Shown here: positions 1-64,000 of the stretch, piece after piece
How positions within the stretch are numbered: position 1 is the first letter of the stretch
Layout: every line of letters starts with the position of its first letter
Assembly (NCBI GenBank): GCA_030448005.1
Contig: JAUJNT010000005.1
Location: forward strand, 23,710-87,709
DNA from: Thermoleophilaceae bacterium
Lineage (GTDB): Bacteria > Actinomycetota > Thermoleophilia > Solirubrobacterales > Thermoleophilaceae
Length of the DNA stretch: 64,000 nucleotides
Direction: 5' to 3'
The notes under the pieces: generated by a model
Told to the model about the DNA's origin: nothing
Database searches by the model: none
Seen by the model: the letters and a program-made list of their open reading frames with translations, nothing else
Program-made: the position numbers and the translations under genes

Positions 1-1088
1 CGGTCCGCGACAGCAAGCTCATCGAGCGCGCGAGCGAGATGGCGGTGGTCATTGCCCTCTTCGCCACCGGCCTGAAGCTCGACCGTGAGCTCTCCGCCGT
101 CGGCTGGAGGCATGTCGGGCGGCTGCTGCTCGTGGCCATGCCCCTCACGATCGCCACGGTGGCCCTCTTCGGCACGCTGGTCATGGGGCTCTCGCTCGGA
201 GCGGCGATCGTGCTTGGGGCGGTCCTCGCTCCCACCGATCCGGTGCTGGCCGGCGACGTCGGAGTGGGACCCCCCGGAGAGGAGGATGAGAGCGAGCCGA
301 ACTTCGCGGTCACCGGTGAGGCGGGCCTGAACGACGGGCTTGCCTTCCCGTTCGTCTTTCTCGGCCTGTTCGTGGCCCAGGAGGGGGGCACCGACTGGCT
401 GAGCGAGTGGCTGGGGGCCGACGTGCTCTACGCCGTGGCGGTGGGGGTCGGAATCGGTGTGGTTTCCGGGTACTCGATCGCCGCTGGGGCGGTGTGGTTG
501 CGTGACCGCGACCTGCTCGCCCCCGACCTCGACGGGTGGCTTGCGATCGCGGCGGTGCTCACGATCTACGGCCTCACGGAGGTAGCGGGCGCCTATGGGT
601 TCCTCGCCGCGTTCGCGGGCGGCCTGGCGTTCCGCCGCTATGAGCACGACCACGAGTACAACCGGCGCGTGCACGACGGCGCCGAGATAGTGGAGAAGTT
701 CTCAGAGCTCGCCCTCATCCTCCTGCTCGGCAGCATGGTCACCGTCACCGCGCTGGACGAGCCGGGCGTGGCTGGCTGGCTCCTCGTGCCCTTCCTGCTG
801 TTGCTCGTGCGCCCCCTGTCGGTCTCAGCGGCCCTGCTCGGCAGTGGCATGGCGCGGTCAGAGCGATCCTTCCTGCGCTGGTTCGGCGTGCGGGGTATCG
901 GCTCCCTCTACTACGCGGCGGTCGTGGTGACCGCGGGAGTGCTCCGGCCGGAGGAGTCCTCGACCATCTTCTGGACGACCGCCGCGTGCGTGATCGCCTC
1001 GGTGGTCATCCACGGCGTGACCGCCGATCCTCTCGCGCGGCGGTGGCTGGCGCCGGTCTACGAGGGCGCCGACGGCAGGGAAACCTGA
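1..1088 (+). CDS. Cation:proton antiporter (Na+/H+ exchanger, CPA1-like), 5'-partial at window edge
   Basis: ORF 39..1088 stays open in frame back to nt 3. Multi-pass hydrophobic protein with exchanger-type motifs (LFATGLKLD, APTDPVLAG). Confidence 0.8.
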   Translation, partial: VRDSKLIERASEMAVVIALFATGLKLDRELSAVGWRHVGRLLLVAMPLTIATVALFGTLVMGLSLGAAIVLGAVLAPTDPVLAGDVGVGPPGEEDESEPNFAVTGEAGLNDGLAFPFVFLGLFVAQEGGTDWLSEWLGADVLYAVAVGVGIGVVSGYSIAAGAVWLRDRDLLAPDLDGWLAIAAVLTIYGLTEVAGAYGFLAAFAGGLAFRRYEHDHEYNRRVHDGAEIVEKFSELALILLLGSMVTVTALDEPGVAGWLLVPFLLLLVRPLSVSAALLGSGMARSERSFLRWFGVRGIGSLYYAAVVVTAGVLRPEESSTIFWTTAACVIASVVIHGVTADPLARRWLAPVYEGADGRET

Positions 1089-1250
1089 GCCAGTCGTAGG
1101 TCCGTTGGCGCAGGCCGAGGTGCCGACACGCCGGAAGCTCTAACGCGCTCCGCCTCACACCAGCCCCACGACGGCGCCGGGGCGCCCCGGTCGCCGCCTC
1201 TTTCCGCGCTAGCGCGTTCCTCCTCGGTGGAGGGCCTTGTCAAGTCGCGG

Positions 1251-2456
1251 TCAGGCGGCCGCGGCGCCCGCCTGGTCGGGGTCCGTTCGCACAAGCCGCC
1301 GTAGCAGCGGCGGCGCGGCCAGCGTAGTGAGGATCGACATCCCCACGATGACCGCGAAGAGCTCGTCGTCGATCACTCCGGCGGTTCGCCCGATCCCGGC
1401 GACGATGATCCCCACCTCCCCCCGCGGGACCATGCCGACTCCCACCACGAGCGCTTCCCTGCGGCCGAGCGCGCGAGCTCCGAGCCAGGCCCCCAGGAAC
1501 TTCGTCATCGCCGCCAGTACCGTGACGGCTGCCAGCAGGAGGAGCGCATCGGCGTCTGCGAGAGCACCGAGGTCGACCTCGGTGCCGATGAACACGAAGA
1601 AGAACGGCGGGAAGAACGCGTAGAGCGGGGCGATCTCCTCCTCGATCGGATGCTGCTCCTTGGTCTCGGCCACCATCATCCCGGCCAGAAAGGCGCCGAT
1701 GATGGCGGCAAGGCCGATCTGGGCGGCGAAGGCGGCGAGCCCGAGGCAGATGATCACCGCCGGCAGGAGAGGGGACTCCGAGAAGCGAGGCGCGTGCAGG
1801 ATCTGGGGCCGGCGCTCCATGAGCTTGGTGCCGCCGACCGCGAAGAACCCCACGAAGGCGAGCGCAAGCGCGATCACCCCCGCGATCCCCGCGACGTCAA
1901 CGCCTCCACCGGCGGCGAGCCCTACGGCCACCGCCAGCAGGATCATGGCGAGGATGTCGTCCACCACGGCGGCCCCCAGGACGGTGCGGGCCGCCCGCGT
2001 GCGCAGCACGTCGAGCTCTATCAGGACCGCGGAGGTGATGCCCACGCTCGTGGCCACCAGCGCCGCCGCGATGAAGATGCTCGTGGCGGGCTCGTCACCG
2101 CGCAGCGCGCCGAGGGCATAGCCGCCGGCGAAAGGCAGGATCACGCCGAGCACCCCCACCGTCAGCGCCGAGCGGCCGACCTCGCGCAGCTCGCTGATGC
2201 GGGTCTCCAAGCCGACCCAGAAGAGCAGGAACACCACACCGAGCTCGGCAAACACCTCGAGCACCTCCCCCGGCTCCACGATTCCGAGGGCGGACGGACC
2301 CACGATAACCCCGGCCAGGATCTCTCCCACGATCGCCGGCTGCCCGATCCGCTTGAAGAGCTCGTCGCCGAGCTTGGCGGCGAGCAGCACCACGAAGAGG
2401 TCGGTGAGCACTCCGGCCACCTCGACGGAGGCGGCTATCGGCAGCGCATCGGTCAA
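1251..2456 (-). CDS. Cation:proton antiporter, CPA2 family (Kef/NapA-like)
   Basis: 401-aa ORF. N-terminus LAAKLGDELFKRIGQPAIVGEILAGVIVGPSALG is typical of CPA2 exchangers, with about 12 hydrophobic segments. TTG start overlaps the stop of the upstream CBS gene (TTGA). Confidence 0.85.
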   Translation of the reverse strand: MTDALPIAASVEVAGVLTDLFVVLLAAKLGDELFKRIGQPAIVGEILAGVIVGPSALGIVEPGEVLEVFAELGVVFLLFWVGLETRISELREVGRSALTVGVLGVILPFAGGYALGALRGDEPATSIFIAAALVATSVGITSAVLIELDVLRTRAARTVLGAAVVDDILAMILLAVAVGLAAGGGVDVAGIAGVIALALAFVGFFAVGGTKLMERRPQILHAPRFSESPLLPAVIICLGLAAFAAQIGLAAIIGAFLAGMMVAETKEQHPIEEEIAPLYAFFPPFFFVFIGTEVDLGALADADALLLLAAVTVLAAMTKFLGAWLGARALGRREALVVGVGMVPRGEVGIIVAGIGRTAGVIDDELFAVIVGMSILTTLAAPPLLRRLVRTDPDQAGAAAA

Positions 2457-2920
2457 GGGGCTGCGTCGAGAACGAGCTCGGCCAGGCGCCGGAAGAAGTC
2501 ATGACGGGTGATCACGCCGACCACCCTGCCGTCCTCGCAGACGGGTAGCACGAGGCTTCGGTGATGAAGGAAGGTCTCGGCGATCTGGCTGTCGGAGGCG
2601 TCGCTGGGCACTTCCACGTGCTCGGTGAACATGTGGCGGGATATGGGCTCGGACGCGCAGCCCGCCCGCTTCTCGAGCGCCTCGTCGAGGCTCTTGCGCA
2701 CGAAGCTCGCCGAGCGCAGCTGACCGAAGTAGCCCGGAAAGAGCGCCTCCATGAACTCTCCCTCGCCGAACACTCCGGCCAGCCCGCCGTCGTGCTTGAC
2801 CACGGGCACGGCGGGCAGCCCGCTGTCGGCCATCGCCTGCACGGCCGCTCGGATCGGATCGTCGACGTGTACCTGCGGGGCATCCCGGACCAGCGATTGC
2901 GTGATGCTTCGTGGGCTCAA
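2453..2920 (-). CDS. CBS domain-pair protein, likely regulatory partner of the CPA2 antiporter
   Basis: 155-aa ORF with two CBS-like repeats (AAVQAMADSGLPAVPVV; ETFLHHRSLVLPVCEDGRVVGVITRHD). Overlaps the downstream antiporter by 4 nt. TTG start, no clear SD. Confidence 0.75.
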   Translation of the reverse strand: MSPRSITQSLVRDAPQVHVDDPIRAAVQAMADSGLPAVPVVKHDGGLAGVFGEGEFMEALFPGYFGQLRSASFVRKSLDEALEKRAGCASEPISRHMFTEHVEVPSDASDSQIAETFLHHRSLVLPVCEDGRVVGVITRHDFFRRLAELVLDAAP

Positions 2921-2938
2921 GGGGTCGCTTTCGGGGAG

Positions 2939-3011
2939 AGATTTGGCAAGGATGCCGAATCTCTCGCATCATCTACGGAAGATTTGGCAAGGATGCCGAA
3001 TCTCTCGCATC
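2939..3011. repeat. Two identical 32-nt copies (AGATTTGGCAAGGATGCCGAATCTCTCGCATC) with 41-nt period, each containing a 9-bp imperfect palindrome
   Basis: Copies at 2939-2970 and 2980-3011 are identical. The core GATTTGGCA-AGGA-TGCCGAATC is an inverted repeat. It lies in the 115-nt gap between the permease stop (3036) and the CBS start (2920). Confidence 0.9.
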
Positions 3012-3035
3012 GTCTCGGATTCAGCATGGATGTCC

Positions 3036-4292
3036 TTAGAGGTAGCGCAGCGCGATGTAGGCGGTGGCGAGGGTCATCGAGATCAGGGTGGCCGGCACGC
3101 CCGCCCTCAGGAAGGTCATGAACGTGATCGGGGTGCCGGCCTTGGAGGCCATGCCGGCCGCGGCCACGTTTGCCGCCGCCGCGATCAGCGTGAAGTTGCC
3201 GCCGAAGCAGGCTCCGAGTGCCAGCGCCCACCAGTAGGCGTCGTCGCCCGCATTGCCCGCCTGAAGCTCCCGGACCACCGGCACCATCGTGGCGGTGAAG
3301 GGGATGTTGTCCACCACCCCCGAACCGATCGCCGCGATCCAGGTGATCCCGAGCAGCTCGGCGGTACGGTCGCCGTCGGTGAGGTTTCCGATCCCGTGGG
3401 CCACCTCCTCGATCGCGCCCGTCTCCTCGAGCGCACCGACCATCACGAACAGGCCGAGGAAGAAGAAGAGCGTCGGCCACTCGATGCCCGACAACGTCTC
3501 CTCGAGCTGCTGGCGGCTCACCATCAGCATCACGGTGGCGCCCGCGAGCGCCACCGTGGCGGGCTCGAGCCCGACGGCCTTGTGGACGAAGAAGAGCAGG
3601 ATCGTGCCCACGAGGATCGGCACCGTGCGGCGCAGCTCGTCGTGATCCTCGATGGCGCCGGCGGCGTCGAGCTCCATAACGCGCTGCCTAGCCTCGGGCG
3701 CGACCTGCAGTTTCGAGCGGTAGGCCAGGTAGAGCACCGCGGTGACGACGGCGAACGCCACGGCGGCGATCGGGCCCAGGTTCGTGATGAACGCCATGAA
3801 CGAGAGGTCGGTGGCGCCGGCGATGATGATGTTGGGCGGATCGCCGATGAGCGTGGCGGTGCCACCGATGTTGGACACGATGATCTCGATGATCACGAGC
3901 GGGATCGGGTCGATGTCGAGGGCGTCGGCGAGCAGGAAGGTGATCGGCACCACGAGCAGCACCGTCGTGAGGTTGTCGAGGAACGCCGACAGGACTGCCG
4001 TCGTCCCCGCCAGGGACATCACCACCGCGAGCGGCCGCCCGCGGGACAGCTGGCCGGCCCGGATCGCCAGATAGGTGTAGACACCGGTCGTTTCGGTCAG
4101 CTTGACCATCAGCATCATCCCGGCCAGCAGGCCGATCGTGTTGAAGTCGATCGCCTCGATCGCCTGTTCCTGCTCGATCGTCTGGCTGACCACCACGAGG
4201 CCGGCGCCCAGCAGTGCGATCTTCGTGCGGTGCACCCACTCCGTGGCGATCAGCACGAGTGCCACCGCGAAGATCCCGACCGCGAGTGCCAT
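3036..4292 (-). CDS. ArsB/NhaD-superfamily (SLC13-like) ion permease
   Basis: 418-aa polytopic ORF. Motifs NIGGTATLIGDPPNIII and FGGNFTLIAAAANV are typical of the ArsB/NhaD/citrate-transporter-like fold. Confidence 0.8.
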   Translation of the reverse strand: MALAVGIFAVALVLIATEWVHRTKIALLGAGLVVVSQTIEQEQAIEAIDFNTIGLLAGMMLMVKLTETTGVYTYLAIRAGQLSRGRPLAVVMSLAGTTAVLSAFLDNLTTVLLVVPITFLLADALDIDPIPLVIIEIIVSNIGGTATLIGDPPNIIIAGATDLSFMAFITNLGPIAAVAFAVVTAVLYLAYRSKLQVAPEARQRVMELDAAGAIEDHDELRRTVPILVGTILLFFVHKAVGLEPATVALAGATVMLMVSRQQLEETLSGIEWPTLFFFLGLFVMVGALEETGAIEEVAHGIGNLTDGDRTAELLGITWIAAIGSGVVDNIPFTATMVPVVRELQAGNAGDDAYWWALALGACFGGNFTLIAAAANVAAAGMASKAGTPITFMTFLRAGVPATLISMTLATAYIALRYL

Positions 4293-4448
4293 CAGGGGCA
4301 GTGGATGTCGGAGGGGCCCTGAGCGATGGCCCGCACGGTAGCCACCCAGCGCGTGGAGGGGCCGGCACGGATCCTAGGCCGGCCGCCGCCGCGAGATTCC
4401 GACCGGGCTGGGCTGCGCGCCCGCGGCCCTCTGTAGCTTTGCGCCCCC

Positions 4449-6320
4449 ATGGCCGAACGCCGCCCCAAGGACGCCGGGCTCGAACGGGTACTCGGCACCG
4501 GCGCCCTGTTCGCCACGGCCTACGGCAACGTGGGCAGCTCGATCTACTACGCGCTCGGCCTGGTGGCGGTGTTCGCGCTCGGCATGACGCCCGTGGTGTT
4601 CCTGATCGCGGGCGTGATCTTCATCTGCACGGCCGCGACCTACACCGAGGCCACCACGATGTTCCCCGAGGCCGGGGGCTCTTCCTCGTTTGCCCGCCGT
4701 GCATTCAACGAGCTGTGGTCGGCGCTGACCGCCTGGGGGCAGATGCTCAACTACATCATCACCGTCGCGATATCGGCGTTCTTCCTGCCCCACTACCTCG
4801 GGATCATCTGGGAGCCGCTGCTCCACGCGCCCGGAGACATCCTGGTCGGAATCGGGGTGGTGGTCTTCCTCGCCGTCATCAACGTGTTCGGCGCCAAGGA
4901 GGCGGCCGGCCTGAACGTGTTCCTGGCTGTCGCCGACTTCGTCACGCAGGTGCTGCTGGTGCTGCTCGGCTTCCTGCTCGTGCTCTCGCCGGAGACGCTC
5001 GTGCAGAACGTGGACTTCGGGGTGGCCCCGAGGGTCACCGACTTCCTCATCGCCATCCCCGTGGGCATGGTGGCCTTCACGGGCATCGACACGATCTCCA
5101 ACATGGCCGAGGAGGCGCGCGACTACGGCGAGACGATCCCGCGCGCCATGAACGGGGTCGTCGTGGCGGTCATGACGATCTCGCTCACCCTGCCGGCGGT
5201 TGCGCTCTCGGCCATGCCTGTCGAGGATGGGCGGACCCTGCTCGCGCTGGGCCCGGAGGAGGGGGGCTTCGCTGACAACCCGATCCTGGGGATCGTGAAG
5301 AACCTGGGTCTCGGCGGCTTCCAGCCGGTGCTCGAGGTCTACGTCGGCCTGCTGGCGGCCACGATCCTGCTGGTGGCAACGAACGCGGGCCTGATCGGCC
5401 TCTCGAGACTGAGCTATTCGATGGGCCAGTACCGCCAGCTTCCCACGCGTCTGCGCCAGCTGCACCCGCGCTATCGCACCCCCTACGTGGCGATCATCGT
5501 GTTCGGGTTCATCGCATGCCTGACCATGCTCCCCGGGCAGGCACAGTTCCTCGGCACCATTTATGCGTTCGGAGCGATGCTCGCGTTCACCGTCGCGCAC
5601 GCCTCGGTGATCGCCCTGCGGATCAAGGAGCCCGAACGGGAGCGCCCGTACCGCGGTCGAGGCAACGTGACCGTGCGAGGAGTCGAGCTTCCGTCGACAG
5701 CGGTGGTGGGGGGCCTCGGCACCGGCTCCGCCTTCATCGCAGTGACGGTGCTCAACCTCGAGACGCTGATTGCCGGCACGGTGTGGCTACTGATGGGAAT
5801 GGGGACGTATGTCGTCTACCGGCGGCGCCAGGGCCTGAGCCTCACCGAGACGCGCAAGATCGTCGCGCCCGCACCGATCGTCGAGCACGAGGTGGAATAC
5901 GAGTCCGTGCTGGTGGCGTTCGAGGACGGGCGCTACTCCGCGGAGGCGGTGAACACCGCTGTCAAGCTCGCCGCCCGCAGGCGGCGTGGCATCCACGTGC
6001 TCGTGACGATCACGGTGCCGGCAAACGCGCCCATCGATGCGGTCATGCCGGGAGCGGAGGCCAAGGCACAGGCGGCGATCGACTTGGCGCGGTTGAGGGG
6101 CAGGCGGAGCGTGAGCGGCCACTTCGAAAAGGTGCGTGCAGGCGAGGCCGGTCGTCGAATCGTGCTCGAGGCGCAGGAGATCCAGGCCGCAGCAGTGGTG
6201 ATGGCACTGCCTCCGCGCCGTACCGGGTCCTCGGTTTTTGGCAGGACGCTGGAGACGGTGCTCTCCGAGCGCCCCTGCAGGGTGATAATCGACTCGTCCC
6301 GGGACCTGCAGGAGGCTTGA
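4449..6320 (+). CDS. APC-family amino-acid/polyamine permease fused to a C-terminal universal stress protein (USP) domain
   Basis: 623 aa. The N-terminal 12-TM region has FATAYGNVGSSIYYALG. The C-terminal ~150 aa (YESVLVAFEDGRYS...PCRVIIDS) looks like USP. Confidence 0.85.
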   Translation: MAERRPKDAGLERVLGTGALFATAYGNVGSSIYYALGLVAVFALGMTPVVFLIAGVIFICTAATYTEATTMFPEAGGSSSFARRAFNELWSALTAWGQMLNYIITVAISAFFLPHYLGIIWEPLLHAPGDILVGIGVVVFLAVINVFGAKEAAGLNVFLAVADFVTQVLLVLLGFLLVLSPETLVQNVDFGVAPRVTDFLIAIPVGMVAFTGIDTISNMAEEARDYGETIPRAMNGVVVAVMTISLTLPAVALSAMPVEDGRTLLALGPEEGGFADNPILGIVKNLGLGGFQPVLEVYVGLLAATILLVATNAGLIGLSRLSYSMGQYRQLPTRLRQLHPRYRTPYVAIIVFGFIACLTMLPGQAQFLGTIYAFGAMLAFTVAHASVIALRIKEPERERPYRGRGNVTVRGVELPSTAVVGGLGTGSAFIAVTVLNLETLIAGTVWLLMGMGTYVVYRRRQGLSLTETRKIVAPAPIVEHEVEYESVLVAFEDGRYSAEAVNTAVKLAARRRRGIHVLVTITVPANAPIDAVMPGAEAKAQAAIDLARLRGRRSVSGHFEKVRAGEAGRRIVLEAQEIQAAAVVMALPPRRTGSSVFGRTLETVLSERPCRVIIDSSRDLQEA

Positions 6321-6330
6321 GCGGCAAGGG

Positions 6331-6561
6331 TTGCGGTCGCGGCGCCGCACTAGGATCGTCGTCGTGGAACGTGCCTACCTCGCCGGCTCGCGAGCGCTCA
6401 GCATGGTCCTGTGCGTGGTCGGAGCGTTGCTAGTGGTGGTGACGCTTCTGCGCGGCGGGGGGCCGCTGGCTCTCGGCGTCGTCGTGGGCGTCCTCTTCGG
6501 CGCGCTCGGGTTGGCGCGCCTGCGCTTGGCGCGCCAGCTGTCCCCGGACCGGCGCGCGTGA
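6331..6561 (+). CDS. Hypothetical small two-TM membrane protein
   Basis: 76-aa ORF between the two APC genes with two hydrophobic stretches. Start uncertain; no recognisable motif. Confidence 0.35.
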   Translation: MRSRRRTRIVVVERAYLAGSRALSMVLCVVGALLVVVTLLRGGGPLALGVVVGVLFGALGLARLRLARQLSPDRRA

Positions 6562-6590
6562 GCCGGCGCAAGGACCCCGGTGGAGGGAGG

Positions 6591-8567
6591 GTGCGCGGAA
6601 CGCTGCGACGCGGTGGCGTCGAGGCCGAGGCCCGCATCGCGCGCTCTCTCGGTGAACCGGCCCTGTTCGCCGTTGGCCTCAGCGCCGCCGGGGCATCGAT
6701 CTACTTTGCGCTGGGCGTTGTTGCTGACAGGGCGCTCGGACTCACGCCGCTGGTGTTCCTCATCGCCGCGGTCTTCTTCGTGGTCACCATGCTCACCTAC
6801 GTCGAGGGGAACTCGCTGCACCCAGAGCGTGGCGGCGCCTCGGTGTTCGCCCGCTACGCCTTCAACGAGCTGTGGAGCTTCATCGCCGGCTGGGCGATCC
6901 TGCTCGACTACCTGATCGTGATGGCGGTAGGGGCCTTCGCCGTCTCGCACTACCTGGCGGCGTTCTGGGGGGAGGCCGGCGAGCCGGGGATGGAGATAGC
7001 GATCGCGGGCCTGACGATCGCCTACGTCGCCTGGGTCAACATCCGCGGGATCACGGCGGAGCGCTATCCGTTCCTCCTGCGCCTGTCGGTCGTGAGCGTC
7101 GCGTTGTTCGCGGCCATCCTCGCGGTGGGGAGCGTGCAGCTGTTCGACGTCTCGCTCCTGACCGATTCCATCGAGCTCGGCCAGGCGCCGCGGTGGGACG
7201 ACATGATCTTCGCCACGGTGATCGCCGGGGTCGCCCTCACCGGCATCGAGGCCGCGTCGGGGCTCGCGGGCGACCTGCGCGTCGGGCGCCGGGGGCTGCG
7301 GCGGGTGGTCAGGCTCTCGGGCGCGGGGGTGCTCGTCCTCTTCGTCGGATTGTCGGCGGTCGCCCTGATGGCGGTGCCCGTCCAGAACGGCTCGACTGAG
7401 CTGGGCGGCAGGCTGATCGAGGCACCGGTGCTCGGCGTGGTCTCGGCCTTCGAGCCGGGGTGGCTGGCGGAGGCCTTCCGCTACGTCGTCGGGGCCGTCG
7501 GCGCGCTGGTCCTCGTTCAGGCAGTCAGCGGGCAGATGCTCGGGTTGGGCCGGCTCACGTACTCCCTCGGGGTCAACCGCCAGATACCCAGCGGCCTGTC
7601 GCGCCTGCACGAGGAGCGCTCGACGCCGTACGTCACGATCACGATCGCAGCCGTCCTGGCCTTCGCCCTCGCCTGGGCCGGCGACGTCAAGTTCCTGACC
7701 GGCCTGTTCGCCTTCGGCGCGATGCTGGCGTTCACGATCGCGCACCTGGCGGTGATCGTCCTGCGCTTTCGCGAGCCCGAGGGGCCACGTACCTTCACGA
7801 TCCCGCTCAGCGTGCGCGTCGGAAGTGGCTCGGTGCCCCTACCGGCGGCACTGGGCGCGGCCCTCGGCGCGACCGCTTGGATAAGTGTCGTGATCCTCCA
7901 CGAGGGCGCCCGGCTGGCGGGTGGCGCCTGGATGCTGTTGGGGATCGCTCTGTACGTGGGGTATCGAGCCGGACAGGGCAGGTCGCTCACCAAGCGTTTC
8001 ACGATCCCGGCCGAGGCGCTGAAGGAGCCCAAGGAAACCGAGTACGGCAGCATCCTCGTGCCGGTCTCCGGGGACGTGCTCGATGACGACATCGTGGGCA
8101 CGGCGGGCCGCCTGGCGGCTGAAGAGGCGAAGGAAGGCGAGGGTGGCACGGTGCTCGAGGTGCTCTACGTGTTCGAGGTGCCGCTGTCGCTGCCCCTGGA
8201 CGCCCGGGTGCAGCCCGAGCGTGTGGCCGAGGCCAGGCGGGTGCTGGCGCGCGCAAAGGAGGTGGGGGAGGAGTACGAGGGCGTGGAGGTGGCCACGGCG
8301 ATGGTGCGCGGCCGCACGGTCGGCGCCGCAATCGTGTCGGAGGCACGCAGGCGGGGAGTGGAGGCAATCGTGCTCGCCGCCGAGGAGCCGAGCCGCGTCC
8401 GGGGCGGACCCGTCCTCGGGGGCTTGACGAGAGGGCGCGACCGGTTTGCGGGGGATACCACCCGCTATGTGATCGAGAAGGCCCCATGCAAGGTCATCCT
8501 GACGGCGCCTCCCGCGGGGCAGACCACGCGGGACGGCCACACGGACGTGCCGGCCCCGGTGGGCTGA
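6591..8567 (+). CDS. APC-family permease with C-terminal USP domain (paralog of 4449..6320)
   Basis: ORF 6411..8567. I place the start at GTG 6591, directly after GGAGGGAGG. Has GASIYFALG and a USP-like tail (YGSILVPVSGDVLDD...PCKVILTA). Confidence 0.85.
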   Translation: MRGTLRRGGVEAEARIARSLGEPALFAVGLSAAGASIYFALGVVADRALGLTPLVFLIAAVFFVVTMLTYVEGNSLHPERGGASVFARYAFNELWSFIAGWAILLDYLIVMAVGAFAVSHYLAAFWGEAGEPGMEIAIAGLTIAYVAWVNIRGITAERYPFLLRLSVVSVALFAAILAVGSVQLFDVSLLTDSIELGQAPRWDDMIFATVIAGVALTGIEAASGLAGDLRVGRRGLRRVVRLSGAGVLVLFVGLSAVALMAVPVQNGSTELGGRLIEAPVLGVVSAFEPGWLAEAFRYVVGAVGALVLVQAVSGQMLGLGRLTYSLGVNRQIPSGLSRLHEERSTPYVTITIAAVLAFALAWAGDVKFLTGLFAFGAMLAFTIAHLAVIVLRFREPEGPRTFTIPLSVRVGSGSVPLPAALGAALGATAWISVVILHEGARLAGGAWMLLGIALYVGYRAGQGRSLTKRFTIPAEALKEPKETEYGSILVPVSGDVLDDDIVGTAGRLAAEEAKEGEGGTVLEVLYVFEVPLSLPLDARVQPERVAEARRVLARAKEVGEEYEGVEVATAMVRGRTVGAAIVSEARRRGVEAIVLAAEEPSRVRGGPVLGGLTRGRDRFAGDTTRYVIEKAPCKVILTAPPAGQTTRDGHTDVPAPVG

Positions 8568-8609
8568 GCGCCCCGCCAGGCCACCACCCGTCGCTATTGT
8601 GCGCTCGTC

Positions 8610-9056
8610 ATGTTCGTCCTGATCGTCGGTAGCGGCAGAGTGGGCTCGGCGGTCGCCAAGTCGATGCTCAGCGACGGGCACGAGGTATCCGTGCTCGACG
8701 AGAACCCTGAAGCGATCGCGCTGCTCAACCGCGGGCAGGATGAGAGCTGGGAGGACCTCGGCGGTTCCTTCACCGTGGGAACCGCGCTCGAGATCGACGC
8801 GCTGCTGGAGGCGGGCATCGACCGCGCCGACGCCTTCGTGGCCTCAACGAACGGGGACAACACCAATCTGGTGATCGCCCAGATAGCCCAACGGCGGTTC
8901 GAGGTCGACTGCGTGGTGGTGCGGGTGCTCGACCCGGGACGTGCAAGGTGGTATGCCGAGCAGGGCCTGCAGACGGTCTGCCCGACCCAGACGGCCATCG
9001 AATTGCTGGAAGCGGCAGTACGCGGCCACCTCGACGGCGACGGGATGGTGAGCTAG
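8610..9056 (+). CDS. TrkA-N (RCK, NAD-binding) domain protein, K+ transport gating subunit
   Basis: MFVLIVGSGRVGSAVA Rossmann GxGxxG at the N-terminus; 148 aa. Confidence 0.8.
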   Translation: MFVLIVGSGRVGSAVAKSMLSDGHEVSVLDENPEAIALLNRGQDESWEDLGGSFTVGTALEIDALLEAGIDRADAFVASTNGDNTNLVIAQIAQRRFEVDCVVVRVLDPGRARWYAEQGLQTVCPTQTAIELLEAAVRGHLDGDGMVS

Positions 9057-9725
9057 TTGTACGTGTTGATCGTCGGTGCCGGGAAGGTGGGCTGGAACCT
9101 CGCGCGCGAGCTGGTGGAGAAGGAGAACGAGGTCACCGTGATCGAGAGCAATCGCCGCCGCTACGAGGTGGTGGAGGAGGAGCTCGAGCACTCGATCCAG
9201 TACGGCGACGGCACGGAGCTGTGGGTGCTCGAGCGGGCGGGCATCGAGCGCGCCGACCTCGTGATCGCCGTGACGGGGGACGACGAGGACAACATCCTCA
9301 TCTGCCAGATGGCCAGCGAGAAGTACGGCGTCGAACGTGTGGTCGCCCGCTGCAACAACCCGCGCAACCTCCAGCACTTCGAGCTGCTGGGGGTCAAGCC
9401 GGCGGTGTCGGCCACGGACCTCATCCTGCGGCTGATCGAGCACGAGGTGCCCAAGTACGGCCTGGTCCATCTGCTCGACCTGAAGGAGGAGCGGCTCGAG
9501 ATCATCGAGATGGACGTCGGTGAGGGCGCCGCGGCCGACGGCGCGAAGGTCAAGGACCTCGGTCTCCCCAACGGGTCGCTCGTGATCTCGATCCTCAGGG
9601 ACCGCGGCGGGTTCGTGCCCACCGGGGAGTCGGTCATGCGCGCGGGCGACGAGGTGCTGCTGGTGCTGGACATCGGCCTCGAGGAGACCGTCACCCGGAG
9701 CTTCATCTCGCCCGTCAACGCGTGA
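9057..9725 (+). CDS. TrkA-type K+ uptake regulatory protein (TrkA-N + TrkA-C)
   Basis: YVLIVGAGKVGWNLARE GxGxxG plus a C-terminal RCK_C-like segment (EMDVGEGAAADGAKVKDLGLP). TTG start immediately after the preceding stop. Confidence 0.85.
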   Translation: MYVLIVGAGKVGWNLARELVEKENEVTVIESNRRRYEVVEEELEHSIQYGDGTELWVLERAGIERADLVIAVTGDDEDNILICQMASEKYGVERVVARCNNPRNLQHFELLGVKPAVSATDLILRLIEHEVPKYGLVHLLDLKEERLEIIEMDVGEGAAADGAKVKDLGLPNGSLVISILRDRGGFVPTGESVMRAGDEVLLVLDIGLEETVTRSFISPVNA

Positions 9726-10960
9726 TCGTGGCGCCCCGAGCGGTCGACCACCTGCTGATCGGAGGCGGCCTGGCCACCGCCGCGTGTGCGCAGACCCTGC
9801 GTGAGGAAGGGGCCCCCGGGTCCGTGCTCGTCGTGGGTCGCGAGCTCGACCCGCCCTACCATCGCCCACCCCTCTCCAAGGGCTACCTGCAGGGAAGGGA
9901 GGATCGCGGCTCGGCCCTGGTCCACCCGCCCGAGTGGTGGGACGAGCAGGCCGTCGAGTTGCTCACCCGCACGAGCGTGATGAAGCTCGATCCGGCCGAG
10001 CGGATGGCAACGCTCTCGAACAAGGAGAAGGTGCGCTTCGGGACCGCCCTCATCGCCACGGGCGCCATCGTGCGCAGGCTGCGGGCCGCGGGAGGGGACC
10101 TCGACGGCATCCACTACCTCCGCGCCTTCGGCAACGCGGATGCCATCCGCGCGGACGCCGAGCAGGCCTCCCGCGTGGTGCTGATCGGAGGGAGCTACAT
10201 CGGTTGTGAGGTGGCGGCCTCGCTCGTCGCCGCCTTTGGATGCGAGTGCACGATCCTCATGCAGGAGGAGATCACCTTCGAGCGTCAGTTCGGCCGTGAG
10301 GTCGGGGGTTTCTTCGCTCGGGTGCTGGCGGAGCACGGGGTGAAGGTGCACGGTTGCGACGAACTCGAGCGCTTCGAGGGCGCGGAGGGCCGGGTGGGGC
10401 GGGTGGTCACGAAGGGCGGGCTCAAGCTCGACTGCGACTGCGTGGTGATCGGCGCGGGGGTGATGCCCGACGTGATGCTCGCCCGCGCCGCGGGGCTCGA
10501 GCTCGGCGAACGTGGGGGCGTGAAGTGCTCCTCACGGCTCGAGACCTCCGCCGCCGGCATCTACGCCGCCGGCGACATGTGCGAGTACGCCAGCCCGCTT
10601 CATGGACGCCACCTGCGAGCGGAGCACTGGGACGTGGCCAAGGAGCACGGCAGGACGGCTGCGCTGAACATGATGGGGCGCGACATGCCCCACGACGCGC
10701 TGCCCTACTTCTTCGCCGATCTCGCCGACTGGGCCTCGATGGAGTACGTGGGCTCCGGGTCGGGCGAGCCCGTGATCCGCGGCTCCCTCGGGGGGGGCGA
10801 GTTCACGGCGTTCTACCTCGAGGAGGGCAAGGTCACGGCGGCGCTCACGGTGGGGCGGTCCGAGGACCTCGAGCACGCTCGCCGCCTGATCGCCACGGGG
10901 AGCACACCGGACCCCGGCGAGCTGGCCGATCCCGAAGTGGCGCTCGCCCCGGTTCTCTGA
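9722..10960 (+). CDS. FAD-dependent pyridine nucleotide-disulfide oxidoreductase (ferredoxin-reductase-like)
   Basis: LLIGGGLATAACA and VLIGGSYIGCEVAA dinucleotide folds plus GIYAAGD. GTGA overlap with the TrkA stop. Confidence 0.85.
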   Translation: MIVAPRAVDHLLIGGGLATAACAQTLREEGAPGSVLVVGRELDPPYHRPPLSKGYLQGREDRGSALVHPPEWWDEQAVELLTRTSVMKLDPAERMATLSNKEKVRFGTALIATGAIVRRLRAAGGDLDGIHYLRAFGNADAIRADAEQASRVVLIGGSYIGCEVAASLVAAFGCECTILMQEEITFERQFGREVGGFFARVLAEHGVKVHGCDELERFEGAEGRVGRVVTKGGLKLDCDCVVIGAGVMPDVMLARAAGLELGERGGVKCSSRLETSAAGIYAAGDMCEYASPLHGRHLRAEHWDVAKEHGRTAALNMMGRDMPHDALPYFFADLADWASMEYVGSGSGEPVIRGSLGGGEFTAFYLEEGKVTAALTVGRSEDLEHARRLIATGSTPDPGELADPEVALAPVL

Positions 10961-10999
10961 GCTCCCCGGCACCGCTATCCTCCCCTCACGCACGCCCGG

Positions 11000-11071
11000 T
11001 GCGGGGTCGAATAATCGGCAATTCGCACGGCTCTGGACCGTGAAATCGGGGTTCAAGTCCCTGCCCCGCAG
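11000..11071 (+). tRNA. tRNA-Gln (anticodon CUG)
   Basis: Hand-folded cloverleaf. Acceptor UGCGGGG/CCCCGCA with U1:A72 and G73; D stem GAAU/AUUC. Anticodon stem CACGG/CCGUG with loop CU-CUG-GA. T arm CGGGG-UUCAAGU-CCCUG. No CCA encoded. Confidence 0.85.
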
Positions 11072-11138
11072 CTTCTCCTTGAAGTCACGTGGCCCCTCGC
11101 CTTCCACACTCCCCGCGATCCGCGGACACGTGACCCGG

Positions 11139-11807
11139 ATGACCATTAGCCTGCGCGGCATGCGCACCCGTCGCCTCCCACTGGTGTGTTTCGTCGTTGC
11201 GCTCGCCGCGGCAATGGCCGCCTGCGGCGAGGATCGGGAGGGAAGCGTCGAGCAGAGCGGAGACTCGACCGGCACCACCGGCACCACCGGCACCAGCGGC
11301 ACCACCGGTACCACCGGTACGGCCGGCACCACCGGCACGACGTCTACGAGTGCTACGCCCGCCCCGAGGGGAGCCGCGAGCTCGACCGTCAAGATCAAGG
11401 AGAGCGAGTACGAGATCGATCCCGCGAATCCGCGTATCCCCAAGCCCGGCGTGGTGAGCTTCAAGGTGCAGAACGCCGGCAAGGTGACCCATGCACTCGA
11501 GATCGAGGGGCCCGCAGGAGAGGTCGAGACCGAGGGCATCGCGCCGGGCAAGAGCGCCAGCCTCAAGGCCGACCTGTCGCGCCCTGGAACGTACAAGTGG
11601 TACTGCCCGATAGCGGATCACGAGGAGCGGGGCATGACCGGCAAGGTCACCGTCGCGGGCCGCGGGTCTGGTACCGGCACCGATGGCTCAGGAGCCGATG
11701 AGGACTCTCGTGCCGGCGGCCTCGGGTCGAGGAAGGGATCCGAGAAGAGCGGGGGCTCCGGCAGGCGGCCGGGCGCCGGCGGTGGCCACAGCGGCGGGGT
11801 CCACTGA
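11139..11807 (+). CDS. Cupredoxin (plastocyanin/azurin-like type-1 copper) lipoprotein with Gly/Thr linker
   Basis: Lipobox LAAAMAAC. Copper ligands fit H..C..H..M (THALEIE, WYCPIADHEERGM). The ORF-track start 11040 lies inside the tRNA, so ATG 11139 (or 11160) is used. Confidence 0.75.
   Translation: MTISLRGMRTRRLPLVCFVVALAAAMAACGEDREGSVEQSGDSTGTTGTTGTSGTTGTTGTAGTTGTTSTSATPAPRGAASSTVKIKESEYEIDPANPRIPKPGVVSFKVQNAGKVTHALEIEGPAGEVETEGIAPGKSASLKADLSRPGTYKWYCPIADHEERGMTGKVTVAGRGSGTGTDGSGADEDSRAGGLGSRKGSEKSGGSGRRPGAGGGHSGGVH
11271..11342 (+). repeat. Eight tandem 9-nt units (GGCACCACC-like) encoding (GTT)n linker
   Basis: Direct reading gives GGCACCACC x2, GGCACCAGC, GGCACCACC, GGTACCACC, GGTACGGCC, GGCACCACC, GGCACGACG. 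Confidence 0.9.
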
Positions 11808-11824
11808 CCCACGCCGGGCGCGGC

Positions 11825-13648
11825 TCAGGCCGCCGCCTGCTCGGCCCAGTCCCGGTAGAGCCGTGCGTATGCGCCGCCGGCCGCCAGCAGCTCCGCGTGG
11901 GTGCCCTGCTCGGCGATCCGGCCGTTGTCGAGCACCACGATCCTGCCGGCGTCGCGGATGGTGGAAAGGCGGTGTGCGATCACGATCGCGGTCCGGCCGG
12001 CCAGCAGGCGCCGCAGCCCCTGCTCGATGCGGGCCTCGGTGTGCACGTCCACGTTCGAGGTGGCCTCGTCGAGGATCAGGATGCGAGGATCGGCCGCGGC
12101 CGCGCGGGCGAATGCCACGAGCTGGCGCTGACCGGCGGAGAGGTGACCGCCCCGCTCACCCACTTCCGCGTCATAGCCACCGGGCAGCGCTTCGATGAAC
12201 TCGTGGGCGCCCACGGCTCCGGCTACCGCCTCGATCTGCTCGGTCGAGGCATCCGGCCGGCCGAAGGCGATGTTGTCGCGGATCGTGCCCGAGAACAGAT
12301 AGCCCTCCTGCGGAACGATCCCGAGCTGGGAGCGCAGGGAGTGCTCGGTCACCTGGCGTAGGTCGTGCCCGTTCACGAGGACCCGGCCCCGGGTGGGGTC
12401 GTAGAACCGGGCCACGAGCTTGGCGAGGGTGGACTTGCCCGCACCCGTGGAGCCCACGAGCGCCACCGTCTGGCCGGGCGGGATCACGAGCGAGATATCC
12501 GACAGCGCAAGCACGTCCTCCCGCGCGGGCGGGCCCTCTCCCTCCTCGGACGCCGGAGCCCCGTAGGAGAAGTCGACGCCCTCGAAGCGGATCTCACCGC
12601 GCCCACGCGGCAGCTCGATCGCGTCCGGGGCGTCCCGGATGTCGGGCTCCTCGTCCAGGAGCTGGAAGATCTTGTCGAGGGCCGCCATGCCGCTCTGGTA
12701 GGTGGTGTAGAGCTGTGAGAGCTGCTGGATCGGGTCGAAGAAGCTCTGCAGGTAGAAGACGAACGAAGCGAGCACACCCACCGTGACCGCGCCCTCGATC
12801 ACCTGGTTTCCCCCGTAGAGCAGGATGCCCGCGGTGGCCACCGCCGAGAGGAGCTCTACGGACGGGAAGTAGGCGGAGTTGAGGACGACGGTCCGCATGT
12901 TGGCCTCGCGGTTCACCTCGTTCAGCTCTGCGAAGCGGCGCTCGTGGCGGCCCTCCTGGCCGAATCCGCGCACGATTCGGATTCCCGAGAGGGCCTCCTG
13001 GAGGTATGCGGTCACCGCCGCGATCCGCTCGCGGGTGAGGCGGTAGGCGCCGGCCGAGGCGATCCGGAAAGCCAGGCTTCCGAGCAGCAGGACGGGGAAG
13101 ACCGCGAACGTCACGAGGGCGAGCTGGGGGTCGAGCGCAACGAGGATCCCTGCGGTGCCGACCAGGGTCAGCGTGGACGCGAAGAGGGTCACGATGCCGT
13201 CGTTGACCAGGTGGTCGAGGGCCTGGACGTCGTTTGTCATCCGCGAGATCAGAACTCCGGCCTTGCTGCGGGAGTAGAAGCCGATCGACAGCGACTGCAG
13301 GTGCTCGAAGATGCGCGAGCGGAGATCCTGTAGCGCGCGCTGGCCGACCCAGCTCGTCAGATAGGTCTGGGCATAGCTCGCGCCCCAGTTGAGCACCGCG
13401 GCGCCGAGGAAGAGCGCCGTGATCACCGTCAGTGCGTCCAGGTCTCTGCCGCGGATGCCGTCATCGATCGCCCTTCCCGCGAGGTACGGGGGCGCCAGTG
13501 AGGCTGCGGTCGCGGTCACGAGCGCCATCAGCATCAGCACGACCCGCCAGCGGTAGGGGCGAAGCAGCGCCGTCAGCTTGCGGACCTTGCGGGTCCGCCC
13601 GCGCTCGCCCCGCAGGGCGCCCCACGTGCGCGCGACCCGGCCGGTCAC
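11825..13648 (-). CDS. ABC exporter, fused permease/ATPase (MdlB/MsbA-like half transporter)
   Basis: Six-TM N-terminal domain. Walker A GSTGAGKST, signature LSAGQRQ, Walker B ILILDEATS. Confidence 0.9.
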   Translation of the reverse strand: MTGRVARTWGALRGERGRTRKVRKLTALLRPYRWRVVLMLMALVTATAASLAPPYLAGRAIDDGIRGRDLDALTVITALFLGAAVLNWGASYAQTYLTSWVGQRALQDLRSRIFEHLQSLSIGFYSRSKAGVLISRMTNDVQALDHLVNDGIVTLFASTLTLVGTAGILVALDPQLALVTFAVFPVLLLGSLAFRIASAGAYRLTRERIAAVTAYLQEALSGIRIVRGFGQEGRHERRFAELNEVNREANMRTVVLNSAYFPSVELLSAVATAGILLYGGNQVIEGAVTVGVLASFVFYLQSFFDPIQQLSQLYTTYQSGMAALDKIFQLLDEEPDIRDAPDAIELPRGRGEIRFEGVDFSYGAPASEEGEGPPAREDVLALSDISLVIPPGQTVALVGSTGAGKSTLAKLVARFYDPTRGRVLVNGHDLRQVTEHSLRSQLGIVPQEGYLFSGTIRDNIAFGRPDASTEQIEAVAGAVGAHEFIEALPGGYDAEVGERGGHLSAGQRQLVAFARAAAADPRILILDEATSNVDVHTEARIEQGLRRLLAGRTAIVIAHRLSTIRDAGRIVVLDNGRIAEQGTHAELLAAGGAYARLYRDWAEQAAA

Positions 13649-15513
13649 AGCCCCGCCATCGAGCGGCCGAGCGCCCCTGCGTGGGGACCTGGATCGGCGG
13701 GCTTGCGGGTGAGGAAGACCTGATCGGGCAGCCCGCGCTCGGCGATCTCGCGGTAGAGCGCGCTGACCTCGAGCAGCTCCTCGTGGGAGCCGAGCGCCAC
13801 GATGCGACCGCGTTCGAGCACCACGATCCGGTCGGCCAAAGCGATCGTTGAGAGCCGGTGTGCGATCACGAAGGTGGTGCGCCCGCGCATGACCGCACGC
13901 ATCGCCTCCTTGATCCGCCCCTCGGTGGTGGCATCGACGCTCGAGGTGGCGTCGTCGAGGATCAGGACGCGCGGCTCTGCCACGAGTGCCCTGGCTATCG
14001 CCACGCGCTGGCGCTGGCCACCCGACAGCGACACCCCGCGCTCGCCCACCTGCGTCTCGTAGCCGTCCGGCAGGGACACCGCGAAGTCGTCGAGCCCGGC
14101 GCGTCGCGCGGCCTGCCGGATCTCCTCATCCGATGCGTCCGGCCGGGCATACGCGATGTTCTCTCGCAGCGATGCCGAGAAGAGGAAGGCGTCGTCGGAG
14201 ACGACGGCTATCTCACTGCGCAGGGAGGCCACGTCCACGTCGCGCACATCGACGCCGTCCACGAGGAGGGCGCCCTCCCGCACGTCGTAGAGGCGCGGGA
14301 TCAGGTTGACGAGGGTGGTCTTGCCCGACCCGGTGGCGCCCACGATCGCCACCGTGCTTCCCGCCTCCACCTCGAGGTCGACCTCATGCAGCACCGGCTC
14401 GCCGTCGCCGTAGCCAAAGCTCACGCCGCGCAGCTCGACCCGGCCTCCGCCGGCCGGGAGCGCCGGCGCGTCCGGCGGCGAGGTCAGTCGCGGCTCGCGG
14501 TCGAGGATCTCGAAGACCCGCGCTCCCGAGGCTGTCGCGCGCTGGGCCATGCCGAGCGCCATGCCGAGCGTTCGCATCGGGGAGGTGAGCATGACCACGT
14601 ACCCGTAGAAGGCCACGAACTGGCCGACCGTGATCGTGCCGTTCGCCGCCTGACGGCCCCCCACGAGGATGATCGCCGCCAGGCCGAGCTGGGGCAGGAA
14701 GCCGATGAACGGCGTGTAGAAGGCCCGCAGCCGCGTGGAGACCATCGACTGGTCGAAGACGCGGCGCACCGATTGGTTGAACCGCCGGAGCTGGCGCTCC
14801 TCCTGTGCGAACGCCTTGACCACCCGGACGCCGGACACGTTCTCCTCGGCCGCCGCGGTCAGCTCGGCGATCCGCTGCTGCACCTCCTGGGAGGCCGGCC
14901 GGTTCTGCCGGCCGTAGCGGAAGGCGACCCAGATGGCCGCCGGCATGGGGGCCATCGCCACGAGGGCCAGTATCGGGTTGACCGCCACCATCACTCCGGC
15001 GGCGATCAGGATCGTGAGAATCGACTGCATCATGAAGATCAGCCCGTAGCCGAGGAAGAACCGGATCGACCCGAGGTCCACGGTCGAGCGCGACATGAGC
15101 TGCCCGGTCTGCTGGCCGTCGAAGAAGCCAAGCTCGAGCGTCTGCAGGTGGTGGTACATCCGGTTGCGCAGGTCGAACTCCACTCCCAGCGAGACGCGGC
15201 CCGCCACCAGGCGGCGGGGCACGCTCGATGCCAGCCGGAAGACCCCCGCGGCCGCCACGGCGCCCGCCAGCGGCAACAGGTTGCCGCCGCCCTCACGGAT
15301 GTCGTCCACGGTCCGCCCGATGAAGTACGGGATCAGGACACCGGCTCCCATCGCGGCCGCCGCCAGGGCCAGGGAGGCGATCACCCCGCGCCTGTATGGC
15401 GCGAGGAAGCCGAGCAGGCGCGCGAAGACCCGCAGGCCCCCGTCCGTCGGGGTGGTTCGAGTGATTCGGCGCCCCTGTCTGAGTCCTTCCCGCTTGCTCT
15501 TCGGCTCTTCCAC
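13645..15513 (-). CDS. ABC exporter, fused permease/ATPase (heterodimer partner)
   Basis: Walker A GATGSGKTT, signature LSGGQRQR, Walker B VLILDDATS. 4-nt overlap with the downstream partner. Confidence 0.9.
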   Translation of the reverse strand: MEEPKSKREGLRQGRRITRTTPTDGGLRVFARLLGFLAPYRRGVIASLALAAAAMGAGVLIPYFIGRTVDDIREGGGNLLPLAGAVAAAGVFRLASSVPRRLVAGRVSLGVEFDLRNRMYHHLQTLELGFFDGQQTGQLMSRSTVDLGSIRFFLGYGLIFMMQSILTILIAAGVMVAVNPILALVAMAPMPAAIWVAFRYGRQNRPASQEVQQRIAELTAAAEENVSGVRVVKAFAQEERQLRRFNQSVRRVFDQSMVSTRLRAFYTPFIGFLPQLGLAAIILVGGRQAANGTITVGQFVAFYGYVVMLTSPMRTLGMALGMAQRATASGARVFEILDREPRLTSPPDAPALPAGGGRVELRGVSFGYGDGEPVLHEVDLEVEAGSTVAIVGATGSGKTTLVNLIPRLYDVREGALLVDGVDVRDVDVASLRSEIAVVSDDAFLFSASLRENIAYARPDASDEEIRQAARRAGLDDFAVSLPDGYETQVGERGVSLSGGQRQRVAIARALVAEPRVLILDDATSSVDATTEGRIKEAMRAVMRGRTTFVIAHRLSTIALADRIVVLERGRIVALGSHEELLEVSALYREIAERGLPDQVFLTRKPADPGPHAGALGRSMAGL

Positions 15514-15537
15514 CTGCCGTTACTTTACTTAGTGAAG

Positions 15538-16017
15538 CTACGCGCCCGGCGGCTGCACCCGGGCTTCGCCGGCCAGCACGCGGGCGACGGCGTCGCGGCG
15601 GAAGTCGAAGATCGCAGCCAGGTCGCGGCGTGCGAGGGGGGCGGCGAGCTCCCCGAGCGGCCACAGGGGAAGTGCGTAGCGGACGACGTCGCGCATGAGC
15701 GTGCCGCCGCTGCGCTCCTCGAAGCTGTGCGTGTGGTGCCACAGGCGGTAGGGCCCGACCAGCTGGATGTCCACGAACGAGACCCCCGGCTCCCATGCCT
15801 CGATCATCGTCAGCCAGTCGAGCGGGAGGCCGCGGATCCGGAGCCGGTACTGGATGAGAGCGCCCACCCCCATCTCCGCCGGATCGGCGTCGACCACCCG
15901 GAATTGCAGCAGCGGCGGAGTGATTGACTCGAGATTGTGGGCGTCCGCGAAGAACCGGAAAACCTCCGCGGGAGGTCGCTCGAGGAGCTGCTCGCGGGTG
16001 AGCACGTGCACCTTCAT
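15538..16017 (-). CDS. SRPBCC-superfamily (cyclase/dehydrase-like) protein
   Basis: 159 aa. FFADAHNLESITPPLLQF and GPYRLWHHTHSFE match the SRPBCC ligand-binding family pattern. Confidence 0.7.
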   Translation of the reverse strand: MKVHVLTREQLLERPPAEVFRFFADAHNLESITPPLLQFRVVDADPAEMGVGALIQYRLRIRGLPLDWLTMIEAWEPGVSFVDIQLVGPYRLWHHTHSFEERSGGTLMRDVVRYALPLWPLGELAAPLARRDLAAIFDFRRDAVARVLAGEARVQPPGA

Positions 16018-16077
16018 CGAGCGTTCATACGGATCACCGGTCCTCCGAGGGCATGCGTTACGGCATTATCCGTCGCG

Positions 16078-16260
16078 GTGAACGTCGCCGAGCTCATCTG
16101 CCAGAACTGCGGCGCGGTCAGCTACAGCCGCCTCCCCGCCCACCGGACCGACACCATGCCCCTGTGCAAGTGCGGAGGGCGTCGTCAGGTGGTGCGCGTG
16201 CGGGCCGAGCGTCGGAAGGAGAGCCACCCCGTCGTCGAGGAGCGCCGCAGCGGCCCATGA
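16078..16260 (+). CDS. Hypothetical small zinc-ribbon protein
   Basis: 60 aa from in-frame GTG 16078 within ORF 15937..16260. Has CQNC...CKC cysteine pairs. The upstream part of the ORF is antisense to the SRPBCC gene. Confidence 0.4.
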   Translation: MNVAELICQNCGAVSYSRLPAHRTDTMPLCKCGGRRQVVRVRAERRKESHPVVEERRSGP

Positions 16261-16428
16261 CCGTCCATTGCAAGCCCTTTCCCAGCGGTTGCCAACGGGA
16301 AGGAGAAGCTGAAGTCTCCTCGAATGCGCAGCGCGAGAGACGCCGACCCGCCGCTGGCGCGTCTCGGCCGCTGCCCCGACTAGGCGCCGGTCAGGCTCCA
16401 CCGCATGCGGAGCCTCGTGAGGCCCGGC

Positions 16429-16896
16429 TCAGTCCCGCAGCCTGAGCCGCATGCCGGGCTTCAGCACGTCGAGGTCGTACTGGGGGTTCAGCGAGCGAAG
16501 CCGGTCGGCATCGACCCGGGTCTTCTGGGCGATGCCGAGCAGACCGTCCCCGGGCTTGACCACGTACCGGCGCGGGACTTGCCGGCGCGGGTCTGCGGCC
16601 GGGTCGCGGCGGGGCCCGGGCGCGACCTTCAGCTTGAGCCGCTGGCCGGGTACGAGGGACAGCGGATCGAGGGTGGGGTTGAGCTGCTCGATCCTTTCTA
16701 GTGAGACTCCGGTCCTCTGGGAGATGGTCGAGAGGCTGTCACCCTCCTTCACTACGTACGTGGGCGGCGTGGACTCCGGAACGGAGGCGCTCGGCGTCTC
16801 TAGCGTGATCAGCCTGATCGCGAAGATGACGGCCACCAGCAGCACCAGCGCGATGAGGGCCAGTACGACGTAGCCGAAGATGAGGCGGTATGACAT
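16429..16896 (-). CDS. Membrane-anchored protein with two LysM peptidoglycan-binding domains
   Basis: N-terminal TM helix, then YVVKEGDSLSTISQRTGVSLERIEQLNP and YVVKPGDGLLGIAQKTRVDADRLRSLNP. Confidence 0.85.
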   Translation of the reverse strand: MSYRLIFGYVVLALIALVLLVAVIFAIRLITLETPSASVPESTPPTYVVKEGDSLSTISQRTGVSLERIEQLNPTLDPLSLVPGQRLKLKVAPGPRRDPAADPRRQVPRRYVVKPGDGLLGIAQKTRVDADRLRSLNPQYDLDVLKPGMRLRLRD

Positions 16897-17064
16897 CCGA
16901 CCCCTCGGATCATACGCCGACTCTTGGCCGAGTGGGCCGTCTTGGCGCGGCGCGGCGCGGGCCGTCTACGCCTGAGTGTTGGCCGAGGCCCTCTGGGTAT
17001 GGGGAACTTGAGGAGGGCCGGTGGTGAGTCGCCGGCCCAGGTCAAACACGAGGAGGAGAGGAAA

Positions 17065-17316
17065 ATGAGCCACCCCGACGATGAGTCGCCCGAGAAAGAC
17101 GCCGACCCCACCGGGGGAGAGTACGGAGAGGGCGGGGCCTACCCGGAAGGCGACCCAGACGCCGGCCCCAGCGTAGAGCCCGGCGCCGGCGGCTACGCCG
17201 GTCGTGACCCGGCCACCGACATGCCCGCCATGCCGTCGGCGCCCGAGACCCAGGGGGAGCCCGACCGCCACGACGCGGATCCGGATGACCCGAAGCCTCG
17301 CCAGGCCAGCGACTGA
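17065..17316 (+). CDS. Hypothetical acidic, Gly/Pro/Asp-rich disordered protein
   Basis: ATG 17065 is preceded by AGGAGGAGAGG. 83 aa, low complexity, no motif. Confidence 0.45.
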   Translation: MSHPDDESPEKDADPTGGEYGEGGAYPEGDPDAGPSVEPGAGGYAGRDPATDMPAMPSAPETQGEPDRHDADPDDPKPRQASD

Positions 17317-17430
17317 CCGAGGCCCAGGCCGGCCCGAGCGACCTGACGCTCGCCCGGGCCGGCCACCCACCATCGGCGTTCCTCGCCATGGGTGCCGCAA
17401 CGGATCGCCTCGACACGGGTTGGGGTGAGA

Positions 17431-19233
17431 ATGCCGTACTTGAGAACATGCTCCCGGCGCCCGCCCGTCGGCGCTCGCCCCGGGGCCGCGCTCGTCATGG
17501 CGGCCGCCGTCCTCAACCTAGGGTGGCCGGCCGCGGCCGCGCCCGCCCAGGTCAAGAACGGGGCGATCGCATTCTCCGCCAAGCGGGCGGGTGATCGCGC
17601 TCTCTACACGCGCGCCCCGAACGGATCCCAGCTGCGCCTCATCCCTACCGGGGGGCGCGCCGACCACGCCGCCTTCTCGCCGGGCGGGAGGAGGCTTGCC
17701 TTCACCAAGTACGGTCCGCTCGGGGCCCAGGTCTGGGTGAGCTACCTCGACGGCACGGGCATCAGGCAGCTCACCACCGGCCCGTCGGACACCATGGCCG
17801 CTTGGTCTCCTACCGGAGCGGACCTCGTGTTCGCCCGCGGCGTAAACGGCTCGCGAGACCTCTACCGGATCAGGGCGGACGGCGCGGGCCTGCGGCGGCT
17901 GACCGTCAGCGCCCGCAACGACGATTCACCAAGCTGGTCGATCCAGGATCAGCTGGCCTTCGTGCGGGCGGGCGCGAGGGATGACGACATCTACGTGATC
18001 GGAGCGGGCGGCGGCTCCGCGCGGCGGCTCACCCGCAGCCGCCAGCACGACGCCTCACCCGCCTGGTCTCCGACCGGTCGCACGCTCGTGTTCTCCAGGG
18101 GCCGTCCGGGCCGTCGCGACCTGTACGTGATCGGCAGCGACGGACGGCGCGTGCGGCGCCTGACCGAGGTGCCCGGAGACGAGGGCGAGCCGGCCTTCTC
18201 GCCCGATGGGAGTCGGATCGTCTTCACCCACCGCCGCGGGCGCTCGCAACGGCTGTACGTGATGAAGCTCAAGGGGGACGCGGTGCGCAGCCTGCCCTCG
18301 CGCAGCCTGCGCGTGCGCAGGATCACCTCGGGCCGATCGGCCGCCCGCCAGGCGGGCTGGCAGCACACGGGCCTCGATCCGGTCGTGGCGGCGGCGGGCG
18401 ACATCGCGTGCGATCCCGCCAGCCCGAACTTCAACGGTGGCGCTGGCCTTCCCGGAGTCTGTCGCCAGAAGCTCACCTCGGACCTGCTCCTTCGCATGGA
18501 TCTCACAGGCATCCTCATCCCGGGCGACCTCCAGTACGAGACCGGCAAGCTCGAGGCCTTCGCCCAGTCCTTTGCCCCCACCTGGGGCCGGTTGAAGCCG
18601 CTGATCCGGCCCGTGCCCGGCAACCACGAGTACGGGGACCCGGGCGCCGCCGGCTACTTCGACTACTTCAACGGCCCCGGCCGGCAGAGCGGCCCGGCGG
18701 GCAACCGGGGGCAGGGCTTCTACAGCTTCGACATCGGGAGCTGGCACGTGATCGCCCTGAACTCCGAGTGCGAGCAGGCCGGCGGCTGCTCCCCGGGCTC
18801 ACCCCAGCTCCGCTGGCTGCGGGCCGACCTGGCCGCCCATCCCGTGCCCTGCACGCTTGCCTTCTTCCACGGTCCGCGCTTCACCTCGGGCCGCTACGGC
18901 GAACAGAGCGAGAAGGTGCGGCCCTTCTGGGATGCGCTCTACGCGGCCGGGGCCGACCTCGTGCTGAGCGGGCACGAGCACTTCTACGAGCGGTTCGGCC
19001 CGCAGACCCCGGACGGAGGTGCGGACGCGGCACGGGGCCTTCGCCAGCTCACCGTGGGCATGGGCGGCAAGAGTCGCCACGGCTTCATCACCGCGGCGGC
19101 CAACAGCGAGGTGCGCGACAACCTCACGGTCGGCGTCCTTGAGCTCACCCTTCGCGAGGGAACCTACGACTGGAAGCTCGTGGGCGCCCCCAGCGGGAAC
19201 GTGGCCGATGCCGGCACGGGCGCCTGCCACTGA
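17431..19233 (+). CDS. Secreted PD40/TolB-like beta-propeller fused to a calcineurin-like metallophosphoesterase
   Basis: Signal-like N-terminus. Repeated 'D..P.WSP.G..L.F' PD40 blades. C-terminal GDIACD, GDLQYE, GNHEY, SGHEHFYERF phosphoesterase motifs. Confidence 0.8.
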   Translation: MPYLRTCSRRPPVGARPGAALVMAAAVLNLGWPAAAAPAQVKNGAIAFSAKRAGDRALYTRAPNGSQLRLIPTGGRADHAAFSPGGRRLAFTKYGPLGAQVWVSYLDGTGIRQLTTGPSDTMAAWSPTGADLVFARGVNGSRDLYRIRADGAGLRRLTVSARNDDSPSWSIQDQLAFVRAGARDDDIYVIGAGGGSARRLTRSRQHDASPAWSPTGRTLVFSRGRPGRRDLYVIGSDGRRVRRLTEVPGDEGEPAFSPDGSRIVFTHRRGRSQRLYVMKLKGDAVRSLPSRSLRVRRITSGRSAARQAGWQHTGLDPVVAAAGDIACDPASPNFNGGAGLPGVCRQKLTSDLLLRMDLTGILIPGDLQYETGKLEAFAQSFAPTWGRLKPLIRPVPGNHEYGDPGAAGYFDYFNGPGRQSGPAGNRGQGFYSFDIGSWHVIALNSECEQAGGCSPGSPQLRWLRADLAAHPVPCTLAFFHGPRFTSGRYGEQSEKVRPFWDALYAAGADLVLSGHEHFYERFGPQTPDGGADAARGLRQLTVGMGGKSRHGFITAAANSEVRDNLTVGVLELTLREGTYDWKLVGAPSGNVADAGTGACH

Positions 19234-19253
19234 GGCCGGAGCGTCCCTTTGCC

Positions 19254-19270
19254 AGCGGCCCGGGGCCGCT
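19254..19270 (+). terminator. GC hairpin downstream of the propeller/phosphoesterase gene
   Basis: AGCGGCC-CGG-GGCCGCT, a 7-bp perfect stem 21 nt after the stop. No U tract. Confidence 0.4.
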
Positions 19271-19564
19271 TAGGGTGCGTGCATGCGGCGGCTGTGGTGA
19301 AGGACCGCGGACCTTCCGGGCGCGCTCCCTGAGCGCCTTCACCCTCGCCGCCTTCCTGGCCATGCGTCCGGCGGGTGGGGGGACGGCGAGGCGAGCTGCC
19401 GCGCCGCCATCGAGGCGGGGGATACCCATACGAGCGTCCAGACCCGCGCGCGGGCGGTGCGGCAATCCGGCTTTGCCATGGCCCTCAAGCTTCGGGCGCG
19501 GCGCCGCGCCGAGTGAGCTTCATCGGCCGACCGCGCGGAGGTTTGGCTGACGAGAGCGTTCGCT

Positions 19565-21220
<1,656 letters not shown>

Positions 21221-21414
21221 AGAGCGATCACCATAGAGAGGACCGCCGCGGGCGAGGCATCAGGTGGCTGCCTCGCACCCTCCCCCCGCAAGGATGTGAG
21301 CTGCCGAGCGCCCTGCTGTCAGCGGGGTAATCGCCGATCCGCGGTGCGGGGCTAAAGAAGAGCACTCCGCTTGCCGAATATGGGTGCAGGCAAGTAGAAG
21401 GGAGTGGTAACCAA

Positions 21415-21564
21415 ATGCCCCAGCCGGTTGGACTTGATACCCGCCACCAGCGGCTCGACCGCGAACGGCTGGAGGAAGACGCGCTGTTCAGGGCCTCTTG
21501 GTGGGCAGCATCGACCGCGTTCGCCGCGGTGACGTGGCTTTTTCTGATCACGCTGCTCTTCTAG
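21415..21564 (+). CDS. 49-aa tail-anchored small membrane peptide (paralog of 24973..25119)
   Basis: Below the ORF-track size cut-off. Sequence is MPQPVGLDTRHQRLDRERLEEDALFRASWWAASTAFAAVTWLFLITLLF. Similarity to the element copy begins at the SD (GGGAG) and start codon and ends at the stop codon. Confidence 0.5.
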   Translation: MPQPVGLDTRHQRLDRERLEEDALFRASWWAASTAFAAVTWLFLITLLF

Positions 21565-21671
21565 CCGCTCTCGCCCGACCAGGGCCACTAGAGAAGACGC
21601 CGGCAACGCGGTTTCTGACGAGCGCCGTTGGCGGAGTGTCCGGCTCGCCCGTCCGAACCTCCCCATCGCCC

Positions 21672-21731
21672 GCTCGCTACGCGGTGCCGTCCTACGGACG
21701 ACGCTCGCTGCGCTGTGCCGCTACGGACGAC
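21672..21731. repeat. Two tandem ~30-nt units (GCTCGCTACGCGGTGCCGTCCTACGGACGAC / GCTCGCTGCGCTGTGCCGCTACGGACGAC)
   Basis: Read directly. Lies in non-coding DNA between peptide A and the next gene. Confidence 0.7.
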
Positions 21732-21838
21732 CCCAGAGAGGACGCTGCCTCAGACGCCAGTCCCCCCTCCCCGCCACCCGCTTCGGACGCTCCCCAATTT
21801 TCATCAGCCCGCGACCGCCCGCACCATGGGCAGCTCAA

Positions 21839-22150
21839 CTAGCCGCCAATACTGGGGCGGTAGTCGACGACCTCGTAGTGCGAGATCTCGGGCGGCTCCG
21901 CCACTGCCCCGCTGTCCACCATCGCCTGCCGCGCCTGCTGAATCTCGGGATCTTGGAACGCCTGCTCCGAACCTTCATCGCTCTCCCAGAGATTGAGAAC
22001 GAGCATGCCTTCCGGCGTCCGCGCTGCCACATGAAGGAGGTTTCCGTAGTCCGGTGCCTTCCGTTCCATCACCGGATCTATGTGCTCGCGCTTAGCGGCG
22101 AGCAACTTCTCCGGGTCGCCGGAGCTGCGAATGATGGTGAGCCGTTGCAT
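21839..22150 (-). CDS. Hypothetical protein, possibly dimeric alpha/beta-barrel (ABM-like) fold
   Basis: ATG 22150 after GGGGAGG; 103 aa. The upstream part of ORF 21839..22333 looks non-coding. The fold call is a weak impression only. Confidence 0.5.
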   Translation of the reverse strand: MQRLTIIRSSGDPEKLLAAKREHIDPVMERKAPDYGNLLHVAARTPEGMLVLNLWESDEGSEQAFQDPEIQQARQAMVDSGAVAEPPEISHYEVVDYRPSIGG

Positions 22151-22378
22151 ATTGGCCTCCCCGTGAGTTGAGGGGCCGACCATAACGAGCGCAGCTATGG
22201 CGGTCAACCGTCCGAAGCGATGTCCGGACGACTTGGTCAGAAGCTGGTCCAATGCCGCGACTTCGCACCTAAAGGACGCTCGGGTTCTCCGCCCCCATCC
22301 CGGCCCTCCTCCGCGGGGGAAGGGTGCAGTCATCTTGTCCTCTTGCTCGGGGTGACGGCCGTGCTGGTGGAGGTGGCG

Positions 22379-22425
22379 CCAGTAGCTCCGCCTGGATTTG
22401 AACCAGGGACCTCACCATTATGAGT
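22379..22425 (-). repeat. attR: 47-nt copy of the 3' part of tRNA-Met (direct repeat of 32224..32270)
   Basis: CCAGTAGCTCCGCCTGGATTTGAACCAGGGACCTCACCATTATGAGT is identical at both sites. The flanks diverge immediately. Confidence 0.9.
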
Positions 22426-22493
22426 TGACCCTGGGAGTTGCGGACGTTTGCGGTTAGCCCGTTCAATCCCGCGCTGAGACTGGCGATACCGCA

Positions 22494-23645
22494 CTAGCTG
22501 GCCTTCTCCATCGGCTCGGCGTTTGCGGCTGTCCCCGGGTGTCCTGTTGCCCATCTGTTGCCCACCTTGACCGCTTCATCGAGGAAGGCCGCATCGCCCA
22601 CGCCGTCGTCCATCAGGTGGATGTACGTCCTGAGCGTGAAAGCCGGGTCAGCGTGCCCGAGCCAAGCCGATACCTGCTTCACGTCGCGGCCCGCCTCGAA
22701 CAGCAGGGAGGCGCACGTGTGCCTGAGCGTATGGAAGGTCGCCCACGGCACACCTGCCTGGTCGGTCGCCGGGTTGAACACTCGGCGGCGCAGGTTGGAG
22801 TCCGAAAGCGGCGTCCCTGCATCGGTCGTGAACACCCGGTCTGTCGGTTGCCTCCCGGCACTTAGCGTCCAGAGCCGGCGAGCCATCGCGGGGGAGAGGG
22901 GAACGTCTCGGCGGGAGCCGTCCGACTTGAGCTGCCCCACCTCCCCCCGACAGTCCTGGCGGCGGATCAGCAGCCTGGGGTGGTTGCCGAACTCCACGTC
23001 GCCCCACTCGAGCCCGATCGCCTCCGAGATCCTGAGCCCGCTGTGGGCGAGCAGCTCGAAGAACAGCCGCCAGTCCTCGGGTAGCGCCTCGAGCAGGCGT
23101 CCCAGCTCGGCGCGGGTGAGCGCCTTGGCGTCGGGCTCGTGGTCGGCTTCGTGGCGCTGCCCGCCGATCCTCACCTCCCTGGCCGGGTTGATTCTCAGCG
23201 CCCCGTCCTCCACTGCGGTGGCGAACATGGCCCGCAACGGGGCGAGCACCCGGCGAACAGTTCCGGGGCGAAGGCCCTTCGCCTCGAGCGTCGTCACGAA
23301 AGCCCGCACGTCCGGGGCCTCAACCTCAGACAGCTTGAGCCGCCCGAGGTGCGGATAGACCCACCGTTCTAGGTCTGCCCTGTACGAGCGCCTGGTGCGC
23401 TCTGAGAGCCCTCTGGCGGTGCGTCCGCGGTAGCCGTCGACCCATCGGCGGCAGTAGTCCTCGAGCGGCTCTCTGGAGGTTGGCCGGCGTTCGCCAGCGT
23501 CCCTCTGTCCCTTGGCCTCGCGGGCCTCATCGAGCGTGCGGTGAAACGACTTGTGCTGCTTCCCGCGGTGCCGCCAGACAACGACGTAACGACCACCCCG
23601 GCGATAGATGCCGGGGTGGCGGGTCTTTTCCATCTTGGCGGCCAT
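22494..23645 (-). CDS. int: Tyrosine-type site-specific integrase with N-terminal arm-binding (AP2-like) domain
   Basis: GIYRRGGRYVVVWRHRGKQHKSF N-domain. Catalytic-region motifs HSGLRISEA, HTLRHTCASLL, LGHADPAFTLRTYIHL. ATG 23645 after GGGAGGG; shares 1 nt with the upstream stop. Confidence 0.9.
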   Translation of the reverse strand: MAAKMEKTRHPGIYRRGGRYVVVWRHRGKQHKSFHRTLDEAREAKGQRDAGERRPTSREPLEDYCRRWVDGYRGRTARGLSERTRRSYRADLERWVYPHLGRLKLSEVEAPDVRAFVTTLEAKGLRPGTVRRVLAPLRAMFATAVEDGALRINPAREVRIGGQRHEADHEPDAKALTRAELGRLLEALPEDWRLFFELLAHSGLRISEAIGLEWGDVEFGNHPRLLIRRQDCRGEVGQLKSDGSRRDVPLSPAMARRLWTLSAGRQPTDRVFTTDAGTPLSDSNLRRRVFNPATDQAGVPWATFHTLRHTCASLLFEAGRDVKQVSAWLGHADPAFTLRTYIHLMDDGVGDAAFLDEAVKVGNRWATGHPGTAANAEPMEKAS

Positions 23646-23851
23646 CAGGCCTGCCCTCCCGCGGGCGCCACAACCGGGCGCCCGGCGGCCTGCGCGGCGT
23701 ACCGGTGACAGACGAGGAGATCCTCGCGATCCCCGGGAGGCAGGCCCGGGACCTTCAGGGCCTCGCCGAACGCATCCATCACGAGCCCCCACGCGCGTGA
23801 GGCGGCCGCGTCATCGACTGCGAGCGCCGGCACCACTGTGAGCGGCGCCAT
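23645..23851 (-). CDS. Hypothetical protein (68 aa), translationally coupled to int
   Basis: AAGGTGG SD 7 nt before ATG 23851. TGATG overlaps at both ends. No motif recognised. Confidence 0.5.
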   Translation of the reverse strand: MAPLTVVPALAVDDAAASRAWGLVMDAFGEALKVPGLPPGDREDLLVCHRYAAQAAGRPVVAPAGGQA

Positions 23852-24216
23852 CAGCTCGCCACCTTCTGTCCCTGCATGTGCCCATGGAACGCGAGCATGG
23901 ATCGCCCCTCGCGCTCGTCGCGTTCCGGGTCGGCGAGAAACTTTCGATCGGGCTTCGCCCGCTGCGAGTGGACGTCGGACATCAGCTCGTTACCCGCCTC
24001 CCAGGCGTGCTCGAGGAACGCAGCCAGCAGGTCGTCGGGCATTGAAACCTCGCCCGACCACGATCCGACTATCGGGTTGATCGGCAACGACTCTTCGATG
24101 CCCAGCAGCACGCGGAGCTGGCCGGCGTCCTCCGCTTCGCACGCCATCTCGAAGTGGCGTTGGTACAGGTAGCGCAGCCCGTCGACGTGCTCGGGGTGAA
24201 TGGTGATCGTCGCCAT
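23851..24216 (-). CDS. Hypothetical protein (121 aa)
   Basis: ATG 24216 lies 7 nt after GGGAGGTGG. TGATG junctions with both neighbours. No motif recognised. Confidence 0.55.
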   Translation of the reverse strand: MATITIHPEHVDGLRYLYQRHFEMACEAEDAGQLRVLLGIEESLPINPIVGSWSGEVSMPDDLLAAFLEHAWEAGNELMSDVHSQRAKPDRKFLADPERDEREGRSMLAFHGHMQGQKVAS

Positions 24217-24596
24217 CAGGCCACCTCCCTTTCCATCCACGCTTCCTCAAGGAGCCCCTTACCTGCGATCACCGCGTCGATCTTCTCCACCGTCTTGTTC
24301 CCGACGCCTTCCATCGCGGCCACCTCGTGGCGCGGCCAGCGCCGAACAAGCTCCTCGACCGTCTGAATGTCCTGCCCGGTGCAATGCTGGGAGCTAAGGC
24401 GGTCAAGGGTTTCGCCCTTGATGCCAACGTCGTGTAGGGGCGTCCCTCCCTTCTCGCGGCGGATCCCCGACTGCACGCGGGCTTCCAGCTCCCACAGGAG
24501 TGCCTTGTCCTTCCCCACCAAGTACATGAGGACGGCTTCGGTTATGTAGCGAACGTCCCTCAGCTCGCGGCGTAGGTGCTCAACTTCACTCGGCAT
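24216..24596 (-). CDS. Hypothetical DNA-binding protein with C-terminal helix-hairpin-helix resembling the RNA polymerase alpha CTD
   Basis: IQTVEELVRRWPRHEVAAMEGVGNKTVEKIDAVIAGKGL resembles the alpha-CTD HhH. SD GAAGGGAG. First gene of the four-gene int operon. Confidence 0.5.
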   Translation of the reverse strand: MPSEVEHLRRELRDVRYITEAVLMYLVGKDKALLWELEARVQSGIRREKGGTPLHDVGIKGETLDRLSSQHCTGQDIQTVEELVRRWPRHEVAAMEGVGNKTVEKIDAVIAGKGLLEEAWMEREVA

Positions 24597-24603
24597 TGCT
24601 GCT

Positions 24604-24626
24604 CCCTTCGGTTGGGCTCCGAAGGG
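24604..24626 (-). promoter_or_regulatory. 8-bp perfect hairpin whose 3' arm contains the SD of gene 24216..24596
   Basis: In the mRNA sense: CCCUUCGG-AGCCCAA-CCGAAGGG followed by AGCAGC-AUG. GAAGGGAG is the only SD-like sequence present. Confidence 0.4.
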
Positions 24627-24775
24627 ACCGGCTGGCGACGGGCTGCGCGGATAGTCTGCGCGGCGTCATCGGAGCTAGGACCTCCGGTGGCCACGGGGCG
24701 GGCCGTTCACGCGGCGCCGCCCCACTTGTATGGACGGGGCCCACCCTACGCCTCCTCGGCCCCGGCTGCAAGAGC

Positions 24776-24793
24776 GGTGTCGCATGCGACAGT
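24776..24793. promoter_or_regulatory. 18-nt motif GGTGTCGCATGCGACAGT containing a perfect 14-bp palindrome (copy 1 of 2)
   Basis: Identical 18-mer at 30935..30952. TGTCGCA/TGCGACA is a perfect dyad. Sits ~180 nt upstream of the int-operon start. Confidence 0.6.
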
Positions 24794-24972
24794 GCGGCCG
24801 AGCCTCATGCGGCCATGAACCCCGTTTTGAGTCAGGGGCGTCCGGGCATATTTGCTTCTGAGTTCGACTTCGGCGGGTCCGCTCCACGGTGGGGGCACGG
24901 AACTCAGGCCCGTCCCCTTGACGGACTTCGGCCGTGCAGGACGGTCCGGAGGACAGGAACGGAGACCTAACG

Positions 24973-25119
24973 GTGCCCCACCCCACTGCACTGGGTGCCC
25001 TCCAGCAACGACCCGCCCGGGAGCCGAAGGCGAGGCCGCTCTTCGTGGTCTCCTCGTGGGCGGCAATGATCGCGTTCTCGGCGGCGACGTGGCTCTTGCT
25101 CATCACGCTGCTCTTGTAG
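24973..25119 (+). CDS. 48-aa tail-anchored small membrane peptide, opposite strand to the element's operons
   Basis: GTG 24973 lies 8 nt after GGAG. VPHPTALGALQQRPAREPKARPLFVVSSWAAMIAFSAATWLLLITLLL aligns end to end with the 21415..21564 product. Confidence 0.5.
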   Translation: MPHPTALGALQQRPAREPKARPLFVVSSWAAMIAFSAATWLLLITLLL

Positions 25120-25158
25120 CCTGCCGCGCCGTCAGCGGTCATCGTCACTCCTCGTCTG

Positions 25159-25359
25159 TCAGCGCCGAGCGCCACCGCTCGAGCTCGAGCGCTGCCGCGG
25201 GGAACGCCCCGCGTCCGAGTGCTGCTCCTCGTCATCTATGGACACGGCGCGGCCGGCAACCCTTTGGGATTGCGCTCGCTGGGTCCGCTGCTTCGGCGCT
25301 TCCGCCTCGTCAGTCAAGACGACGTAGGCGCGGCCGGGACATCTGGGCATTCCTAACAC
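25159..25359 (-). CDS. Hypothetical protein (66 aa)
   Basis: GTG 25359 lies 6 nt after AAGGAG at the end of the upstream gene. Polar, low-complexity tail. Weak coding look. Confidence 0.35.
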   Translation of the reverse strand: MLGMPRCPGRAYVVLTDEAEAPKQRTQRAQSQRVAGRAVSIDDEEQHSDAGRSPRQRSSSSGGARR

Positions 25360-25362
25360 TTG

Positions 25363-26079
25363 CTACTCCTTCCGATCGAAGCTAAGTCCGTACTCGATTT
25401 GGGATAGCTGCCAGGTGGGGAGCCGCATACCGGGGGGAAGCTGGGGCTTGAGGCTCACCGCCGGGTCGAAGACAATCCGTTCGTATGAGAGGACGATGCA
25501 GTGGTCGAGGAAGGGGTTGTCGGCGTTCCCCATCTCCACGCCGACAGCGGCCATAGCGGCCTCATCGACGCGCCCCCCGATAACGCCCACCCATCGGTCG
25601 CGATCGACTGGTACGGCGTCGTGGATCACGAGCCGCAAGCCGCGGCCACTCAGCCACTGCTCGATTCTCGCCCAGGAGTCGCGGGAGATCTCCTCCGGAT
25701 CCTCGCCAGCACGTACGCGCTGATCTAGATGCAGATCGGGCACCTGGTCCACCGGGATCTGTGTTGCCGTGGCGAGGGCCACCCGGAGACAACCATCCGG
25801 GCGGGTCGGATGCATGCAGTAGCCGACCCCGTCGTCCCCCAGCTGCACGACCGGGTGTTGGGGCTGCGACGCCCAAATCTCGCGAGCGTGCGCGCCCGGT
25901 GTGTGGGCAAGTGCGCCGGGGGCAGTGAGCGGGTGGCTCGGTTTCGCACCTGCCGCACTTTGGCTGCAACGCTCGGCCTGGCGGCGCTCAGCCTTGCGCC
26001 GCTCACGGCGCTCAGCCTTACGGCGCTCAGCCTCGCGGCGGTCGGCCTTACTGCCCTTCTTGCGGGAGTGGCGGCTCAC
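25363..26079 (-). CDS. Hypothetical protein: basic AERRK-repeat N-terminus plus C-terminal domain with Cys/His pair (possible papain-like peptidase)
   Basis: GTG 26079 forms a GTGA overlap with the HNH stop. [24 protein letters not shown] repeat. Candidate catalytic residues in [12 protein letters not shown] and FLDHCIVL. Confidence 0.55.
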
Positions 26080-26357
26080 CACTCCCGACTCCAAACTCGC
26101 GGGGGGCACACGTCGCTGCCGGGGGATGTCCGGGGCGAGCGCCGGCCGGAAGTTGCCCTGTTGCAGCCGGAGTGCTCTGGCCCCGTATATCGGGAGCGGT
26201 CGCGGTCATCGTGGCCGAGGTCCCACCGCTCGCCGGGGAGGATCGGCAGACCGCACCGTGCGCACCGGGCCTTTCCCGCAGCGACTAGCGGCTCAAGCCG
26301 CTTCCGTAGCTGCTGGTGGCGGCTGCCGTAGCCCCTCTTTGCCGTATCGCCGGCCAT
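26076..26357 (-). CDS. HNH endonuclease (actinophage-type)
   Basis: [14 protein letters not shown]...[20 protein letters not shown]...GPEHSGCNR is the classic HNH/zinc-finger layout. Confidence 0.8.
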
Positions 26358-26473
26358 CTAGCGGACCTTTCCGCGGCGGGGAGAGAGATCCCTGACGGGG
26401 CGGGGGTCAACGCGGAGGTGCCCTTCGAGGCCCCCGGACCCCCCCTCCCGCAAACTGCGACTCTGCTCGCGGC

Positions 26474-26770
26474 TCATGCTTCCGTCGCCCCGTGGATGGC
26501 GTCGGCCAGCTCGCTCACCACTCGCTCGTACAGGTCGCCGGTCGTGGGGTCGCCGTCCAGGGCTCGCTCGAGCACGGCGGGAAGCTCGGCACGGTTAAGC
26601 CCGTGGGCTATTGCGGCTTCGACGGCCGGACGCAACAGATCCTTGACCTTTGCGAAAAGTGCGAAGCGCTCCTCTAGCGTCCACTGCTCGAGGGGGTGGC
26701 GTTGCTTCACCTGCACCGGGGAGAACCGCACGCGGGCCGGCGCGGGGAAGCCACCTCCTCTGCGGTTCAT
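26474..26770 (-). CDS. Hypothetical protein (98 aa)
   Basis: ATG 26770 in an ATGA overlap with the upstream stop. Helical, no motif. Confidence 0.5.
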   Translation of the reverse strand: MNRRGGGFPAPARVRFSPVQVKQRHPLEQWTLEERFALFAKVKDLLRPAVEAAIAHGLNRAELPAVLERALDGDPTTGDLYERVVSELADAIHGATEA

Positions 26771-27159
26771 AGTCGCCACGTCGGGCACCTCCCCGATCCG
26801 CGGTCGCCGAGGTCCCATGGCTTGCGGGCGGGCGCCATACGACGTGTGCCGGTGTCGGGTCGGCTTCGGGCCCGGGCGACCATCAGCCTCATCTCGGACG
26901 CGGTGAGCTTGTCTTGTGGGTCGGCGTTCGTGAAGAGCTCGGGCCGCTGACGGACCGCGGGGTGATCGGGTGCAAAGCGGTCGCGCCTCGGGTGCAGACG
27001 CTCGCGCCGGCCATCGACCGTGACCGTGACCGGGGCTTTCGGGGTGACCATTCCCTCACCCTGCAGCGTGCGCCGCCTCTTGCGGCTGGGAGCGGGCGTG
27101 GCCGGGGGTTGAGGGTTTGTCGGTAGGTGAGCCGCGGCTATCTCGACACGGCCCCTCAT
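26767..27159 (-). CDS. Hypothetical protein (130 aa)
   Basis: ATG 27159 in an ATGA overlap with the stop of the frame-shifted upstream gene. Basic/proline-rich N-terminus. Confidence 0.45.
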   Translation of the reverse strand: MRGRVEIAAAHLPTNPQPPATPAPSRKRRRTLQGEGMVTPKAPVTVTVDGRRERLHPRRDRFAPDHPAVRQRPELFTNADPQDKLTASEMRLMVARARSRPDTGTRRMAPARKPWDLGDRGSGRCPTWRL

Positions 27160-27561
27160 CGCTTCACCGTCGCCCTCGGATCCACGAATGCGTCGGGTGC
27201 GAGCCGCACCAGCTCGGCGTCCCGCGGCACGACCGTACCCACGGGAAGCTGCGTAAGGCGCTTGGCCCCGGCCTCCCACACTCGGAGCGGCTTACGGGTC
27301 ACGAGGGCATCGAGGGTTCTCAGTGCCTCGTAGACGACCGCGTCGACTTCGGTTGCAACCTCGTCCTGGCCGGCGGGTCAGCTGCGCCGGCCTGATCGGC
27401 GTGCCGTCCGGGACCCAGTGCTCGAAGTGCTCGCGCACGAGCGGGTCATCGCCGCGACGGCGCTCGCCAGCGCGGAGCGTGGTTTGGAGGTCGAAGCTAA
27501 TCGAGTCGCGGCACTGGTACACGGCGTTCGGGTCGGGCTTGCTCTTGGTCTTGGTTGGCAT
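27156..27561 (-). pseudogene. Hypothetical gene split by a +1 frame change near 27365-27377
   Basis: ATG 27561 lies 6 nt after GGAGAA. The first ~65 codons look coding, then GC3 collapses. The +1 frame continues as PAGQDEVATEVDAVVYEALRTLDALVTRKPLRVWEAG...ATVKR, with high GC3, and ends in ATGA coupling at 27156. Confidence 0.5.
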
Positions 27562-27657
27562 CTTCACTTCTCCTTTGGGTTCAGGCTTGCGGTCGAAGCC
27601 TCGACCACGGCTTGAGGGTTTGTCGGTATCTGAGCGTCACGGCCTCGGCTCGAGTTC

Positions 27658-27927
27658 TCACGGTCGCTTCGCCCCTCCGCTCGCCACGTACTGGCGCAAC
27701 TCGGCAGGGTCGAAAATCAAGCGGGAGCCGTCGCGGTGGACGGGGATCCGGCCTGCGGACACGAGGCTGTAGATCCTGGAGGTGGGGCATGAGAGAAACT
27801 CGGCAGCGCCGGCCACGTCGAGGTAGCCGGCGGGCTCGGCCTGGTGGTCGGCCAAGCGCTCGAGCACACGGTTTGCGACGGCGTCCACGAGCGCGTCGGG
27901 GAGGTCGATCCAAAGTCCCTGGCTCAC
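27658..27927 (-). CDS. HTH_17 / excisionase-family DNA-binding protein
   Basis: LDVAGAAEFLSCPTSRIYSLVSAGRIPVHRDGSRLIFDPAELRQYV. GTGA overlap with the primase/helicase stop. Confidence 0.75.
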   Translation of the reverse strand: MSQGLWIDLPDALVDAVANRVLERLADHQAEPAGYLDVAGAAEFLSCPTSRIYSLVSAGRIPVHRDGSRLIFDPAELRQYVASGGAKRP

Positions 27928-29885
27928 GCGACCACCTCGGCGGCAAGAGGGCGTCGGCAGGTCTGGCAGAAGTCCGGGCCTTCGGCTCGAGGGGAGCGGG
28001 CAGGCACTCGGCAGGTGCAGTGGTCAAGGTCGCCACCAGCCCCTATCCCTTTGGCGGTGGCGGCCTTGGCGGCCTTGGCGGTGTTGTTGGCGGAGTTAAA
28101 AGGCTCTACAGAGGGAAGACCGACAAGACCGCCAACCGCAGAGCTAGAGGAGGGGGAGGCGGGCTTGAGTTCCCACTGCCGACCGCTCGAGGTCTTAGAT
28201 GCCTTGGCTCCGACCCGCGACTTGGCACGCTCCACTGTCCGCCACGAGAGGCCGGCGTCAGCCGCCGCGGTCTTCAACCTGGGCGTCGGGATCGGCCCGT
28301 CTGCAAGCTCGGCCCGTAGGAAGTCGGCTGCCTCATCTCGGGCGGTGCGCTCCTCGGAGTTCGCCGGCTGCTCGAGTAGGTCGCGGGCGGTCTGCTGGGT
28401 TTCATCGAGCAGGATCACCCGGCTGGTCGCGAGGGTCTGGCCGTCGTCGCTCAGGACTCGGCGCGGCTCGATGCGGGCGCGGAGGGATGGGGCGAGCGGA
28501 CCGACGTTGCACTTGGCGTGGGCGAGCACCCTGTAGGGGCCGCTCTCGCCCTCTGGGTCCTCTGGGTCGCGGGCGAACGCGAGCACGCTGCGGGCCGATG
28601 CGGTGAACCCAACCGACCCGCTGACCCGTGAGAGAACATCGGTTGTGTCTCCCTTGTTGAGGTGCATGACGCCGAGCACCGCGATGTTGTGGTCACTCGC
28701 CAGCCGTGCGAGTGGCGCGAGAACGCGCCGCACGTCCTGGTCGCGGTGGGCGTTCACGTCGCCGCCGAGGTAGCCCACCAGTGGGTCGAGCACTAGCCAT
28801 CGGGCATCAGCTTTGACAACGGCGTCGGCGAGCTTGGGGAGGTCTTCGGGCAGGGTGAGCATTCCGGGGACCCGTTCGCCCTCGAGCCGGTCCACAACCT
28901 CGAGGATGGACACACGCTCAAGGTCGGCCCCCGCGGCCATTAGGCGCGGCAGGAGGGTGGTGTGCGGCGAGTCCTCCCCGCTGGCGATAACGACGCGCGC
29001 GTGTGTGCCCTCGAGGTCGCCGGCAAGCTCGCCGCGGGTCGCCTGGGCGAGCAGCTCAATCGTCAGGCTCGACTTGCCGAGCCCCTCCTTGCCGGCGAGG
29101 ATCGTGACCAATCCTTGTGGCACCCGATCCTTGAACACCCAGCTTGGTGAACACGGCTCGATCGAGGACGCCGCCCGCAGCACAACCTCTCGCCCGCCAT
29201 CCGCCTGCGAGGCAACCGGGGCGGTTTCAGGTGCGGCACCGTTCACTGAGAGGGCAGCCTTGGCTCGGTGCAGCGCTTCGAGCGGCTTCGCCTCGGCGAT
29301 CAGCGCCTCGAGCGCTGCAGCGGGCGCATCGGCAGCGCGCGCCGGGTCGCTTGCTGCGACAACGAGTACGTCGGCAAGATCCTGGCCGTCCGGTATCGGC
29401 AGGATCAGCGGCCGGATGCCGGCGGCCTCGAGCGCCTCGGAGAACTTGGCGGCGGCCTTGCGTCCAGGCTCGTCGCCATCCATCGCCAGCAGCGCTGCCA
29501 TCGTGCCGGTGTCGGCCAGCGCGGCGGCCAGCCTCGCGGGCGGGTAGCCCGTGCCGGGTACGGCGGCTATCCCATAGGCGCGCAGTGCGGCTATCTCCGC
29601 GGTCGCCGGCAGGTGTGTCGCTGCGGCGACCGCGTCGGGCTCCCCTTCGCAGACGAGCACCGTCGGGTCATTCTGCGGCTCGACAACCCACCAGAGCGCG
29701 AGCGGCGAGCCGGCGGGTTGAAGCGTTCGGCTCCCCTCGAGCGGCCGGCGGCGGCCCCCGGGGTAGGTCAGCGTGCCCGGCGGCTGTTCGCTCACGCCGA
29801 GGGCCGCCGCTATCTCCGGGTCGATCGCGTGGCTGGCGAAGTAGTCGAGCGCCGCGGTAGAGAACTTGGTCTGCGTCGCGCTCAC
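27924..29885 (-). CDS. Replication protein: Toprim domain + RepA/AAA_25-like ATPase + C-terminal Cys4-type zinc ribbon
   Basis: VLVCEGEPDAVAAA and LLAMDGDEPGRKAA (Toprim). Walker A LAGKEGLGKSSL, Walker B-like WLVLDPL. Tail HCTC...CQTC. GTG 29885 chosen; ATG 30002 would add an Arg-rich junk-like leader. Confidence 0.8.
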   Translation of the reverse strand: MSATQTKFSTAALDYFASHAIDPEIAAALGVSEQPPGTLTYPGGRRRPLEGSRTLQPAGSPLALWWVVEPQNDPTVLVCEGEPDAVAAATHLPATAEIAALRAYGIAAVPGTGYPPARLAAALADTGTMAALLAMDGDEPGRKAAAKFSEALEAAGIRPLILPIPDGQDLADVLVVAASDPARAADAPAAALEALIAEAKPLEALHRAKAALSVNGAAPETAPVASQADGGREVVLRAASSIEPCSPSWVFKDRVPQGLVTILAGKEGLGKSSLTIELLAQATRGELAGDLEGTHARVVIASGEDSPHTTLLPRLMAAGADLERVSILEVVDRLEGERVPGMLTLPEDLPKLADAVVKADARWLVLDPLVGYLGGDVNAHRDQDVRRVLAPLARLASDHNIAVLGVMHLNKGDTTDVLSRVSGSVGFTASARSVLAFARDPEDPEGESGPYRVLAHAKCNVGPLAPSLRARIEPRRVLSDDGQTLATSRVILLDETQQTARDLLEQPANSEERTARDEAADFLRAELADGPIPTPRLKTAAADAGLSWRTVERAKSRVGAKASKTSSGRQWELKPASPSSSSAVGGLVGLPSVEPFNSANNTAKAAKAATAKGIGAGGDLDHCTCRVPARSPRAEGPDFCQTCRRPLAAEVVA

Positions 29886-30023
29886 GTCGTGGCCCCCTTG
29901 GCGCGCTCGCGCAGGAAGATGGCCAGCTCGCGCAGGGCCGCACGGCGGCCGGCGAGAGGCTTGGCAGCGAGCACGTCGAGCTGGTCGGCAAGCTCGAGCC
30001 ACGGGTCGCGTCGTGGTGGCGGG

Positions 30024-30290
30024 CTAGGATTCGTCACGTCGCCCCGTCCCGGGCGAAGTTGTGACGAGGCCCGGAGTGGTGTCCGGGTCTCTGTCGTCTA
30101 TGGAGCGATCTAGGAAGGCCTCCACGTCCGCCGGCCGAAACCGTGCGAGCCGGCCGATGTGAAGGACAGGGAGCTCGCCGCGGGTGACGAGTCGTGCCAC
30201 CGTGCGAGGGGACACCCCGAGCAGCTCGGCGACTTGTTCGCTTGTCAGGACTAGCCGATCCCGACCGTAGACTGCCTGGGCGTGCCTCAT
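30024..30290 (-). CDS. HTH_17 / excisionase- or AlpA-like DNA-binding protein
   Basis: LTSEQVAELLGVSPRTVARLVTRGELPVLHIGRLARFRPADVEAFL. First gene of the leftward replication operon. Confidence 0.75.
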   Translation of the reverse strand: MRHAQAVYGRDRLVLTSEQVAELLGVSPRTVARLVTRGELPVLHIGRLARFRPADVEAFLDRSIDDRDPDTTPGLVTTSPGTGRRDES

Positions 30291-30521
30291 GCAGCCAGTG
30301 TGGTCAGACAGGCCCCGCCCGACAACGAGCGGTTTGACCCTAAAACGCTCACCCACCTAGTCGCCGCTGCGGCCGAGCAGGGCCGCCCGGCGTGGAGTTT
30401 GCCGGCCCCGGTGCGGCGACTTCCGGACGGGTTGTTGGTTCCCCAACTGGATCGGGTTGTGGCTCGCCTGGGCAATGGCCCGCTCGTGTTGACTTCGCCC
30501 GACAAGGTGACTCCGGCGCCT

Positions 30522-30923
30522 ATGAGGCAGAAGCCAAAAGACGAAACCGTTCTCGCGCTCGGCACCAACTGGGAGCCAGCGATCAAGCTCGCGTGGGACG
30601 CCGCCGTCAAAAAGTCACATGTACGAACCGAGCTCTGCGGCCTCTACGCAGCGGCGGCCTATGACCTGGCCGGCGTCACCATCGAAGAGCTAACAGAGGA
30701 TCTCTCTTACGCCAGTCGCACGATCCAGGACGTGGTAAGCCGTGGTCGCACGCTCTGGGCCGGATTAGCCGCTTGGCCGTGGTGGTACTTCGCCCGCTTC
30801 GGTGGCCAAGACCCTCCCGGACGGCCGTTTCGCGGCTGGCGCACCGACGAGCGCATGCACCTCACCTTCGCGGCTTGGGAATCGGGGATTGTGCCGAACT
30901 ACGCAGCGACCCGCCGCCCGTGA
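30522..30923 (+). CDS. Hypothetical HTH-containing regulator, divergent from the leftward operon (start uncertain; ORF open from 30282)
   Basis: GVTIEELTEDLSYASRTIQDVVSRGRTLW looks like an HTH. One of only two plus-strand genes in the element. A start at 30282 would overlap the divergent gene. Confidence 0.4.
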   Translation: MRQKPKDETVLALGTNWEPAIKLAWDAAVKKSHVRTELCGLYAAAAYDLAGVTIEELTEDLSYASRTIQDVVSRGRTLWAGLAAWPWWYFARFGGQDPPGRPFRGWRTDERMHLTFAAWESGIVPNYAATRRP

Positions 30924-30934
30924 GCGGCGCGCGG

Positions 30935-30952
30935 GGTGTCGCATGCGACAGT
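30935..30952. promoter_or_regulatory. 18-nt motif GGTGTCGCATGCGACAGT (copy 2 of 2)
   Basis: Identical to 24776..24793. Lies 12 nt after the stop of the plus-strand regulator. Confidence 0.6.
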
Positions 30953-30999
30953 TCAGTCATACCGTCGCAGCGCGCGGCCCCGCTGACCGGGCTTGAGGC

Positions 31000-31191
31000 T
31001 TATGCCGCCGCCCGCCATGCGGCCGCCGTGTCCTCGAGCGCCTCGAGCCACTCCCGCTTTTCGTCCGGCGGGAGCGCCGCGAGGGCCGCGGTCCATGCGG
31101 CAGCGAAGTCCACGCCAGCTTGCCGTTGCTGCTCAAGCTGGTGGCGCACCTTCACAGTCGAACGCACGGCCGGAATGTTGCCCGGGTTCAC
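31000..31191 (-). CDS. Hypothetical small helical protein (possible third gene after the TA pair)
   Basis: In-frame GTG 31191 within ORF 31000..31299. Tail VDFAAAWTAALAALPPDEKREWLEALEDTAAAWRAAA. Weak. Confidence 0.25.
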   Translation of the reverse strand: MNPGNIPAVRSTVKVRHQLEQQRQAGVDFAAAWTAALAALPPDEKREWLEALEDTAAAWRAAA

Positions 31192-31208
31192 GGACAGGTT
31201 CGACCTGC

Positions 31209-31508
31209 CTAGTCGGCCTCGAGGGGTTTCAACTGAACCCACCCCAACTCGCACCTTCGCTCCGGTTCGTGGATTCGGAAGAAGACTCGTATCTCCCACC
31301 CGTCGAGACGATCGATCGTGCGGACGATTCGCTGCCGCTCATCCACCGATGGATACGAGACGCCCAGCGGGTTCCTGGCGAGCGCTTTTTCGATAGCGGC
31401 CATATGAGCCTCAGGCCGCGTGAGCGCCTCCTGCGCCTTCGCCCACGTCTTCTTGAACTCATCGCGCCGATCGAGCGTCCACAGCCGGCGCTCGTCCGGC
31501 ACCCACAC
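31209..31508 (-). CDS. Putative toxin partner of the Panacea-domain protein; RelE/ParE-like pattern (inferred)
   Basis: 99 aa, GTG start 6 nt after the PanA-like stop. Helical N-half, then GWEIRVFFRIHEPERRCELGWVQ beta-strand pattern as in ParE/RelE toxins. Confidence 0.5.
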   Translation of the reverse strand: MWVPDERRLWTLDRRDEFKKTWAKAQEALTRPEAHMAAIEKALARNPLGVSYPSVDERQRIVRTIDRLDGWEIRVFFRIHEPERRCELGWVQLKPLEAD

Positions 31509-31514
31509 GGGGGC

Positions 31515-32057
31515 TTACCAGCCGAGCTGCTGCCCGACCTCGCGCCCCATATCGATTGCGTCCCGCGGTGGCGGCTGCATCGAGATCAACGCTGTCTCGT
31601 ATGGGATCTCTTCCCCGAGTTCGGTCAGGTTCCAGCCGGCCGAAACCTGATGCGATATCTCGCTGATCGTGGTTGCATCGAAGCGTCGATACAGCTCGAG
31701 CACCTCGTCAACAATCTCGAGTTCCTCCGGAGTGAAGACGCCGAGGTCAGGAGGGCGCTGCGCCACCGTCACCTTCTGGGTGTAGATCATCCTCTCGCGA
31801 CGCTCGACGTTCACCGCGCCCTCATGCTGAAGGGCATCCTGTACAGGCAGGAGCCGCTTGGGGGCAGGGCCCTTCTCGAGGTTCTGATAGGCCGCACCCG
31901 TGATCGGCTCACCCAGAACCGCGTAGGCGTGGAAGTCGCAGAAGAACAGCAGCTTGTTTAGCTTGGTCGCACCGAAGGTCGGATCGCTGGCTGAGCGATC
32001 CGCGAGCAGAATCAACAGCTCCCGAAACTTGCCTTCGTCGTACCGAATCCCCTCCAT
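31515..32057 (-). CDS. Panacea / DUF4065 (SocA/GepA-like) domain protein, putative antitoxin
   Basis: ATG 32057 directly after GGGAGGAGCT. ATKLNKLLFFCDFHAYAVLGEPITGAAYQNLEKGPAP matches the KLQKLLYF...G.P....Y....GPV signature. The rest of ORF 31515..33446 is read-through across a tRNA. Confidence 0.8.
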   Translation of the reverse strand: MEGIRYDEGKFRELLILLADRSASDPTFGATKLNKLLFFCDFHAYAVLGEPITGAAYQNLEKGPAPKRLLPVQDALQHEGAVNVERRERMIYTQKVTVAQRPPDLGVFTPEELEIVDEVLELYRRFDATTISEISHQVSAGWNLTELGEEIPYETALISMQPPPRDAIDMGREVGQQLGW

Positions 32058-32193
32058 AGCTCCTCCCAGGGTACGCCGTCCGCAAAGAAGACCCTCCAAC
32101 CAGGAGCGTAGTCGTCGCCTCGGCCAGCGCCCTGACAAGCGCCCTTGAGTTCGGGCAGTTGCCCAATCGGTTGCCCTCAGGCGCAGCGGCGGA

Positions 32194-32225
32194 GGGGCTA
32201 AAGACCACGATTTCGCTCTAGCCCC
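32194..32225 (-). terminator. Hairpin GGGGCTA-N18-TAGCCCC immediately 3' of tRNA-Met, contributed by the element arm
   Basis: 7-bp perfect stem read directly, overlapping the att core by 2 nt. The large loop makes its function uncertain. Confidence 0.3.
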
Positions 32226-32227
32226 AG

Positions 32228-32300
32228 TAGCTCCGCCTGGATTTGAACCAGGGACCTCACCATTATGAGTGGTGCGCTCTAACCGCTGAGCTACGGAGCC
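32228..32300 (-). tRNA. tRNA-Met (anticodon CAU, elongator-type)
   Basis: GGCUCCG UA GCUC AGCGGUUA GAGC G CACCA CUCAUAA UGGUG AGGUC CCUGG UUCAAAU CCAGG CGGAGCU A. The anticodon stem lacks the initiator GGG/CCC. No CCA encoded. Confidence 0.9.
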
Positions 32301-32579
32301 GCAGGTCCCGAGGATATCTGGAGCTGGAGCGAGATCCGGCGCGCTTATGGCCGGTGGGGCCGCTCCCTTTCCGGGGGCCCCCGCCAGGTCGCACTCGGTT
32401 CTGGGTCGGCACGCCGGAGATGCCGCCACCGCGGCTCGCGACTTTGCAGATCCTGCGGTTTCATCGCGAGCCGCAGGGCGGTAGGTCCCCCGGGACCACA
32501 TTGCACGGGCATGCCCGTTATGTGACACGATGCGCGGTGGGCCGGGTGAGCCGGCGTTCCCCCGAGCGAAGGAATCGAG

Positions 32580-32777
32580 ATGGAGTCTCGCGAAGAGCGC
32601 CCGCCGCACGATCCGAACGACCCGCGCGGCGGCGGTGGAACCGGTGGAGGTCCGGGTCCCGACGCACAAAGCAAGCATAAGGAGTGGGCAGAGTCTAAGA
32701 AGGCCGAACGGGGAGGCGAGCCCGCGGAGCCTGAGCCCGAGTCGGGCGCATCCGCGGGGGACTCCGCCGCTAGCTGA
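32580..32777 (+). CDS. Hypothetical Gly/Glu/Pro-rich disordered small protein
   Basis: ATG 32580 lies 7 nt after AAGGA. 65 aa, hydrophilic. Converges on the open-ended paralog b. Confidence 0.3.
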   Translation: MESREERPPHDPNDPRGGGGTGGGPGPDAQSKHKEWAESKKAERGGEPAEPEPESGASAGDSAAS

Positions 32778-32861
32778 GCCCGGGCGCTCGCCCGATCGGC
32801 CTGAGCCGGGCCCCGCTACCCGTCGCCCTCCGTCTCCTCGGGTCCGCCGCGGATCCGGATC

Positions 32862-33113
32862 GGAGAGCACGGTGAACGCCAGAATGTCCCCGCAGGCGAT
32901 TTGGTGTCCCTCCGCAAGCACCACCGTGCCTAGTGGGCCCACGACGGTGGTGGGCTGGTCGAGGTGGCCGACCACGTCATCGGATCCGCTGAGCTCGAAG
33001 CGGATCGGGAGGTGGCCCAGCCCTTCCCGGCGGACCTGGGACAGGGCCGTCAGGTACCAGGAGGCGCCGGCGTCCTCGGGGCGCTGGATGCGCTCGTCCT
33101 TGCGCAAGGTCAC
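32862..33113 (-). pseudogene. Paralog b of a small conserved unknown protein; no in-frame stop (3' end undefined)
   Basis: From GTG 33113: VTLRKDERIQRPEDAGASWYLTALSQVRREGLGHLPIRFELSGSDDVVGHLDQPTTVVGPLGTVVLAEGHQIACGDILAFTVLS aligns with 33239..33499. The frame then stays open for ~1.3 kb through the tRNA. Confidence 0.35.
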
Positions 33114-33238
33114 CTGCCGAGCCCCGCGGCCACTTCGAACGCGCCGGTCGCCCGGAAGCGCTCGTGTCGGCGCGCCACGATGTGTACGTTCTCCCGGAAC
33201 ATGCTCCGTACCGCCGTGGCGGGTGTACCGGCCTCGAC

Positions 33239-33499
33239 CTAGTCCTCGACGATCACGGTGAACGCCTGGACGTCGTCGCAGGAGATCTTCTCGCCGTCCG
33301 CGAGTGCGATGGTGCCGCGCGTGCCCAACACGGTCGAGACGCGGTCGAGGTGGCCGAAGACGTCCCCTTGCCCGGCCGTCTCGATATGGATGGCGATGTC
33401 GCCCATCTGCTCGCGCCGGAGCTTGGTGAGAGCCGGCACGCACCACGCGGGACCGCCACCGGGCGGGCGCTCCACGCGCTCTCCCTCCTCGAAGTTCAC
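33239..33499 (-). CDS. Paralog a of a small conserved unknown protein (86 aa)
   Basis: From GTG 33499: VNFEEGERVERPPGGGPAWCVPALTKLRREQMGDIAIHIETAGQGDVFGHLDRVSTVLGTRGTIALADGEKISCDDVQAFTVIVED. No SD; family not recognised. Confidence 0.4.
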   Translation of the reverse strand: MNFEEGERVERPPGGGPAWCVPALTKLRREQMGDIAIHIETAGQGDVFGHLDRVSTVLGTRGTIALADGEKISCDDVQAFTVIVED

Positions 33500-33592
33500 G
33501 GGAGGAGCGTACCCATGCCGGGGTCGGGATGATGGCCTCCTCGTCGCGCGGTCCGGTTCGGTGATACTTCCTCCGATGGCGAGTGCCGCCCC

Positions 33593-34477
33593 ATGAGGTG
33601 CGACCCCCTGCTCGTGGCCGTCCCGAACATCAGCGAGGGGCGCGACGCGAGCACGATCGAGCGGGTCGAGAAAGGGTTCTCTCCGGCGCGCTTCCTCGAC
33701 CTCCATGCCGACCCGGACCACGGGCGCTCGGTGCTCACGCTGGCGGCCCACCAGGGCGAGCTCTCCGACGGCCTGGTGTCCGGCGCGGCAACGGTGCTCG
33801 AGGCGATCGACCTCACCCGGCACGAGGGGTTGCACCCGTTCGTGGGCGCCCTCGATGTGATGCCGGTCGTCTACCTGGACGAGGCACAGCGCGGCCCGGC
33901 GTGCGCTGAGGCGCTCACAGCCGCCGCGCGTATCGGCGCAGAGCTCGGCGTGCCGGTGTTCCTGTACGGAGAGCTAGCCGCGAGGCCCGAGCACCGCGAG
34001 CGCGCGGGGCTGCGCCAGGGCGGCTGGCGCCGGTTGGCACAGCGTGTCGAGAGCGGCGAGCTGCAGCCGGACTTCGGACCGCCGCGCGCTCACCCGACGG
34101 CGGGGGCCGTGCTGGCCACGGCGCGCCCCCCGCTCGTGGCCTTCAACGTCGACCTCGTGTCCTCCAACCCCGAGCTTGCGCGAGCGATTGCCGCGGAGCT
34201 GCGGGAGGCGGGCGGAGGTCTTCCCGGGGTGCGCGCTATCGGCCTCTTCCTCGAGGAGCGCGGTCGGGCGCAGGTGTCCACGAACGTGCACGACCCCGGG
34301 TCCACTCCGCTGCGGATGGTGGTCGAGGCCGTGCGCAGCCGCGCCGAGGTGGCCGAGGCAGAGCTCGTGGGCCTGGCGCCGGCCGCGGCCCTGGAGCGGT
34401 TTCCCGAAGACGTGCCGCTGCGTGGCTTCTTCCCGGAGCGGCACTTGCTCGAGAACGCGTTACGCTCGCTCGGCTGA
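33593..34477 (+). CDS. Glutamate formimidoyltransferase (FtcD N-terminal domain family)
   Basis: LVAVPNISEGRDASTIERV at the N-terminus; FVGALDVMPVVYL; 294 aa. Confidence 0.85.
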   Translation: MRCDPLLVAVPNISEGRDASTIERVEKGFSPARFLDLHADPDHGRSVLTLAAHQGELSDGLVSGAATVLEAIDLTRHEGLHPFVGALDVMPVVYLDEAQRGPACAEALTAAARIGAELGVPVFLYGELAARPEHRERAGLRQGGWRRLAQRVESGELQPDFGPPRAHPTAGAVLATARPPLVAFNVDLVSSNPELARAIAAELREAGGGLPGVRAIGLFLEERGRAQVSTNVHDPGSTPLRMVVEAVRSRAEVAEAELVGLAPAAALERFPEDVPLRGFFPERHLLENALRSLG

Positions 34478-34486
34478 GCTCCCGCC

Positions 34487-34828
34487 ATGGCCCAGACCAA
34501 GAAGAAACGCAAGCGCAAGCACCGGGGTACACCCGCCGGCACGGTCGAGCGGGCGGGGCGCACGAGCCGAGCCGGGACGCGCGAGGACGCCAAGGCGATC
34601 GCCAAGCAGCGGCGTGCAGAGCGGCTCAACCGGGCGCCGACCTGGCGGGGAGCCGCCAACCGCGCTGCGATCGCGGCGGCGGTCTTCGGCCTGCTCCTGG
34701 TGATCGTGTTCGGAAGGGACATCGCTCAAGGCCTGACGCTCGCGGTCTTCATGTTCCTGCTCTACATCCCGCTGGGATACGCCACGGACTCCGCGCTCTA
34801 CCGCTTCCGGCAGCGAAAGCGCGGGTAG
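34487..34828 (+). CDS. Hypothetical membrane protein with Lys/Arg-rich N-terminus
   Basis: MAQTKKKRKRKHRG, then two TM helices. 113 aa. Confidence 0.55.
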   Translation: MAQTKKKRKRKHRGTPAGTVERAGRTSRAGTREDAKAIAKQRRAERLNRAPTWRGAANRAAIAAAVFGLLLVIVFGRDIAQGLTLAVFMFLLYIPLGYATDSALYRFRQRKRG

Positions 34829-34839
34829 TCTGCGGACCG

Positions 34840-35478
34840 ATGGACGTCCGCATGTTCACGGTCGGCCCGGTCCAGGAGAACTGCTTCCTCGTCCGGCGGG
34901 AGGGCTCCGAGCGCGCCCTGATCATCGATCCTGGAGAGGAGGCGCCGAAGCTCCTCGCCGCCATCGCGGAGCTCGGCCTCACCCTCGACGCGATCCTGCT
35001 GACGCACACGCACTTCGACCACGTCGGGGCGGTGGCGCCGGTTGCGAGGGCAACGGGGGCGGAGGTGTGGGTGCCCGAGATTGAGAAGTTGGTGCTAGCC
35101 GACATCAACAAGTGGGTGCCCGGGGCGGCATTCGGCCCCTTCGAGAGCTGGGAGGCCGAGCACACCGTGGCGGGCGGGGAGAGGCTCGAGCTGGCCGGGT
35201 TCGAGATCGACGTGATCTTCACGCCGGGTCACAGCCCCGGCCACGTGAGCTTCTCGATCCCCGACGAGGAGGCGCTCTTCTCGGGCGACGTCCTCTTTCA
35301 GGGCTCGGTGGGGCGCACCGACCTTCCGGGCGGGGACTGGCCGACCCTGCTCGAGTCGATCCGCACCCTGCTCGAGACGCTGCCCGGCGACACCGCCGTG
35401 TACCCGGGCCACATGGGCCTCACCAACCTCGGAGACGAGCGCGCCTCCAATCCGTTCCTGGCCGAGCTCGCAAGGTAG
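34840..35478 (+). CDS. MBL-fold metallo-hydrolase (glyoxalase II-like)
   Basis: LLTHTHFDHVG (HxHxDH) motif and PGHSPGH. 212 aa. Confidence 0.85.
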   Translation: MDVRMFTVGPVQENCFLVRREGSERALIIDPGEEAPKLLAAIAELGLTLDAILLTHTHFDHVGAVAPVARATGAEVWVPEIEKLVLADINKWVPGAAFGPFESWEAEHTVAGGERLELAGFEIDVIFTPGHSPGHVSFSIPDEEALFSGDVLFQGSVGRTDLPGGDWPTLLESIRTLLETLPGDTAVYPGHMGLTNLGDERASNPFLAELAR

Positions 35479-36722
35479 TGGGCACGGGAGAGCTCAAGGT
35501 GCCGCGGGGCACGTTCGACGTGTTGCCGGAGGACGCGCTCAAGCGCCGCGAGCTGCAGCGGCGCACGTGGGCGGTGCTCGGGCGGGGAGGCTACCGCCCG
35601 TTCGAGTCGCCGGCGTTCGAGGACACGGAGCTGTTCGAGCGCGGGGTGGGCGAGTCCACCGACATCGTGCGCAAGGAGATGTTCACCTTCGAGGACCAGG
35701 GTGGCCGGTCGCTCACCCTCCGGCCGGAGGGCACCGCCCCGGTGTGCCGTGCCTACGTGGAGCACGGCATGCACAAGCTCCCGCAGCCGGTGAAGCTCTG
35801 GTACTGGGGGCCCTTCTTCCGCCACGAGCGCGCGCAGGCGGGCCGCTATCGCCAGTTCTCCCAGATCGGCTGTGAGGCGCTCGGCTCCGACGAGCCCTCC
35901 CTCGATGCCGAGTCGGTGTTGCTGTTGGCGGAGCTGCTGGAGGCGGCGGGGGTGCGCGGCGCCACCCTCAAGATCGCGAGCCTCGGCACGCGGGAGGGGC
36001 GCGAGGCCTACCTGGAGGAGCTGCGGGGCTACCTGCATGACCACGAAGCGGATCTCTCCCAGGACGTTCGTGATCGCATCGCAAGCAACCCGCTGCGTGC
36101 GTTCGACGCCGGTCACGAGGGCACCCGCACGGTGATGGCGGGGGCTCCGCGGCTGCTCGACCGCCTCGCCCCGGAGGACGCCGAGCACTTCGCGGAGGTG
36201 CGCGCGTTGCTCGACGACGCGGGCCTCGCCTACGTGGTGGACCCCACGCTGGTGCGTGGCCTCGACTACTACACCCGCACCGTGTTCGAGTTCGAGAGCG
36301 ACAAGCTAGGGGCTCAGAGCGGCGTGGGCGGGGGTGGTCGCTACGACGGGCTCGTGGAGGAGCTCGGCGGCCCTCGGACTCCGGGAGTGGGGTGGGCCGC
36401 CGGCATCGAGCGGATCCTGCTGGCATCGGAGACCAGGTGGCCCGCAGCGCCACGCCCGGTGTTCGTGGCGATCGACGATGGGGGCAACCGGCGAGAGGCC
36501 TTCCGGCTCGTGACCCTCCTTCGAGAGGCGGGAGTACGGTCGGAGATGGAGCAGGCCGGGCGCTCCCTCAAGGGCCAGATGAAGCACGCGAGTCGGGCCG
36601 AGGCGCGGGCGGTGGCCATCGTGGGACAGGAAATGCATTGGCGGGACATGGACACGGGCGAGCAGCGACCGGTCACGGGGATCCAGGAGGCCGTGCGGAT
36701 CGCGGTGGGGCTGGCCACGTGA
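35478..36722 (+). CDS. hisS: Histidine--tRNA ligase
   Basis: GTG 35478 shares 1 nt with the preceding TAG. PRGTFDVLPED, MFTFEDQGGRSLTLRPEGTAPVCRAY, GGGRYDGL class II motifs. Confidence 0.92.
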   Translation: MGTGELKVPRGTFDVLPEDALKRRELQRRTWAVLGRGGYRPFESPAFEDTELFERGVGESTDIVRKEMFTFEDQGGRSLTLRPEGTAPVCRAYVEHGMHKLPQPVKLWYWGPFFRHERAQAGRYRQFSQIGCEALGSDEPSLDAESVLLLAELLEAAGVRGATLKIASLGTREGREAYLEELRGYLHDHEADLSQDVRDRIASNPLRAFDAGHEGTRTVMAGAPRLLDRLAPEDAEHFAEVRALLDDAGLAYVVDPTLVRGLDYYTRTVFEFESDKLGAQSGVGGGGRYDGLVEELGGPRTPGVGWAAGIERILLASETRWPAAPRPVFVAIDDGGNRREAFRLVTLLREAGVRSEMEQAGRSLKGQMKHASRAEARAVAIVGQEMHWRDMDTGEQRPVTGIQEAVRIAVGLAT

Positions 36723-38482
36723 GCGTCCCGCCGCGCGAGAACCGGTACCGAACCGCATGGGCCGGTCTCCTTCGCAAGGAGCACGCCGGCGGCGAGCAGC
36801 GGGTCGCGGGCTGGGTGCACCGCCGTCGCGACCACGGCGGGCTGATCTTCATCGACCTCCGTGATCGGGAGGGCATCCTGCAGCTGGTCTTCCATCCCGA
36901 TGGGGCGGCGCAGGCCCATGAGGCGGCGCACCGGCTGCGCGCCGAAGACGTGGTGTCCGCCACCGGCACGCTGGTCGAACGCGACCCGGAGGCGGTCAAC
37001 CCGGAGCTGCCCTCCGGCGAGGTCGAGCTGCGCGTGAGCTCCTTCGACCTGCTCGCGGACGCGGAGACCCCGCCCTTCCAGATCGACGAGGACGAGCCCG
37101 TCGGCGAGGAGCTGCGGCTGCGCTTCCGCTACCTCGACCTGCGCAAGCCGCAGATGACCGAGGCCATCAGGCTGCGCCACCGAGTGGTCTCCGCCATCAG
37201 GGGCCACCTGGAGGCGCGGGGGTTCCTCGACATCGAGACGCCCATCCTCACCCGCTCGACACCCGAGGGGGCGCGGGACTACCTCGTGCCGAGCAGGACA
37301 CAGCCGGGATCCTGCTACGCCCTGCCCCAGTCCCCGCAGCTCTTCAAGCAGCTCCTGATGATGAGTGGCTTCGAGCGCTACTACCAGATCGCACGTTGCT
37401 TCCGGGACGAGGACCTGCGCGCCGACCGCCAGCCCGAGTTCACCCAGCTCGACATGGAGCTCTCCTTCGTGGAGGAGGAGGACGTGATCCACACCTGCGA
37501 TCGCCTGATGCGCGATGTGCTCGGCGTAGGTGGCTTCGACGTGCCGGAGGAGATCGAGCGTCTCACCTACGATGACGCGTTGCTCCGCTATGGCTCGGAC
37601 CGGCCCGACCGTCGCATCCCGATCGAGATAGCAGACCTCGGCGAGGTATTCGGGGCCTCGGAGTTCAAGGTGTTCAGCGGCGCACTCGCGAGCGGGGGCG
37701 TGGTCCGCGGGCTGAGCGCCCCCGGCGAGTTCCCACGCAGCAGGTTCGATGCCCTGACAGAGCGAGCGCAGGGGCTCGGCGCCAAGGGGCTCGTGTGGGG
37801 GGTGGTGGAGTCCGGCACCCCACAGGGGGGCACAGGCGGCTGGCGCTCGCCGGTGGCCAAGTTCCTCTCCGAGGAGGAGATCGCCGGGATGATCACCGCG
37901 ACCGGGGCCGAGGAGGGGGATGCGATCCTCGTGGTGGCCGACGCGGCGGAGACGGCGGCCAAGGTGCTCGGGGAGCTGCGGCTTCAGATCGGGGAGCCCA
38001 CCGGGGGCCACGACCTCGTCTGGATCGTCGAGTTTCCGATGTTCGAGTGGAACGAGGAGGCCCGCCGCTGGGACGCGCTGCACCATCCCTTCACGGCTCC
38101 GAGCGGCGACCTCGACGCCGATCCCGGCACCTGGCGCAGCCGCGCCTACGACCTCGTGATGGACGGCTCGGAGATCGGTGGCGGCTCGATCCGCATCAAC
38201 ACCCCGGAGGTGCAGGGGAAGGTGTTCGAGGCGCTCGGGATGTCACCGGCGCAGGCCGCCGAGCGCTTTGGATTCCTGCTCGACGCGCTGCGGTACGGCG
38301 CGCCTCCACACGGGGGCATCGCGTTCGGCCTCGATCGCATCGTGGCGCTGCTGGGCGAGCGGGACTCGATTCGAGACGTGATCGCCTTTCCGAAGACCGC
38401 GAGCGGTGCCGACCCGCTCACCGGGGCCCCCGCTCCGGTCGACGCGCGCCAGCTGCGCGAGCTCGGGCTACGGCGCAATTGA
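36719..38482 (+). CDS. aspS: Aspartate--tRNA ligase
   Basis: GTGA overlap with hisS. GWVHRRRDHGGLIFIDLRD OB-fold, FRDEDLRADRQPEFTQLD, GGGSIRI, PPHGGIAFGLDR. Confidence 0.92.
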   Translation: MSVPPRENRYRTAWAGLLRKEHAGGEQRVAGWVHRRRDHGGLIFIDLRDREGILQLVFHPDGAAQAHEAAHRLRAEDVVSATGTLVERDPEAVNPELPSGEVELRVSSFDLLADAETPPFQIDEDEPVGEELRLRFRYLDLRKPQMTEAIRLRHRVVSAIRGHLEARGFLDIETPILTRSTPEGARDYLVPSRTQPGSCYALPQSPQLFKQLLMMSGFERYYQIARCFRDEDLRADRQPEFTQLDMELSFVEEEDVIHTCDRLMRDVLGVGGFDVPEEIERLTYDDALLRYGSDRPDRRIPIEIADLGEVFGASEFKVFSGALASGGVVRGLSAPGEFPRSRFDALTERAQGLGAKGLVWGVVESGTPQGGTGGWRSPVAKFLSEEEIAGMITATGAEEGDAILVVADAAETAAKVLGELRLQIGEPTGGHDLVWIVEFPMFEWNEEARRWDALHHPFTAPSGDLDADPGTWRSRAYDLVMDGSEIGGGSIRINTPEVQGKVFEALGMSPAQAAERFGFLLDALRYGAPPHGGIAFGLDRIVALLGERDSIRDVIAFPKTASGADPLTGAPAPVDARQLRELGLRRN

Positions 38483-38494
38483 CCGTGGGGAGCG

Positions 38495-38527
38495 GGCCGG
38501 GGGCTCCCGCCCCCGGAGCCCCCGGCC
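38495..38527 (+). terminator. 13-bp perfect GC hairpin after aspS
   Basis: GGCCGGGGGCTCC-N7-GGAGCCCCCGGCC, 13 nt after the stop. No U tract. Confidence 0.55.
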
Positions 38528-38830
38528 GCTCTTGCCCTACGGCCTCCCGTGGCAGGTCCGCTTGCCCGGGCCCTGGCGAGGGTGACCCACGGCTCTCTAA
38601 AGCCCGCCGCGAACGCTCGGTTGCCTGCTAGCGTTCGCTCCAAGCTCTAGCTTGTACGCCAGCCGGCCCATCACGTTGAGCCAACACCACCGGGATGGGA
38701 GTCCGACTCGAGGCGTGCCAGGCGTTCGCCGCCAGGTCACGCTTCGGAGGACACCCACGCTTGCTACACGCAGGCCCAACTCCCGAGTCGGCAGCGGCAA
38801 GCTGGAGCTGATACTCCGTAAGGTGGTCGC

Positions 38831-40330
38831 ATGACGGCTCGCACCGCGCCACCCGGCGACGTTCTGCTCCGGGACCACCTCGAGAATCCCCGCGGCCTCG
38901 GCGCGCTCGAGCGCTCGCCCCACATCGGGGCAGCGGGCGGCGCCGCATGCGGTGACGTCATCTCGGTCTCCGTGCACGTCGCGGACGGCCACGTGGTAGA
39001 CGCGGGCTTTCGGGCCCACGGCTGCGCCGCCGCCCGCGCCGCGGGTAGTGCAGCCGTGGAGCTGCTGCGCGGTGCCCGGCTGCTCGACGCAGCGCTTATC
39101 ACGGCCAACGCGCTGGACGGCGAGCTGGGCGGCCTGGGCCCCTCGGCTCGCCATGCCTCGGAGCTTGCCGCCGACGCGCTGCACCGTGCGCTCGGTATGG
39201 CGGCGCGCGAGGGTGCGGCACGCCTCTCCCGCGTGGCGCACCGCACGCTCGTGGCCATGAGCGGCGGCGTGGACAGCGCCGCGGCCGCCCAACTTGCCCT
39301 CGACGCGGGCGAGGAGGTGGTGGCGGTCACGCTCGAGCTGTGGTCAGACCCGGCCACCGACGGCGAGCGCAGCTGCTGCTCTCCGCAGGCGGTCATCGGT
39401 GCGCGGCGCCTCGCACACCGGATGGGCATCCCCCACTTCACGATCGACCTGCGCGACGACTTCCGCGCGGAGGTCGTGGGCGAATTCCTCGACGGGTACG
39501 CGGAAGGGCGGACGCCCAACCCCTGCGTGGGCTGCAACGGGTCCGTGCGGTTTGACTCGATGCTGGGGCTGGCCGATCGCCTCGGGGCCCGGCGACTGGC
39601 CACCGGGCACTACGCGCGGATCGCCGATGACGGGCGCGGCCCGCTGATCCGGGCGGCGGTCGACCCTGCCAAGGACCAGAGCTACGTGCTGGCCCGGCTG
39701 CGCGGCCACGATGTCGCGCGACTGCGCTTTCCGCTGGGAGAGCTCGAGAAGCCGCGGGTGCGGGAGCTGGCCCGCGCCGCCGGGCTCGAGGTGGCCGACA
39801 AGCCCGAGAGCCAGGACCTGTGCTTCCTGGCCGGGGGGGATACCCGGTCGTTCATGCGCCGCCACGGCGGCGCCTCGTTGCGCGCGTCGTCCTCTGGTGG
39901 GGAGATCGTGGACCGCGAGGGAGCTGTGCTCGGCCGTCACGGCGGTCACCACACGTTCACGGTCGGCCAGCGCCGCGGGCTGGGCGTGGCGGCCGCCGAG
40001 CCGCTGTATGTCCTGGGAAAGGACGCCCGGCGCAACCGGGTGGTGGTGGGGCCCCGCGCGGCGCTGCTCTCCGACCGGGTCAGGCTCGCCCCGATCGAGC
40101 TGCACCGCCCCGCGAGCGAGGTGCAGGCCGTGCGCCTTCGCTACCACGCGCCTCCGGTGCCCTGCCGGATGGACGCCGGCCTTCCCGCCGGACGGCACGA
40201 GCACGTCGGTCTCCGGCTCGACCGAGAGGTCCCCGCCGCGGCGCCAGGACAGACCGGCTGCCTGCTGGCGGGGGACCTCGTGGTTGGCTGGGGCGCGATC
40301 GCGGATCCGGCAGTCGATGCCGCCGGTTGA
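38831..40330 (+). CDS. mnmA: Fusion: NifU/IscU-like N-terminal domain + tRNA 2-thiouridine(34) synthase MnmA
   Basis: N-terminal ~130 aa with GAACGD and HGCAAARAAGS scaffold motifs. Then PP-loop AMSGGVDSA, CCSP, NPCVGCN and the rest of MnmA. Confidence 0.85.
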   Translation: MTARTAPPGDVLLRDHLENPRGLGALERSPHIGAAGGAACGDVISVSVHVADGHVVDAGFRAHGCAAARAAGSAAVELLRGARLLDAALITANALDGELGGLGPSARHASELAADALHRALGMAAREGAARLSRVAHRTLVAMSGGVDSAAAAQLALDAGEEVVAVTLELWSDPATDGERSCCSPQAVIGARRLAHRMGIPHFTIDLRDDFRAEVVGEFLDGYAEGRTPNPCVGCNGSVRFDSMLGLADRLGARRLATGHYARIADDGRGPLIRAAVDPAKDQSYVLARLRGHDVARLRFPLGELEKPRVRELARAAGLEVADKPESQDLCFLAGGDTRSFMRRHGGASLRASSSGGEIVDREGAVLGRHGGHHTFTVGQRRGLGVAAAEPLYVLGKDARRNRVVVGPRAALLSDRVRLAPIELHRPASEVQAVRLRYHAPPVPCRMDAGLPAGRHEHVGLRLDREVPAAAPGQTGCLLAGDLVVGWGAIADPAVDAAG

Positions 40331-40712
40331 CCGCATCTCATTCGAGGCGCCGCTCGCGGGGGCGTTTCGCCCCATGGTGCGGCTGATCGTGGGCGGGGTC
40401 GCCGAAAGGGCGGACTTCGGCTTCGAGGCCATGGACGACCTGCAGCTCGCGGTCGAGAGGCTGCTCGTGGAGGCGGGCTCGGACGGGCAGGTGGTGCTCT
40501 CCTTCGAGCTGAGGGGCGATGCCATCCGGACGCGCGTGGGCCCGCTCAAGGAGCGCGGCCTCGCGAAGGCGCTGCAGGACCCTGAGGGTCCACCCGGCAC
40601 CCTGTCCCTCGGGCGGATCCTCAGCACGGTTGTCGACTCCTACGGGGTCGAGGAGGTCAGCGGCGGTGACATCGTCGTGCGGCTCGAGAAGGTGGGTGGG
40701 GGAAGCTCGTGA
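40317..40712 (+). CDS. Putative anti-sigma factor (RsbW/SpoIIAB-like small protein)
   Basis: 131 aa. Overlaps mnmA by 14 nt and the sigma gene by GTGA. DDLQLAVERLLVEA helix typical of anti-sigma kinases, but no ATPase motifs seen. Confidence 0.5.
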   Translation: MPPVDRISFEAPLAGAFRPMVRLIVGGVAERADFGFEAMDDLQLAVERLLVEAGSDGQVVLSFELRGDAIRTRVGPLKERGLAKALQDPEGPPGTLSLGRILSTVVDSYGVEEVSGGDIVVRLEKVGGGSS

Positions 40713-41503
40713 GTCCCGCAAAGGGGACCGGAGACACTGGGCATCGTGCCGAGTCCTTCCCGGAGGCGGGGAGACCTGCGCTGCGAGACGAGGATCGCGA
40801 GCTGCTGCGCCGCTACCACGAGGGCGGCGACCCGAGCGCCCGGGAGGCCCTCGTCGAGCGCCACCTTCCGCTCGTGCGCTCGCTGGCCCGTCGCTACGCC
40901 GGTCGCGGCGAGCCGATCGACGACATCGAGCAGGTCGGCGCGATCGGCCTGATCAAGGCCATCGATCGCTTCGAGCTCGAGCGAGAGGTGTCGCTGGCCA
41001 CCTACGCCACGCCGAACGTGGTGGGCGAGATCAAGCGCCACTTCCGCGACAAGGGCTGGGCAATCCGTGTGCCGCGCGCACTCCAGGAGCTCAACGCCAA
41101 GATGTCCTCCACGATCGACCACCTGACATCGAGGCTGGGGCGGTCGCCGAGCATCGCCGAGATCGCGGAGAGCCTCAGCACGACGCCCGAGGAGGTGCTC
41201 GAGGCCATCGAGGTGGGATCGGCCTACACCACGCTCTCGCTCTCCGCCCCGGTCGGCGAGGACGCCGCCGACCCACTCGAGGCGATCGGGGACGAGGACG
41301 CGGGCTTCGAGCGCACCGAGAACCGCGCTGCCCTGGCCCCGGCGCTGGCCCGGCTGCCCCAGCGCGAGCGGGACATCCTGCGGATGCGCTTCGAGGAAGG
41401 GCTGCCCCAGACCCAGATCGCAGAGCGAGTGGGCCTGTCGCAGATGCACGTCTCACGGCTGATTCGCCGGTCGCTGGCCGCGATGCGCGACGATCTCGGC
41501 TGA
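40709..41503 (+). CDS. RNA polymerase sigma factor, SigB/F/G (group 3) family
   Basis: LPLVRSLARRY, DDIEQVGAIGLIKAIDRF, PNVVGEIKRHFRDKGWAIRVPR, TQIAERVGLSQMHVSRL. Confidence 0.88.
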   Translation: MSPAKGTGDTGHRAESFPEAGRPALRDEDRELLRRYHEGGDPSAREALVERHLPLVRSLARRYAGRGEPIDDIEQVGAIGLIKAIDRFELEREVSLATYATPNVVGEIKRHFRDKGWAIRVPRALQELNAKMSSTIDHLTSRLGRSPSIAEIAESLSTTPEEVLEAIEVGSAYTTLSLSAPVGEDAADPLEAIGDEDAGFERTENRAALAPALARLPQRERDILRMRFEEGLPQTQIAERVGLSQMHVSRLIRRSLAAMRDDLG

Positions 41504-41540
41504 GCTCGCTATCGCAGGGTGTGGCGCGTATGGCGCGCTG

Positions 41541-43163
41541 GTGCATATGGTTCGCCGCGGCATGCCGTTGCGCCAAAAATCGATCGCTTTCGCCACAGCG
41601 GCGGTGGCGTCGCTCTGCCTCACCCTCGGTGCGTGCGCCGGAGACGGCGACGGCGGCCCCGGTGGCGACGCCCGCAAGGGCGGCTCGATCACGGTCGGCG
41701 CCACGGTTGAGCCCGATTCGCTCGATCCGGCCGTGGCGAGATCGCCGCAGGCACGTCAGGCGCTCTGGCTCGTCTACACCTCGCCGCTCACGTACAGGCG
41801 CGCGGGGGGCAAAAGCGGCGCGGAGTTGATCCCAGCCCTCGCCGAGGCCCTGCCCGAGATCTCGGAGGACGGCACCACCTACACCTTCCGGATCCGCGAG
41901 GGCCTGCGCTACTCCAACCGCAGGCCGGTGCGAGCGAGTGACTTCGAGCACACCATCAAGCGGGTGCTCAGGCTGAAGGCCGGGAGCTCCTTCTACACGG
42001 GCATCGACGGCGCCGAGGAGTACATGAGGGGCTCCGCGAAGACAGCGGACATCGCCGGGATCGAGGCCGACGACCGCCGACGCGAGGTCACCGTGCGCCT
42101 CACCGAGCGCGACACCACCTTCCTCCACAAGCTCGCGATCGGCTTCGCGGGCATGGTGCCGGTCGGGACCCCCTTCACCGACCTCACGCGAGATCCCCCG
42201 CCGGGGGTTGGCCCGTACGCGATCGGGAGGGTCACGCCGGGGCGGGGCTTCGTAATGACCCAGACCCGCGGCTTCCGCCTCGAGGACGTGCCCGAAGGCA
42301 ACGTGCAGCGGATCACCACGCGCCTGGTGAGGGACGAGGCTGTGCAGACGCGGCGGGTGATCCAGGGACGGCTCGACTACATGCAGGGATCGCCGCCCGT
42401 CGCGCGGCTCGCCGACATCCGCTCGAAGTACAAGGATCGCTACTCCGAGCACGCCACGCTAACCACCTTGTGGTTCTTCCTCAACGAGCGCACGCCGCCG
42501 TTCGACAACCGGAAGGTCCGCAGGGCGGTGAACTTCGCGCTCGACAAGCAGGCTCTGATGCGACTCTCCGCAGGCCGCCTCAAGCCGACCTGCAACTTCC
42601 TTCCCAGGGGGATCCCGGGCTTCAGCCGCATCGACCCATGCCCGTACGGCGACCCTAATCTCAACGGCGACCCCGAGCGAGCGCGGCAGCTGATCGAGGA
42701 CTCGGGGGAGAAGGGCAAGCCGGTCACCGTGGTCACCGACGGCGATCCCGACCACCGCAGGGTGGCCCGGTACTACTCCGGGCTACTCGACAAGATCGGG
42801 CTGAAGGCCAAGGTACGGAGGGTGGGCCGGTTGCGTGGCGCTCGGCGGGGGCGCGCCCAGACCGGCCTTGCCGCCTACGCGCCCGCGTTCCCGCACGCGG
42901 CGCCCTTCATGGAGCGGCTCGACGGCGACGTGCTCGAGCCGAAGGTGGAGGAGAAAATCGAGGAGCTTGCCGGGGAGCCCGATCCCGAGAGCGCGGCTGA
43001 CGGCTACGCGGAGGTCGACCGGACGATCGTGGAGAACGCCTACCTCGCGCCCTACGGCGTCGAGCGGCAGAGCACCTTCCTGTCCGAGCGCATGGACGCC
43101 GAGAACTGTGCCCGCTTCCACCCGGTCTACGGGGCCGACTACTCGAGCTTCTGCCTCAAGTGA
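41541..43163 (+). CDS. ABC transporter substrate-binding lipoprotein (family 5, peptide/nickel type)
   Basis: Lipobox LTLGAC. 540 aa. Has the TYTFRIREGLRYSN pattern of SBP_bac_5. Confidence 0.85.
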   Translation: MHMVRRGMPLRQKSIAFATAAVASLCLTLGACAGDGDGGPGGDARKGGSITVGATVEPDSLDPAVARSPQARQALWLVYTSPLTYRRAGGKSGAELIPALAEALPEISEDGTTYTFRIREGLRYSNRRPVRASDFEHTIKRVLRLKAGSSFYTGIDGAEEYMRGSAKTADIAGIEADDRRREVTVRLTERDTTFLHKLAIGFAGMVPVGTPFTDLTRDPPPGVGPYAIGRVTPGRGFVMTQTRGFRLEDVPEGNVQRITTRLVRDEAVQTRRVIQGRLDYMQGSPPVARLADIRSKYKDRYSEHATLTTLWFFLNERTPPFDNRKVRRAVNFALDKQALMRLSAGRLKPTCNFLPRGIPGFSRIDPCPYGDPNLNGDPERARQLIEDSGEKGKPVTVVTDGDPDHRRVARYYSGLLDKIGLKAKVRRVGRLRGARRGRAQTGLAAYAPAFPHAAPFMERLDGDVLEPKVEEKIEELAGEPDPESAADGYAEVDRTIVENAYLAPYGVERQSTFLSERMDAENCARFHPVYGADYSSFCLK

Positions 43164-43207
43164 GCGGAGCGTCAGGTGTCACGAGCTCGGGCGGGGCGGT
43201 CACGGTT

Positions 43208-43640
43208 GTGCTGTCCTGCCGAGGGGCGTCCTGTCGCCTCGCAGCAGGAGGGCTTGCAGCGGAGGGGACGGTCGGGAGTTGCCGTCCTGCCGAGCGTTCG
43301 TCCAGTCCTCTGCGGACCGGGGCTGGGTAAGGAACGGCCGTTCGGCGAGCCCCGTCCTGCCTCGGGGCGCCGGGTCACCCGAGGGCAGACTTCAGCGGAG
43401 GAGAAACCCTGGTTGAGGTCGCCGTCCTGGCTCAGGTCGCCGGATCACGAGACAGACGACGCGGAGGTGGGAGCGGGGCGCCTGCCCCGCCGTCCTGCTC
43501 TGCGGTCGCAGCACGACCCCTAGCCAGGACCGCGCCGCGATCCGCGCGCTGCTCGTGCCCCGGCCGTCCTGTCTTGTGGTCGCAGCACCACCACCAGGCG
43601 GCACAGCCGACCCCGGATCCGAGCCCGTCCCCGGCCCGCG
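43208..43640 (+). repeat. Degenerate ~70-nt periodic array sharing a CCGTCCTG core (alaS leader)
   Basis: GTCCTG at 43213, 43228, 43284, 43354, 43424, 43492, 43566 (spacings 15, 56, 70, 70, 68, 74). Three units extend to GTCCTG-N6-9-(GG)TCGCAGCA. Confidence 0.55.
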
Positions 43641-43713
43641 CCCTCGCCCGCGACTCCAACCCCACGCTTCCGGCACTGTTGGCCACCGCGGGGCGCCACC
43701 TAGACTGGACCTC

Positions 43714-46335
43714 ATGCAGACGGCCGAGATCCGAGAGCGCTTTCTCGCCTTCTTCGAGGAGCGGGGCCACAGGCGGATGCCCTCCGCGCCGCTGGTGCCT
43801 GCCTCCTACGACCCGAGCGTGCTGCTCACGACCGCGGGCATGCAGCCGTTCAAGCCCTTCTTCCGAGGCGAGGAGGCGCCGCCCGCGCCGCGCTTGACCT
43901 CCGCCCAGAAGTGCTTCCGGACGACAGACATCGAGAACGTGGGCATGACCGCCAGGCACCTCACCTTCTTCGAGATGCTCGGCAACTTCTCGGTGGGCGA
44001 CTACTTCAAGCAGGGCGCCGTGGAGCAGGCGTGGGAGCTCTCGACGCAGGGTTTCGGGTTCGACCCGGAGCGCATCTGGATCACGGTCTTCGGCGGAGAC
44101 GAGGAGCTGAGCCTCGGCCCGGACGAGGAGGCGATCGCCTGCTGGCGGGCGATCGGGGTGCCCGAGGAGCGGATCGTGCGGCTCGGGCGGGAAGACAACT
44201 TCTGGCAGTTGGGCCCCGCGGGTCCCTGCGGGCCGTGCTCGGAGCTCTACCTCGACCGCGGGACCGGCTTCGGCGCGGAGGAAGATCGACCGGGCGATGA
44301 CTCCGAGCGCCACCTCGAGTACTGGAACCTCGTCTTCATGCAGTACGAGCTCCATTCGGACGGCTCGCTGACCGACCTTCCCTTGCAGAACATCGACACC
44401 GGCCTGGGTCTCGAGCGCATGGCGGCGATCCTGCAGGACGTGCCGTCCGTCTATGAGACCGATGCCTTTCGCCCGCTGATCGCGTTCGGCGAGGAGCGCT
44501 CGGGGCGCCGGTACGGCCAGGACTTCCCCACCACCCGCGCCCTGCGGGTGCTGGCCGATCACGGCCGCGCCGCGGCGTTCCTGCTGGCCGACGGAGTCGT
44601 GCCCTCGAACGAGGATCGCGGCTACATCTTGCGACGGATCCTTCGCCGGGCGATCCGGCAGGGCCGGGTGCTGGGGCTCGAAGAGGGCTTCCTGCCCGCC
44701 CTCTGCGACGTGGTCGTGGAGATGATGGGCGACGTCTACCCGGAGTTGCGCGCCGAGCGCGGGACGCTCGAGCGCTGGACCGCGGCGGAGGAGGAGAGCT
44801 TTGGTCGCACCCTCGCCCAAGGGGAGCGGCTGCTCGGCGTCCTCGTGCGAGACGCGAAGGGCGTCGGGGCGGATGAGGTCGCGGCCGCCGATGCCTTTCG
44901 CCTGCACGACACCTTCGGCTTTCCCTTCGAGATGACCAGGGAACTGCTGGCCGAGGAGCGGTTGAGGGTCGACGAGGACGCCTTCACCGCACTGATGGAC
45001 GACGCGCGCGAGACCGCCAGGGCGGGCGCCCGCGACACGAGCGCGGGCTCCGAGGCGGCCGAGCGCGTGGCCCGGTTCGCGCGGGCTGCGGGCTTCGAGA
45101 CCAACTTCGTGGGCTACGAGTCGGTCGACGCGGACACGATCGTCCGGGCGGTGGAGGCCGAGAACGGCCGGGTGCTCGCCAAGCTCGAGGACAGCCCGTT
45201 CTATCCGGAGGGGGGCGGGCAGATCTCCGATGCTGGGCTTGTCGAGACGGGCTCGGCGCGGGCGCTCGTGGCAGATGTCTACCGCGTGGGAGCCGACCAG
45301 GTCCTGGCACTCGAGCCGGTGGAGGGCACGATCACCCAGGGCGAGCAGGTACGGGCGGTCGTAGAGCGCGACACGCGGCTGGCCACGATGCGAAACCACA
45401 CCGCCACCCACCTCCTGCACGCGGCGCTGCGCGAGCGCCTCGGCCCGCATGTGCGCCAGGCTGGCTCCTACGTGGGGCCCGACAAACTTCGCTTCGACTT
45501 CACGCACGGGGAGCGGCTCACCGCCGATGAGCTGGCGGACGTGGAGGCCAGGGTGAACGAGTGGGTCGCCGCCGCCCTGTCGGTGCGCGCGCTCGAGACC
45601 ACCCTCGACGAGGCGCGCTCGCTCGGCGCGATGGCGCTCTTCGGCGAGAAGTACGGCGACTGGGTGCGCATGGTGGAGGTGGACGAGGTCTCCCGCGAGC
45701 TCTGCGGCGGCACGCACGTGCACTCCACCGCCGAGGTCGGGCTCTTCCACGTGACGACGGAGACCTCGAGCGCTTCCAACGTGCGGCGGATCGAGGCGGT
45801 CACCGGCCCGGTGGCCACGCGTCTCTTCGAGGATCGCACGAGGCGGTTGCGTGAGCTGTCGACCCTGCTGAAGGCACCTGAGGCAGAGCTCGTGCGCACG
45901 GTGGAGAAGCTGGCCGAGCGAGCCCGCGAGGCCGGGAAGCGAGGCGCCGCGGCGGGTGACGATGGCGCCGCGGCCAGGCGGCTGGTCGAGGCCGCGACGG
46001 AGGTCGGCGGCGTGAAGGTTCTCGTTCATCGGGCGGAGGCACAGGACGCCAAGGCGCTGCTCGCCCTGTCCGACCGCGTCAGGCAGAGCCTCGGCTTCGC
46101 CGCCGTGGCGCTCGGCTGCGTGGTGGACGGTCGCGTACACCTCGTGGCCAACGTGGCTCCCGCGGTGGTCGAGCGGGGGGTCAGGGCCGGCGACATCGTG
46201 CGGGCCGCGGCTGAGGTGGTCGGCGGCGGAGGGGGCGGGCGCGACACGATGGCGCAGGCCGGCGGGCGCGATCCCGAGAAGCTCGACGACGCCCTGGCCA
46301 CCGCCCGCGCGACGATCGAGCACGCGCTCTCATAA
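43714..46335 (+). CDS. alaS: Alanine--tRNA ligase
   Basis: ATG 43714. MQTAEIRERFLAFFEERGHRRMPSAPLVP, FFEMLGNFSVGDYFK, NHTATHLLHAAL, CGGTHV. Confidence 0.93.
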   Translation: MQTAEIRERFLAFFEERGHRRMPSAPLVPASYDPSVLLTTAGMQPFKPFFRGEEAPPAPRLTSAQKCFRTTDIENVGMTARHLTFFEMLGNFSVGDYFKQGAVEQAWELSTQGFGFDPERIWITVFGGDEELSLGPDEEAIACWRAIGVPEERIVRLGREDNFWQLGPAGPCGPCSELYLDRGTGFGAEEDRPGDDSERHLEYWNLVFMQYELHSDGSLTDLPLQNIDTGLGLERMAAILQDVPSVYETDAFRPLIAFGEERSGRRYGQDFPTTRALRVLADHGRAAAFLLADGVVPSNEDRGYILRRILRRAIRQGRVLGLEEGFLPALCDVVVEMMGDVYPELRAERGTLERWTAAEEESFGRTLAQGERLLGVLVRDAKGVGADEVAAADAFRLHDTFGFPFEMTRELLAEERLRVDEDAFTALMDDARETARAGARDTSAGSEAAERVARFARAAGFETNFVGYESVDADTIVRAVEAENGRVLAKLEDSPFYPEGGGQISDAGLVETGSARALVADVYRVGADQVLALEPVEGTITQGEQVRAVVERDTRLATMRNHTATHLLHAALRERLGPHVRQAGSYVGPDKLRFDFTHGERLTADELADVEARVNEWVAAALSVRALETTLDEARSLGAMALFGEKYGDWVRMVEVDEVSRELCGGTHVHSTAEVGLFHVTTETSSASNVRRIEAVTGPVATRLFEDRTRRLRELSTLLKAPEAELVRTVEKLAERAREAGKRGAAAGDDGAAARRLVEAATEVGGVKVLVHRAEAQDAKALLALSDRVRQSLGFAAVALGCVVDGRVHLVANVAPAVVERGVRAGDIVRAAAEVVGGGGGGRDTMAQAGGRDPEKLDDALATARATIEHALS

Positions 46336-46344
46336 GGTCAGGGC

Positions 46345-46743
46345 ATGCGCATCCTCGCGCTCGACCCCGGTGAGGCCCGCTGCGGCTGTGCCGTCTCCGA
46401 CCCATCCGGCACGCTTGCGACGCCGCTCCAGGCGGTTGAGCGGCCTGGCACCAGGCGCGGCCTCGCGCGCCTGGCCGCGCTTGCCACCGAGCTCGAGGCC
46501 GACATGGTGCTCGTCGGCCTCCCGCTGACGCTGGCGGGGCGGGAGGGCGCCCAGGCGGCGCGGGCGAAGGAGTTCGCGGAGCGGCTCGAGTCCCGCCTGA
46601 GGGTGCCCGTGGAGCTCCACGACGAGCGGCTTACAACGCGGATGGCCGAGGCCCACGGCGGCAAGAGCGACGCCGACTCGCGCGCCGCCGCCCATCTGCT
46701 CGAGAGCTATCTGGCGGCCCGCCACGCCGCTCTGGCCGGGTGA
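46345..46743 (+). CDS. ruvX: Holliday junction resolvase-like nuclease RuvX (YqgF)
   Basis: MRILALDPGEARCGCAVSD; DERLTT; 132 aa, in the conserved position after alaS. Confidence 0.9.
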   Translation: MRILALDPGEARCGCAVSDPSGTLATPLQAVERPGTRRGLARLAALATELEADMVLVGLPLTLAGREGAQAARAKEFAERLESRLRVPVELHDERLTTRMAEAHGGKSDADSRAAAHLLESYLAARHAALAG

Positions 46744-48602
46744 GCCGGCGAGAGCGCACACCACAGGAACGCGAGCGCGACCGCCTCGAGCGAGAGGCCC
46801 GTAGGGCAGCTCGCGAGGGCCGCCCGCCACCCACGGCCCTCCCGCCGGACGAGGTTCCGCCGCCCCCGACGCCGGAGCCCCCGGTGCAGCGCGTACCCCC
46901 CGAGCCGGCCCCGCGGTGGGAGGACCGCAAGGAGGTCTCCGCGCCCGAGCCGCATCGGGAGGCCCCGGACGAGGACGAGGAGGCCTACCCGCCCGAGCCG
47001 CATTGGGAGGCACCGGAGGAGGAAGAGGACCTGGAGGTCTCCACGCCCGAGCTGCATCGGCAAGCGTCGGAGGAGGAAGAGGAGGATGTGGAGGCCTACG
47101 CGCTCGAGCCCCGTTGGCGGGCGCCGGAGGAGGAAGTGGAGGAGGAGATCTCCGCGCCCGATGCGCAGTGGGAACACGCGGAGGAGACGGAGCTCTCCGC
47201 GCCCGAGCCGCTTCCGCTCACCGATGCGGACGTGGTGGATGACGGGCCCACGCAGGAGGTCGGGTCGGTGGATGAGCGCCACGAGCATCTGCGGCCAGGG
47301 CACCTCCACGAGCCGGAGCCCCCGCAACCGAACGGATCGGGGGCCGGCACGCCGTGGTCCTCCGCGGCAGAAGATCCCCCGGGCTCCAACCCGCCGACTC
47401 CGCCGCGCCCCCGCATGCCGGCGCCCTTCGAGCAGGGCGACCGCGCGCAACCGGCGCAACCTCCGCCCGAGCACGTGAGTGACAGGTCCGCCGGCCGGAC
47501 GGCGGCGGCCCAGGCCGTGCTCCAGCGCCGCCGCCAGGCGCTGACCGAGGGCCGGAGAAGAGGTGGCAGGCGCTGGATCATCCCCCTCCTCCTTGCCATC
47601 GGCCTCATCGGGGCGGTTGGGTTGTGGTTGGTCTTCTCGCTGTTCCAGCCGTTCGCCGGAGAGGGCGAGGGCCAGGTCCGCGTCGTCATTCCGCAGGGTG
47701 TGGGGGTGGGTCAGATCGCCGACCTGCTGGCCGAGAGGGAGGTGATCTCGAGCCCGTTCTTCTTCACGGCGCGCGCCAGGGTCTCCGGGCGCGCCGGCGA
47801 CCTCAAGCCCGGGACCTTCCGCCTTCGCAAGGGCATGAGCCACGTGGCCGCCCTGGATGCGCTTTCGGAGGGACCGCCACCGGACGTCGTCCGGGTCACG
47901 ATCCCGGAGGGGCGGGCGCGACGGGAGGTGAAGCAGCTTCTGGGGAACCAGCTCAAGGGCGACTACCTGGCGCTCACCAGACGCTCGCCTCTGCTCGACC
48001 CCCGGCGCTACGGAGCCAAGCGGGCCACGAGCCTCGAGGGGTTCCTCTTTCCAGCCACCTACGAGCTGAAGCGCAAGCGCCCCATGGCCGACCTGGTGGC
48101 GCTGCAGCTGCGGGCGTTCAAGCGCGAGCTGGCCAAGGTGGACCTGCGAGCCGCGCGGCGCAAGAACCTCACGCCCTACGACGTGCTTACGATCGCCTCG
48201 ATGGTCGACCGCGAGGCCCAGATACCGAGGGAACGGCGGCTGGTCGCGTCGGTGATCTACAACCGCCTCCGCGAGGGCATCCCGCTCGGCATCGACGCCA
48301 CGATCCGGTTTGCGACCAACAACTGGACCAGGCCCCTCACCCAGTCCCAGCTCGCGATCGACTCTCCCTACAACACCCGCTCCCGCAAGGGGCTCCCGCC
48401 GGGGCCGATCGGGAGTCCCGGGCTGGCGGCCATCCGGGCCGCCGCGCGTCCGGCCGGCACCGGCTTCCTCTTCTATGTGGTCAAGCCCGGCACATGCGGC
48501 GAGCACGCCTTCTCGAAGACCGACGCGGAGTTCCAGCGAGACGTGAGCCGCTACAACACCGAGCGCACCCGCCGCGGTGGCAAGTCGCCCACCAATTGCT
48601 AG
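46740..48602 (+). CDS. mltG: Endolytic murein transglycosylase MltG (YceG-like) with ~230-aa acidic repeat extension
   Basis: C-terminal LEGFLFPATYEL, ASMVDREAQ, YNTRSRKGLPPGPIGSPG. N-terminal Glu/Pro repeats, then a TM helix. Confidence 0.88.
   Translation: MSRRERTPQERERDRLEREARRAAREGRPPPTALPPDEVPPPPTPEPPVQRVPPEPAPRWEDRKEVSAPEPHREAPDEDEEAYPPEPHWEAPEEEEDLEVSTPELHRQASEEEEEDVEAYALEPRWRAPEEEVEEEISAPDAQWEHAEETELSAPEPLPLTDADVVDDGPTQEVGSVDERHEHLRPGHLHEPEPPQPNGSGAGTPWSSAAEDPPGSNPPTPPRPRMPAPFEQGDRAQPAQPPPEHVSDRSAGRTAAAQAVLQRRRQALTEGRRRGGRRWIIPLLLAIGLIGAVGLWLVFSLFQPFAGEGEGQVRVVIPQGVGVGQIADLLAEREVISSPFFFTARARVSGRAGDLKPGTFRLRKGMSHVAALDALSEGPPPDVVRVTIPEGRARREVKQLLGNQLKGDYLALTRRSPLLDPRRYGAKRATSLEGFLFPATYELKRKRPMADLVALQLRAFKRELAKVDLRAARRKNLTPYDVLTIASMVDREAQIPRERRLVASVIYNRLREGIPLGIDATIRFATNNWTRPLTQSQLAIDSPYNTRSRKGLPPGPIGSPGLAAIRAAARPAGTGFLFYVVKPGTCGEHAFSKTDAEFQRDVSRYNTERTRRGGKSPTNC
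46932..47220 (+). repeat. Imperfect ~57-63-nt coding repeats (EVSAPEPHREAPDEDEEAY-type units) inside mltG
   Basis: GAGGTCTCCGCGCCCGAGCCGCATCGGGAGGC-like units recur about five times. Confidence 0.6.
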
Positions 48603-48605
48603 CCG

Positions 48606-49406
48606 GTGACACGCACGCTGCTCGGGGTGGCCGGGTTCCCCGTGGCCCACACCCGCTCGCCGGCCATGCACAACGTCGCGCTGGCCGAGCTCGGCCTCGA
48701 CTGGTTGTACGTGCCATTGCCTCTGCCGCCAGAGCGCTTCGAGCAGACGGTGCGCGCTCTTCCGGCGTCGGGCTTCCGCGGGCTCAACGTGACGGTGCCC
48801 CACAAGCTGGCGGCCCACCTCCTCGCGGACGTTCACACGGCGCCTGCAGCGGCGATCGGGGCGGTAAACACCCTCACCTTCGGTAGCGACGGGGGCATCG
48901 AGGGCCACAACACCGACGCCGGGGGCTTCCTGGACGCGCTCGGCTTCCCGGTGGGCGGGTCGAGAGCGCTCGTGCTCGGTGCCGGCGGCTCCGCCCGCGC
49001 CGTGGTCTGGGCACTCCGCGAGGCGGGCGCCGCCGAGGTGTCGGTCTGGAACCGCACCCCCGAGCGCGCCGCCGCCCTGGCGCGCGAGCTCGGGGTTCGC
49101 CACGCCGAGCGCCCAGGACCGGCAGACCTCCTGGTCAACTGCAGCTCCGTCGGCCTCGACCCCGCCACGACGGAGCGGGAGGCGCTCGAGGCGCTCGCAC
49201 TGGCGGGCTCAGAACCCGCGGCCACGGTGGTGGACCTCGTCTACGCCAGTGGGCAGACCCCGCTTCTCAGGTGGGCCTCCCGGGCCGGCTCCCGGGTGGT
49301 CGAGGGCCTCGAGGTGCTGGTGGCCCAGGGAGCCCGCAGCCTCGAGGGATGGACCGGCAGGAGCCCTCCGGTCGACGCGATGAGGGCGGCCGCGAAGGGG
49401 CGGTAA
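48606..49406 (+). CDS. aroE: Shikimate dehydrogenase
   Basis: HTRSPAMHN, GLNVTVPHK, LGAGGSARAV. 266 aa. Confidence 0.88.
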   Translation: MTRTLLGVAGFPVAHTRSPAMHNVALAELGLDWLYVPLPLPPERFEQTVRALPASGFRGLNVTVPHKLAAHLLADVHTAPAAAIGAVNTLTFGSDGGIEGHNTDAGGFLDALGFPVGGSRALVLGAGGSARAVVWALREAGAAEVSVWNRTPERAAALARELGVRHAERPGPADLLVNCSSVGLDPATTEREALEALALAGSEPAATVVDLVYASGQTPLLRWASRAGSRVVEGLEVLVAQGARSLEGWTGRSPPVDAMRAAAKGR

Positions 49407-49439
49407 TGAAACGCGGCGCCGCTGCCGATAGCGAACGAG

Positions 49440-49982
49440 ATGGCAGTCTCCCGTCCAGTCTTGCTCGCGCTTGTCGGCGCCGTTCTGGTAGCCGCCCTCT
49501 TTCTCGCGACGGTGGGCGGGCGCGCGACGAGCGACGATTCTCGCCAGCCGGCCGGGACCGGCGCCGCCGAGAAGGGCCCCGAGGCTCCGGGGCAGGCCGC
49601 TACGGCCAAGAGCCGGGCGCCCGCCGCGAGCCCAGCGACCCAGGCCGGCGAGAAGCGCAAGGTGGCCGCGCCCGCCGGGGTGCCCGCCGGAGTCCGCAGG
49701 GCGCTCGCGCGGAAGCGCACCGTCGTGCTCTTCTTCCGTCAGCGCGGCTCGGCGGACGACGACGCCACCGCGCGGGCCGTCGCGTCGCTGAGCGGCCGCC
49801 GGGGGCTGGCGGTCTTCGCCGCGCCGATATCGCGCCTGGCCGACTACCGTGCGATCACCGACCAGGCCGGCGTGTCGCAGGCGCCTGCGGTCGTCGTGGT
49901 GGGCCGCAGCGGCAGAGCGCGCCTGATCGAGGGCTTCGTCGATCGCGAGAGCCTGGCCCAGGAAGTCGCAGACGCGCGATGA
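49440..49982 (+). CDS. Membrane-anchored hypothetical protein, thioredoxin-fold-like C-domain without CxxC
   Basis: N-terminal TM, Ala/Pro linker, VVLFFRQRGSADDD...APAVVVVGRSG pattern. ATGA overlap with the ATPase gene. Confidence 0.5.
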   Translation: MAVSRPVLLALVGAVLVAALFLATVGGRATSDDSRQPAGTGAAEKGPEAPGQAATAKSRAPAASPATQAGEKRKVAAPAGVPAGVRRALARKRTVVLFFRQRGSADDDATARAVASLSGRRGLAVFAAPISRLADYRAITDQAGVSQAPAVVVVGRSGRARLIEGFVDRESLAQEVADAR

Positions 49983-51751
49983 GTGAGGGCTCCGGCCCTC
50001 CGCGTCTCCGACCGGTCGGTGGCGAAGTGGCCGGCACGGCGCCGGAAATGCACCCGCCAGGGGACGGTCTGACCCAACCGCTTCAGCGAGGGCGCCGCGC
50101 GCGCTTCATCTCGGACGTGATCGTGGATCTGGGGTTCCTGCCGCGCGAGCGCGTGAGCGGCGCCGTCGAGGAGGGCCGCGCGTCCGGGCGGACCCCTGAG
50201 CAGGTGTTACTCGAATCCGGAGCGCTCACGAGCGATCAGCTCGCCCGCGCCATCGCGGAGCGGTTCGGGCTCCCGCACGCCGACCTCAACGTCTACAAGG
50301 CGGATCTCTCGGCGCTCAACCTGATCTCCCCCCAGGCGGCCCGGCGGTTCAACGCCGCGCCGATCGGATTCGACGGCGAAGGAGCGCTCCTCGTGGCCAT
50401 GGGCGATCCGTCGAACGTGCTCGCGTTGGACGACATGAAGCTGATGACCGGACACGAGGTCCGTCCGGTGGTCTCCTCCCCGGATGACATCGCCGGCCTG
50501 ATCGGTCGCATGAGCCGGCTGGATGACGCCGTGGCGGCGGCCGTGGAGGAGGAAGAGGAGGAGCAGGGCGCGAGCATCACCGACATCCGCGAGTCGGCCG
50601 ATGACGCGCCGACCATCAGGCTCGTGAACTCGGTGATTGCCCAGGCGGTCGAGCAAGGCGCCTCGGATATCCACTTCGAGCCCGCCGGACGGGAGATGCG
50701 AGTGCGCTTCCGCGTCGACGGAGTGCTCAGCGAGACGACCTCCATTCCGCGCCGGATGATCGCGGGGCTGGTCTCGCGTGTGAAGATCATGGGCGACCTC
50801 GACATCGCGGAGCGCCGCGTCCCGCAGGACGGCCGCGTGGGGCTGACCGTGGAGGGGCACTCGGTGGACATCCGGATCGTCACGATGCCCTCGGTGCACG
50901 GCGAGGGCATCGTCATGCGCCTGCTCGACAAGGAGCAGGCGCTCCTCAGCCTGGACGCCCTGGGGATGTCCGGGGCACCGCGGGAGCGCTTCGAGTCCGC
51001 CTTCCATCAGGCCTACGGCGCGGTGCTCGCCACCGGGCCGACCGGCTCCGGAAAGTCGACGACCCTCTACGCGGCACTGAACGCGATCAACTCGGTCGAC
51101 AAGAACATCATCACGATCGAGGATCCGGTCGAGTACCAGTTGCCCGGGGTCAACCAGGTGCAGGTGAACGGCAAGGCGGGTCTCACCTTCGCGCGCGGCC
51201 TGCGCTCGATGCTCCGTGCCGACCCGGACGTGATCATGGTCGGCGAGATCCGCGACGCGGAGACCGCGCGGATCGCGGTCGAGTCGGCGCTCACGGGCCA
51301 CCTCGTGCTCTCTACGTTGCACACAAACGACGCGCCGTCGGCCATCACGCGGCTCACCGAGATGGGGATCGAGCCGTTCCTGACCGCCTCTGCACTCGAC
51401 TGCGTGGTGGCGCAGCGGCTCGTGCGGACCCTCTGCACCTCCTGCAAGCGGCGCACGCTCCTGAGCGTCGACGCCCTCAGGGACTCGGGCATCGGCGCGG
51501 CCTTCGACGTCGAGGCCTACGAGCCTGTGGGGTGCGGCCGCTGCGGCGGTAGCGGCTTCAAGGGCCGCATCGGGCTCTACGAGGTCATGCCCCTCAGCGA
51601 CGAGATCCGCTCGCTGGCGATCAAGCGGGACTCGGCCGACGAGATCATGAAGGTCGCCGTCGAGCAGGGCATGCGCCGGTTGCGAGACGACGGCTTCGAC
51701 AAGGTCAAGCAGGGAGTCACCTCGATCGCGGAGGTCGCGCGGGTCACCTGA
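49979..51751 (+). CDS. Type II/IV secretion system ATPase (GspE/PilB family)
   Basis: T2SSE_N-like region, Walker A GPTGSGKSTT, Asp/His boxes, tetracysteine CTSC...CGRCGGSG. Confidence 0.9.
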   Translation: MSEGSGPPRLRPVGGEVAGTAPEMHPPGDGLTQPLQRGRRARFISDVIVDLGFLPRERVSGAVEEGRASGRTPEQVLLESGALTSDQLARAIAERFGLPHADLNVYKADLSALNLISPQAARRFNAAPIGFDGEGALLVAMGDPSNVLALDDMKLMTGHEVRPVVSSPDDIAGLIGRMSRLDDAVAAAVEEEEEEQGASITDIRESADDAPTIRLVNSVIAQAVEQGASDIHFEPAGREMRVRFRVDGVLSETTSIPRRMIAGLVSRVKIMGDLDIAERRVPQDGRVGLTVEGHSVDIRIVTMPSVHGEGIVMRLLDKEQALLSLDALGMSGAPRERFESAFHQAYGAVLATGPTGSGKSTTLYAALNAINSVDKNIITIEDPVEYQLPGVNQVQVNGKAGLTFARGLRSMLRADPDVIMVGEIRDAETARIAVESALTGHLVLSTLHTNDAPSAITRLTEMGIEPFLTASALDCVVAQRLVRTLCTSCKRRTLLSVDALRDSGIGAAFDVEAYEPVGCGRCGGSGFKGRIGLYEVMPLSDEIRSLAIKRDSADEIMKVAVEQGMRRLRDDGFDKVKQGVTSIAEVARVT

Positions 51752-52088
51752 GCGGGGAATGCCTCGCCTCGGTGCGCACCCGGCCGAGCCGGGTGCTTCC
51801 GCAGGCCCCGATGCGCACCCGGCCGAGCCCGGTGCTTCCGCAGGCCCCGGTGCGCACCCGGCCGAGCCGGTGCTTGCGGTCGCTGCTCGACCCACCGCGG
51901 ATTGGGTCGTTGCCAGAGCTGCCGACCATGCGGTCCTCACCGAGCCCGCCGAGCATCAGGTCGTCTCCGAGGCCGCCCTGGGCGCGGTCGGTTCCCGGTC
52001 CGAGGTCGATGCAGTCGTCGCCCGAGAGGCCGTCGACGATGTCGTTGCCCGTTCCGCCGAAGATTCGGTCCCCGCGGGACGGTGCCGG
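51744..52088 (-). pseudogene. Remnant of an RTX (hemolysin-type Ca-binding nonapeptide repeat) protein; no usable start
   Basis: Exact 9-residue periodicity: GGTGNDIVD GLSGDDCID LGPGTDRAQ GGLGDDLML GGLGEDRMV GSSGNDPIR GGSSSD. An in-frame TGA at 52089-52091 sits directly upstream, and the adjacent frame carries a Pro-rich fragment. Confidence 0.5.
51773..51879. repeat. 39-nt tandem repeat, 2.7 copies (TGCGCACCCGGCCGAGCCGGGTGCTTCCGCAGGCCCCGA)
   Basis: Units at 51773-51811 and 51812-51850, plus a partial third with a 1-nt deletion. Confidence 0.9.
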
Positions 52089-52421
52089 TCAGCCTGCCGC
52101 CTGCGCGCTGTCGCGGATTACGTTTGCGCTCAGCAGCGGGCAGCCTGCGAAGGCGGCGGCCGCGGGTTGGGGGGCGGAGGCGCGGGGGTGCCGCCACCGA
52201 TGCCCGGGCCCGGGGCCGCCTGACGGGCGAGTGGCTGCCAGCTTGGCTGGATATCGGGTACACGCGGAACCACCAGCGCCGCGAGTCGCCTGGCTCGACT
52301 TTCGAGCACGGCCGAGGCGTACTCAACTGAAGCTGCGAGTAGGGTGCCAAGCCCGCGAGAAGTGCTCGATAACAGACGATATGTGAACCTGGAGTCGTCG
52401 GTCGCGAGGGGGCTGGTCTAG

Positions 52422-52993
52422 GTCGATACGGCCAGCGTCGCCGAGTTGCTAGGCGCTGCGCCGAACGGCTCCGCTATCGCGGCTGCCGCTGGCGACGCAG
52501 CGGTGGTTGCTGCTTCGCTGCGGAACTTCACCGCGACGGCCAGCTGGCTCTGCACTAACGGATTCGCGACGGCGGAACGGCCCGCCGTCGTGATCGCCGC
52601 TGGCGAGCGCTGGCCCGACGACAGCTTGCGCCCGGCCGTGGAGGACATGCTCGGCGCCGGCGCGGTCATCTCCGCGTTACGACGCCTGGGAGCAGGCCCT
52701 TTGTCGGCAGAAGCCGAAGCGGCGCTTGCTTGCTTCGAGGGCACCACCGACATCACCGCGGCGGTTACGGCGTGCGCGTCCGGCGTGGAGCTCACCTTAC
52801 GGCGTGCGCGTCCAGCGCGGAGCTGACCACCGCGGGCTTCTCCGACGACGTCGCGATCGCGACGGAACTCGACGAATGCGACATGGCGGCTGTGCTTGTA
52901 GATGCCGCGTTTAGCGCACAGCGGCATCCCCGCGCACGTCCTCTCCATCGCCTCCCGGCTCGCCGCCGTTGGGTGGAGCACCGGGCAAGGTAG
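52422..52993 (+). pseudogene. 2-phosphosulfolactate phosphatase (ComB)-like gene, N-terminally truncated and frameshifted
   Basis: PNGSAIA...VVIAAGERWPDDSLRPAVEDMLGAGAV matches the ComB family core. The expected tail (CASSAELTTAGFSDDVAIATELDE) continues in another frame after the duplication. Confidence 0.6.
52765..52828 (+). repeat. 32-bp tandem duplication (3 mismatches) causing the ComB-like frameshift
   Basis: TTACGGCGTGCGCGTCCGGCGTGGAGCTCACC / TTACGGCGTGCGCGTCCAGCGCGGAGCTGACC. Confidence 0.85.
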
Positions 52994-52998
52994 AGAAG

Positions 52999-54174
52999 TC
53001 AAGCGCTGAGCTCCCGCTCCAGCGGGGTCCGGAAGCGCGGGATGAAGCGCACGTCTGCGAGCCACGCGTGCAGCCGGTCCGCCTGGTGGTCGATGGCTGC
53101 ACGGGCGTCTGACCCCACGTCCTCGAGGAGTCCCAGCGCGATCTCGCCGTCCTTGCGCTGTGTCCAGCCTCCCACGACCCGCCCGTCCCACCAGACCGTG
53201 GGCCCGGCGTTGCCGTTGCGATCGAACAGCCGGGTGCGGTGCGCCCCGAGGTACCAGTCGCGCTCTTTCCAGCCCATCACGGTCGAGTCCAGGCTCGGGA
53301 GCAGGCAGGCCCACGCCTCGGGCTGCTTCACGGGTTCCCCGTCGTCTGCGAGCAGGTAGCCCACGTGCCCGCCGAGGTCGACCTCTGCGGGCTGGACCTC
53401 GGCGAGCGCCTCCCTGAGCTGCCCGGCTGTCCATCCGGTCCACCACTTGAGGTCGGCAAAGGTGCCCGGCCCGAACGCGTAAAGCCAGCTCCGGGCGAGT
53501 TGCGCGCGGGCCGTCCCGACCGGCAGGCGCGGCATCTCCGCCCCGAGCCAGGACCGCATCGGCGCCCACCGGTAGAGGGTGCTCGTCCATGAGCCGAGTG
53601 GCCGGCCGCGCACGATGTGCCCCTCTGCGGCCAACAGGAAGAGCACCCGGGTCGAGACGCCCTGGGTGCTCTCGTACCTCTTGCCCTGGGCGACGGGGAT
53701 CCGCACGCGGAGTGCCGGGACGTCCGCGGAGAGCTCTGTGGCCGTGGCCTCCCCCCGGGCGATCAGCGCCTCCAGAGCGTCCCCCTCGGCCTTGCGCAGC
53801 CATGCCTCGCAGTCCTCGGCCACCCCGACGCCCTCGAGCATCTTGACCACCTTGCGCCGCTCGCCGGGCACGAGCGGCTGGCTGCACGCCGCCTGCACTA
53901 CCGGCATGAGCGCGGTCGGAACCGCGAACACCGTGCGCCGCATGCCGAGCACGCGCGCCACCGTGCGCTCGCCATACATGGAATGCTCGATCGCCTCGAT
54001 CTCCGGCGCCCCCATCCTCGACCGCGCGGCCAGCATCATCGACGCCGGATCGGTGGCGTGAAGTCCCACGACGGCGCCCGCGGCCTCCGCCAACGCGGTG
54101 GTGCGTGCCTCATCGGCCAGCCGGTGGCGGATGCCGAGCCGCGCCCGCCGTTCGGCGCTCGTGACCTTTCTCAC
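52999..54174 (-). CDS. Winged-helix DNA glycosylase AlkZ/YcaQ-like (HTH_42 / DUF1006) protein
   Basis: RRARLGIRHRL...VVGLHATDPASMMLAARSRM N-terminus and overall 391-aa layout typical of this family. Confidence 0.75.
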   Translation of the reverse strand: MRKVTSAERRARLGIRHRLADEARTTALAEAAGAVVGLHATDPASMMLAARSRMGAPEIEAIEHSMYGERTVARVLGMRRTVFAVPTALMPVVQAACSQPLVPGERRKVVKMLEGVGVAEDCEAWLRKAEGDALEALIARGEATATELSADVPALRVRIPVAQGKRYESTQGVSTRVLFLLAAEGHIVRGRPLGSWTSTLYRWAPMRSWLGAEMPRLPVGTARAQLARSWLYAFGPGTFADLKWWTGWTAGQLREALAEVQPAEVDLGGHVGYLLADDGEPVKQPEAWACLLPSLDSTVMGWKERDWYLGAHRTRLFDRNGNAGPTVWWDGRVVGGWTQRKDGEIALGLLEDVGSDARAAIDHQADRLHAWLADVRFIPRFRTPLERELSA

Positions 54175-54224
54175 CCGACCACCCTGTCGCCAGCCTAGTC
54201 GGGTCGCTCGCGCTCGCGGAGGGC

Positions 54225-55844
54225 GTGCCGCACCGTAGGCTCTCTCCCCCCTTGGAGCACATCGAACTACTGGTCTTCGGGCTTCTCGTAGCCATCTCCG
54301 GGCTCGCGGCCCTGGCCCGGGTGGTCCAGGTCCCCTACCCGATCCTGCTTGTGATCGGCGGCCTCGTGATCGGCTTCGTGCCTGGCGTGCCGGAGGTCGA
54401 GCTCGACCCGGATCTCGTCCTGCTGATCTTCCTCCCCCCGCTCCTGTACGCGGCGGCGTTCTTCTCGAACCTGCGTGAGCTGCGAGCGAACGCTCCCGTC
54501 ATCGGCGTTCTGTCGATCGGTCTCGTGATTGCTACCACCGTCGCGGTGGCCGCCGCATCGCACGCGGTTATCGGCCTCGACTGGCCGGTGGCGTTCGTGC
54601 TCGGCGCCGTGGTCTCACCCTCCGACGCAGTGGCCCCGGCCAGCATCCTGAGACGTCTGCGCGCGCCCCGGCGGGTGGTGACGATCGTGGAGGGCGAGAA
54701 CCTCACGAACGACTGGACGGCGCTCGTCACCTACAAGTTCGCGGTGGCGGCTGTGACCACCGGTACCTTCTCGCTTGCCGACGCGGCTCCCAGATTCATG
54801 CTAACCGGGCTCGGCGGCGTGGCCGTGGGAGTCGCCGCCGGTGTGGTCATATCGGCCGTCAGACGGCGGCTGGACGATCCGCTCGCCGAGATCACGATCT
54901 CCCTGCTCACCGCCTATGCCGCCTACCTCCCCGCCGAGGAGCTTGGCCTGTCGGGCGTCATGGCGGCCGTGACGGTGGGAGTCGTGCTCGGCTGGCAGGC
55001 ATCCGAGCTCACCACCCCCACCACCCGCATCCAGCTCTACGCGATATGGGAGAGCCTGCAGTTTCTCCTGAACGCAGTGCTGTTCATCCTCGTGGGGCTG
55101 CAGCTGCCGGTGGTGCTCGAGAGCATCGAGGGCCGCTCGGCCGGCGAGCTGGCGGGTTACGGCGGTCTGGTAGCGGCGCTCGTCGTGATCGTCAGGTTGG
55201 TCTTCGTGGCGCTCTTTGCGTCCATGCCGCGGTGGTTACGCGGGGCCCGGGCGCGGAGTCCGCTGCCGGCTGCGAGCTCCGTGGCCCTGGTGGCCTGGAG
55301 CGGCATGCGAGGGGCGGTTTGCCTGGCGGCGGCCCTCGCCATCCCACTCCAGACGGAGGCCGGCGCGACGTTCCCGGAGCGCGACCTCCTGATCTTCCTG
55401 GCCTTCTGCGTCATCCTCGTGACGCTCGTGGGCCAGGGGCTCACCCTGCCGGTCCTGATCCGCGCCGTCGGTATCGAGGAGGACCGCCTCGATGCCGACG
55501 AGGAGCTTGCCGCTCGGGTCGAGACCGCCTTTGCGGCGCTCGATCGCATCGAGCAGGTGGCCGCGGAGGACTGGGTTCACCCGGACACCGCCCGGCGCGT
55601 GCGCGGGATCTACGAGCACCGCCGCCGGCGCTTCAGCTCGCGCATCGACGGCCGCAACCGCGACGGGGACGACGACGTGGACTACGAGGGCCGCGCATCA
55701 GCGTACTCGCGGCTGATGCGCCAGGTGATCGGCGCGCAGCGGGCCAAGCTGCGCGAGCTGCGCGATGGAGGGGCGATCACCGACGAGGTGCGGCGCAAGG
55801 TGGAGTACGACCTGGACCTCGAGGAGGCCCGCCTCGAGGAGTAG
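54225..55844 (+). CDS. Na+/H+ antiporter (NhaP-type CPA1) with cytoplasmic C-terminal domain
   Basis: About 12 TM segments. SPSDAVAPASIL and EGENLTNDWTALV motifs. Start position uncertain. Confidence 0.85.
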   Translation: MPHRRLSPPLEHIELLVFGLLVAISGLAALARVVQVPYPILLVIGGLVIGFVPGVPEVELDPDLVLLIFLPPLLYAAAFFSNLRELRANAPVIGVLSIGLVIATTVAVAAASHAVIGLDWPVAFVLGAVVSPSDAVAPASILRRLRAPRRVVTIVEGENLTNDWTALVTYKFAVAAVTTGTFSLADAAPRFMLTGLGGVAVGVAAGVVISAVRRRLDDPLAEITISLLTAYAAYLPAEELGLSGVMAAVTVGVVLGWQASELTTPTTRIQLYAIWESLQFLLNAVLFILVGLQLPVVLESIEGRSAGELAGYGGLVAALVVIVRLVFVALFASMPRWLRGARARSPLPAASSVALVAWSGMRGAVCLAAALAIPLQTEAGATFPERDLLIFLAFCVILVTLVGQGLTLPVLIRAVGIEEDRLDADEELAARVETAFAALDRIEQVAAEDWVHPDTARRVRGIYEHRRRRFSSRIDGRNRDGDDDVDYEGRASAYSRLMRQVIGAQRAKLRELRDGGAITDEVRRKVEYDLDLEEARLEE

Positions 55845-55850
55845 GTTCTC

Positions 55851-56624
55851 CTACCTGGGGCGCACCAGCAAGCTCTGGGTTGCCCGCCCGATCATGCCGC
55901 GCTCATCCAGAAGCGCCGTGTCGGAGAGGCCCACGCCGTCGGACTCGGCGTAGGTGACCGCGTCCAGGCACACCCACTCTCCTGTCGGGAGTCGGCGCAG
56001 CGCCACGGACAGGTCGGCGTTGATGAAGAGATACCGCCGGTAATCGAGCGGAGCGCTCACCCCGTTGCCCGAGTCTGCTGCCACCAGCACCCGATCGAGC
56101 GCCGAGGGCTCCTCGCCCTCCACCAGTGGGACGCGCATGCGCATCCACGCACGAGCGGGTCCGGCCTCGGTGTAGCCACCCGAGAGGAAGCGCACCTCCA
56201 TCGCGGTGTGGTAGCCGGCGTCCCACTCGACGGGGAAGAAGTGGCGTGCCCGAGACTGTTCGGGCCCGGGAGGTGGGTCCTCCGGAGGCGGCTGCCCCTC
56301 GAGCGCGACCGTCTCCGTGCGGATGCGCCAGGCGCGGGCGCGGATCAGGTCGACGCCCTCGCTCGAGAGGGCGCCCTCGATCAGCTCGACGCTGCGCCCG
56401 GGGCGCACCACCTCGGCCGCGCAGGTGAGCTTGGCGATCGGCACCGGCCTCAGGATCTCGAAGGTGACGCGCGCCATCCGCGCCCCCTCCAGGGCCCCGG
56501 CACGGTCGACGGCGCGCCCCAGGAGGGCACACGGCGGTCCCGCGTGCTGGCTTTCGAGGTCCCACGGTCCGCGGGTCAGCTCCGTGGCGTCGAACGCCCC
56601 GCCCTCGCGACGGTAGAAGGCCAG
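55851..56624 (-). CDS. Acyl-CoA thioesterase II-like (double hotdog) protein; canonical start missing
   Basis: ORF-track Met 56477 cuts off conserved N-terminal sequence (FYRREGGAFDATELTRGPWDLESQHAGPPCALLGRAV), which is in frame upstream. No ATG/GTG/TTG there; CTG at 56624. Confidence 0.55.
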   Translation of the reverse strand: MAFYRREGGAFDATELTRGPWDLESQHAGPPCALLGRAVDRAGALEGARMARVTFEILRPVPIAKLTCAAEVVRPGRSVELIEGALSSEGVDLIRARAWRIRTETVALEGQPPPEDPPPGPEQSRARHFFPVEWDAGYHTAMEVRFLSGGYTEAGPARAWMRMRVPLVEGEEPSALDRVLVAADSGNGVSAPLDYRRYLFINADLSVALRRLPTGEWVCLDAVTYAESDGVGLSDTALLDERGMIGRATQSLLVRPR

Positions 56625-56628
56625 GGCG

Positions 56629-57822
56629 CTAGACCGCCTCGAGGGAACGGGCGGGCTCGGCGGGAGTGGCCCGACCGGTCACGGCTCTCGCCATCCGGCG
56701 TGCCTCCCACGACATCTCCCAGAACATCCCGCTCATCGGATTGCGGTAGCCCACGAAGTGGAGCCCCGGGGCATTTGGGTGCTCCTCCCCACCCATCCTG
56801 AGCGGGCGCCCGCTGGGCTCGTCGAGCACGCCGAGATGTCCCACGAGCGGCTCGAGCCCCCGCCGGTAGCCGGTTGCCGCGACCACTGCGTCGGGCTCGA
56901 TCTCGCTGCCGTCGACCAAGCGGACGCGCGATCCGTGGAAGGACTCGACGGCCGCCACCGGCTCGACCCTCCCATCCTTGACGAGCCTGACGAGGCCGAC
57001 GTCGAGGATCGGGATGCTGTCCCGCTCGCGGAAGTCCGTGAACGCCCCGTTCTGCGGGGTCGGCAGGCCGAACCGGCTCAGGTCACCGACCGTGAGGCGA
57101 CGCGTCACGCTGAAGAGGCGATCGGTGATGGCGCTGGGAAGCCGGTGAAGCAGGATCGCGGTTGCCTGAGCGGGCACGCCTCCCGCGGAGCGCAGCGTCA
57201 CATGGGGCGGTGTGCGAAACGCCAGCCGGATCCGCGCGGCCCCTCCCTCCGCAAGGTCTACGCACAGCTCGGCGCCCGTGTTGCCGGTTCCGGCCACGAG
57301 CACGTCCTTGCCGCGGTAGGGCTCGGCGTCGCGGTAGTCCGAGGCGTGAATGAGCTCCCCGGTGAACCCTTCCTGACCGGGCCAGTGGGGAAGCACCGGC
57401 GTGTGGTTGTAGCCCGTGGCCACCACCACCACCACCGGCGCCTCGAGGACCCCTACAGGCGTATCGACCCGCCACCCTCGCCCGCCGGCGGCGCGGTCGA
57501 TGCGCCGCGCCTGGGTGCCGACGCGGACGTTCAGGCGGTGGTGGCGGACGTAGTTCTCCAGATAGCCCACCACGCCCTCACGCGACACCCATGGGCCGCG
57601 GCGGGAGGAGATCCGCAGGCCCGGCAGGCAGGAGAGCGGCCTCCACGTATGCAGGTGCAGGCGGTGGTAGTGGCGGCGCCAGCTCGCCCCCACCTGGTCG
57701 CGTTCCAGGACGACGGTCTCGCGGGCCGCCTCGGAGAGCATGGCGGCCGCGGCAAGCCCCCCGGGGCCCGCCCCGATCACGACCGCCTCGTGACGCTCGA
57801 CAGCATCCGGCACAGCAGGCAT
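56629..57822 (-). CDS. Flavin-containing monooxygenase-like NAD(P)/FAD-dependent oxidoreductase
   Basis: VVIGAGPGGLAAA and VLVAGTGNTGAE dinucleotide motifs; ATGY. Confidence 0.85.
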   Translation of the reverse strand: MPAVPDAVERHEAVVIGAGPGGLAAAAMLSEAARETVVLERDQVGASWRRHYHRLHLHTWRPLSCLPGLRISSRRGPWVSREGVVGYLENYVRHHRLNVRVGTQARRIDRAAGGRGWRVDTPVGVLEAPVVVVVATGYNHTPVLPHWPGQEGFTGELIHASDYRDAEPYRGKDVLVAGTGNTGAELCVDLAEGGAARIRLAFRTPPHVTLRSAGGVPAQATAILLHRLPSAITDRLFSVTRRLTVGDLSRFGLPTPQNGAFTDFRERDSIPILDVGLVRLVKDGRVEPVAAVESFHGSRVRLVDGSEIEPDAVVAATGYRRGLEPLVGHLGVLDEPSGRPLRMGGEEHPNAPGLHFVGYRNPMSGMFWEMSWEARRMARAVTGRATPAEPARSLEAV

Positions 57823-57923
57823 CGTACGCTCCAGGGGTAGCCTCCCCCGGTGAGATCCGCGTCAGAGCGCGGCCGCGGTCAGCCACCACCGAGGTCGTCG
57901 GTGAGCGCGCGGGCGCGGTGGTG

Positions 57924-58586
57924 ATGCGTGTGACGGCTCGAGTAGGAGGTCTGCCAGACTGCCGTGCCGTGGCAAAGCAGAAGCAGATCAAGATGCAGAT
58001 GCAGGTCGGCGCCCTGGGAGCGATCCAGCAGCTCGAGGGACGCACCGACGAGCAGCTACAGGGGGAGTCCAAGCACCGGGTGGCAGCCAAGGCGCTGCTC
58101 GGAGCCCGCGCGGCTGAGCGCTACGACGTAAAGGCCGCGAGGGCCTACTTCAACGAGGCGCTCGCGGGATGCCACCCCCAGGAGCGACCCGCGCTGCGGC
58201 AGATGATGAAGGCCTCGATGGCCCTTGCCGAGCGCCGGCCGGACGACCTCAAGGAGGCTGTGCAGAAGCTCGGGCAGGCACCGCCCTCGAGCCGCCAGCT
58301 CTTCCTGCTGCGGATGATGGGCCTCGTCTCCCCGCCACCCGGCGCAAGCGTCGCGCTCCGTGTCCGCGGCATGCTGATCCTGCTCCTGATCGTGCTGGCG
58401 CTCGTGGCCATCGGGTACGGGCTGGCCGAGCTGGTCGCGCTGCCCTTCGGCGGCGTGGGAGTGATCGGCGGGATCCTGCTCGGCCTGTTGATCGTGGTGG
58501 CCGTGCTGGGGGTGCTCACGTTGCTCGGGCGACGCCGGCAGGCGCGGATGAAAGCCGAGCGCGGCGCCCCCCCGGGCGGCGGCTAG
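57924..58586 (+). CDS. Hypothetical membrane protein (helical N-domain, two C-terminal TM helices)
   Basis: Only the 3' two-thirds of ORF 57591..58586 looks coding. Start uncertain (ATG 57924 or later). Confidence 0.4.
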   Translation: MRVTARVGGLPDCRAVAKQKQIKMQMQVGALGAIQQLEGRTDEQLQGESKHRVAAKALLGARAAERYDVKAARAYFNEALAGCHPQERPALRQMMKASMALAERRPDDLKEAVQKLGQAPPSSRQLFLLRMMGLVSPPPGASVALRVRGMLILLLIVLALVAIGYGLAELVALPFGGVGVIGGILLGLLIVVAVLGVLTLLGRRRQARMKAERGAPPGGG

Positions 58587-58597
58587 CCCTCTTTCGG

Positions 58598-59344
58598 CTA
58601 CGGGCGCTTGCGCACCGTGGCCTTCTCGATCACCACCGGCCGCGTGGGCGTGCCGGAGCCCCCACTGGCCGGGTCGCCCAACTCGCCGATCTGCTGGGTG
58701 ACCTCGATGCCGCTGACCACCTTGCCGAGCACGGCGTACTCGGGCGGGAGCCTGGCATCCTCGCCCGTCACCACGTAGAACTGGCTCCCCGAGGTGCCGG
58801 GAGCCTCCTGCGCGGTCTTGGCCATGGCGACCACCCCGGTGGTGTAGGCCACGTCCGCGGGCGGACGGTCGACCGTCGAGTAGCCCGGGCCGCCGGTGCC
58901 CGTGCCAGTGGGATCGCCGCCCTGGATCACGAAGCCGGGCACGATGCGGTGAAAGACGGTGTTGTCGAAGAACCCCTTCTTCGCGAGTGAGAAGAAGGAC
59001 GCGGCGGTGGCCGGCGAGGCCTTCACGTCCAGGCGGATGGTGAAGGGCCCACAGCTCGTCTCGAGGCGGACCTCGTAGGTCTTTGCCGGGTCGAGCTTCT
59101 CCTTCGGCCTCTTCTGCCCCCCGTCGGCCTTCGGGCGGGGCGCATCCACCTCGCGGCACTTCCCGGGCGCGGCCTCCTCGGCGGTGGCCTGCGTGCGCGT
59201 CTTCGCTGCCGGCCTGTCCCCTGAGCTCTCGTCCTCGCCGCCACAGCCGGCCGCCGTCACCGCGAGCGCCGCGATTACCGGGAGCAGGGCTCGACGTGGA
59301 CGCACGGCGGGGAGAGTAGCCGCCTCTACGATTGACCGGCCCAT
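58598..59344 (-). CDS. Cyclophilin-type peptidyl-prolyl cis-trans isomerase lipoprotein
   Basis: Lipobox LAVTAAGC. FHRIVPGFVIQGGDP, GSQFYVV. The start may be GTG 59305. Confidence 0.85.
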   Translation of the reverse strand: MGRSIVEAATLPAVRPRRALLPVIAALAVTAAGCGGEDESSGDRPAAKTRTQATAEEAAPGKCREVDAPRPKADGGQKRPKEKLDPAKTYEVRLETSCGPFTIRLDVKASPATAASFFSLAKKGFFDNTVFHRIVPGFVIQGGDPTGTGTGGPGYSTVDRPPADVAYTTGVVAMAKTAQEAPGTSGSQFYVVTGEDARLPPEYAVLGKVVSGIEVTQQIGELGDPASGGSGTPTRPVVIEKATVRKRP

Positions 59345-60146
59345 GCCCCTCTCCCCCCTCGTCGAGGGCTATGACCAGGTGATCCTCGACCTCGACGGCT
59401 GCGTGTGGGTCGGGGACCAGCCGGTGGAGGGCTCCGTCGGCGCGGTAGCCGCCCTGCGCACGGCGGGGAAGCGGGTGGCCTTCGCCACCAACAACTCGTG
59501 GCATTCGGGCGAGGACCAGGTGGCGAAGCTGTGGAGCCTCGGGATCCAGGCGTCGCTGGCGGACGTGGTGACGGTCGGGGGCGCCGTCCAGCACCTGCTG
59601 GCCGAGACACGGTCGGGGCGCACGGCCTTCGTGATCGGCAGGGAGACCCTGTGCCGTCACGTTGCAGACGCCGGGCTCAAGGTGCTGAACGGCACCGAGC
59701 TCGCATCCCGCGTCGACGTGGTGGTGGTGGGCGGCACGGACGACATGCACTATCGCGACCTGCGAGACGCGTCGCTCGCGGTGCGTCGCGGCGCCGAGCT
59801 GCTGGCCACCGGTCGCGACCCCACCCTGCCGATGCCAGAGGGCTTCTGGCCGGGCGCCGGGGCCATCCTCGCCGCGGTTGAGACCGCGGCCGAGACCACC
59901 GCCCTCATCGTGGGAAAGCCCCAGCCCCAGCTCCTGCTGACCGCGCTCGACCGGTTGGGCGAGGGCAGCACGCTGGTGGTGGGCGACCGGCTCGACTCGG
60001 ACGTGGCGGCGGCCGGTGCCGCCGGGCTCGACGCCGCACTCGTCTTGAGCGGGGGGGCCACGACCGAAGCTGCGGCAGCCGCCCCCGACCCCGGCCCCGT
60101 GGCCGTGGCGCGAACCCTGGCCGACCTCGTTTGCGACTCCCTCTGA
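59343..60146 (+). CDS. HAD-IIA family hydrolase
   Basis: VILDLDGCVW (DxDG), ATNNS, VGDRLDSD. ATG 59343 within ORF 59184..60146. Confidence 0.85.
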   Translation: MPLSPLVEGYDQVILDLDGCVWVGDQPVEGSVGAVAALRTAGKRVAFATNNSWHSGEDQVAKLWSLGIQASLADVVTVGGAVQHLLAETRSGRTAFVIGRETLCRHVADAGLKVLNGTELASRVDVVVVGGTDDMHYRDLRDASLAVRRGAELLATGRDPTLPMPEGFWPGAGAILAAVETAAETTALIVGKPQPQLLLTALDRLGEGSTLVVGDRLDSDVAAAGAAGLDAALVLSGGATTEAAAAAPDPGPVAVARTLADLVCDSL

Positions 60147-60147
60147 C

Positions 60148-60432
60148 ATGGCCCGCAAGACCCACCACAAGCACTCCTCGAAGAAGGGCTACCGCAAGCT
60201 GCTCGACGCGCTGGCAGGCCTCGAAGGGGTCCACAGCGTGGCCACCGGGCGGGTGAAGCCGCGGATGGGCTCGGGGCGTCCGGTGGCGCAGATCTCGAAG
60301 GTGAGGCACACGGAGTCCGGTCTCTCCATCACGATCAACACCGAGGGCGCGATCGTGGACGCCTACGTGATCACCGATCGCCCCGCCGACGTGGAGGCGG
60401 CGATGGGCGCGATGGGCTGGACCGGCCCGTAG
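60148..60432 (+). CDS. Hypothetical small basic protein
   Basis: ATG lies 1 nt after the HAD stop. 94 aa. No motif recognised. 3' end overlaps the convergent gene by 70 nt. Confidence 0.4.
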   Translation: MARKTHHKHSSKKGYRKLLDALAGLEGVHSVATGRVKPRMGSGRPVAQISKVRHTESGLSITINTEGAIVDAYVITDRPADVEAAMGAMGWTGP

Positions 60433-60887
60433 TCCACGCCGAGCAGGGCGCAGGCCTCGGGCGTGACCGTCAGCCCGGCCGCCGCTGCCTGCGCAAGGCC
60501 GGCCGCGGGTTCGATGCGCCTTTCCTGGTGAAGGTGGGCGGCGCACAGCGCCGCGACGAAGTCCGTGTGGCGGTTGCCGTGCACCGCGACCGCTCCGCGT
60601 CCGCGAAGCTCACGGCGCAGCAGGGGCAGCAGCTCCTCGAGCGCGTCGGCTCCTTCCGCGGCGCACACCACCGGCACGTGGTGCCACGCCAGGCCCACGC
60701 GCTCGTACTCGTCCAGGTTATGCCGGGTGCTCATCGTGGAGATCACCGTGCGCACGCCGTTCTCGCGCAGGTAGGCGATATCCGCCGCCCTCCTGTCCGG
60801 GCGGTGACTCCTACCACCCCCTCCCGGGCGCTCGAGCGCGCAGAGCTTGCGGGGCCGCGCCCACCAGATTCGCTTCGGCATGTGCAT
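60363..60887 (-). CDS. Dual-specificity-phosphatase-like protein lacking the catalytic Cys
   Basis: The layout (IAYLRENGVRTVIST..., VAVHGNRHTDF) resembles a PTP loop HCxxGxxR, but reads HGNRHTD. Confidence 0.5.
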   Translation of the reverse strand: MHMPKRIWWARPRKLCALERPGGGGRSHRPDRRAADIAYLRENGVRTVISTMSTRHNLDEYERVGLAWHHVPVVCAAEGADALEELLPLLRRELRGRGAVAVHGNRHTDFVAALCAAHLHQERRIEPAAGLAQAAAAGLTVTPEACALLGVDYGPVQPIAPIAASTSAGRSVIT

Positions 60888-60977
60888 CGCTCCTCCCTGT
60901 GACTGGCTTCCTCCTCCCGTTGAGGTGCCCGCGAGGAGTCTTCGCCCCCTTGATCCTGATAATCAATCCGTTCCTGC

Positions 60978-61331
60978 ATGGACCAACTGACGGTCTACGA
61001 AAAGCCCACCTGCACCACCTGCCGTCGCCTCGTGGCGCTGCTCGAAGAGCGCGGCGTCGATTTCGAGCGCGTCGACTACCACGTCGAAGGGCTGCCCGAG
61101 CCGCAGTTGCGCAGGCTGTTCGAGAAGGCGGGCCTCCGCCCGCGCGACGTGTTGCGGCGCAAGGAGCAGCTGGTGCGGGAGCTGGGCCTCGAGCGGCCCG
61201 AACGCACCGACGACGAGCTGATCGCGGCCATGGCCGAGCATCCGCGGCTCGTGGAGCGCCCGATCGTGGAGAGTGGTGACCGGGCGGTCCTCGCGCGGCC
61301 TCCGGAGCGCGTGCTGGAGCTCCTGGAGTGA
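60978..61331 (+). CDS. ArsC/Spx/MgsR-family thioredoxin-fold protein
   Basis: VYEKPTCTTCRRL CxxC-type N-terminus, LVERPIV. 117 aa. Confidence 0.85.
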   Translation: MDQLTVYEKPTCTTCRRLVALLEERGVDFERVDYHVEGLPEPQLRRLFEKAGLRPRDVLRRKEQLVRELGLERPERTDDELIAAMAEHPRLVERPIVESGDRAVLARPPERVLELLE

Positions 61332-61385
61332 GGGCACCGGCCGTGCCGCGTGGCGCGCAGCCGGCTGAGGCTCTCTCCTCCGGCC

Positions 61386-61532
61386 ATGGACGCGGCTTCC
61401 CTGATCGCGGTTATGCTGGCCGGCCTGCTCACCGGAAGCGAGCTGACCTCGCGCGCCATCGTGCACCCCACGCTGTGGAAGCTCGAGCACCGGGAGCAGG
61501 TGAGGGCCGAAGATGATGGTTTGCTATGCTAA
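61386..61532 (+). pseudogene. Possible 5' fragment of a DUF1772 (anthrone-oxygenase-like) membrane protein
   Basis: MDAASLIAVMLAGLLTGSELTSRAIVHPTLWKL resembles a DUF1772 N-terminus. The ORF ends abruptly at the AT-rich marR operator. Confidence 0.3.
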
Positions 61533-61546
61533 TTAGACAGGCTAAT
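61528..61546. promoter_or_regulatory. AT-rich operator-like site abutting the marR start: ATTAG-N5-CTAAT dyad and GCTAAT direct repeat
   Basis: Sequence reads GCTAATTAGACAGGCTAAT followed by CATG. It is the only AT-rich stretch in the neighbourhood. TATGCT lies 17 nt upstream of the ATG. Confidence 0.45.
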
Positions 61547-61547
61547 C

Positions 61548-61988
61548 ATGGTGCAGAGCGTCCATACCGAAACCGATCTCGCGACCAGGCTGCGGCTCGC
61601 CGTGACCCGTACCGCGCGTCGGCTGCGACAGCAGGCGGGCACCGACCTGACGCCTTCGCTCGCGGCGGCCCTGGCCACCGTCGAGGTGCGGGGACCGCTC
61701 ACCCCCAGCGAGCTGGCCGAGATCGAGGGGGTCAAGCGGCCCACGGCCACCCGGATCGTGGCCAAGCTGGCCGCCTCCGGACTGGTTGAACGCACGGGAG
61801 ATCCAAACGACGGACGGGTATCGCTGGTCTCGATCAGCTCCGACGGGAGCGCGCTTCTGCACAAGATGCGAAAGCGCAAGAACGCCTACCTCGCGCGCCG
61901 TCTGCGCGAGCTTCCACCGGACGACATCGCCGCGCTCGAGCGCGCGGCGGACGTGCTCGAGCGCCTGCTCGAGGACGGTCGCCGGTGA
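61548..61988 (+). CDS. MarR-family transcriptional regulator
   Basis: Winged-HTH region LTPSELAEIEGVKRPTATRIVAKLAASGLVER..DPNDGRVSLV. Confidence 0.9.
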   Translation: MVQSVHTETDLATRLRLAVTRTARRLRQQAGTDLTPSLAAALATVEVRGPLTPSELAEIEGVKRPTATRIVAKLAASGLVERTGDPNDGRVSLVSISSDGSALLHKMRKRKNAYLARRLRELPPDDIAALERAADVLERLLEDGRR

Positions 61989-63337
61989 GCGCCGCCCTGC
62001 GCCGTCCCTTCAGCTCCCTGCAGGTGCCGAACTACAGGCGGTACTTCACCGGCCAGGTCGTCTCGCTGAGCGGCAACTGGATGCAGATCGTGGCCGAGAT
62101 CTGGCTCGTGCTGGAGCTTACCGGCAGCGGCGTGGCCGTCGGGCTCACCACCGCGAGCCAGTTCCTTCCTATCCTCCTCTTCGGCGCCTACGGTGGCCTG
62201 CTCGCCGATCGCTTCGACAAGCGCCGCCTGCTCATGTTGACGCAGGCTGCAATGGCAATTCCGGCGCTCGCCCTGTTTACCCTCGCCGTGACCGGCCTCG
62301 CGGAGGCGTGGATGGTGATCGCGCTCGCCTTCGTGCGGGGCACGGTCAACTCGCTCGACAACCCGGCACGACAGAGCTTCGTGATCGAGATGGTGGGCAG
62401 CGAACGGGTGGTGAACGCGGTGAGCCTGAACAGCGTCATCGTGCACTGTGCCCGGATGGCGGGGCCGGCGGTGGCCGGTGTGCTGATCGCCTCCGTAGGC
62501 GTCGAGGCCTGCTTTCTGTTGAATGCGGTCTCCTTCGCCGCGATGCTCGCGGCGCTCGGCCTGATGTCGCCCGCCGAGCTGAGCACGCCGCCTCGCGTCC
62601 CACGTGAGCGCGGCGCGCTGCGCGCCGCGCTGCGCTATGCGATGGCGACGCCGGCGCTCGCGGTGCCGCTGGCCATGATGGCGCTGGTCGGCACGCTCAG
62701 CTTCAACTTCCAGGTCCTGCTGCCGTTGCTTGCCCGCTTCACCTTCCACGGGGGTCCGCAGACATACGCGCTGCTTGTGACGGCCATGGGCGTCGGCTCG
62801 GTGGCCGGCGCGCTGGTGGCGGGCGCGCGCGGGCGTGTGACACCGGGGCTGCTCGTGGCGGCGAGCGCCGCCTTCGGTGGGTTCACGGTGCTGGCGGCCG
62901 CGGCGCCGACGCTGGCGCTGACGGCCGTGGCGCTGGTGCTGATCGGGGCTGCGAGCGTGACCTTTGCGGCCGGGGTCAACTCGAGCCTGCAACTGGCCGT
63001 CGAGCCCGCGATGCGGGGGCGCGTGATGGCGCTCTACTCGGTCGTCTTCCTCGGCTCGACTCCGATCGGCGCTCCCATCGCAGGGGCGCTCTCGCAGGCG
63101 GCGGGACCGCGCGCGGGGCTGCTGCTGAGCGCCGCAGCCGCGCTGACCGCCGCGTCCGTGGCCTACGCCGTGCTGCGCAGGCGCGGACAGTCGCTTGCCA
63201 TCCGGCCGGCTGCCCCGGCGCCGGCGTGCGAGGCGCCCCGCCGGCCCACGCGCGCTACCCGACCGGGACGAGCGTGCCCGGAAGCGGCGGGGCCTCGAGC
63301 AGCCGAGCCACGCGACGCGCCTGTCCGAGCGAGCTGA
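61985..63337 (+). CDS. MFS transporter
   Basis: About 12 TM helices, LADRFDKRRLL loop motif. GTGA overlap with marR. Confidence 0.88.
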   Translation: MSAALRRPFSSLQVPNYRRYFTGQVVSLSGNWMQIVAEIWLVLELTGSGVAVGLTTASQFLPILLFGAYGGLLADRFDKRRLLMLTQAAMAIPALALFTLAVTGLAEAWMVIALAFVRGTVNSLDNPARQSFVIEMVGSERVVNAVSLNSVIVHCARMAGPAVAGVLIASVGVEACFLLNAVSFAAMLAALGLMSPAELSTPPRVPRERGALRAALRYAMATPALAVPLAMMALVGTLSFNFQVLLPLLARFTFHGGPQTYALLVTAMGVGSVAGALVAGARGRVTPGLLVAASAAFGGFTVLAAAAPTLALTAVALVLIGAASVTFAAGVNSSLQLAVEPAMRGRVMALYSVVFLGSTPIGAPIAGALSQAAGPRAGLLLSAAAALTAASVAYAVLRRRGQSLAIRPAAPAPACEAPRRPTRATRPGRACPEAAGPRAAEPRDAPVRAS

Positions 63338-63971
63338 AACCGCCGATCTGGGCGCCGGTCCGCCCGTCGAGGCCCTGCGGGTTCTCGCGGGAGTCCACGC
63401 TTGCCAGCGCGACGATCCGGTCGTCCAGCGTGATCGCGAAGCGCTGAAGCGCTGCGTCCGGGTCGCCAGCGGGCGCCCCCGATCCGCGCTCGGCGACCCG
63501 CCGCGTGAGCGCTGCGAAGGACCCCCGCCCCGCATCGGTGAAGTCAAAGACCACGACGGGCTCCGCGGTCTGCCGGTCGGCCTGAGCCTTCGGCCGGGCG
63601 ATGCCCGAGCGCGAGAGCTCGACATCGTCCTCGAGGACGAAGAATCGCTCGACGCCCCGCCGCTCCCCCGGGGGGCGCTCCGCCTGAACGATGGTGATGC
63701 CCTGAGGGACCGTGAGCGTGCGGCTGCCAGGCGCCTTCGCGCCGCCCGCGCCGGCCAGCGTGCCTCGATTCGTGGCCGGTCCGGCGATCACCCGCCGGTC
63801 GGCCCCGAAGAGGTAGTAGCGCGGTCCCGAGCTGTCGTTCAGCCGGTCCGCCTTCGCTGGAGAGGTCCCTCCCGGGGCGCCCGGCCGGATGTCGGTGCTC
63901 TCGGCTCGTGGAGACATACGGGAGGCCGTCTGCACTGCCTGAAATAGCGCGGTCGAACCGGAGAACGGCAC
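63255..63971 (-). CDS. SecD periplasmic (P1) domain-like protein without TM segments, possibly a gene fragment
   Basis: FAITLDDRIVALASV...GAQIGGFSSLGQARRVARLLEAPPLPGTL mirrors the SecD P1 head. No N-terminal or C-terminal TM helices in the ORF. Overlaps the MFS 3' end by 83 nt. Confidence 0.45.
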   Translation of the reverse strand: MPFSGSTALFQAVQTASRMSPRAESTDIRPGAPGGTSPAKADRLNDSSGPRYYLFGADRRVIAGPATNRGTLAGAGGAKAPGSRTLTVPQGITIVQAERPPGERRGVERFFVLEDDVELSRSGIARPKAQADRQTAEPVVVFDFTDAGRGSFAALTRRVAERGSGAPAGDPDAALQRFAITLDDRIVALASVDSRENPQGLDGRTGAQIGGFSSLGQARRVARLLEAPPLPGTLVPVG

Positions 63972-64000
63972 ATCGACTACACGTCGCCCGACCGCGTTCG

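Follow-up and report, generated by a model that had tools for sequence, protein, structure and literature searches.

The data showed that a 9.85-kb block of the window (the whole 64,000-nt stretch of DNA that was analysed, from a Thermoleophilaceae soil bacterium) forms a discrete element of the tyrosine-recombinase type, flanked by perfect 47-nt direct repeats (22379–22425 and 32224–32270). With moderate confidence, we interpret it as an intact helper-dependent phage satellite integrated into tRNA-Met, which is PICI-like in its presumed mode and lies outside the defined satellite families. The satellite reading is supported by the same layout in the sister element L169, an 11,687-bp element with perfect 43-nt repeats in the tRNA-Lys of another genome, and from the single phage genes carried by circular relatives. 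The sole gene related to virus particles is one packaging nuclease, hence hijacking of a helper phage is the most likely way for the element to spread.

Boundaries and layout of the element

ARAGORN called a single tRNA-Met(CAT) at 32227–32300 on the minus strand, and Rfam RF00005 matched this tRNA-Met at 32228–32300 with 71.5 bits, while neither program called a tRNA at the left repeat copy. According to the Rfam boundary, the repeat consists of the 3′-terminal 43 nt of tRNA-Met(CAU) plus 4 nt. The repeat search aligned 22376–22425 with 32221–32270 over 50 nt with a single mismatch, of which a 47-nt stretch is perfect, and the 26-nt repeat core was present in exactly two copies in the window versus 0.00 expected from shuffled sequence. 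This confirms the tRNA-Met direct repeat with an orphan left half described in the first-pass annotation, which was also correct about the overall anatomy. The G+C content is 0.64–0.70 within the element and 0.70–0.72 in its flanks. With one exception the genes are co-directional, and several neighbors overlap; the co-directional operon comprises the Panacea antitoxin, an HTH_17 regulator, a Toprim+AAA_25 primase-helicase, an HTH_17 excisionase, small genes, the HNH gene, g248, and the tyrosine integrase. The search for the empty site proposed earlier found none, and the closest retrievable relatives (L172 and L174) are arranged differently at this locus. No attP junction of the tRNA-Met element itself was found. 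There are also hints of rearrangement at the locus, where a fragment derived from the element lies immediately beyond attL. The features are as follows, with their basis in brackets.

22379–22425, no strand: attL, left direct repeat, orphan copy of the tRNA 3′ part plus 4 nt (perfect 47-nt repeat)
22494–23645, minus: tyrosine integrase, likely start 23645 (PF00589, phrog_1)
23645–23851, minus: g68, between g129 and int (GC3 0.84)
23851–24240, minus: g129, conserved, likely start 24216, ~121 aa (L169 homology)
24216–24596, minus: g126, weak C-terminal helix-hairpin-helix signal (PF14520)
24830–25360, minus: hyper-conserved block, ~530–560 nt, just downstream from g248 (nucleotide identity to L169)
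25159–25359, minus: g66, small ORF inside the hyper-conserved block (L169 similarity)
25363–26109, minus: g248, basic coiled N terminus and Cys/His core (10 homologs)
26076–26357, minus: HNH endonuclease, actinophage terminal packaging-associated type (phrog_1808, tblastn)
26474–26818, minus: g114 (coding-like base composition)
26767–27051, minus: g94, conserved C-terminal part of a mechanical 170-aa ORF (L005 similarity)
27106–27132, minus: 27-nt repeat copy 1, upstream of g94 (repeat search)
27292–27567, minus: g91, small ORF (L005 similarity)
27609–27635, minus: 27-nt repeat copy 2, upstream of g91 (repeat search)
27658–27927, minus: HTH_17 protein directly after rep, excisionase candidate (PF12728, phrog_66)
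27924–29885, minus: replicase, Toprim + AAA_25 (RepA/DnaB-like helicase), Cys-rich C terminus (PF13481, Toprim_2, phrog_10729)
30024–30356, minus: HTH_17/MerR-AlpA-like regulator, first gene of the leftward operon (PF12728, phrog_66)
30282–30923, plus: g213p, divergent from the operon (coding-like composition)
31007–31184, minus: second block conserved with L169, overlapping the C-terminal half of a small ORF (nucleotide identity)
31209–31508, minus: g99b, ORF directly downstream from the Panacea antitoxin (position)
31515–32078, minus: SocA/Panacea-domain antitoxin, start uncertain (PF13274, phrog_1281)
32224–32270, no strand: attR, right direct repeat, 3′ part of the intact tRNA (perfect 47-nt repeat)
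32227–32300, minus: tRNA-Met(CAU), integration target (ARAGORN; Rfam RF00005)

Replication, recombination, and small genes

The replicase (Rep) matched PF13481 (AAA_25) with E 3e-29, Toprim_2/3 (Toprim_2 with E 3e-7), and phrog_10729, a "DNA polymerase/primase" (E 7e-37). The Toprim and RepA-like ATPase domains proposed earlier were thus recovered by profiles, while the zinc ribbon proposed with them was not, its C-terminal CxC...CxxC pattern being seen by eye only. Homologs of the helicase domain were found in 85 actinophage records versus 12 plasmid records; an AAA_25 protein with 33% identity is encoded by two small Streptomyces plasmids (~22 kb). The Rep of a Solirubrobacterales locus situated at tRNA-Met is 47% identical, and the gene order there is rep, HTH_17, RusA, TerL.

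Int, xis, and rep within ~10 kb also form the AICE backbone, as in pSAM2 and SLP1, and to our knowledge cis-acting clt sites are not recognizable from sequence. Together with the two Streptomyces plasmids, this agrees with an integrative plasmid-like or mobilizable replicon, which could be mobilized in trans by an FtsK-like translocase, supplied by an actinomycete conjugative element in the same cell and acting on an unrecognized clt, or could be inherited vertically. We consider this explanation improbable, as the element is without FtsK/TraB, Spd, Nudix (Pif), GntR (KorSA), and relaxase genes and has one Walker A motif, relatives of Rep occur far more often in phages than in plasmids, and those accessory genes of the element and its relatives to which a name can be given (HNH, TerS, TerL, protease, tape measure, and capsid) serve phage packaging or morphogenesis.

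The tyrosine integrase and the two HTH_17 proteins recognized in the first-pass annotation were supported by profile matches. The integrase matched PF00589 (E 4e-24) and phrog_1 (E 2e-71); its ORF is open up to 23792, and the start at 23645 was set by alignment to the L169 integrase, to which it is 52% identical in amino acids (dN/dS 0.40). The HTH_17 protein encoded after rep matched PF12728 (E 7e-8) and phrog_66, is 74% identical to an L169 protein (dN/dS 0.28), and is probably the excisionase (recombination directionality factor). The same order of rep and then HTH_17 is also present in L001, L003, L006, L010, L164/L165, L168, and L169. The HTH_17 regulator at 30024–30356 matched PF12728 with E 1.5e-14 and phrog_66 with E 5e-11. 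At the tRNA-proximal end of the element there is a Panacea antitoxin module, previously read as a toxin–antitoxin pair. The antitoxin was confirmed by PF13274 (SocA_Panacea; E 6e-17) and phrog_1281 (E 3e-13), while g99b, which had no family match in Pfam, PHROGs, and further libraries, is a candidate toxin partner by position only.

The start and stop of g68 overlap its neighbor genes, and the corresponding position in L169 holds a 63-aa gene that shows no detectable similarity to g68. The g129 protein is 47% identical to a 121-aa L169 protein (dN/dS 0.29), which adjoins a 119-aa paralog, and had no match in Pfam, PHROGs, NCBIfam, PADLOC, PDB, or phages. For g126, profile libraries and cultured phages gave nothing beyond PF14520 (HHH_5) at E 0.028, which is below the curated cut-off, and g114 had no match in any library searched. 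None of g248, g129, g126, and g114 matched cultured phages. Frames downstream from rep in the metagenome locus L005 are 56% identical to g94 and 58% identical to g91. The two copies of the 27-nt repeat are 89% alike with an identical 17-nt core (chance expectation 0.01), and the ribosome-binding site and ATG of g94 lie ~55 nt downstream from copy 1; the repeat resembles a promoter or operator site. The sole plus-strand ORF with coding-like composition, g213p (GC by codon position 0.69/0.54/0.74), is a candidate regulator; it had no family match in Pfam, PHROGs, and further library searches, and its single-sequence AF2 model was unusable (pLDDT 37).

Six-frame Pfam searches (102 stop-to-stop ORFs of ~60 aa or more, annotated genes set aside), together with Pfam and PHROGs searches of the ~20 called ORFs, detected no gene for a capsid, portal, terminase, lysis protein, FtsK/TraB, or relaxase, and across the six frames a Walker A motif is present in Rep only. 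The earlier list of genes not seen therefore holds, including under the Pfam and PHROGs searches for capsid/terminase and FtsK-like genes. The AICE, ICE, and prophage readings fail, since their defining genes were not found in the Pfam, PHROGs, and Walker A scans. The ~10 ORFs without detectable homolog, and the g248 fold, which matches uncharacterized phage proteins only, could also be viewed as hiding the particle proteins of a minimal autonomous virus or of a vesicle- or GTA-borne element. This is extremely unlikely, as the ORFs without assigned role, the longest of which has 248 aa, are too short to encode an HK97-fold capsid, a portal, or TerL, the searches of the element revealed neither membrane nor lysis genes, and HNH and Rep belong to tailed-phage families. 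The element also differs from P4-like satellites, PICI, cfPICI, and PLE satellites, as it falls outside the core-gene definition of each.

The packaging-associated region and related elements

The HNH nuclease, which was not detected by Pfam, matched phrog_1808 (E 2e-17), and tblastn found it in 154 actinophage records with up to 64–66% identity, which agrees with its earlier description as actinophage-type. In every record among the matches listed, no more than about 500 nt separate the match from the right genome end. For example, in phage Butters the HNH protein is gp66, the last gene, 183 nt from the right end, and the left end opens with the 147-aa gp1, TerL, portal, protease, and capsid. 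This position as the last gene before cos is also consistent with the proposed role as a cos-packaging accessory, although the nuclease could be a relic or of a homing type. No cos or pac site was found for the element, and no TerS, Ppi/Rpp-like, or capsid-size-redirection gene was recognizable within it.

The adjacent g248 comes after a packaging gene in every context found, which is HNH in the tRNA-Met element and in L171, and a TerS-like gene in L169. Ten homologs share invariant D96, C98, H154, N189, H194, C195, and D206. The Cys98, His154, and His194-Cys195 residues fit the previous suggestion of a Cys/His peptidase-like protein, while a papain-like fold is not supported: the AF2 model (pLDDT 68) had no significant match in PDB, the best papain-like peptidase being staphopain (E 0.36), and Foldseek matched uncharacterized phage proteins at E 3e-4 to 4e-3. 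The gene is absent from IMG/VR.

The block downstream from g248 is 97–100% identical in nucleotides to L169, including a ~290-nt identical run, compared with a dS of 0.30 for the adjacent g248. It takes in g66, which is 92–97% identical to a 64-aa L169 ORF depending on the alignment, and the start of an ORF whose frame differs between the two elements; no RNA-structure signal was detected in it. A partial, 78%-identical copy lies outside the element at ~21416–21591. The block may be a site that acts in cis (cos/pac or ori) or a tract of recent recombination. The second conserved block is 92% identical to L169 3803–3979, with ~100 nt identical.

The order of genes in L169 is the same as in the tRNA-Met element: xis, small genes, packaging gene, g248, g66, g129-like genes, and int. 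The packaging slot of L169 is occupied by a TerS-like gene (phrog_4102, E 9e-9) instead of HNH, and its replicase is of the Toprim+DUF3631 rather than the Toprim+AAA_25 type. The g248 (dN/dS 0.25), xis, g129, and int genes are under purifying selection (dN/dS 0.25–0.40). Among circular relatives (8–9.6 kb), L168 is a circular contig of 8.06 kb that carries a lone TerL along with rep, HTH_17, and int, and has a tRNA-Met-like attP, while L164/L165, assembled from two samples, are 9.6-kb contigs that are circularly permuted relative to one another and encode a head protease together with a short tape measure of 574 aa. The only genes that these relatives have in common with the tRNA-Met element are rep (40–56% identical), HTH_17, and int, and their phage-derived gene differs in position. 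In L171 the order is capsid, HNH, and then the g248 homolog, and in the more distant L152 a full cfPICI-like head module adjoins a related Rep.

These comparisons also bear on whether the element descends from a prophage or capsid-forming satellite as a defective remnant, which lost the head/packaging module downstream from HNH by deletion and kept HNH as a leftover, so that it integrates, excises, and perhaps replicates, but is no longer transferred. In phages, HNH precedes cos, TerS, TerL, portal, protease, and capsid; relatives with related Rep have TerL or complete head modules; the locus shows hints of rearrangement, with the element-derived fragment outside attL; and an ORF in the hyper-conserved block is frame-unstable. 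On the other hand, the repeats are perfect, int, xis, and rep are intact, and the compact layout is kept in L169 at another tRNA of another genome with the dN/dS values given above. Moreover, HNH and TerS occupy the same slot, which is easier to explain by module exchange than by two parallel deletions. Hence, we regard a remnant as unlikely.

Presumed propagation as a satellite

The satellite reading of the first-pass annotation is partly supported, by the anatomy, by the packaging-type HNH, and by relatives with single morphogenesis genes, while the dependence on a helper phage is something we infer, and no helper was found. Helper infection or induction would presumably de-repress the leftward operon from the HTH_17 regulator at 30024–30356, Int and the HTH_17 protein at 27658–27927 would excise the element as a circle, and the Toprim/AAA_25 replicase would amplify it. 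The late module (g91 to g129, with HNH and g248) would then allow the helper terminase to cut and package satellite DNA into helper capsids. In this process HNH may serve as a terminase co-factor, by analogy with HK97-type cos phages, and the most plausible cis packaging site would be the hyper-conserved block. Once injected into a new cell, the element would be inserted into tRNA-Met by Int. At the level of sequence, the data support a family that is probably maintained rather than a one-off deletion.

Boundaries and gene content of the element

The element is bounded by a direct repeat that comes from the 3′ end of a tRNA gene. A single tRNA-Met(CAT) was placed by ARAGORN at 32227-32300 on the minus strand (32228-32300 with the Rfam boundary), and a repeat search showed that 22376-22425 matches 32221-32270 over 50 nt with one mismatch, 47 nt of which are perfect. 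The right copy consists of the 3′ 43 nt of the intact tRNA-Met plus 4 nt, and the left copy is an orphan. The 26-nt core of the repeat occurs in two copies in the 64 kb, against 0.00 expected from shuffled sequence, and no further degraded att copy was found to the left at up to three mismatches. From repeat start to repeat start the element measures 9,845 bp, and its G+C content (0.64-0.70) is slightly lower than that of the flanks (0.70-0.72). A PF00589 integrase lies 69 nt from attL, and two HTH_17 proteins are also encoded. With repeats taken from a tRNA 3′ end, an integrase next to the att site and candidates for the directionality factor, the element is of the tRNA-targeting tyrosine-recombinase kind.

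These results, including the shuffle test, show that the 47-nt tRNA-Met direct repeat described in the first-pass annotation is real. The integrase, the two HTH_17 proteins, the replicase with its Toprim and ATPase domains, and the HNH nuclease that it had named were all recovered by Pfam or PHROGs searches. It had also proposed a Panacea-type toxin–antitoxin pair; the antitoxin was confirmed by its Pfam match, and the candidate for the toxin is an adjacent 99-aa ORF without any family match. The convincing genes are all on the minus strand except one, and several neighbors overlap.

Features of the element (coordinates, strand, description)
31515-32078, minus: Panacea-domain antitoxin (PF13274, E 6e-17)
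31209-31508, minus: 99-aa ORF, candidate toxin by position only
31007-31184, minus: small conserved ORF/block (92% nucleotide identity to the sister element)
30282-30923, plus: divergent 213-aa ORF, g213p (no family match)
30024-30356, minus: HTH_17 regulator (E 1.5e-14)
27924-29885, minus: Toprim+AAA_25 primase-helicase, Rep (PF13481, E 3e-29; phrog_10729, E 7e-37)
27658-27927, minus: second HTH_17 protein, probable xis (E 7e-8)
27292-27567, minus: g91 (no family match)
26767-27051, minus: g94 (no family match)
26474-26818, minus: g114 (no family match)
26076-26357, minus: HNH endonuclease (phrog_1808, E 2e-17)
25363-26109, minus: g248, conserved Cys/His protein
25159-25359, minus: g66 (conserved with the sister element)
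24216-24596, minus: g126 (no family match)
23851-24240, minus: g129 (no family match)
23645-23851, minus: g68 (no family match)
22494-23645, minus: tyrosine integrase (PF00589, E 4e-24; phrog_1, E 2e-71)

Searches against NCBIfam and PADLOC contributed no further annotation of these ORFs, and PADLOC detected no defense cargo, its sole match being a weak DnaG-like one in Rep. The HTH_17 regulator heads the operon, and opposite to it lies the divergent g213p, which has no recognizable domain and whose single-sequence AF2 model was unusable (pLDDT 37). Two copies of a 27-nt direct repeat, at 27106-27132 and 27609-27635, have the same 17-nt core (TACCGACAAACCCTCAA, minus strand). Each is located ~55 nt upstream of a ribosome binding site and start codon (those of g94 and g91, respectively), and the pair looks like a candidate duplicated promoter or operator. 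The palindromic motif AGCGCTCGAGC was rejected as an element signal, as it is common throughout the window and not element-specific, and scans for sigma-70 promoters and terminators gave matches only at chance level. The 178-nt block at 31007-31184 is 92% identical (~100 nt fully identical) to positions 3803-3979 of L169, the locus of the sister element, where the surroundings are otherwise unrelated; the block overlaps a small ORF in its C-terminal half (…QLEQQRQAGVDFAAAWTAALAALPPDEKREWLEALEDTAAAWRAA).

Phage-derived modules and the absence of virion and transfer genes

The nuclease and replicase modules are of phage ancestry. In tblastn searches the HNH protein matched 154 actinophage records (Mycobacterium, Arthrobacter, Gordonia), with best identities of 64-66%, and among the matches listed the homologue was always located within ~500 nt of the right genome end. 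In phage Butters it is gp66, the last gene, which ends 183 nt before the right end, and the left end of this genome carries gp1 (147 aa), then TerL (gene 2), portal, protease, and major head protein. This placement is the arrangement of HK97-type packaging HNH proteins, of which HK97 gp74 is reportedly one. No cognate terminase was found beside the HNH gene in the element using Pfam, PHROGs, or six-frame Pfam searches. The element is therefore predicted to carry a terminase co-factor without its terminase, so the terminase would need to be supplied in trans. The helicase domain of Rep matched 85 actinophage records (Mycobacterium, Microbacterium) as compared with 12 plasmid records.

Virion genes were sought in several ways. 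Stop-to-stop translation of the element in all six frames contained one Walker A motif, which is in Rep, and the 102 stop-to-stop ORFs of at least ~60 aa, with annotated genes set aside, gave nothing relevant in Pfam. The longest unassigned protein, at 248 aa, falls below the size needed for a TerL, portal, or HK97-fold capsid protein, and tblastn with TerL, capsid, protease, and tape-measure queries from related loci found no match in the window. Therefore, the list of virion and transfer genes that had been reported as not seen in the sequence stands. TerL, portal, major capsid, tail, and lysis genes were missing from Pfam, PHROGs, and six-frame Pfam results for the element, and among packaging-redirection genes (TerS, Ppi, Rpp, Cpm) Pfam and PHROGs detected none, leaving the HNH gene only. 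The same two databases gave no match to Psu, Delta, Sid, Epsilon, or an alpha-type primase. A reading of the element as a cryptic minimal virus is highly improbable.

Transfer genes were missing as well. The six-frame Pfam scan found no FtsK_SpoIIIE-type translocase (TraB/TraSA), and no relaxase, coupling protein, or type IV secretion system was detected by Pfam or six-frame Pfam; Spd, Nudix (Pif), and GntR (KorSA) accessory genes were not found in Pfam, NCBIfam, or six-frame Pfam searches. The element thus fails on the defining genes of AICEs, ICEs, and prophages alike. A plasmid-like or conjugatively mobilized element would agree with the self-encoded replicase and with the plasmid records among the helicase matches, but actinophage records outnumber these, and with no conjugation gene detected it is improbable. 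On balance, we lean towards a helper-dependent phage satellite. The data show its anatomy, its lack of genes for autonomous transfer, the phage origin of its modules, a conserved family, and circular relatives, and from these we infer induction, a helper phage, a cos site, and packaging.

Related elements and the state of the window copy

The protein g248 has ten homologues, one of which is 87% identical and belongs to a sister element in GCA_030447205.1 (L169 2300-14029; JAUJPH010000001.1). This 11,687-bp element is bounded by perfect 43-nt repeats from the 3′ end of tRNA-Lys(CTT). Its genes follow the order tRNA, Fic, XRE regulator, 89-aa ORF, Toprim+DUF3631 primase, and HTH_17; then ORFs of 65, 89, and 199 aa, a 183-aa TerS-like protein (phrog_4102, E 9e-9), and the homologues of g248 and g66; and finally ORFs of 116, 119, and 121 aa, a 63-aa ORF, and the integrase. 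At the amino acid level the HTH_17 proteins are 74% identical, the 121-aa ORF and g129 47%, and the integrases 52%. In the cargo slot next to the tRNA, the Fic-domain protein stands in place of the Panacea module of the window element. Thus, the two elements share their layout but not their type of replicase, their target tRNA, or their packaging gene (TerS versus HNH). The dN/dS values between the two elements were 0.25 for g248, 0.28 for xis, 0.29 for g129, and 0.40 for int, which shows that these genes are maintained rather than decaying.

Another g248 homologue lies on a JGI contig (L171 5855-8836; Ga0633471_0008245) after a capsid gene, two small ORFs, and an HNH gene. The capsid is 30% identical to the Butters major head protein, the cluster is ~1.6 kb from the host nucS, and no terminase or portal gene is present upstream of the capsid; the contig ends shortly afterwards. 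In the g248 alignment D96, C98, H154, N189, H194, C195, and D206 are invariant, and the N terminus is basic and coiled. AF2 gave a model of moderate quality (pLDDT 68, pTM 0.58); Foldseek found nothing significant in the PDB, with papain-like peptidases on top (best E 0.36), and only uncharacterized phage proteins in BFVD (E 3e-4 to 4e-3). The sequence had no match in Pfam, PHROGs, NCBIfam, PADLOC, or PDB sequences, and g248 is absent from IMG/VR and from cultured phages. A role as a Cys/His hydrolase can reasonably be guessed at, but no more than that.

Directly after g248 lies a block of ~560 nt (24830-25360) that is 97-100% identical to the sister element, including a perfect run of ~290 nt. 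Beside it, g248 has a dS of 0.30, and divergence is far greater in int and xis. The longer ORF of the block is interrupted by a 1-nt indel, so coding along the whole length of the block is not obvious. A noncoding RNA was rejected (no Rfam match, folding z-scores of -0.35 and +0.05, unfavorable covariation term), and a small plus-strand membrane peptide at 24934-25119 was unsupported, with substitutions free of third-position bias and 85% amino acid identity to the sister element as compared with 96% on the minus strand. The block motif had no match in IMG/VR. An attractive reading is that two satellites of the same helper have a cis-acting packaging or replication site in common; the block may equally well be a tract of recent recombination. 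A partial copy of the block, 78% identical, is located outside the element at ~21416-21591, just beyond attL. It is within a 576-nt segment (21269-21845) replacing the HATPase_c_2 gene of the close relatives L172 and L174, in which this anti-sigma kinase-like gene stands between a 97-aa gene and ettA. The segment may have been left behind by a related element that was once present or by recombination.

Close relatives of Rep are few (29 proteins at E <= 0.001), and their sources are Thermoleophilia and soil metagenomes. One of them, 47% identical, is encoded downstream of tRNA-Met in the Solirubrobacterales MAG L001; the gene order there is rep, HTH_17, unknown ORF, RusA, and TerL, the orientation is that of the window element, and the locus is prophage-like. 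The homologue P0013 (56% identical) was found on two Logan contigs from different samples, L164 (SRR29078148) and L165 (SRR29078248), which are circular permutations of one another; the 30-nt terminal overlap of L165 would be the mark of a circular contig in a k=31 assembly. The 9.57-kb circle encodes rep, HTH_17, a head maturation protease, a 574-aa tape measure, and int. A tape measure in a 9.6-kb element with no other recognizable tail genes is odd. The homologue P0015 (40% identical, Toprim domain) is on an 8.06-kb circular contig (L168; Logan SRR22405863) that contains int and HTH_17 along with a Toprim+AAA_25 rep and a lone TerL. A stretch of 45 nt right behind int corresponds to tRNA-Met from the anticodon loop (CUCAUAA) through the acceptor end and is an attP. 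The strand of this tRNA-like half relative to int is opposite to that in the window element. A more distant Rep, 36% identical, is encoded on the 10.2-kb L152 (IMGVR_UViG_3300001592_000297) beside a split major head protein, protease, portal, HNH, TerS, TerL, and head closure protein, which make up a complete cfPICI-like set of head and packaging genes. Small elements with related Rep proteins therefore extend from capsid-forming ones to those with a single packaging gene, and phage satellites have been described as spanning this same range (PMC10085698, PMC10690885).

On a further metagenomic contig (L010, 4168-5127), with a 52%-identical Rep, the genes rep, xis, and int are contiguous; the integrase match there covers only the first ~140 residues and overlaps a 319-aa ORF on the opposite strand, which reads like a zinc-ribbon (ISXO2/IS1595-like) transposase.

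The target locus was compared in the closest retrievable relatives, L172 and L174, whose ettA is 95% identical at the nucleotide level; by the sources of its EttA homologues, the host lineage is Thermoleophilaceae. These contigs are collinear with the window from ~9.3 kb to ettA and the 97-aa gene (21845-22144), followed by the PD40 gene, and they carry PD40, the 97-aa gene, HATPase_c_2, and EttA at the locus, without tRNA-Met. A clean empty site was not found in these two EttA-homologue contigs, where the arrangement differs. The locus was rearranged in one of the lineages, so the mobility of the window copy rests on its perfect repeats and intact genes. A still-excisable remnant would fit such a locus, with the maintained genes speaking for continued function, and is unlikely. 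Elsewhere in the window, 65 nt at 38487-38551 are 89% identical to the sequence directly downstream of ettA in both relatives, ~17 kb away, and are presumably a short dispersed repeat or a rearrangement trace.

Comparison with known satellites and the proposed life cycle

At 9,845 bp and with no structural or lysis genes found, the element agrees with the description of PICIs (~10-15 kb, without such genes). Like the cos-type PICI SaPIbov5, it has an integrase at one end, a regulator, and its own replicase, it lacks capsid, tail, and lysis genes, and its packaging would be expected to proceed via a cos site and an HNH-plus-terminase machine. However, the HNH of SaPIbov5 reportedly comes from the helper phage, while here it is carried by the satellite itself. 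The PICI replicase is a Prim-Pol/D5-type Pri-Rep rather than Toprim+AAA_25, no recognizable Stl/Str pair, Ppi, Cpm, or TerS is present, the host is a Thermoleophilaceae actinobacterium, and sequence homology is limited to generic domains. AICEs such as pSAM2 and SLP1 are similarly actinobacterial, 9-24 kb, and tRNA-integrated, with int, xis, and rep and the ability to excise and replicate, but they transfer via an FtsK/SpoIIIE-type Tra, and the element lacks Tra, Spd, Pif, and Kor genes. Compared by description, the closest precedent within the phylum is the phiRv1/phiRv2 type, small prophage-like actinobacterial elements of ~10 kb that are integrated and that combine an integrase and a primase/replicase with a small number of phage genes for the head or for packaging. 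Capsid, protease, and terminase genes are among these, unlike in the window element with its HNH only, and the circles L164/L165 and L168 are more similar to this type than the window element is.

The packaging module of cfPICIs includes an HNH (PMC10690885, PMC10085698), which the element shares, but their capsid, portal, protease, terminase, and connector genes are absent from it. The P4-like elements, some of which bear an HNH (PMC10085698), have in common with it an integrase, an AlpA-type HTH, a large primase-helicase, and, as predicted for the element, dependence on a cos site, but it has no Psu, Delta, Sid, or Epsilon homologues and its replicase architecture differs. The Streptomyces satellites MulchRoom and MiniFlayer, also from Actinomycetota and with an HNH, have full capsid and packaging sets and no replicases (PMC10690885), and the element is the reverse, with its own replicase and no capsid genes. 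The P4-like or PICI-like architecture proposed in the first-pass annotation was thus supported in part: the element would work like a PICI, but lacks the core genes that define PICIs, cfPICIs, P4-like elements, and AICEs. Because of this it would escape family-specific models of the SatelliteFinder kind as well as AICE/ICE searches.

For the helper-dependent satellite that we favor, the cycle would begin with induction, in which the leftward operon is de-repressed. Int and the HTH_17 protein would then excise the element and the Toprim/AAA_25 enzyme would replicate it, after which the late module would turn the terminase of a helper phage onto satellite DNA, at a predicted cos site, with the satellite's own HNH as the co-factor. 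A more far-reaching interpretation, which is tentative and on the doubtful side, joins these observations into a new Thermoleophilia satellite lineage with an exchangeable “hijack slot” between excisionase and integrase. Into this slot each member would take one and only one packaging or morphogenesis gene suited to its helper: HNH in the window element, TerS in its sister, and elsewhere TerL, protease with tape measure, or capsid. The protein g248, whose gene always comes next, would represent a new effector of hijacking, and the ~560-nt block would be the cos/pac site of both satellites for a common helper phage.

Experimentally supported phage satellites are nearly all from Proteobacteria and Firmicutes, and those of Actinomycetota comprise MulchRoom and MiniFlayer together with computational calls such as the phiRv1/phiRv2-type Mycobacterium elements, which SatelliteFinder classes as putative PICIs (PMC10690885, PMC10085698). 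Literature searches turned up no description of a satellite from Thermoleophilia, a class that is abundant in soil and poorly represented in culture. If the satellite reading is true, phage satellites extend to this class, in a lineage that joins related rep, excisionase, and integrase genes to differing single packaging genes. These varied packaging genes would provide a natural comparison of hijack strategies, and the g248 family, the hyper-conserved block, and the tRNA-Met attP would serve as handles in the search for helper phages in soil viromes.

Follow-up and report, generated by a model that had tools for sequence, protein, structure and literature searches.

The window analysed here is a 64,000-nucleotide stretch of contig JAUJNT010000005.1 from a Thermoleophilaceae bacterium. 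It contains, on the minus strand, the predicted antitoxin gene panA, whose 180-amino-acid product is a standalone Panacea (DUF4065) protein, and directly after it a gene for a 99-amino-acid protein, the panT candidate (Table 1). The panA gene starts with ATG at 32057 to 32055, in agreement with its orthologs in loci L001 and L002, and stops with TAA at 31517 to 31515. The strong Shine-Dalgarno sequence reported in the earlier note was read upstream of this ATG as GGGAGGAG, with 4 nucleotides between the end of its GGAGG core and the start codon. The earlier assignment of the product, which includes the quoted peptide ATKLNKLLFFCDFHAYAVLGEPITGAAYQNLEKGPAP, to the Panacea family also held, as Pfam PF13274 matched it at 63.1 bits (cutoff, 25.7) over profile positions 1 to 112 of 113. 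The Panacea domain spans residues 33 to 142 and is followed by a conserved C-terminal extension of 38 residues with the clade pattern IPYET.LIS..PPP.A.E.GRE.A...GW. PanA also matched phrog_1281 in PHROGs (E = 3e-13), and the dN/dS of its gene was 0.09 to 0.18. Six nucleotides after the panA stop, again as noted before, a GTG at 31508 opens the second frame, which stops with TAG at 31211 to 31209 and encodes GWEIRVFFRIHEPERRCELGWVQ as residues 70 to 92. Since a reading of the 6-nucleotide spacer revealed no separate strong Shine-Dalgarno sequence for this gene, its translation is likely coupled to that of panA.

Table 1. Features of the panA-panT locus and of the integrated element that carries it
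Feature	Position in window	Strand	Basis
att repeat, distal element end, duplicated tRNA-Met 3' segment	22376..22425	.	Direct repeat family D4
Tyrosine integrase of element	22494..23792	-	Pfam PF00589 E 4e-24; phrog_1 E 1.6e-71
Toprim + AAA_25 primase/helicase-like replication protein	27924..30002	-	PF13481 E 2.7e-29; Toprim_2 E 2.8e-7; phrog_10729 E 7.5e-37
HTH_17 (excisionase/regulator-type) protein of element	30024..30356	-	Pfam PF12728 E 1.5e-14
orf3, 63-aa ORF 3' of panT candidate	31000..31191	-	
panT candidate, 99-aa protein, rare unannotated family, predicted RelE/ParE fold	31209..31508	-	Conservation, AF2, Foldseek
Spacer, panA stop to panT GTG, 6 nt	31509..31514	-	Sequence read
panA, predicted antitoxin, 180-aa standalone Panacea (DUF4065) protein	31515..32057	-	Pfam PF13274 E 5.5e-17
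Shine-Dalgarno-like GGGAGGAG 5' of panA ATG	32060..32067	-	Sequence read
att repeat, tRNA-proximal element end	32221..32270	.	Direct repeat family D4
tRNA-Met (CAU), integration target	32227..32300	-	ARAGORN; Rfam RF00005 71.5 bits

Upstream of panA lies a tRNA-Met gene whose 3' part constitutes one of two 50-nucleotide direct repeats (49/50 identical). As in tRNA-integrated elements, the distal repeat duplicates the 3' end of the tRNA and a tyrosine integrase is encoded within the bounded segment. The repeats thus delimit a 9.9-kb element and place the two genes at its tRNA-proximal edge, where the earlier note had positioned them; the pair is cargo of this integrase/primase element. No significant similarity was found between the primase of the window and the 683-amino-acid protein of a similarly organised element at L006, indicating that the pair is cargo common to unrelated element backbones. 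Scans of positions 30900 to 32350 for promoters, terminators and inverted repeats yielded no convincing promoter or operator.

Because high-GC DNA gives rise to many long, spurious and overlapping open reading frames (a 643-amino-acid frame at 31515..33446 runs through the tRNA), we considered the possibility that the 99-amino-acid frame had arisen by chance and that only the Panacea gene was real. Indeed, the protein matched nothing in Pfam, NCBIfam, PADLOC or PHROGs, nor in PDB sequences searched with phmmer; for Pfam, NCBIfam and PDB this held at E <= 10. However, homologs sharing 23 to 72% identity were recovered, and length, position and motif were retained down to 23%. The family is rare: searches covering billions of proteins yielded about 30 homologs, and in a set of 1.84 billion proteins it had only 18 representatives at 50% identity. 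Independent gene callers predicted the gene on other contigs, and its dN/dS of 0.10 to 0.42 indicated purifying selection on this small gene. The GC contents at the three codon positions (0.67/0.44/0.78) showed a coding-frame pattern, and the L001 homolog carries an ATG at the position of the start (MWVPDERRL...), supporting the GTG. A confidently predicted fold, described below, points the same way. By its conservation and selection, then, the frame is a real gene, and the probability that it is a chance frame is negligible.

The same homologs were used to determine whether the two genes belong together. In each of the 10 distinct loci open to inspection (the window, L001, L002, L003 and L006 to L011), the panT homolog was located directly 3' of a PF13274 gene, and the homologs at L014 and L018 likewise followed such a gene. 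Hence, the conservation next to Panacea genes that the earlier note demanded of the small gene was seen in every inspectable locus, and the pairing held for panT homologs of as little as 23 to 30% identity. The relationship was reciprocal, as every panT relative with upstream DNA at hand adjoined a PanA gene. The gap between the genes, 6 nucleotides in the window, ranged from 3 to 33 nucleotides in the homologous loci, and the flanks of the pair were unrelated among loci, comprising tyrosine integrases, a serine recombinase, a transposase and metabolic genes. The small gap, conserved pair and differing flanks are those that Kurata 2022 used to recognise toxin-antitoxin pairs with FlaGs. The two proteins diverged together (PanA identities of 87/69/48% versus 70/51/27% for the partner), related pairs were present in IMG/VR viral contigs, and one PanA clade was paired with at least two sequence-unrelated partner families of about 100 amino acids. 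A possible third small gene had also been pointed out downstream. This frame (orf3) is present, but it had no homolog next to the pair at the other loci; it was therefore rejected as a component, leaving a module of two genes. The 88-amino-acid gene found downstream of the pair in L003 to L005 is locus-specific too.

To place the panT candidate, we turned to structure prediction. AF2 modelled the protein with a pLDDT of 88.8 and a pTM of 0.78 (all five models above 82), so that the frame appears to encode a structured protein, and a model built from three sequences had the same topology. The predicted elements (β1, 11 to 14; α1, 16 to 26; α2, 32 to 45; β2, 60 to 66; β3, 71 to 80; β4, 85 to 95) give a β-α-α-β3 topology of the RelE/ParE type, a small domain in which an antiparallel sheet of three or four strands packs against a helical hairpin. 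In Foldseek, the top 22 PDB matches were all toxins of the RelE/ParE superfamily at a probability of 1.00 (RelE, HigB, YafQ, YoeB and ParE). The fold search against BFVD was uninformative. Mycobacterium tuberculosis RelE1 (9g12_A) aligned with TM scores of 0.72/0.82 and an rmsd of 2.0, and RelE2 from the same organism (3g5o) was matched with an E value of 2e-4. ParE structures ranked lower, with TM scores of 0.62 for the ParE-family toxin PfiT (9w3a) and 0.59 for ParE2 (5cw7) and of 0.55 to 0.63 overall. The resemblance to RelE/ParE proteins suspected in the earlier note was thus borne out at the level of the model, and the RelE/ParE toxin fold is a high-confidence prediction for this protein.

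Sequence profiles did not detect this relationship for the window protein, which belonged to no RelE/ParE family of Pfam or NCBIfam and had no such relative among PDB sequences. Searches of PDB sequences with alignments of 19, 31 and 68 family members likewise retrieved no RelE/ParE toxin; only designed helical repeats were matched, and these were dismissed as noise from the "L.R.P" motif of α2. In the extended family, 2 of 68 members matched PF05016 (ParE_toxin) co-linearly at subthreshold levels (E values of 0.047 and 0.087; 13.8 to 14.7 bits versus a cutoff of 23 bits). The panT family was related by hhalign to a second PanA-linked group of about 90 amino acids (95.6%, E = 1e-8). When hhalign was run against a small, approximate alignment of nine RelE/ParE sequences, sister group A6 gave a weak co-linear match (31.7%) and the family of the window gave none, and this comparison was not counted towards membership. 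Among 31 sequences, R60 was invariant (31/31) and P47 and W90 were nearly so. Further conserved arginines lie on or near the sheet (R78/K, R45, R31 and R94); of the candidate functional residues, only arginines and W90 were conserved in the 31 sequences, and His, Tyr and Lys were not. Acidic proteins make up most of the family, and their cores are acidic as well (pI 4 to 7); the core of the window's own protein is basic (pI 9.4).

The catalytic residues of RelE-type toxins (K52/K54/R61/R81/Y87 in RelE) are situated on β2/β3 and in a C-terminal segment after β4, the latter contributing R81/Y87 in RelE, H83/Y84 in YoeB and H87 in YafQ. In the panT family, the chain either stops 4 residues after β4 or continues as an acidic tail, so that the family appears to lack the segment that bears these residues.

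PanA proteins serve as antitoxins to diverse toxins, which they neutralise by binding (PMC8832971, PMC10440598). We consider it probable that the two genes constitute a bicistronic type II PanA-PanT toxin-antitoxin module, carried as element cargo and probably translationally coupled. By analogy with validated PanAT pairs and the RelE/ParE superfamily, from which toxicity and neutralisation are inferred, the free 99-amino-acid protein would arrest growth and PanA would neutralise it by direct binding. Binding might occur through the Panacea core or through the clade-specific C-terminal extension, the latter comparable to wrapping of the Phd-C/RelB type. Loss or inactivation of a labile or sensor antitoxin, for which element loss or phage infection could be the trigger, would then release the toxin, resulting in element stabilisation or aborted infection.

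It is rather improbable that the 99-amino-acid protein, despite its predicted fold, does not arrest growth and is instead a toxin that has degenerated, or else serves PanA as an adaptor or regulator. The pair would then work differently, for instance as a sensor/adaptor pair resembling SocA in its action as a ClpXP adaptor. The apparent absence of canonical catalytic residues and of the C-terminal segment, together with the acidic composition and tails, are compatible with a protein of this kind. However, purifying selection, the invariance or near-invariance of R60, W90 and P47 over the 31 sequences, and the strict antitoxin-first, tightly spaced layout of the two genes on mobile elements argue for a toxin. 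Moreover, PanA scored 17 bits against the NCBIfam SocA equivalog (cutoff, 190), and no SocB-like partner was found. To our knowledge, the characterised free-standing RelE/ParE-fold proteins are all toxins; the fold also occurs as a domain inside larger proteins, as in Cami1 and TrmO, both among the Foldseek matches. In favour of a nontoxic partner, a sizeable share of predicted PanTs, 8 of 25 tested by Kurata 2022, were nontoxic in E. coli (PMC8832971), and a sensory role of Panacea was proposed by Ernits 2023 (PMC10440598).

Within the preferred reading as a PanA-PanT module, the target of the toxin is the weakest step. Our leading guess, which is tentative, is that the predicted toxin would interfere with translation in a RelE-like manner by mRNA cleavage, as suggested by the structures that matched best and by the shortness of the helices. 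Weighing against an RNase of this type is the mostly acidic character of the family, which is unusual for ribosome-binding RNases. We also considered a module with a ParE-like toxin that, instead of cleaving mRNA, would poison DNA gyrase, with damaged DNA and stalled replication as the outcome. The two relatives with co-linear, subthreshold PF05016 matches and the presence of PfiT and ParE2 among the structural matches are in line with such a toxin, and a protein-binding toxin would fit the acidic-to-neutral pI and the apparent absence of RelE-type catalytic residues better than a ribosome-bound RNase. On the other hand, the helical hairpin of ParE toxins is long, and in the examples studied a C-terminal segment is required for their toxicity, whereas α1 and α2 of the model are short (11 and 14 residues) and no segment extends past β4. 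Since RelE proteins are also the best structural matches (TM up to 0.82), we regard gyrase poisoning as quite unlikely, even though ParE is already among the listed PanT domains (PMC8832971). A third reading, which we consider doubtful, is that the 99-amino-acid family and its sister group of about 90 amino acids form a branch of the RelE/ParE fold specific to PanA, one that has lost both the RelE catalytic C terminus and the ParE determinants and would act by a mechanism as yet undescribed for this fold. This mechanism may involve a new cellular target or a non-enzymatic effector under the control of a Panacea sensor, and the acidic tail of the family might be autoinhibitory or mimic a target.

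The swapping of partners by "hyperpromiscuous" antitoxins has its textbook example in Panacea proteins, to which this locus adds a concrete predicted toxin family, one unseen by current Pfam and NCBIfam models and placed with RelE/ParE by structure prediction only. A PanA clade with at least two partner families offers a natural series for studying how an antitoxin scaffold is retargeted. In other respects the pair would be an ordinary addiction or defence module, carried as cargo by a small integrative element.

Compared with known systems, the locus has the Panacea domain in common with SocAB, the type VI toxin-antitoxin system of Caulobacter, SocA being the founding Panacea protein. Unlike SocA, the PanA of the window falls far below the equivalog model NF047745 (17.2 bits versus a cutoff of 190), its partner is unrelated to SocB, and there was no sign of protease-adaptor action. 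With ParDE, PfiAT and PaaA2-ParE2, the partner shares the predicted superfamily fold and, through two of its relatives, the co-linear PF05016 matches, the window protein itself having none; it differs in its shorter N-terminal helices and in the absence of a ParD-type antitoxin. The predicted β-α-α-β-β-β fold is closest to the toxins of M. tuberculosis RelBE1 (9g12) and RelBE2 (3g5o), with TM scores of 0.64 to 0.82 and rmsd values of 2.0 to 3.2, and the bicistronic, antitoxin-first operon is of the RelBE kind as well. In contrast to RelBE, the antitoxin is a Panacea protein and not RelB, sequence identity to the toxins is 15 to 21% with no HMM-level match, and the proteins of the panT family are for the most part acidic, not basic, and lack the C-terminal helix or tail of catalytic Arg/Tyr.

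The closest counterparts are the PanA-PanT systems of Kurata 2022, whose in silico RelE/ParE-like PanT clusters comprise T14, T28 and the "mRNase" cluster T1 (PMC8832971). That catalogue holds 88 PanT clusters and includes 41 without annotation. The single T1 PanT tested was toxic and was unrescued by its own PanA, and none of the RelE/ParE-like PanTs has yet been validated as a pair neutralised by PanA (PMC8832971); a working pair from the present clade would be the first such case. Family HMMs missed Salmonella phage Emek orf161, the one T1 member compared, so that identity with T1 was rejected on that comparison. The families also differ in length (about 100 amino acids versus 161 for orf161) and, relative to T1, in the missing C-terminal catalytic motif and mostly acidic composition; in contrast to T14, T28 and T1, no Pfam, CDD-type or PDB sequence model recognises the window protein. 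The earlier suggestion of a new PanT type therefore goes too far: the panT family is an apparently new, rare and unannotated sequence family, HMM-compared among the Kurata clusters with one T1 member, but RelE/ParE-like PanTs as a kind were already catalogued. Its locus has the standalone ("noNTD") Panacea gene first and the small partner within a few nucleotides, a two-gene layout that persists in different taxa with changing flanks, a location on mobile elements and prophages, and a partner that, like those of T14, T28 and T1, has a RelE/ParE-like fold, here a predicted one.

Reading of the minus strand between 30700 and 32400 bore out the gene layout proposed in the earlier note, in which a 180-aa Panacea (DUF4065) gene, panA, is followed by a 99-aa ORF, the panT candidate, and by a third small ORF, orf3 (see the table). 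The Panacea identity of PanA was established by Pfam PF13274 (SocA_Panacea), which matched residues 33 to 142 (E = 5.5e-17; 63 bits; cutoff, 25.7). A SocA equivalog reading was rejected at only 17 bits in NCBIfam (cutoff, 190). The automatic ORF list stretches the PanA frame to 643 aa (31515-33446, minus strand), through tRNA-Met and past it; this frame was rejected as a high-GC artefact, the true start being ATG 32057, and the start position is the same in orthologs from two metagenomic contigs. PanA is without an N-terminal accessory domain and carries a 38-residue C-terminal extension that is kept across its clade (alignment A3). Since PanA proteins neutralise via the Panacea core or via appended elements such as Phd-C (Ernits et al. 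2023; PMC10440598), we hypothesize by analogy that this extension may be the neutralising element. The orf3 product (VNPGNIPAVRSTVKVRHQLEQQRQAGVDFAAAW...) is gene-called on an identical metagenomic contig (L105). Database searches returned no family match for it and no counterpart was found beside the pair at other loci, so that the module was taken to consist of two genes.

Features of the window, with the element around the gene pair listed first
Feature	Position	Strand	Remark
50-nt direct repeat	22376-22425 / 32221-32270		49/50 identical; copies the 3' part of tRNA-Met
Tyrosine integrase	22494-23792		inside element
ORFs without family match	24675-25235, 25363-26109, 26767-27279, 30282-30923		inside element
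Toprim/AAA_25 primase-helicase-like protein	27924-30002		inside element
HTH_17 excisionase-type protein	30024-30356		inside element
orf3	31191-31000	-	63 codons; 3' of the 99-codon ORF
99-codon ORF	GTG 31508 to TAG 31211-31209	-	starts six nt past the panA stop
panA	ATG 32057 to TAA 31517-31515	-	180 codons, from sequence read
Shine-Dalgarno-like GGGAGGAG	32067-32060	-	5' of the panA ATG
tRNA-Met (CAU)	32227-32300	-	strand shared with the pair
6S RNA	38641-38812	+	Rfam RF00013, 54.2 bits (gathering score, 46.4)
9-nt tandem repeat (ACCGGCACC-like), eight units	11259-11347		about 190 nt downstream of tRNA-Gln (11000-11072)

The 99-aa ORF proved to be a genuine gene and an obligate partner of Panacea genes. 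Its relatives are few: only three among 5.8 billion proteins in a word-indexed search, 18 (E < 1e-3) among 1.84 billion cluster representatives scanned exhaustively with HMMER, and 21 in a profile search. Comparison of the window with its two closest relatives gave dN/dS values of 0.10 to 0.42 for the 99-aa gene and 0.09 to 0.18 for panA, and GC at the three codon positions (0.67/0.44/0.78) followed a coding-frame pattern that is inverted in the long antisense ORF. The coupling to the Panacea gene also held: in every member with upstream contig, the ORF lies 3 to 33 nt 3' of a PF13274 gene of 178 to 282 aa. This pairing, checked at the window and at related loci L001, L002, L003-5 (one distinct locus), and L006 through L011, persists at 23 to 30% identity to the window's 99-aa protein, and the flanks vary by locus (tyrosine integrases with HTH_17, serine recombinase, DDE transposase, or metabolic genes). 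As a two-gene unit, the pair qualifies as a PanAT locus by the published in silico criteria. At one locus (L008, 109-995), the Panacea gene is called in two pieces (113 and 75 aa) 5' of an intact 116-aa family member, which may reflect a disrupted antitoxin or an assembly frameshift.

The earlier note had suggested a RelE/ParE-like fold for the 99-aa protein, and structure prediction agreed. From three aligned sequences, AlphaFold2 produced a single acceptable model (pLDDT, 74.6); when the alignment held 21 sequences, confidence was high for all five models (best pLDDT, 88.8; pTM, 0.78), with predicted elements b1 (11-14), a1 (16-26), a2 (32-45), b2 (60-66), b3 (71-80), and b4 (85-95). All top 22 Foldseek PDB matches were RelE/ParE-superfamily toxins, including Mycobacterium tuberculosis RelE2 (3g5o; E = 2e-4) and RelE1 (9g12_A; TM, 0.72/0.82; rmsd, 2.0), PfiT, HigB2, YafQ, YoeB, and the Thermus, Pyrococcus, and Escherichia coli RelE proteins, with ParE2 and another ParE ranking lower. 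Placement of the predicted structure in the RelE/ParE superfamily at the fold level is therefore well supported. At the sequence level, single queries and profiles of 19 to 68 sequences found nothing in Pfam, NCBIfam, PADLOC, PHROGs, or PDB sequences, and the Pfam, NCBIfam, and PDB-sequence searches did not place the protein in a RelE/ParE family. Using hhalign, the 99-aa family was joined (95.6%; E = 1e-8) to a second PanA-linked group of about 90 aa from Planctomycetota and Chloroflexota metagenome-assembled genomes (MAGs), and one member of each group gave a co-linear, sub-threshold match to PF05016 ParE_toxin (E = 0.087 and 0.047), a transitive sequence trail that is weak.

R60 is shared by all 31 family members compared, P47 and W90 by nearly all, and R31, R45, R78/K, E87, S51, and R94 recur often; the family has no conserved His, Tyr, or Lys. 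The catalytic regions of RelE, YoeB, and YafQ contain R81/Y87, H83/Y84, and H87, respectively. Because family chains stop four residues past beta4 or run on as an acidic tail such as EDEEQDENRDEDD, that region is absent. The pI is 4 to 7 in most members, also in cores without the tail, and 9.4 in the core of the window protein. The missing segment and acidic composition are atypical of ribosome-bound mRNases, and the family does not match the long-hairpin architecture of ParE. Since these features fit neither class, we commit only to the reading that the 99-aa protein would act as a RelE/ParE-fold toxin neutralised by PanA, which we consider likely; RelE-like translation inhibition is just the leading sub-hypothesis. 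The same two features leave a small chance, in our estimate, that the family is a mechanistically new toxin.

Partners are clearly swapped inside this PanA clade. When the PanA alignment was used to scan GTDB representative genomes, 80 related loci emerged, mostly from Acidimicrobiia and other Actinomycetota, Planctomycetota, and Chloroflexota MAGs, and at nearly all of them an ORF of about 90 to 113 aa abuts or overlaps the PanA stop. The partner belongs to the extended family (the 99-aa family plus its sister group) at 16 loci and to a different, 105-aa family (PSEWDFWSGPLAAAL...DPDYW) at 49, mostly in Acidimicrobiia MAGs. No sequence relation between the 105-aa and 99-aa families was detectable, and the former may represent a further PanT family, as yet uncharacterised. 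Its members (L020-L082; e.g., L039, 3546-3860) overlap PanA by -4 or -1 nt, are unannotated, and share the consensus ...PSEWDFWSGPLAAAL..FRDF...VDPVFG.VVFVGVL...VEIADF..DPDYW. Of the nine close PanA relatives on viral contigs in IMG/VR, five had an extended-family partner.

The direct repeat duplicates the 3' part of tRNA-Met and thus bounds a 9.9-kb insertion. From the repeat and tRNA coordinates, the pair is the first item inside the element at its tRNA-proximal edge, where the earlier note had put it. The element (22376-32270) has no recognisable capsid, conjugation, or relaxase genes and could be satellite-like or mobilisable. The 64-kb window contains exactly two copies of a perfect 14-bp palindrome, TGTCGCATGCGACA, and both fall within the element (24778-24791 and 30937-30950). 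One copy sits between orf3 and a 213-aa ORF, whose ends converge there; the palindrome may serve the element as an operator or origin. A segment of about 150 nt (24974-25121) recurs at 73% identity just outside the distal att site (21416-21566). Both copies could code for a short peptide starting M..KSHV.A.NA..AAH.E, Rfam gave no match, and the repeat may have been left behind by a related insertion at an earlier time.

PanA and PanT were defined by Kurata et al. 2022 (PMC8832971), whose predictions comprised 1,268 pairs grouped into 88 toxin clusters, with ParE among the CDD-detected PanT domains and clusters HHpred-similar to HigB-2, YoeB, ParE, and RelE (T14 at 99.7%, T28 at 89%). A T28 representative could not be cloned. 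In T1, the largest PanT cluster, which their Table S1 calls "mRNase", PanA is standalone, the antitoxin gene comes first, and overlaps are small; the C. cadaveris representative was toxic without neutralisation, and those from E. coli and phage Emek were non-toxic (PMC8832971). The Emek T1 protein (orf161; L107, 15152-15637) was not matched by the 99-aa family HMMs. RelE/ParE is also among the recurrent folds of the toxin-antitoxin network (Ernits et al. 2023; PMC10440598). Overall, the earlier interpretation of the pair is supported in silico, and the pair falls inside the known class of Panacea antitoxins with RelE/ParE-fold toxins on mobile elements; its novelty is modest and lies in a rare, unannotated sequence family within that recognised class.
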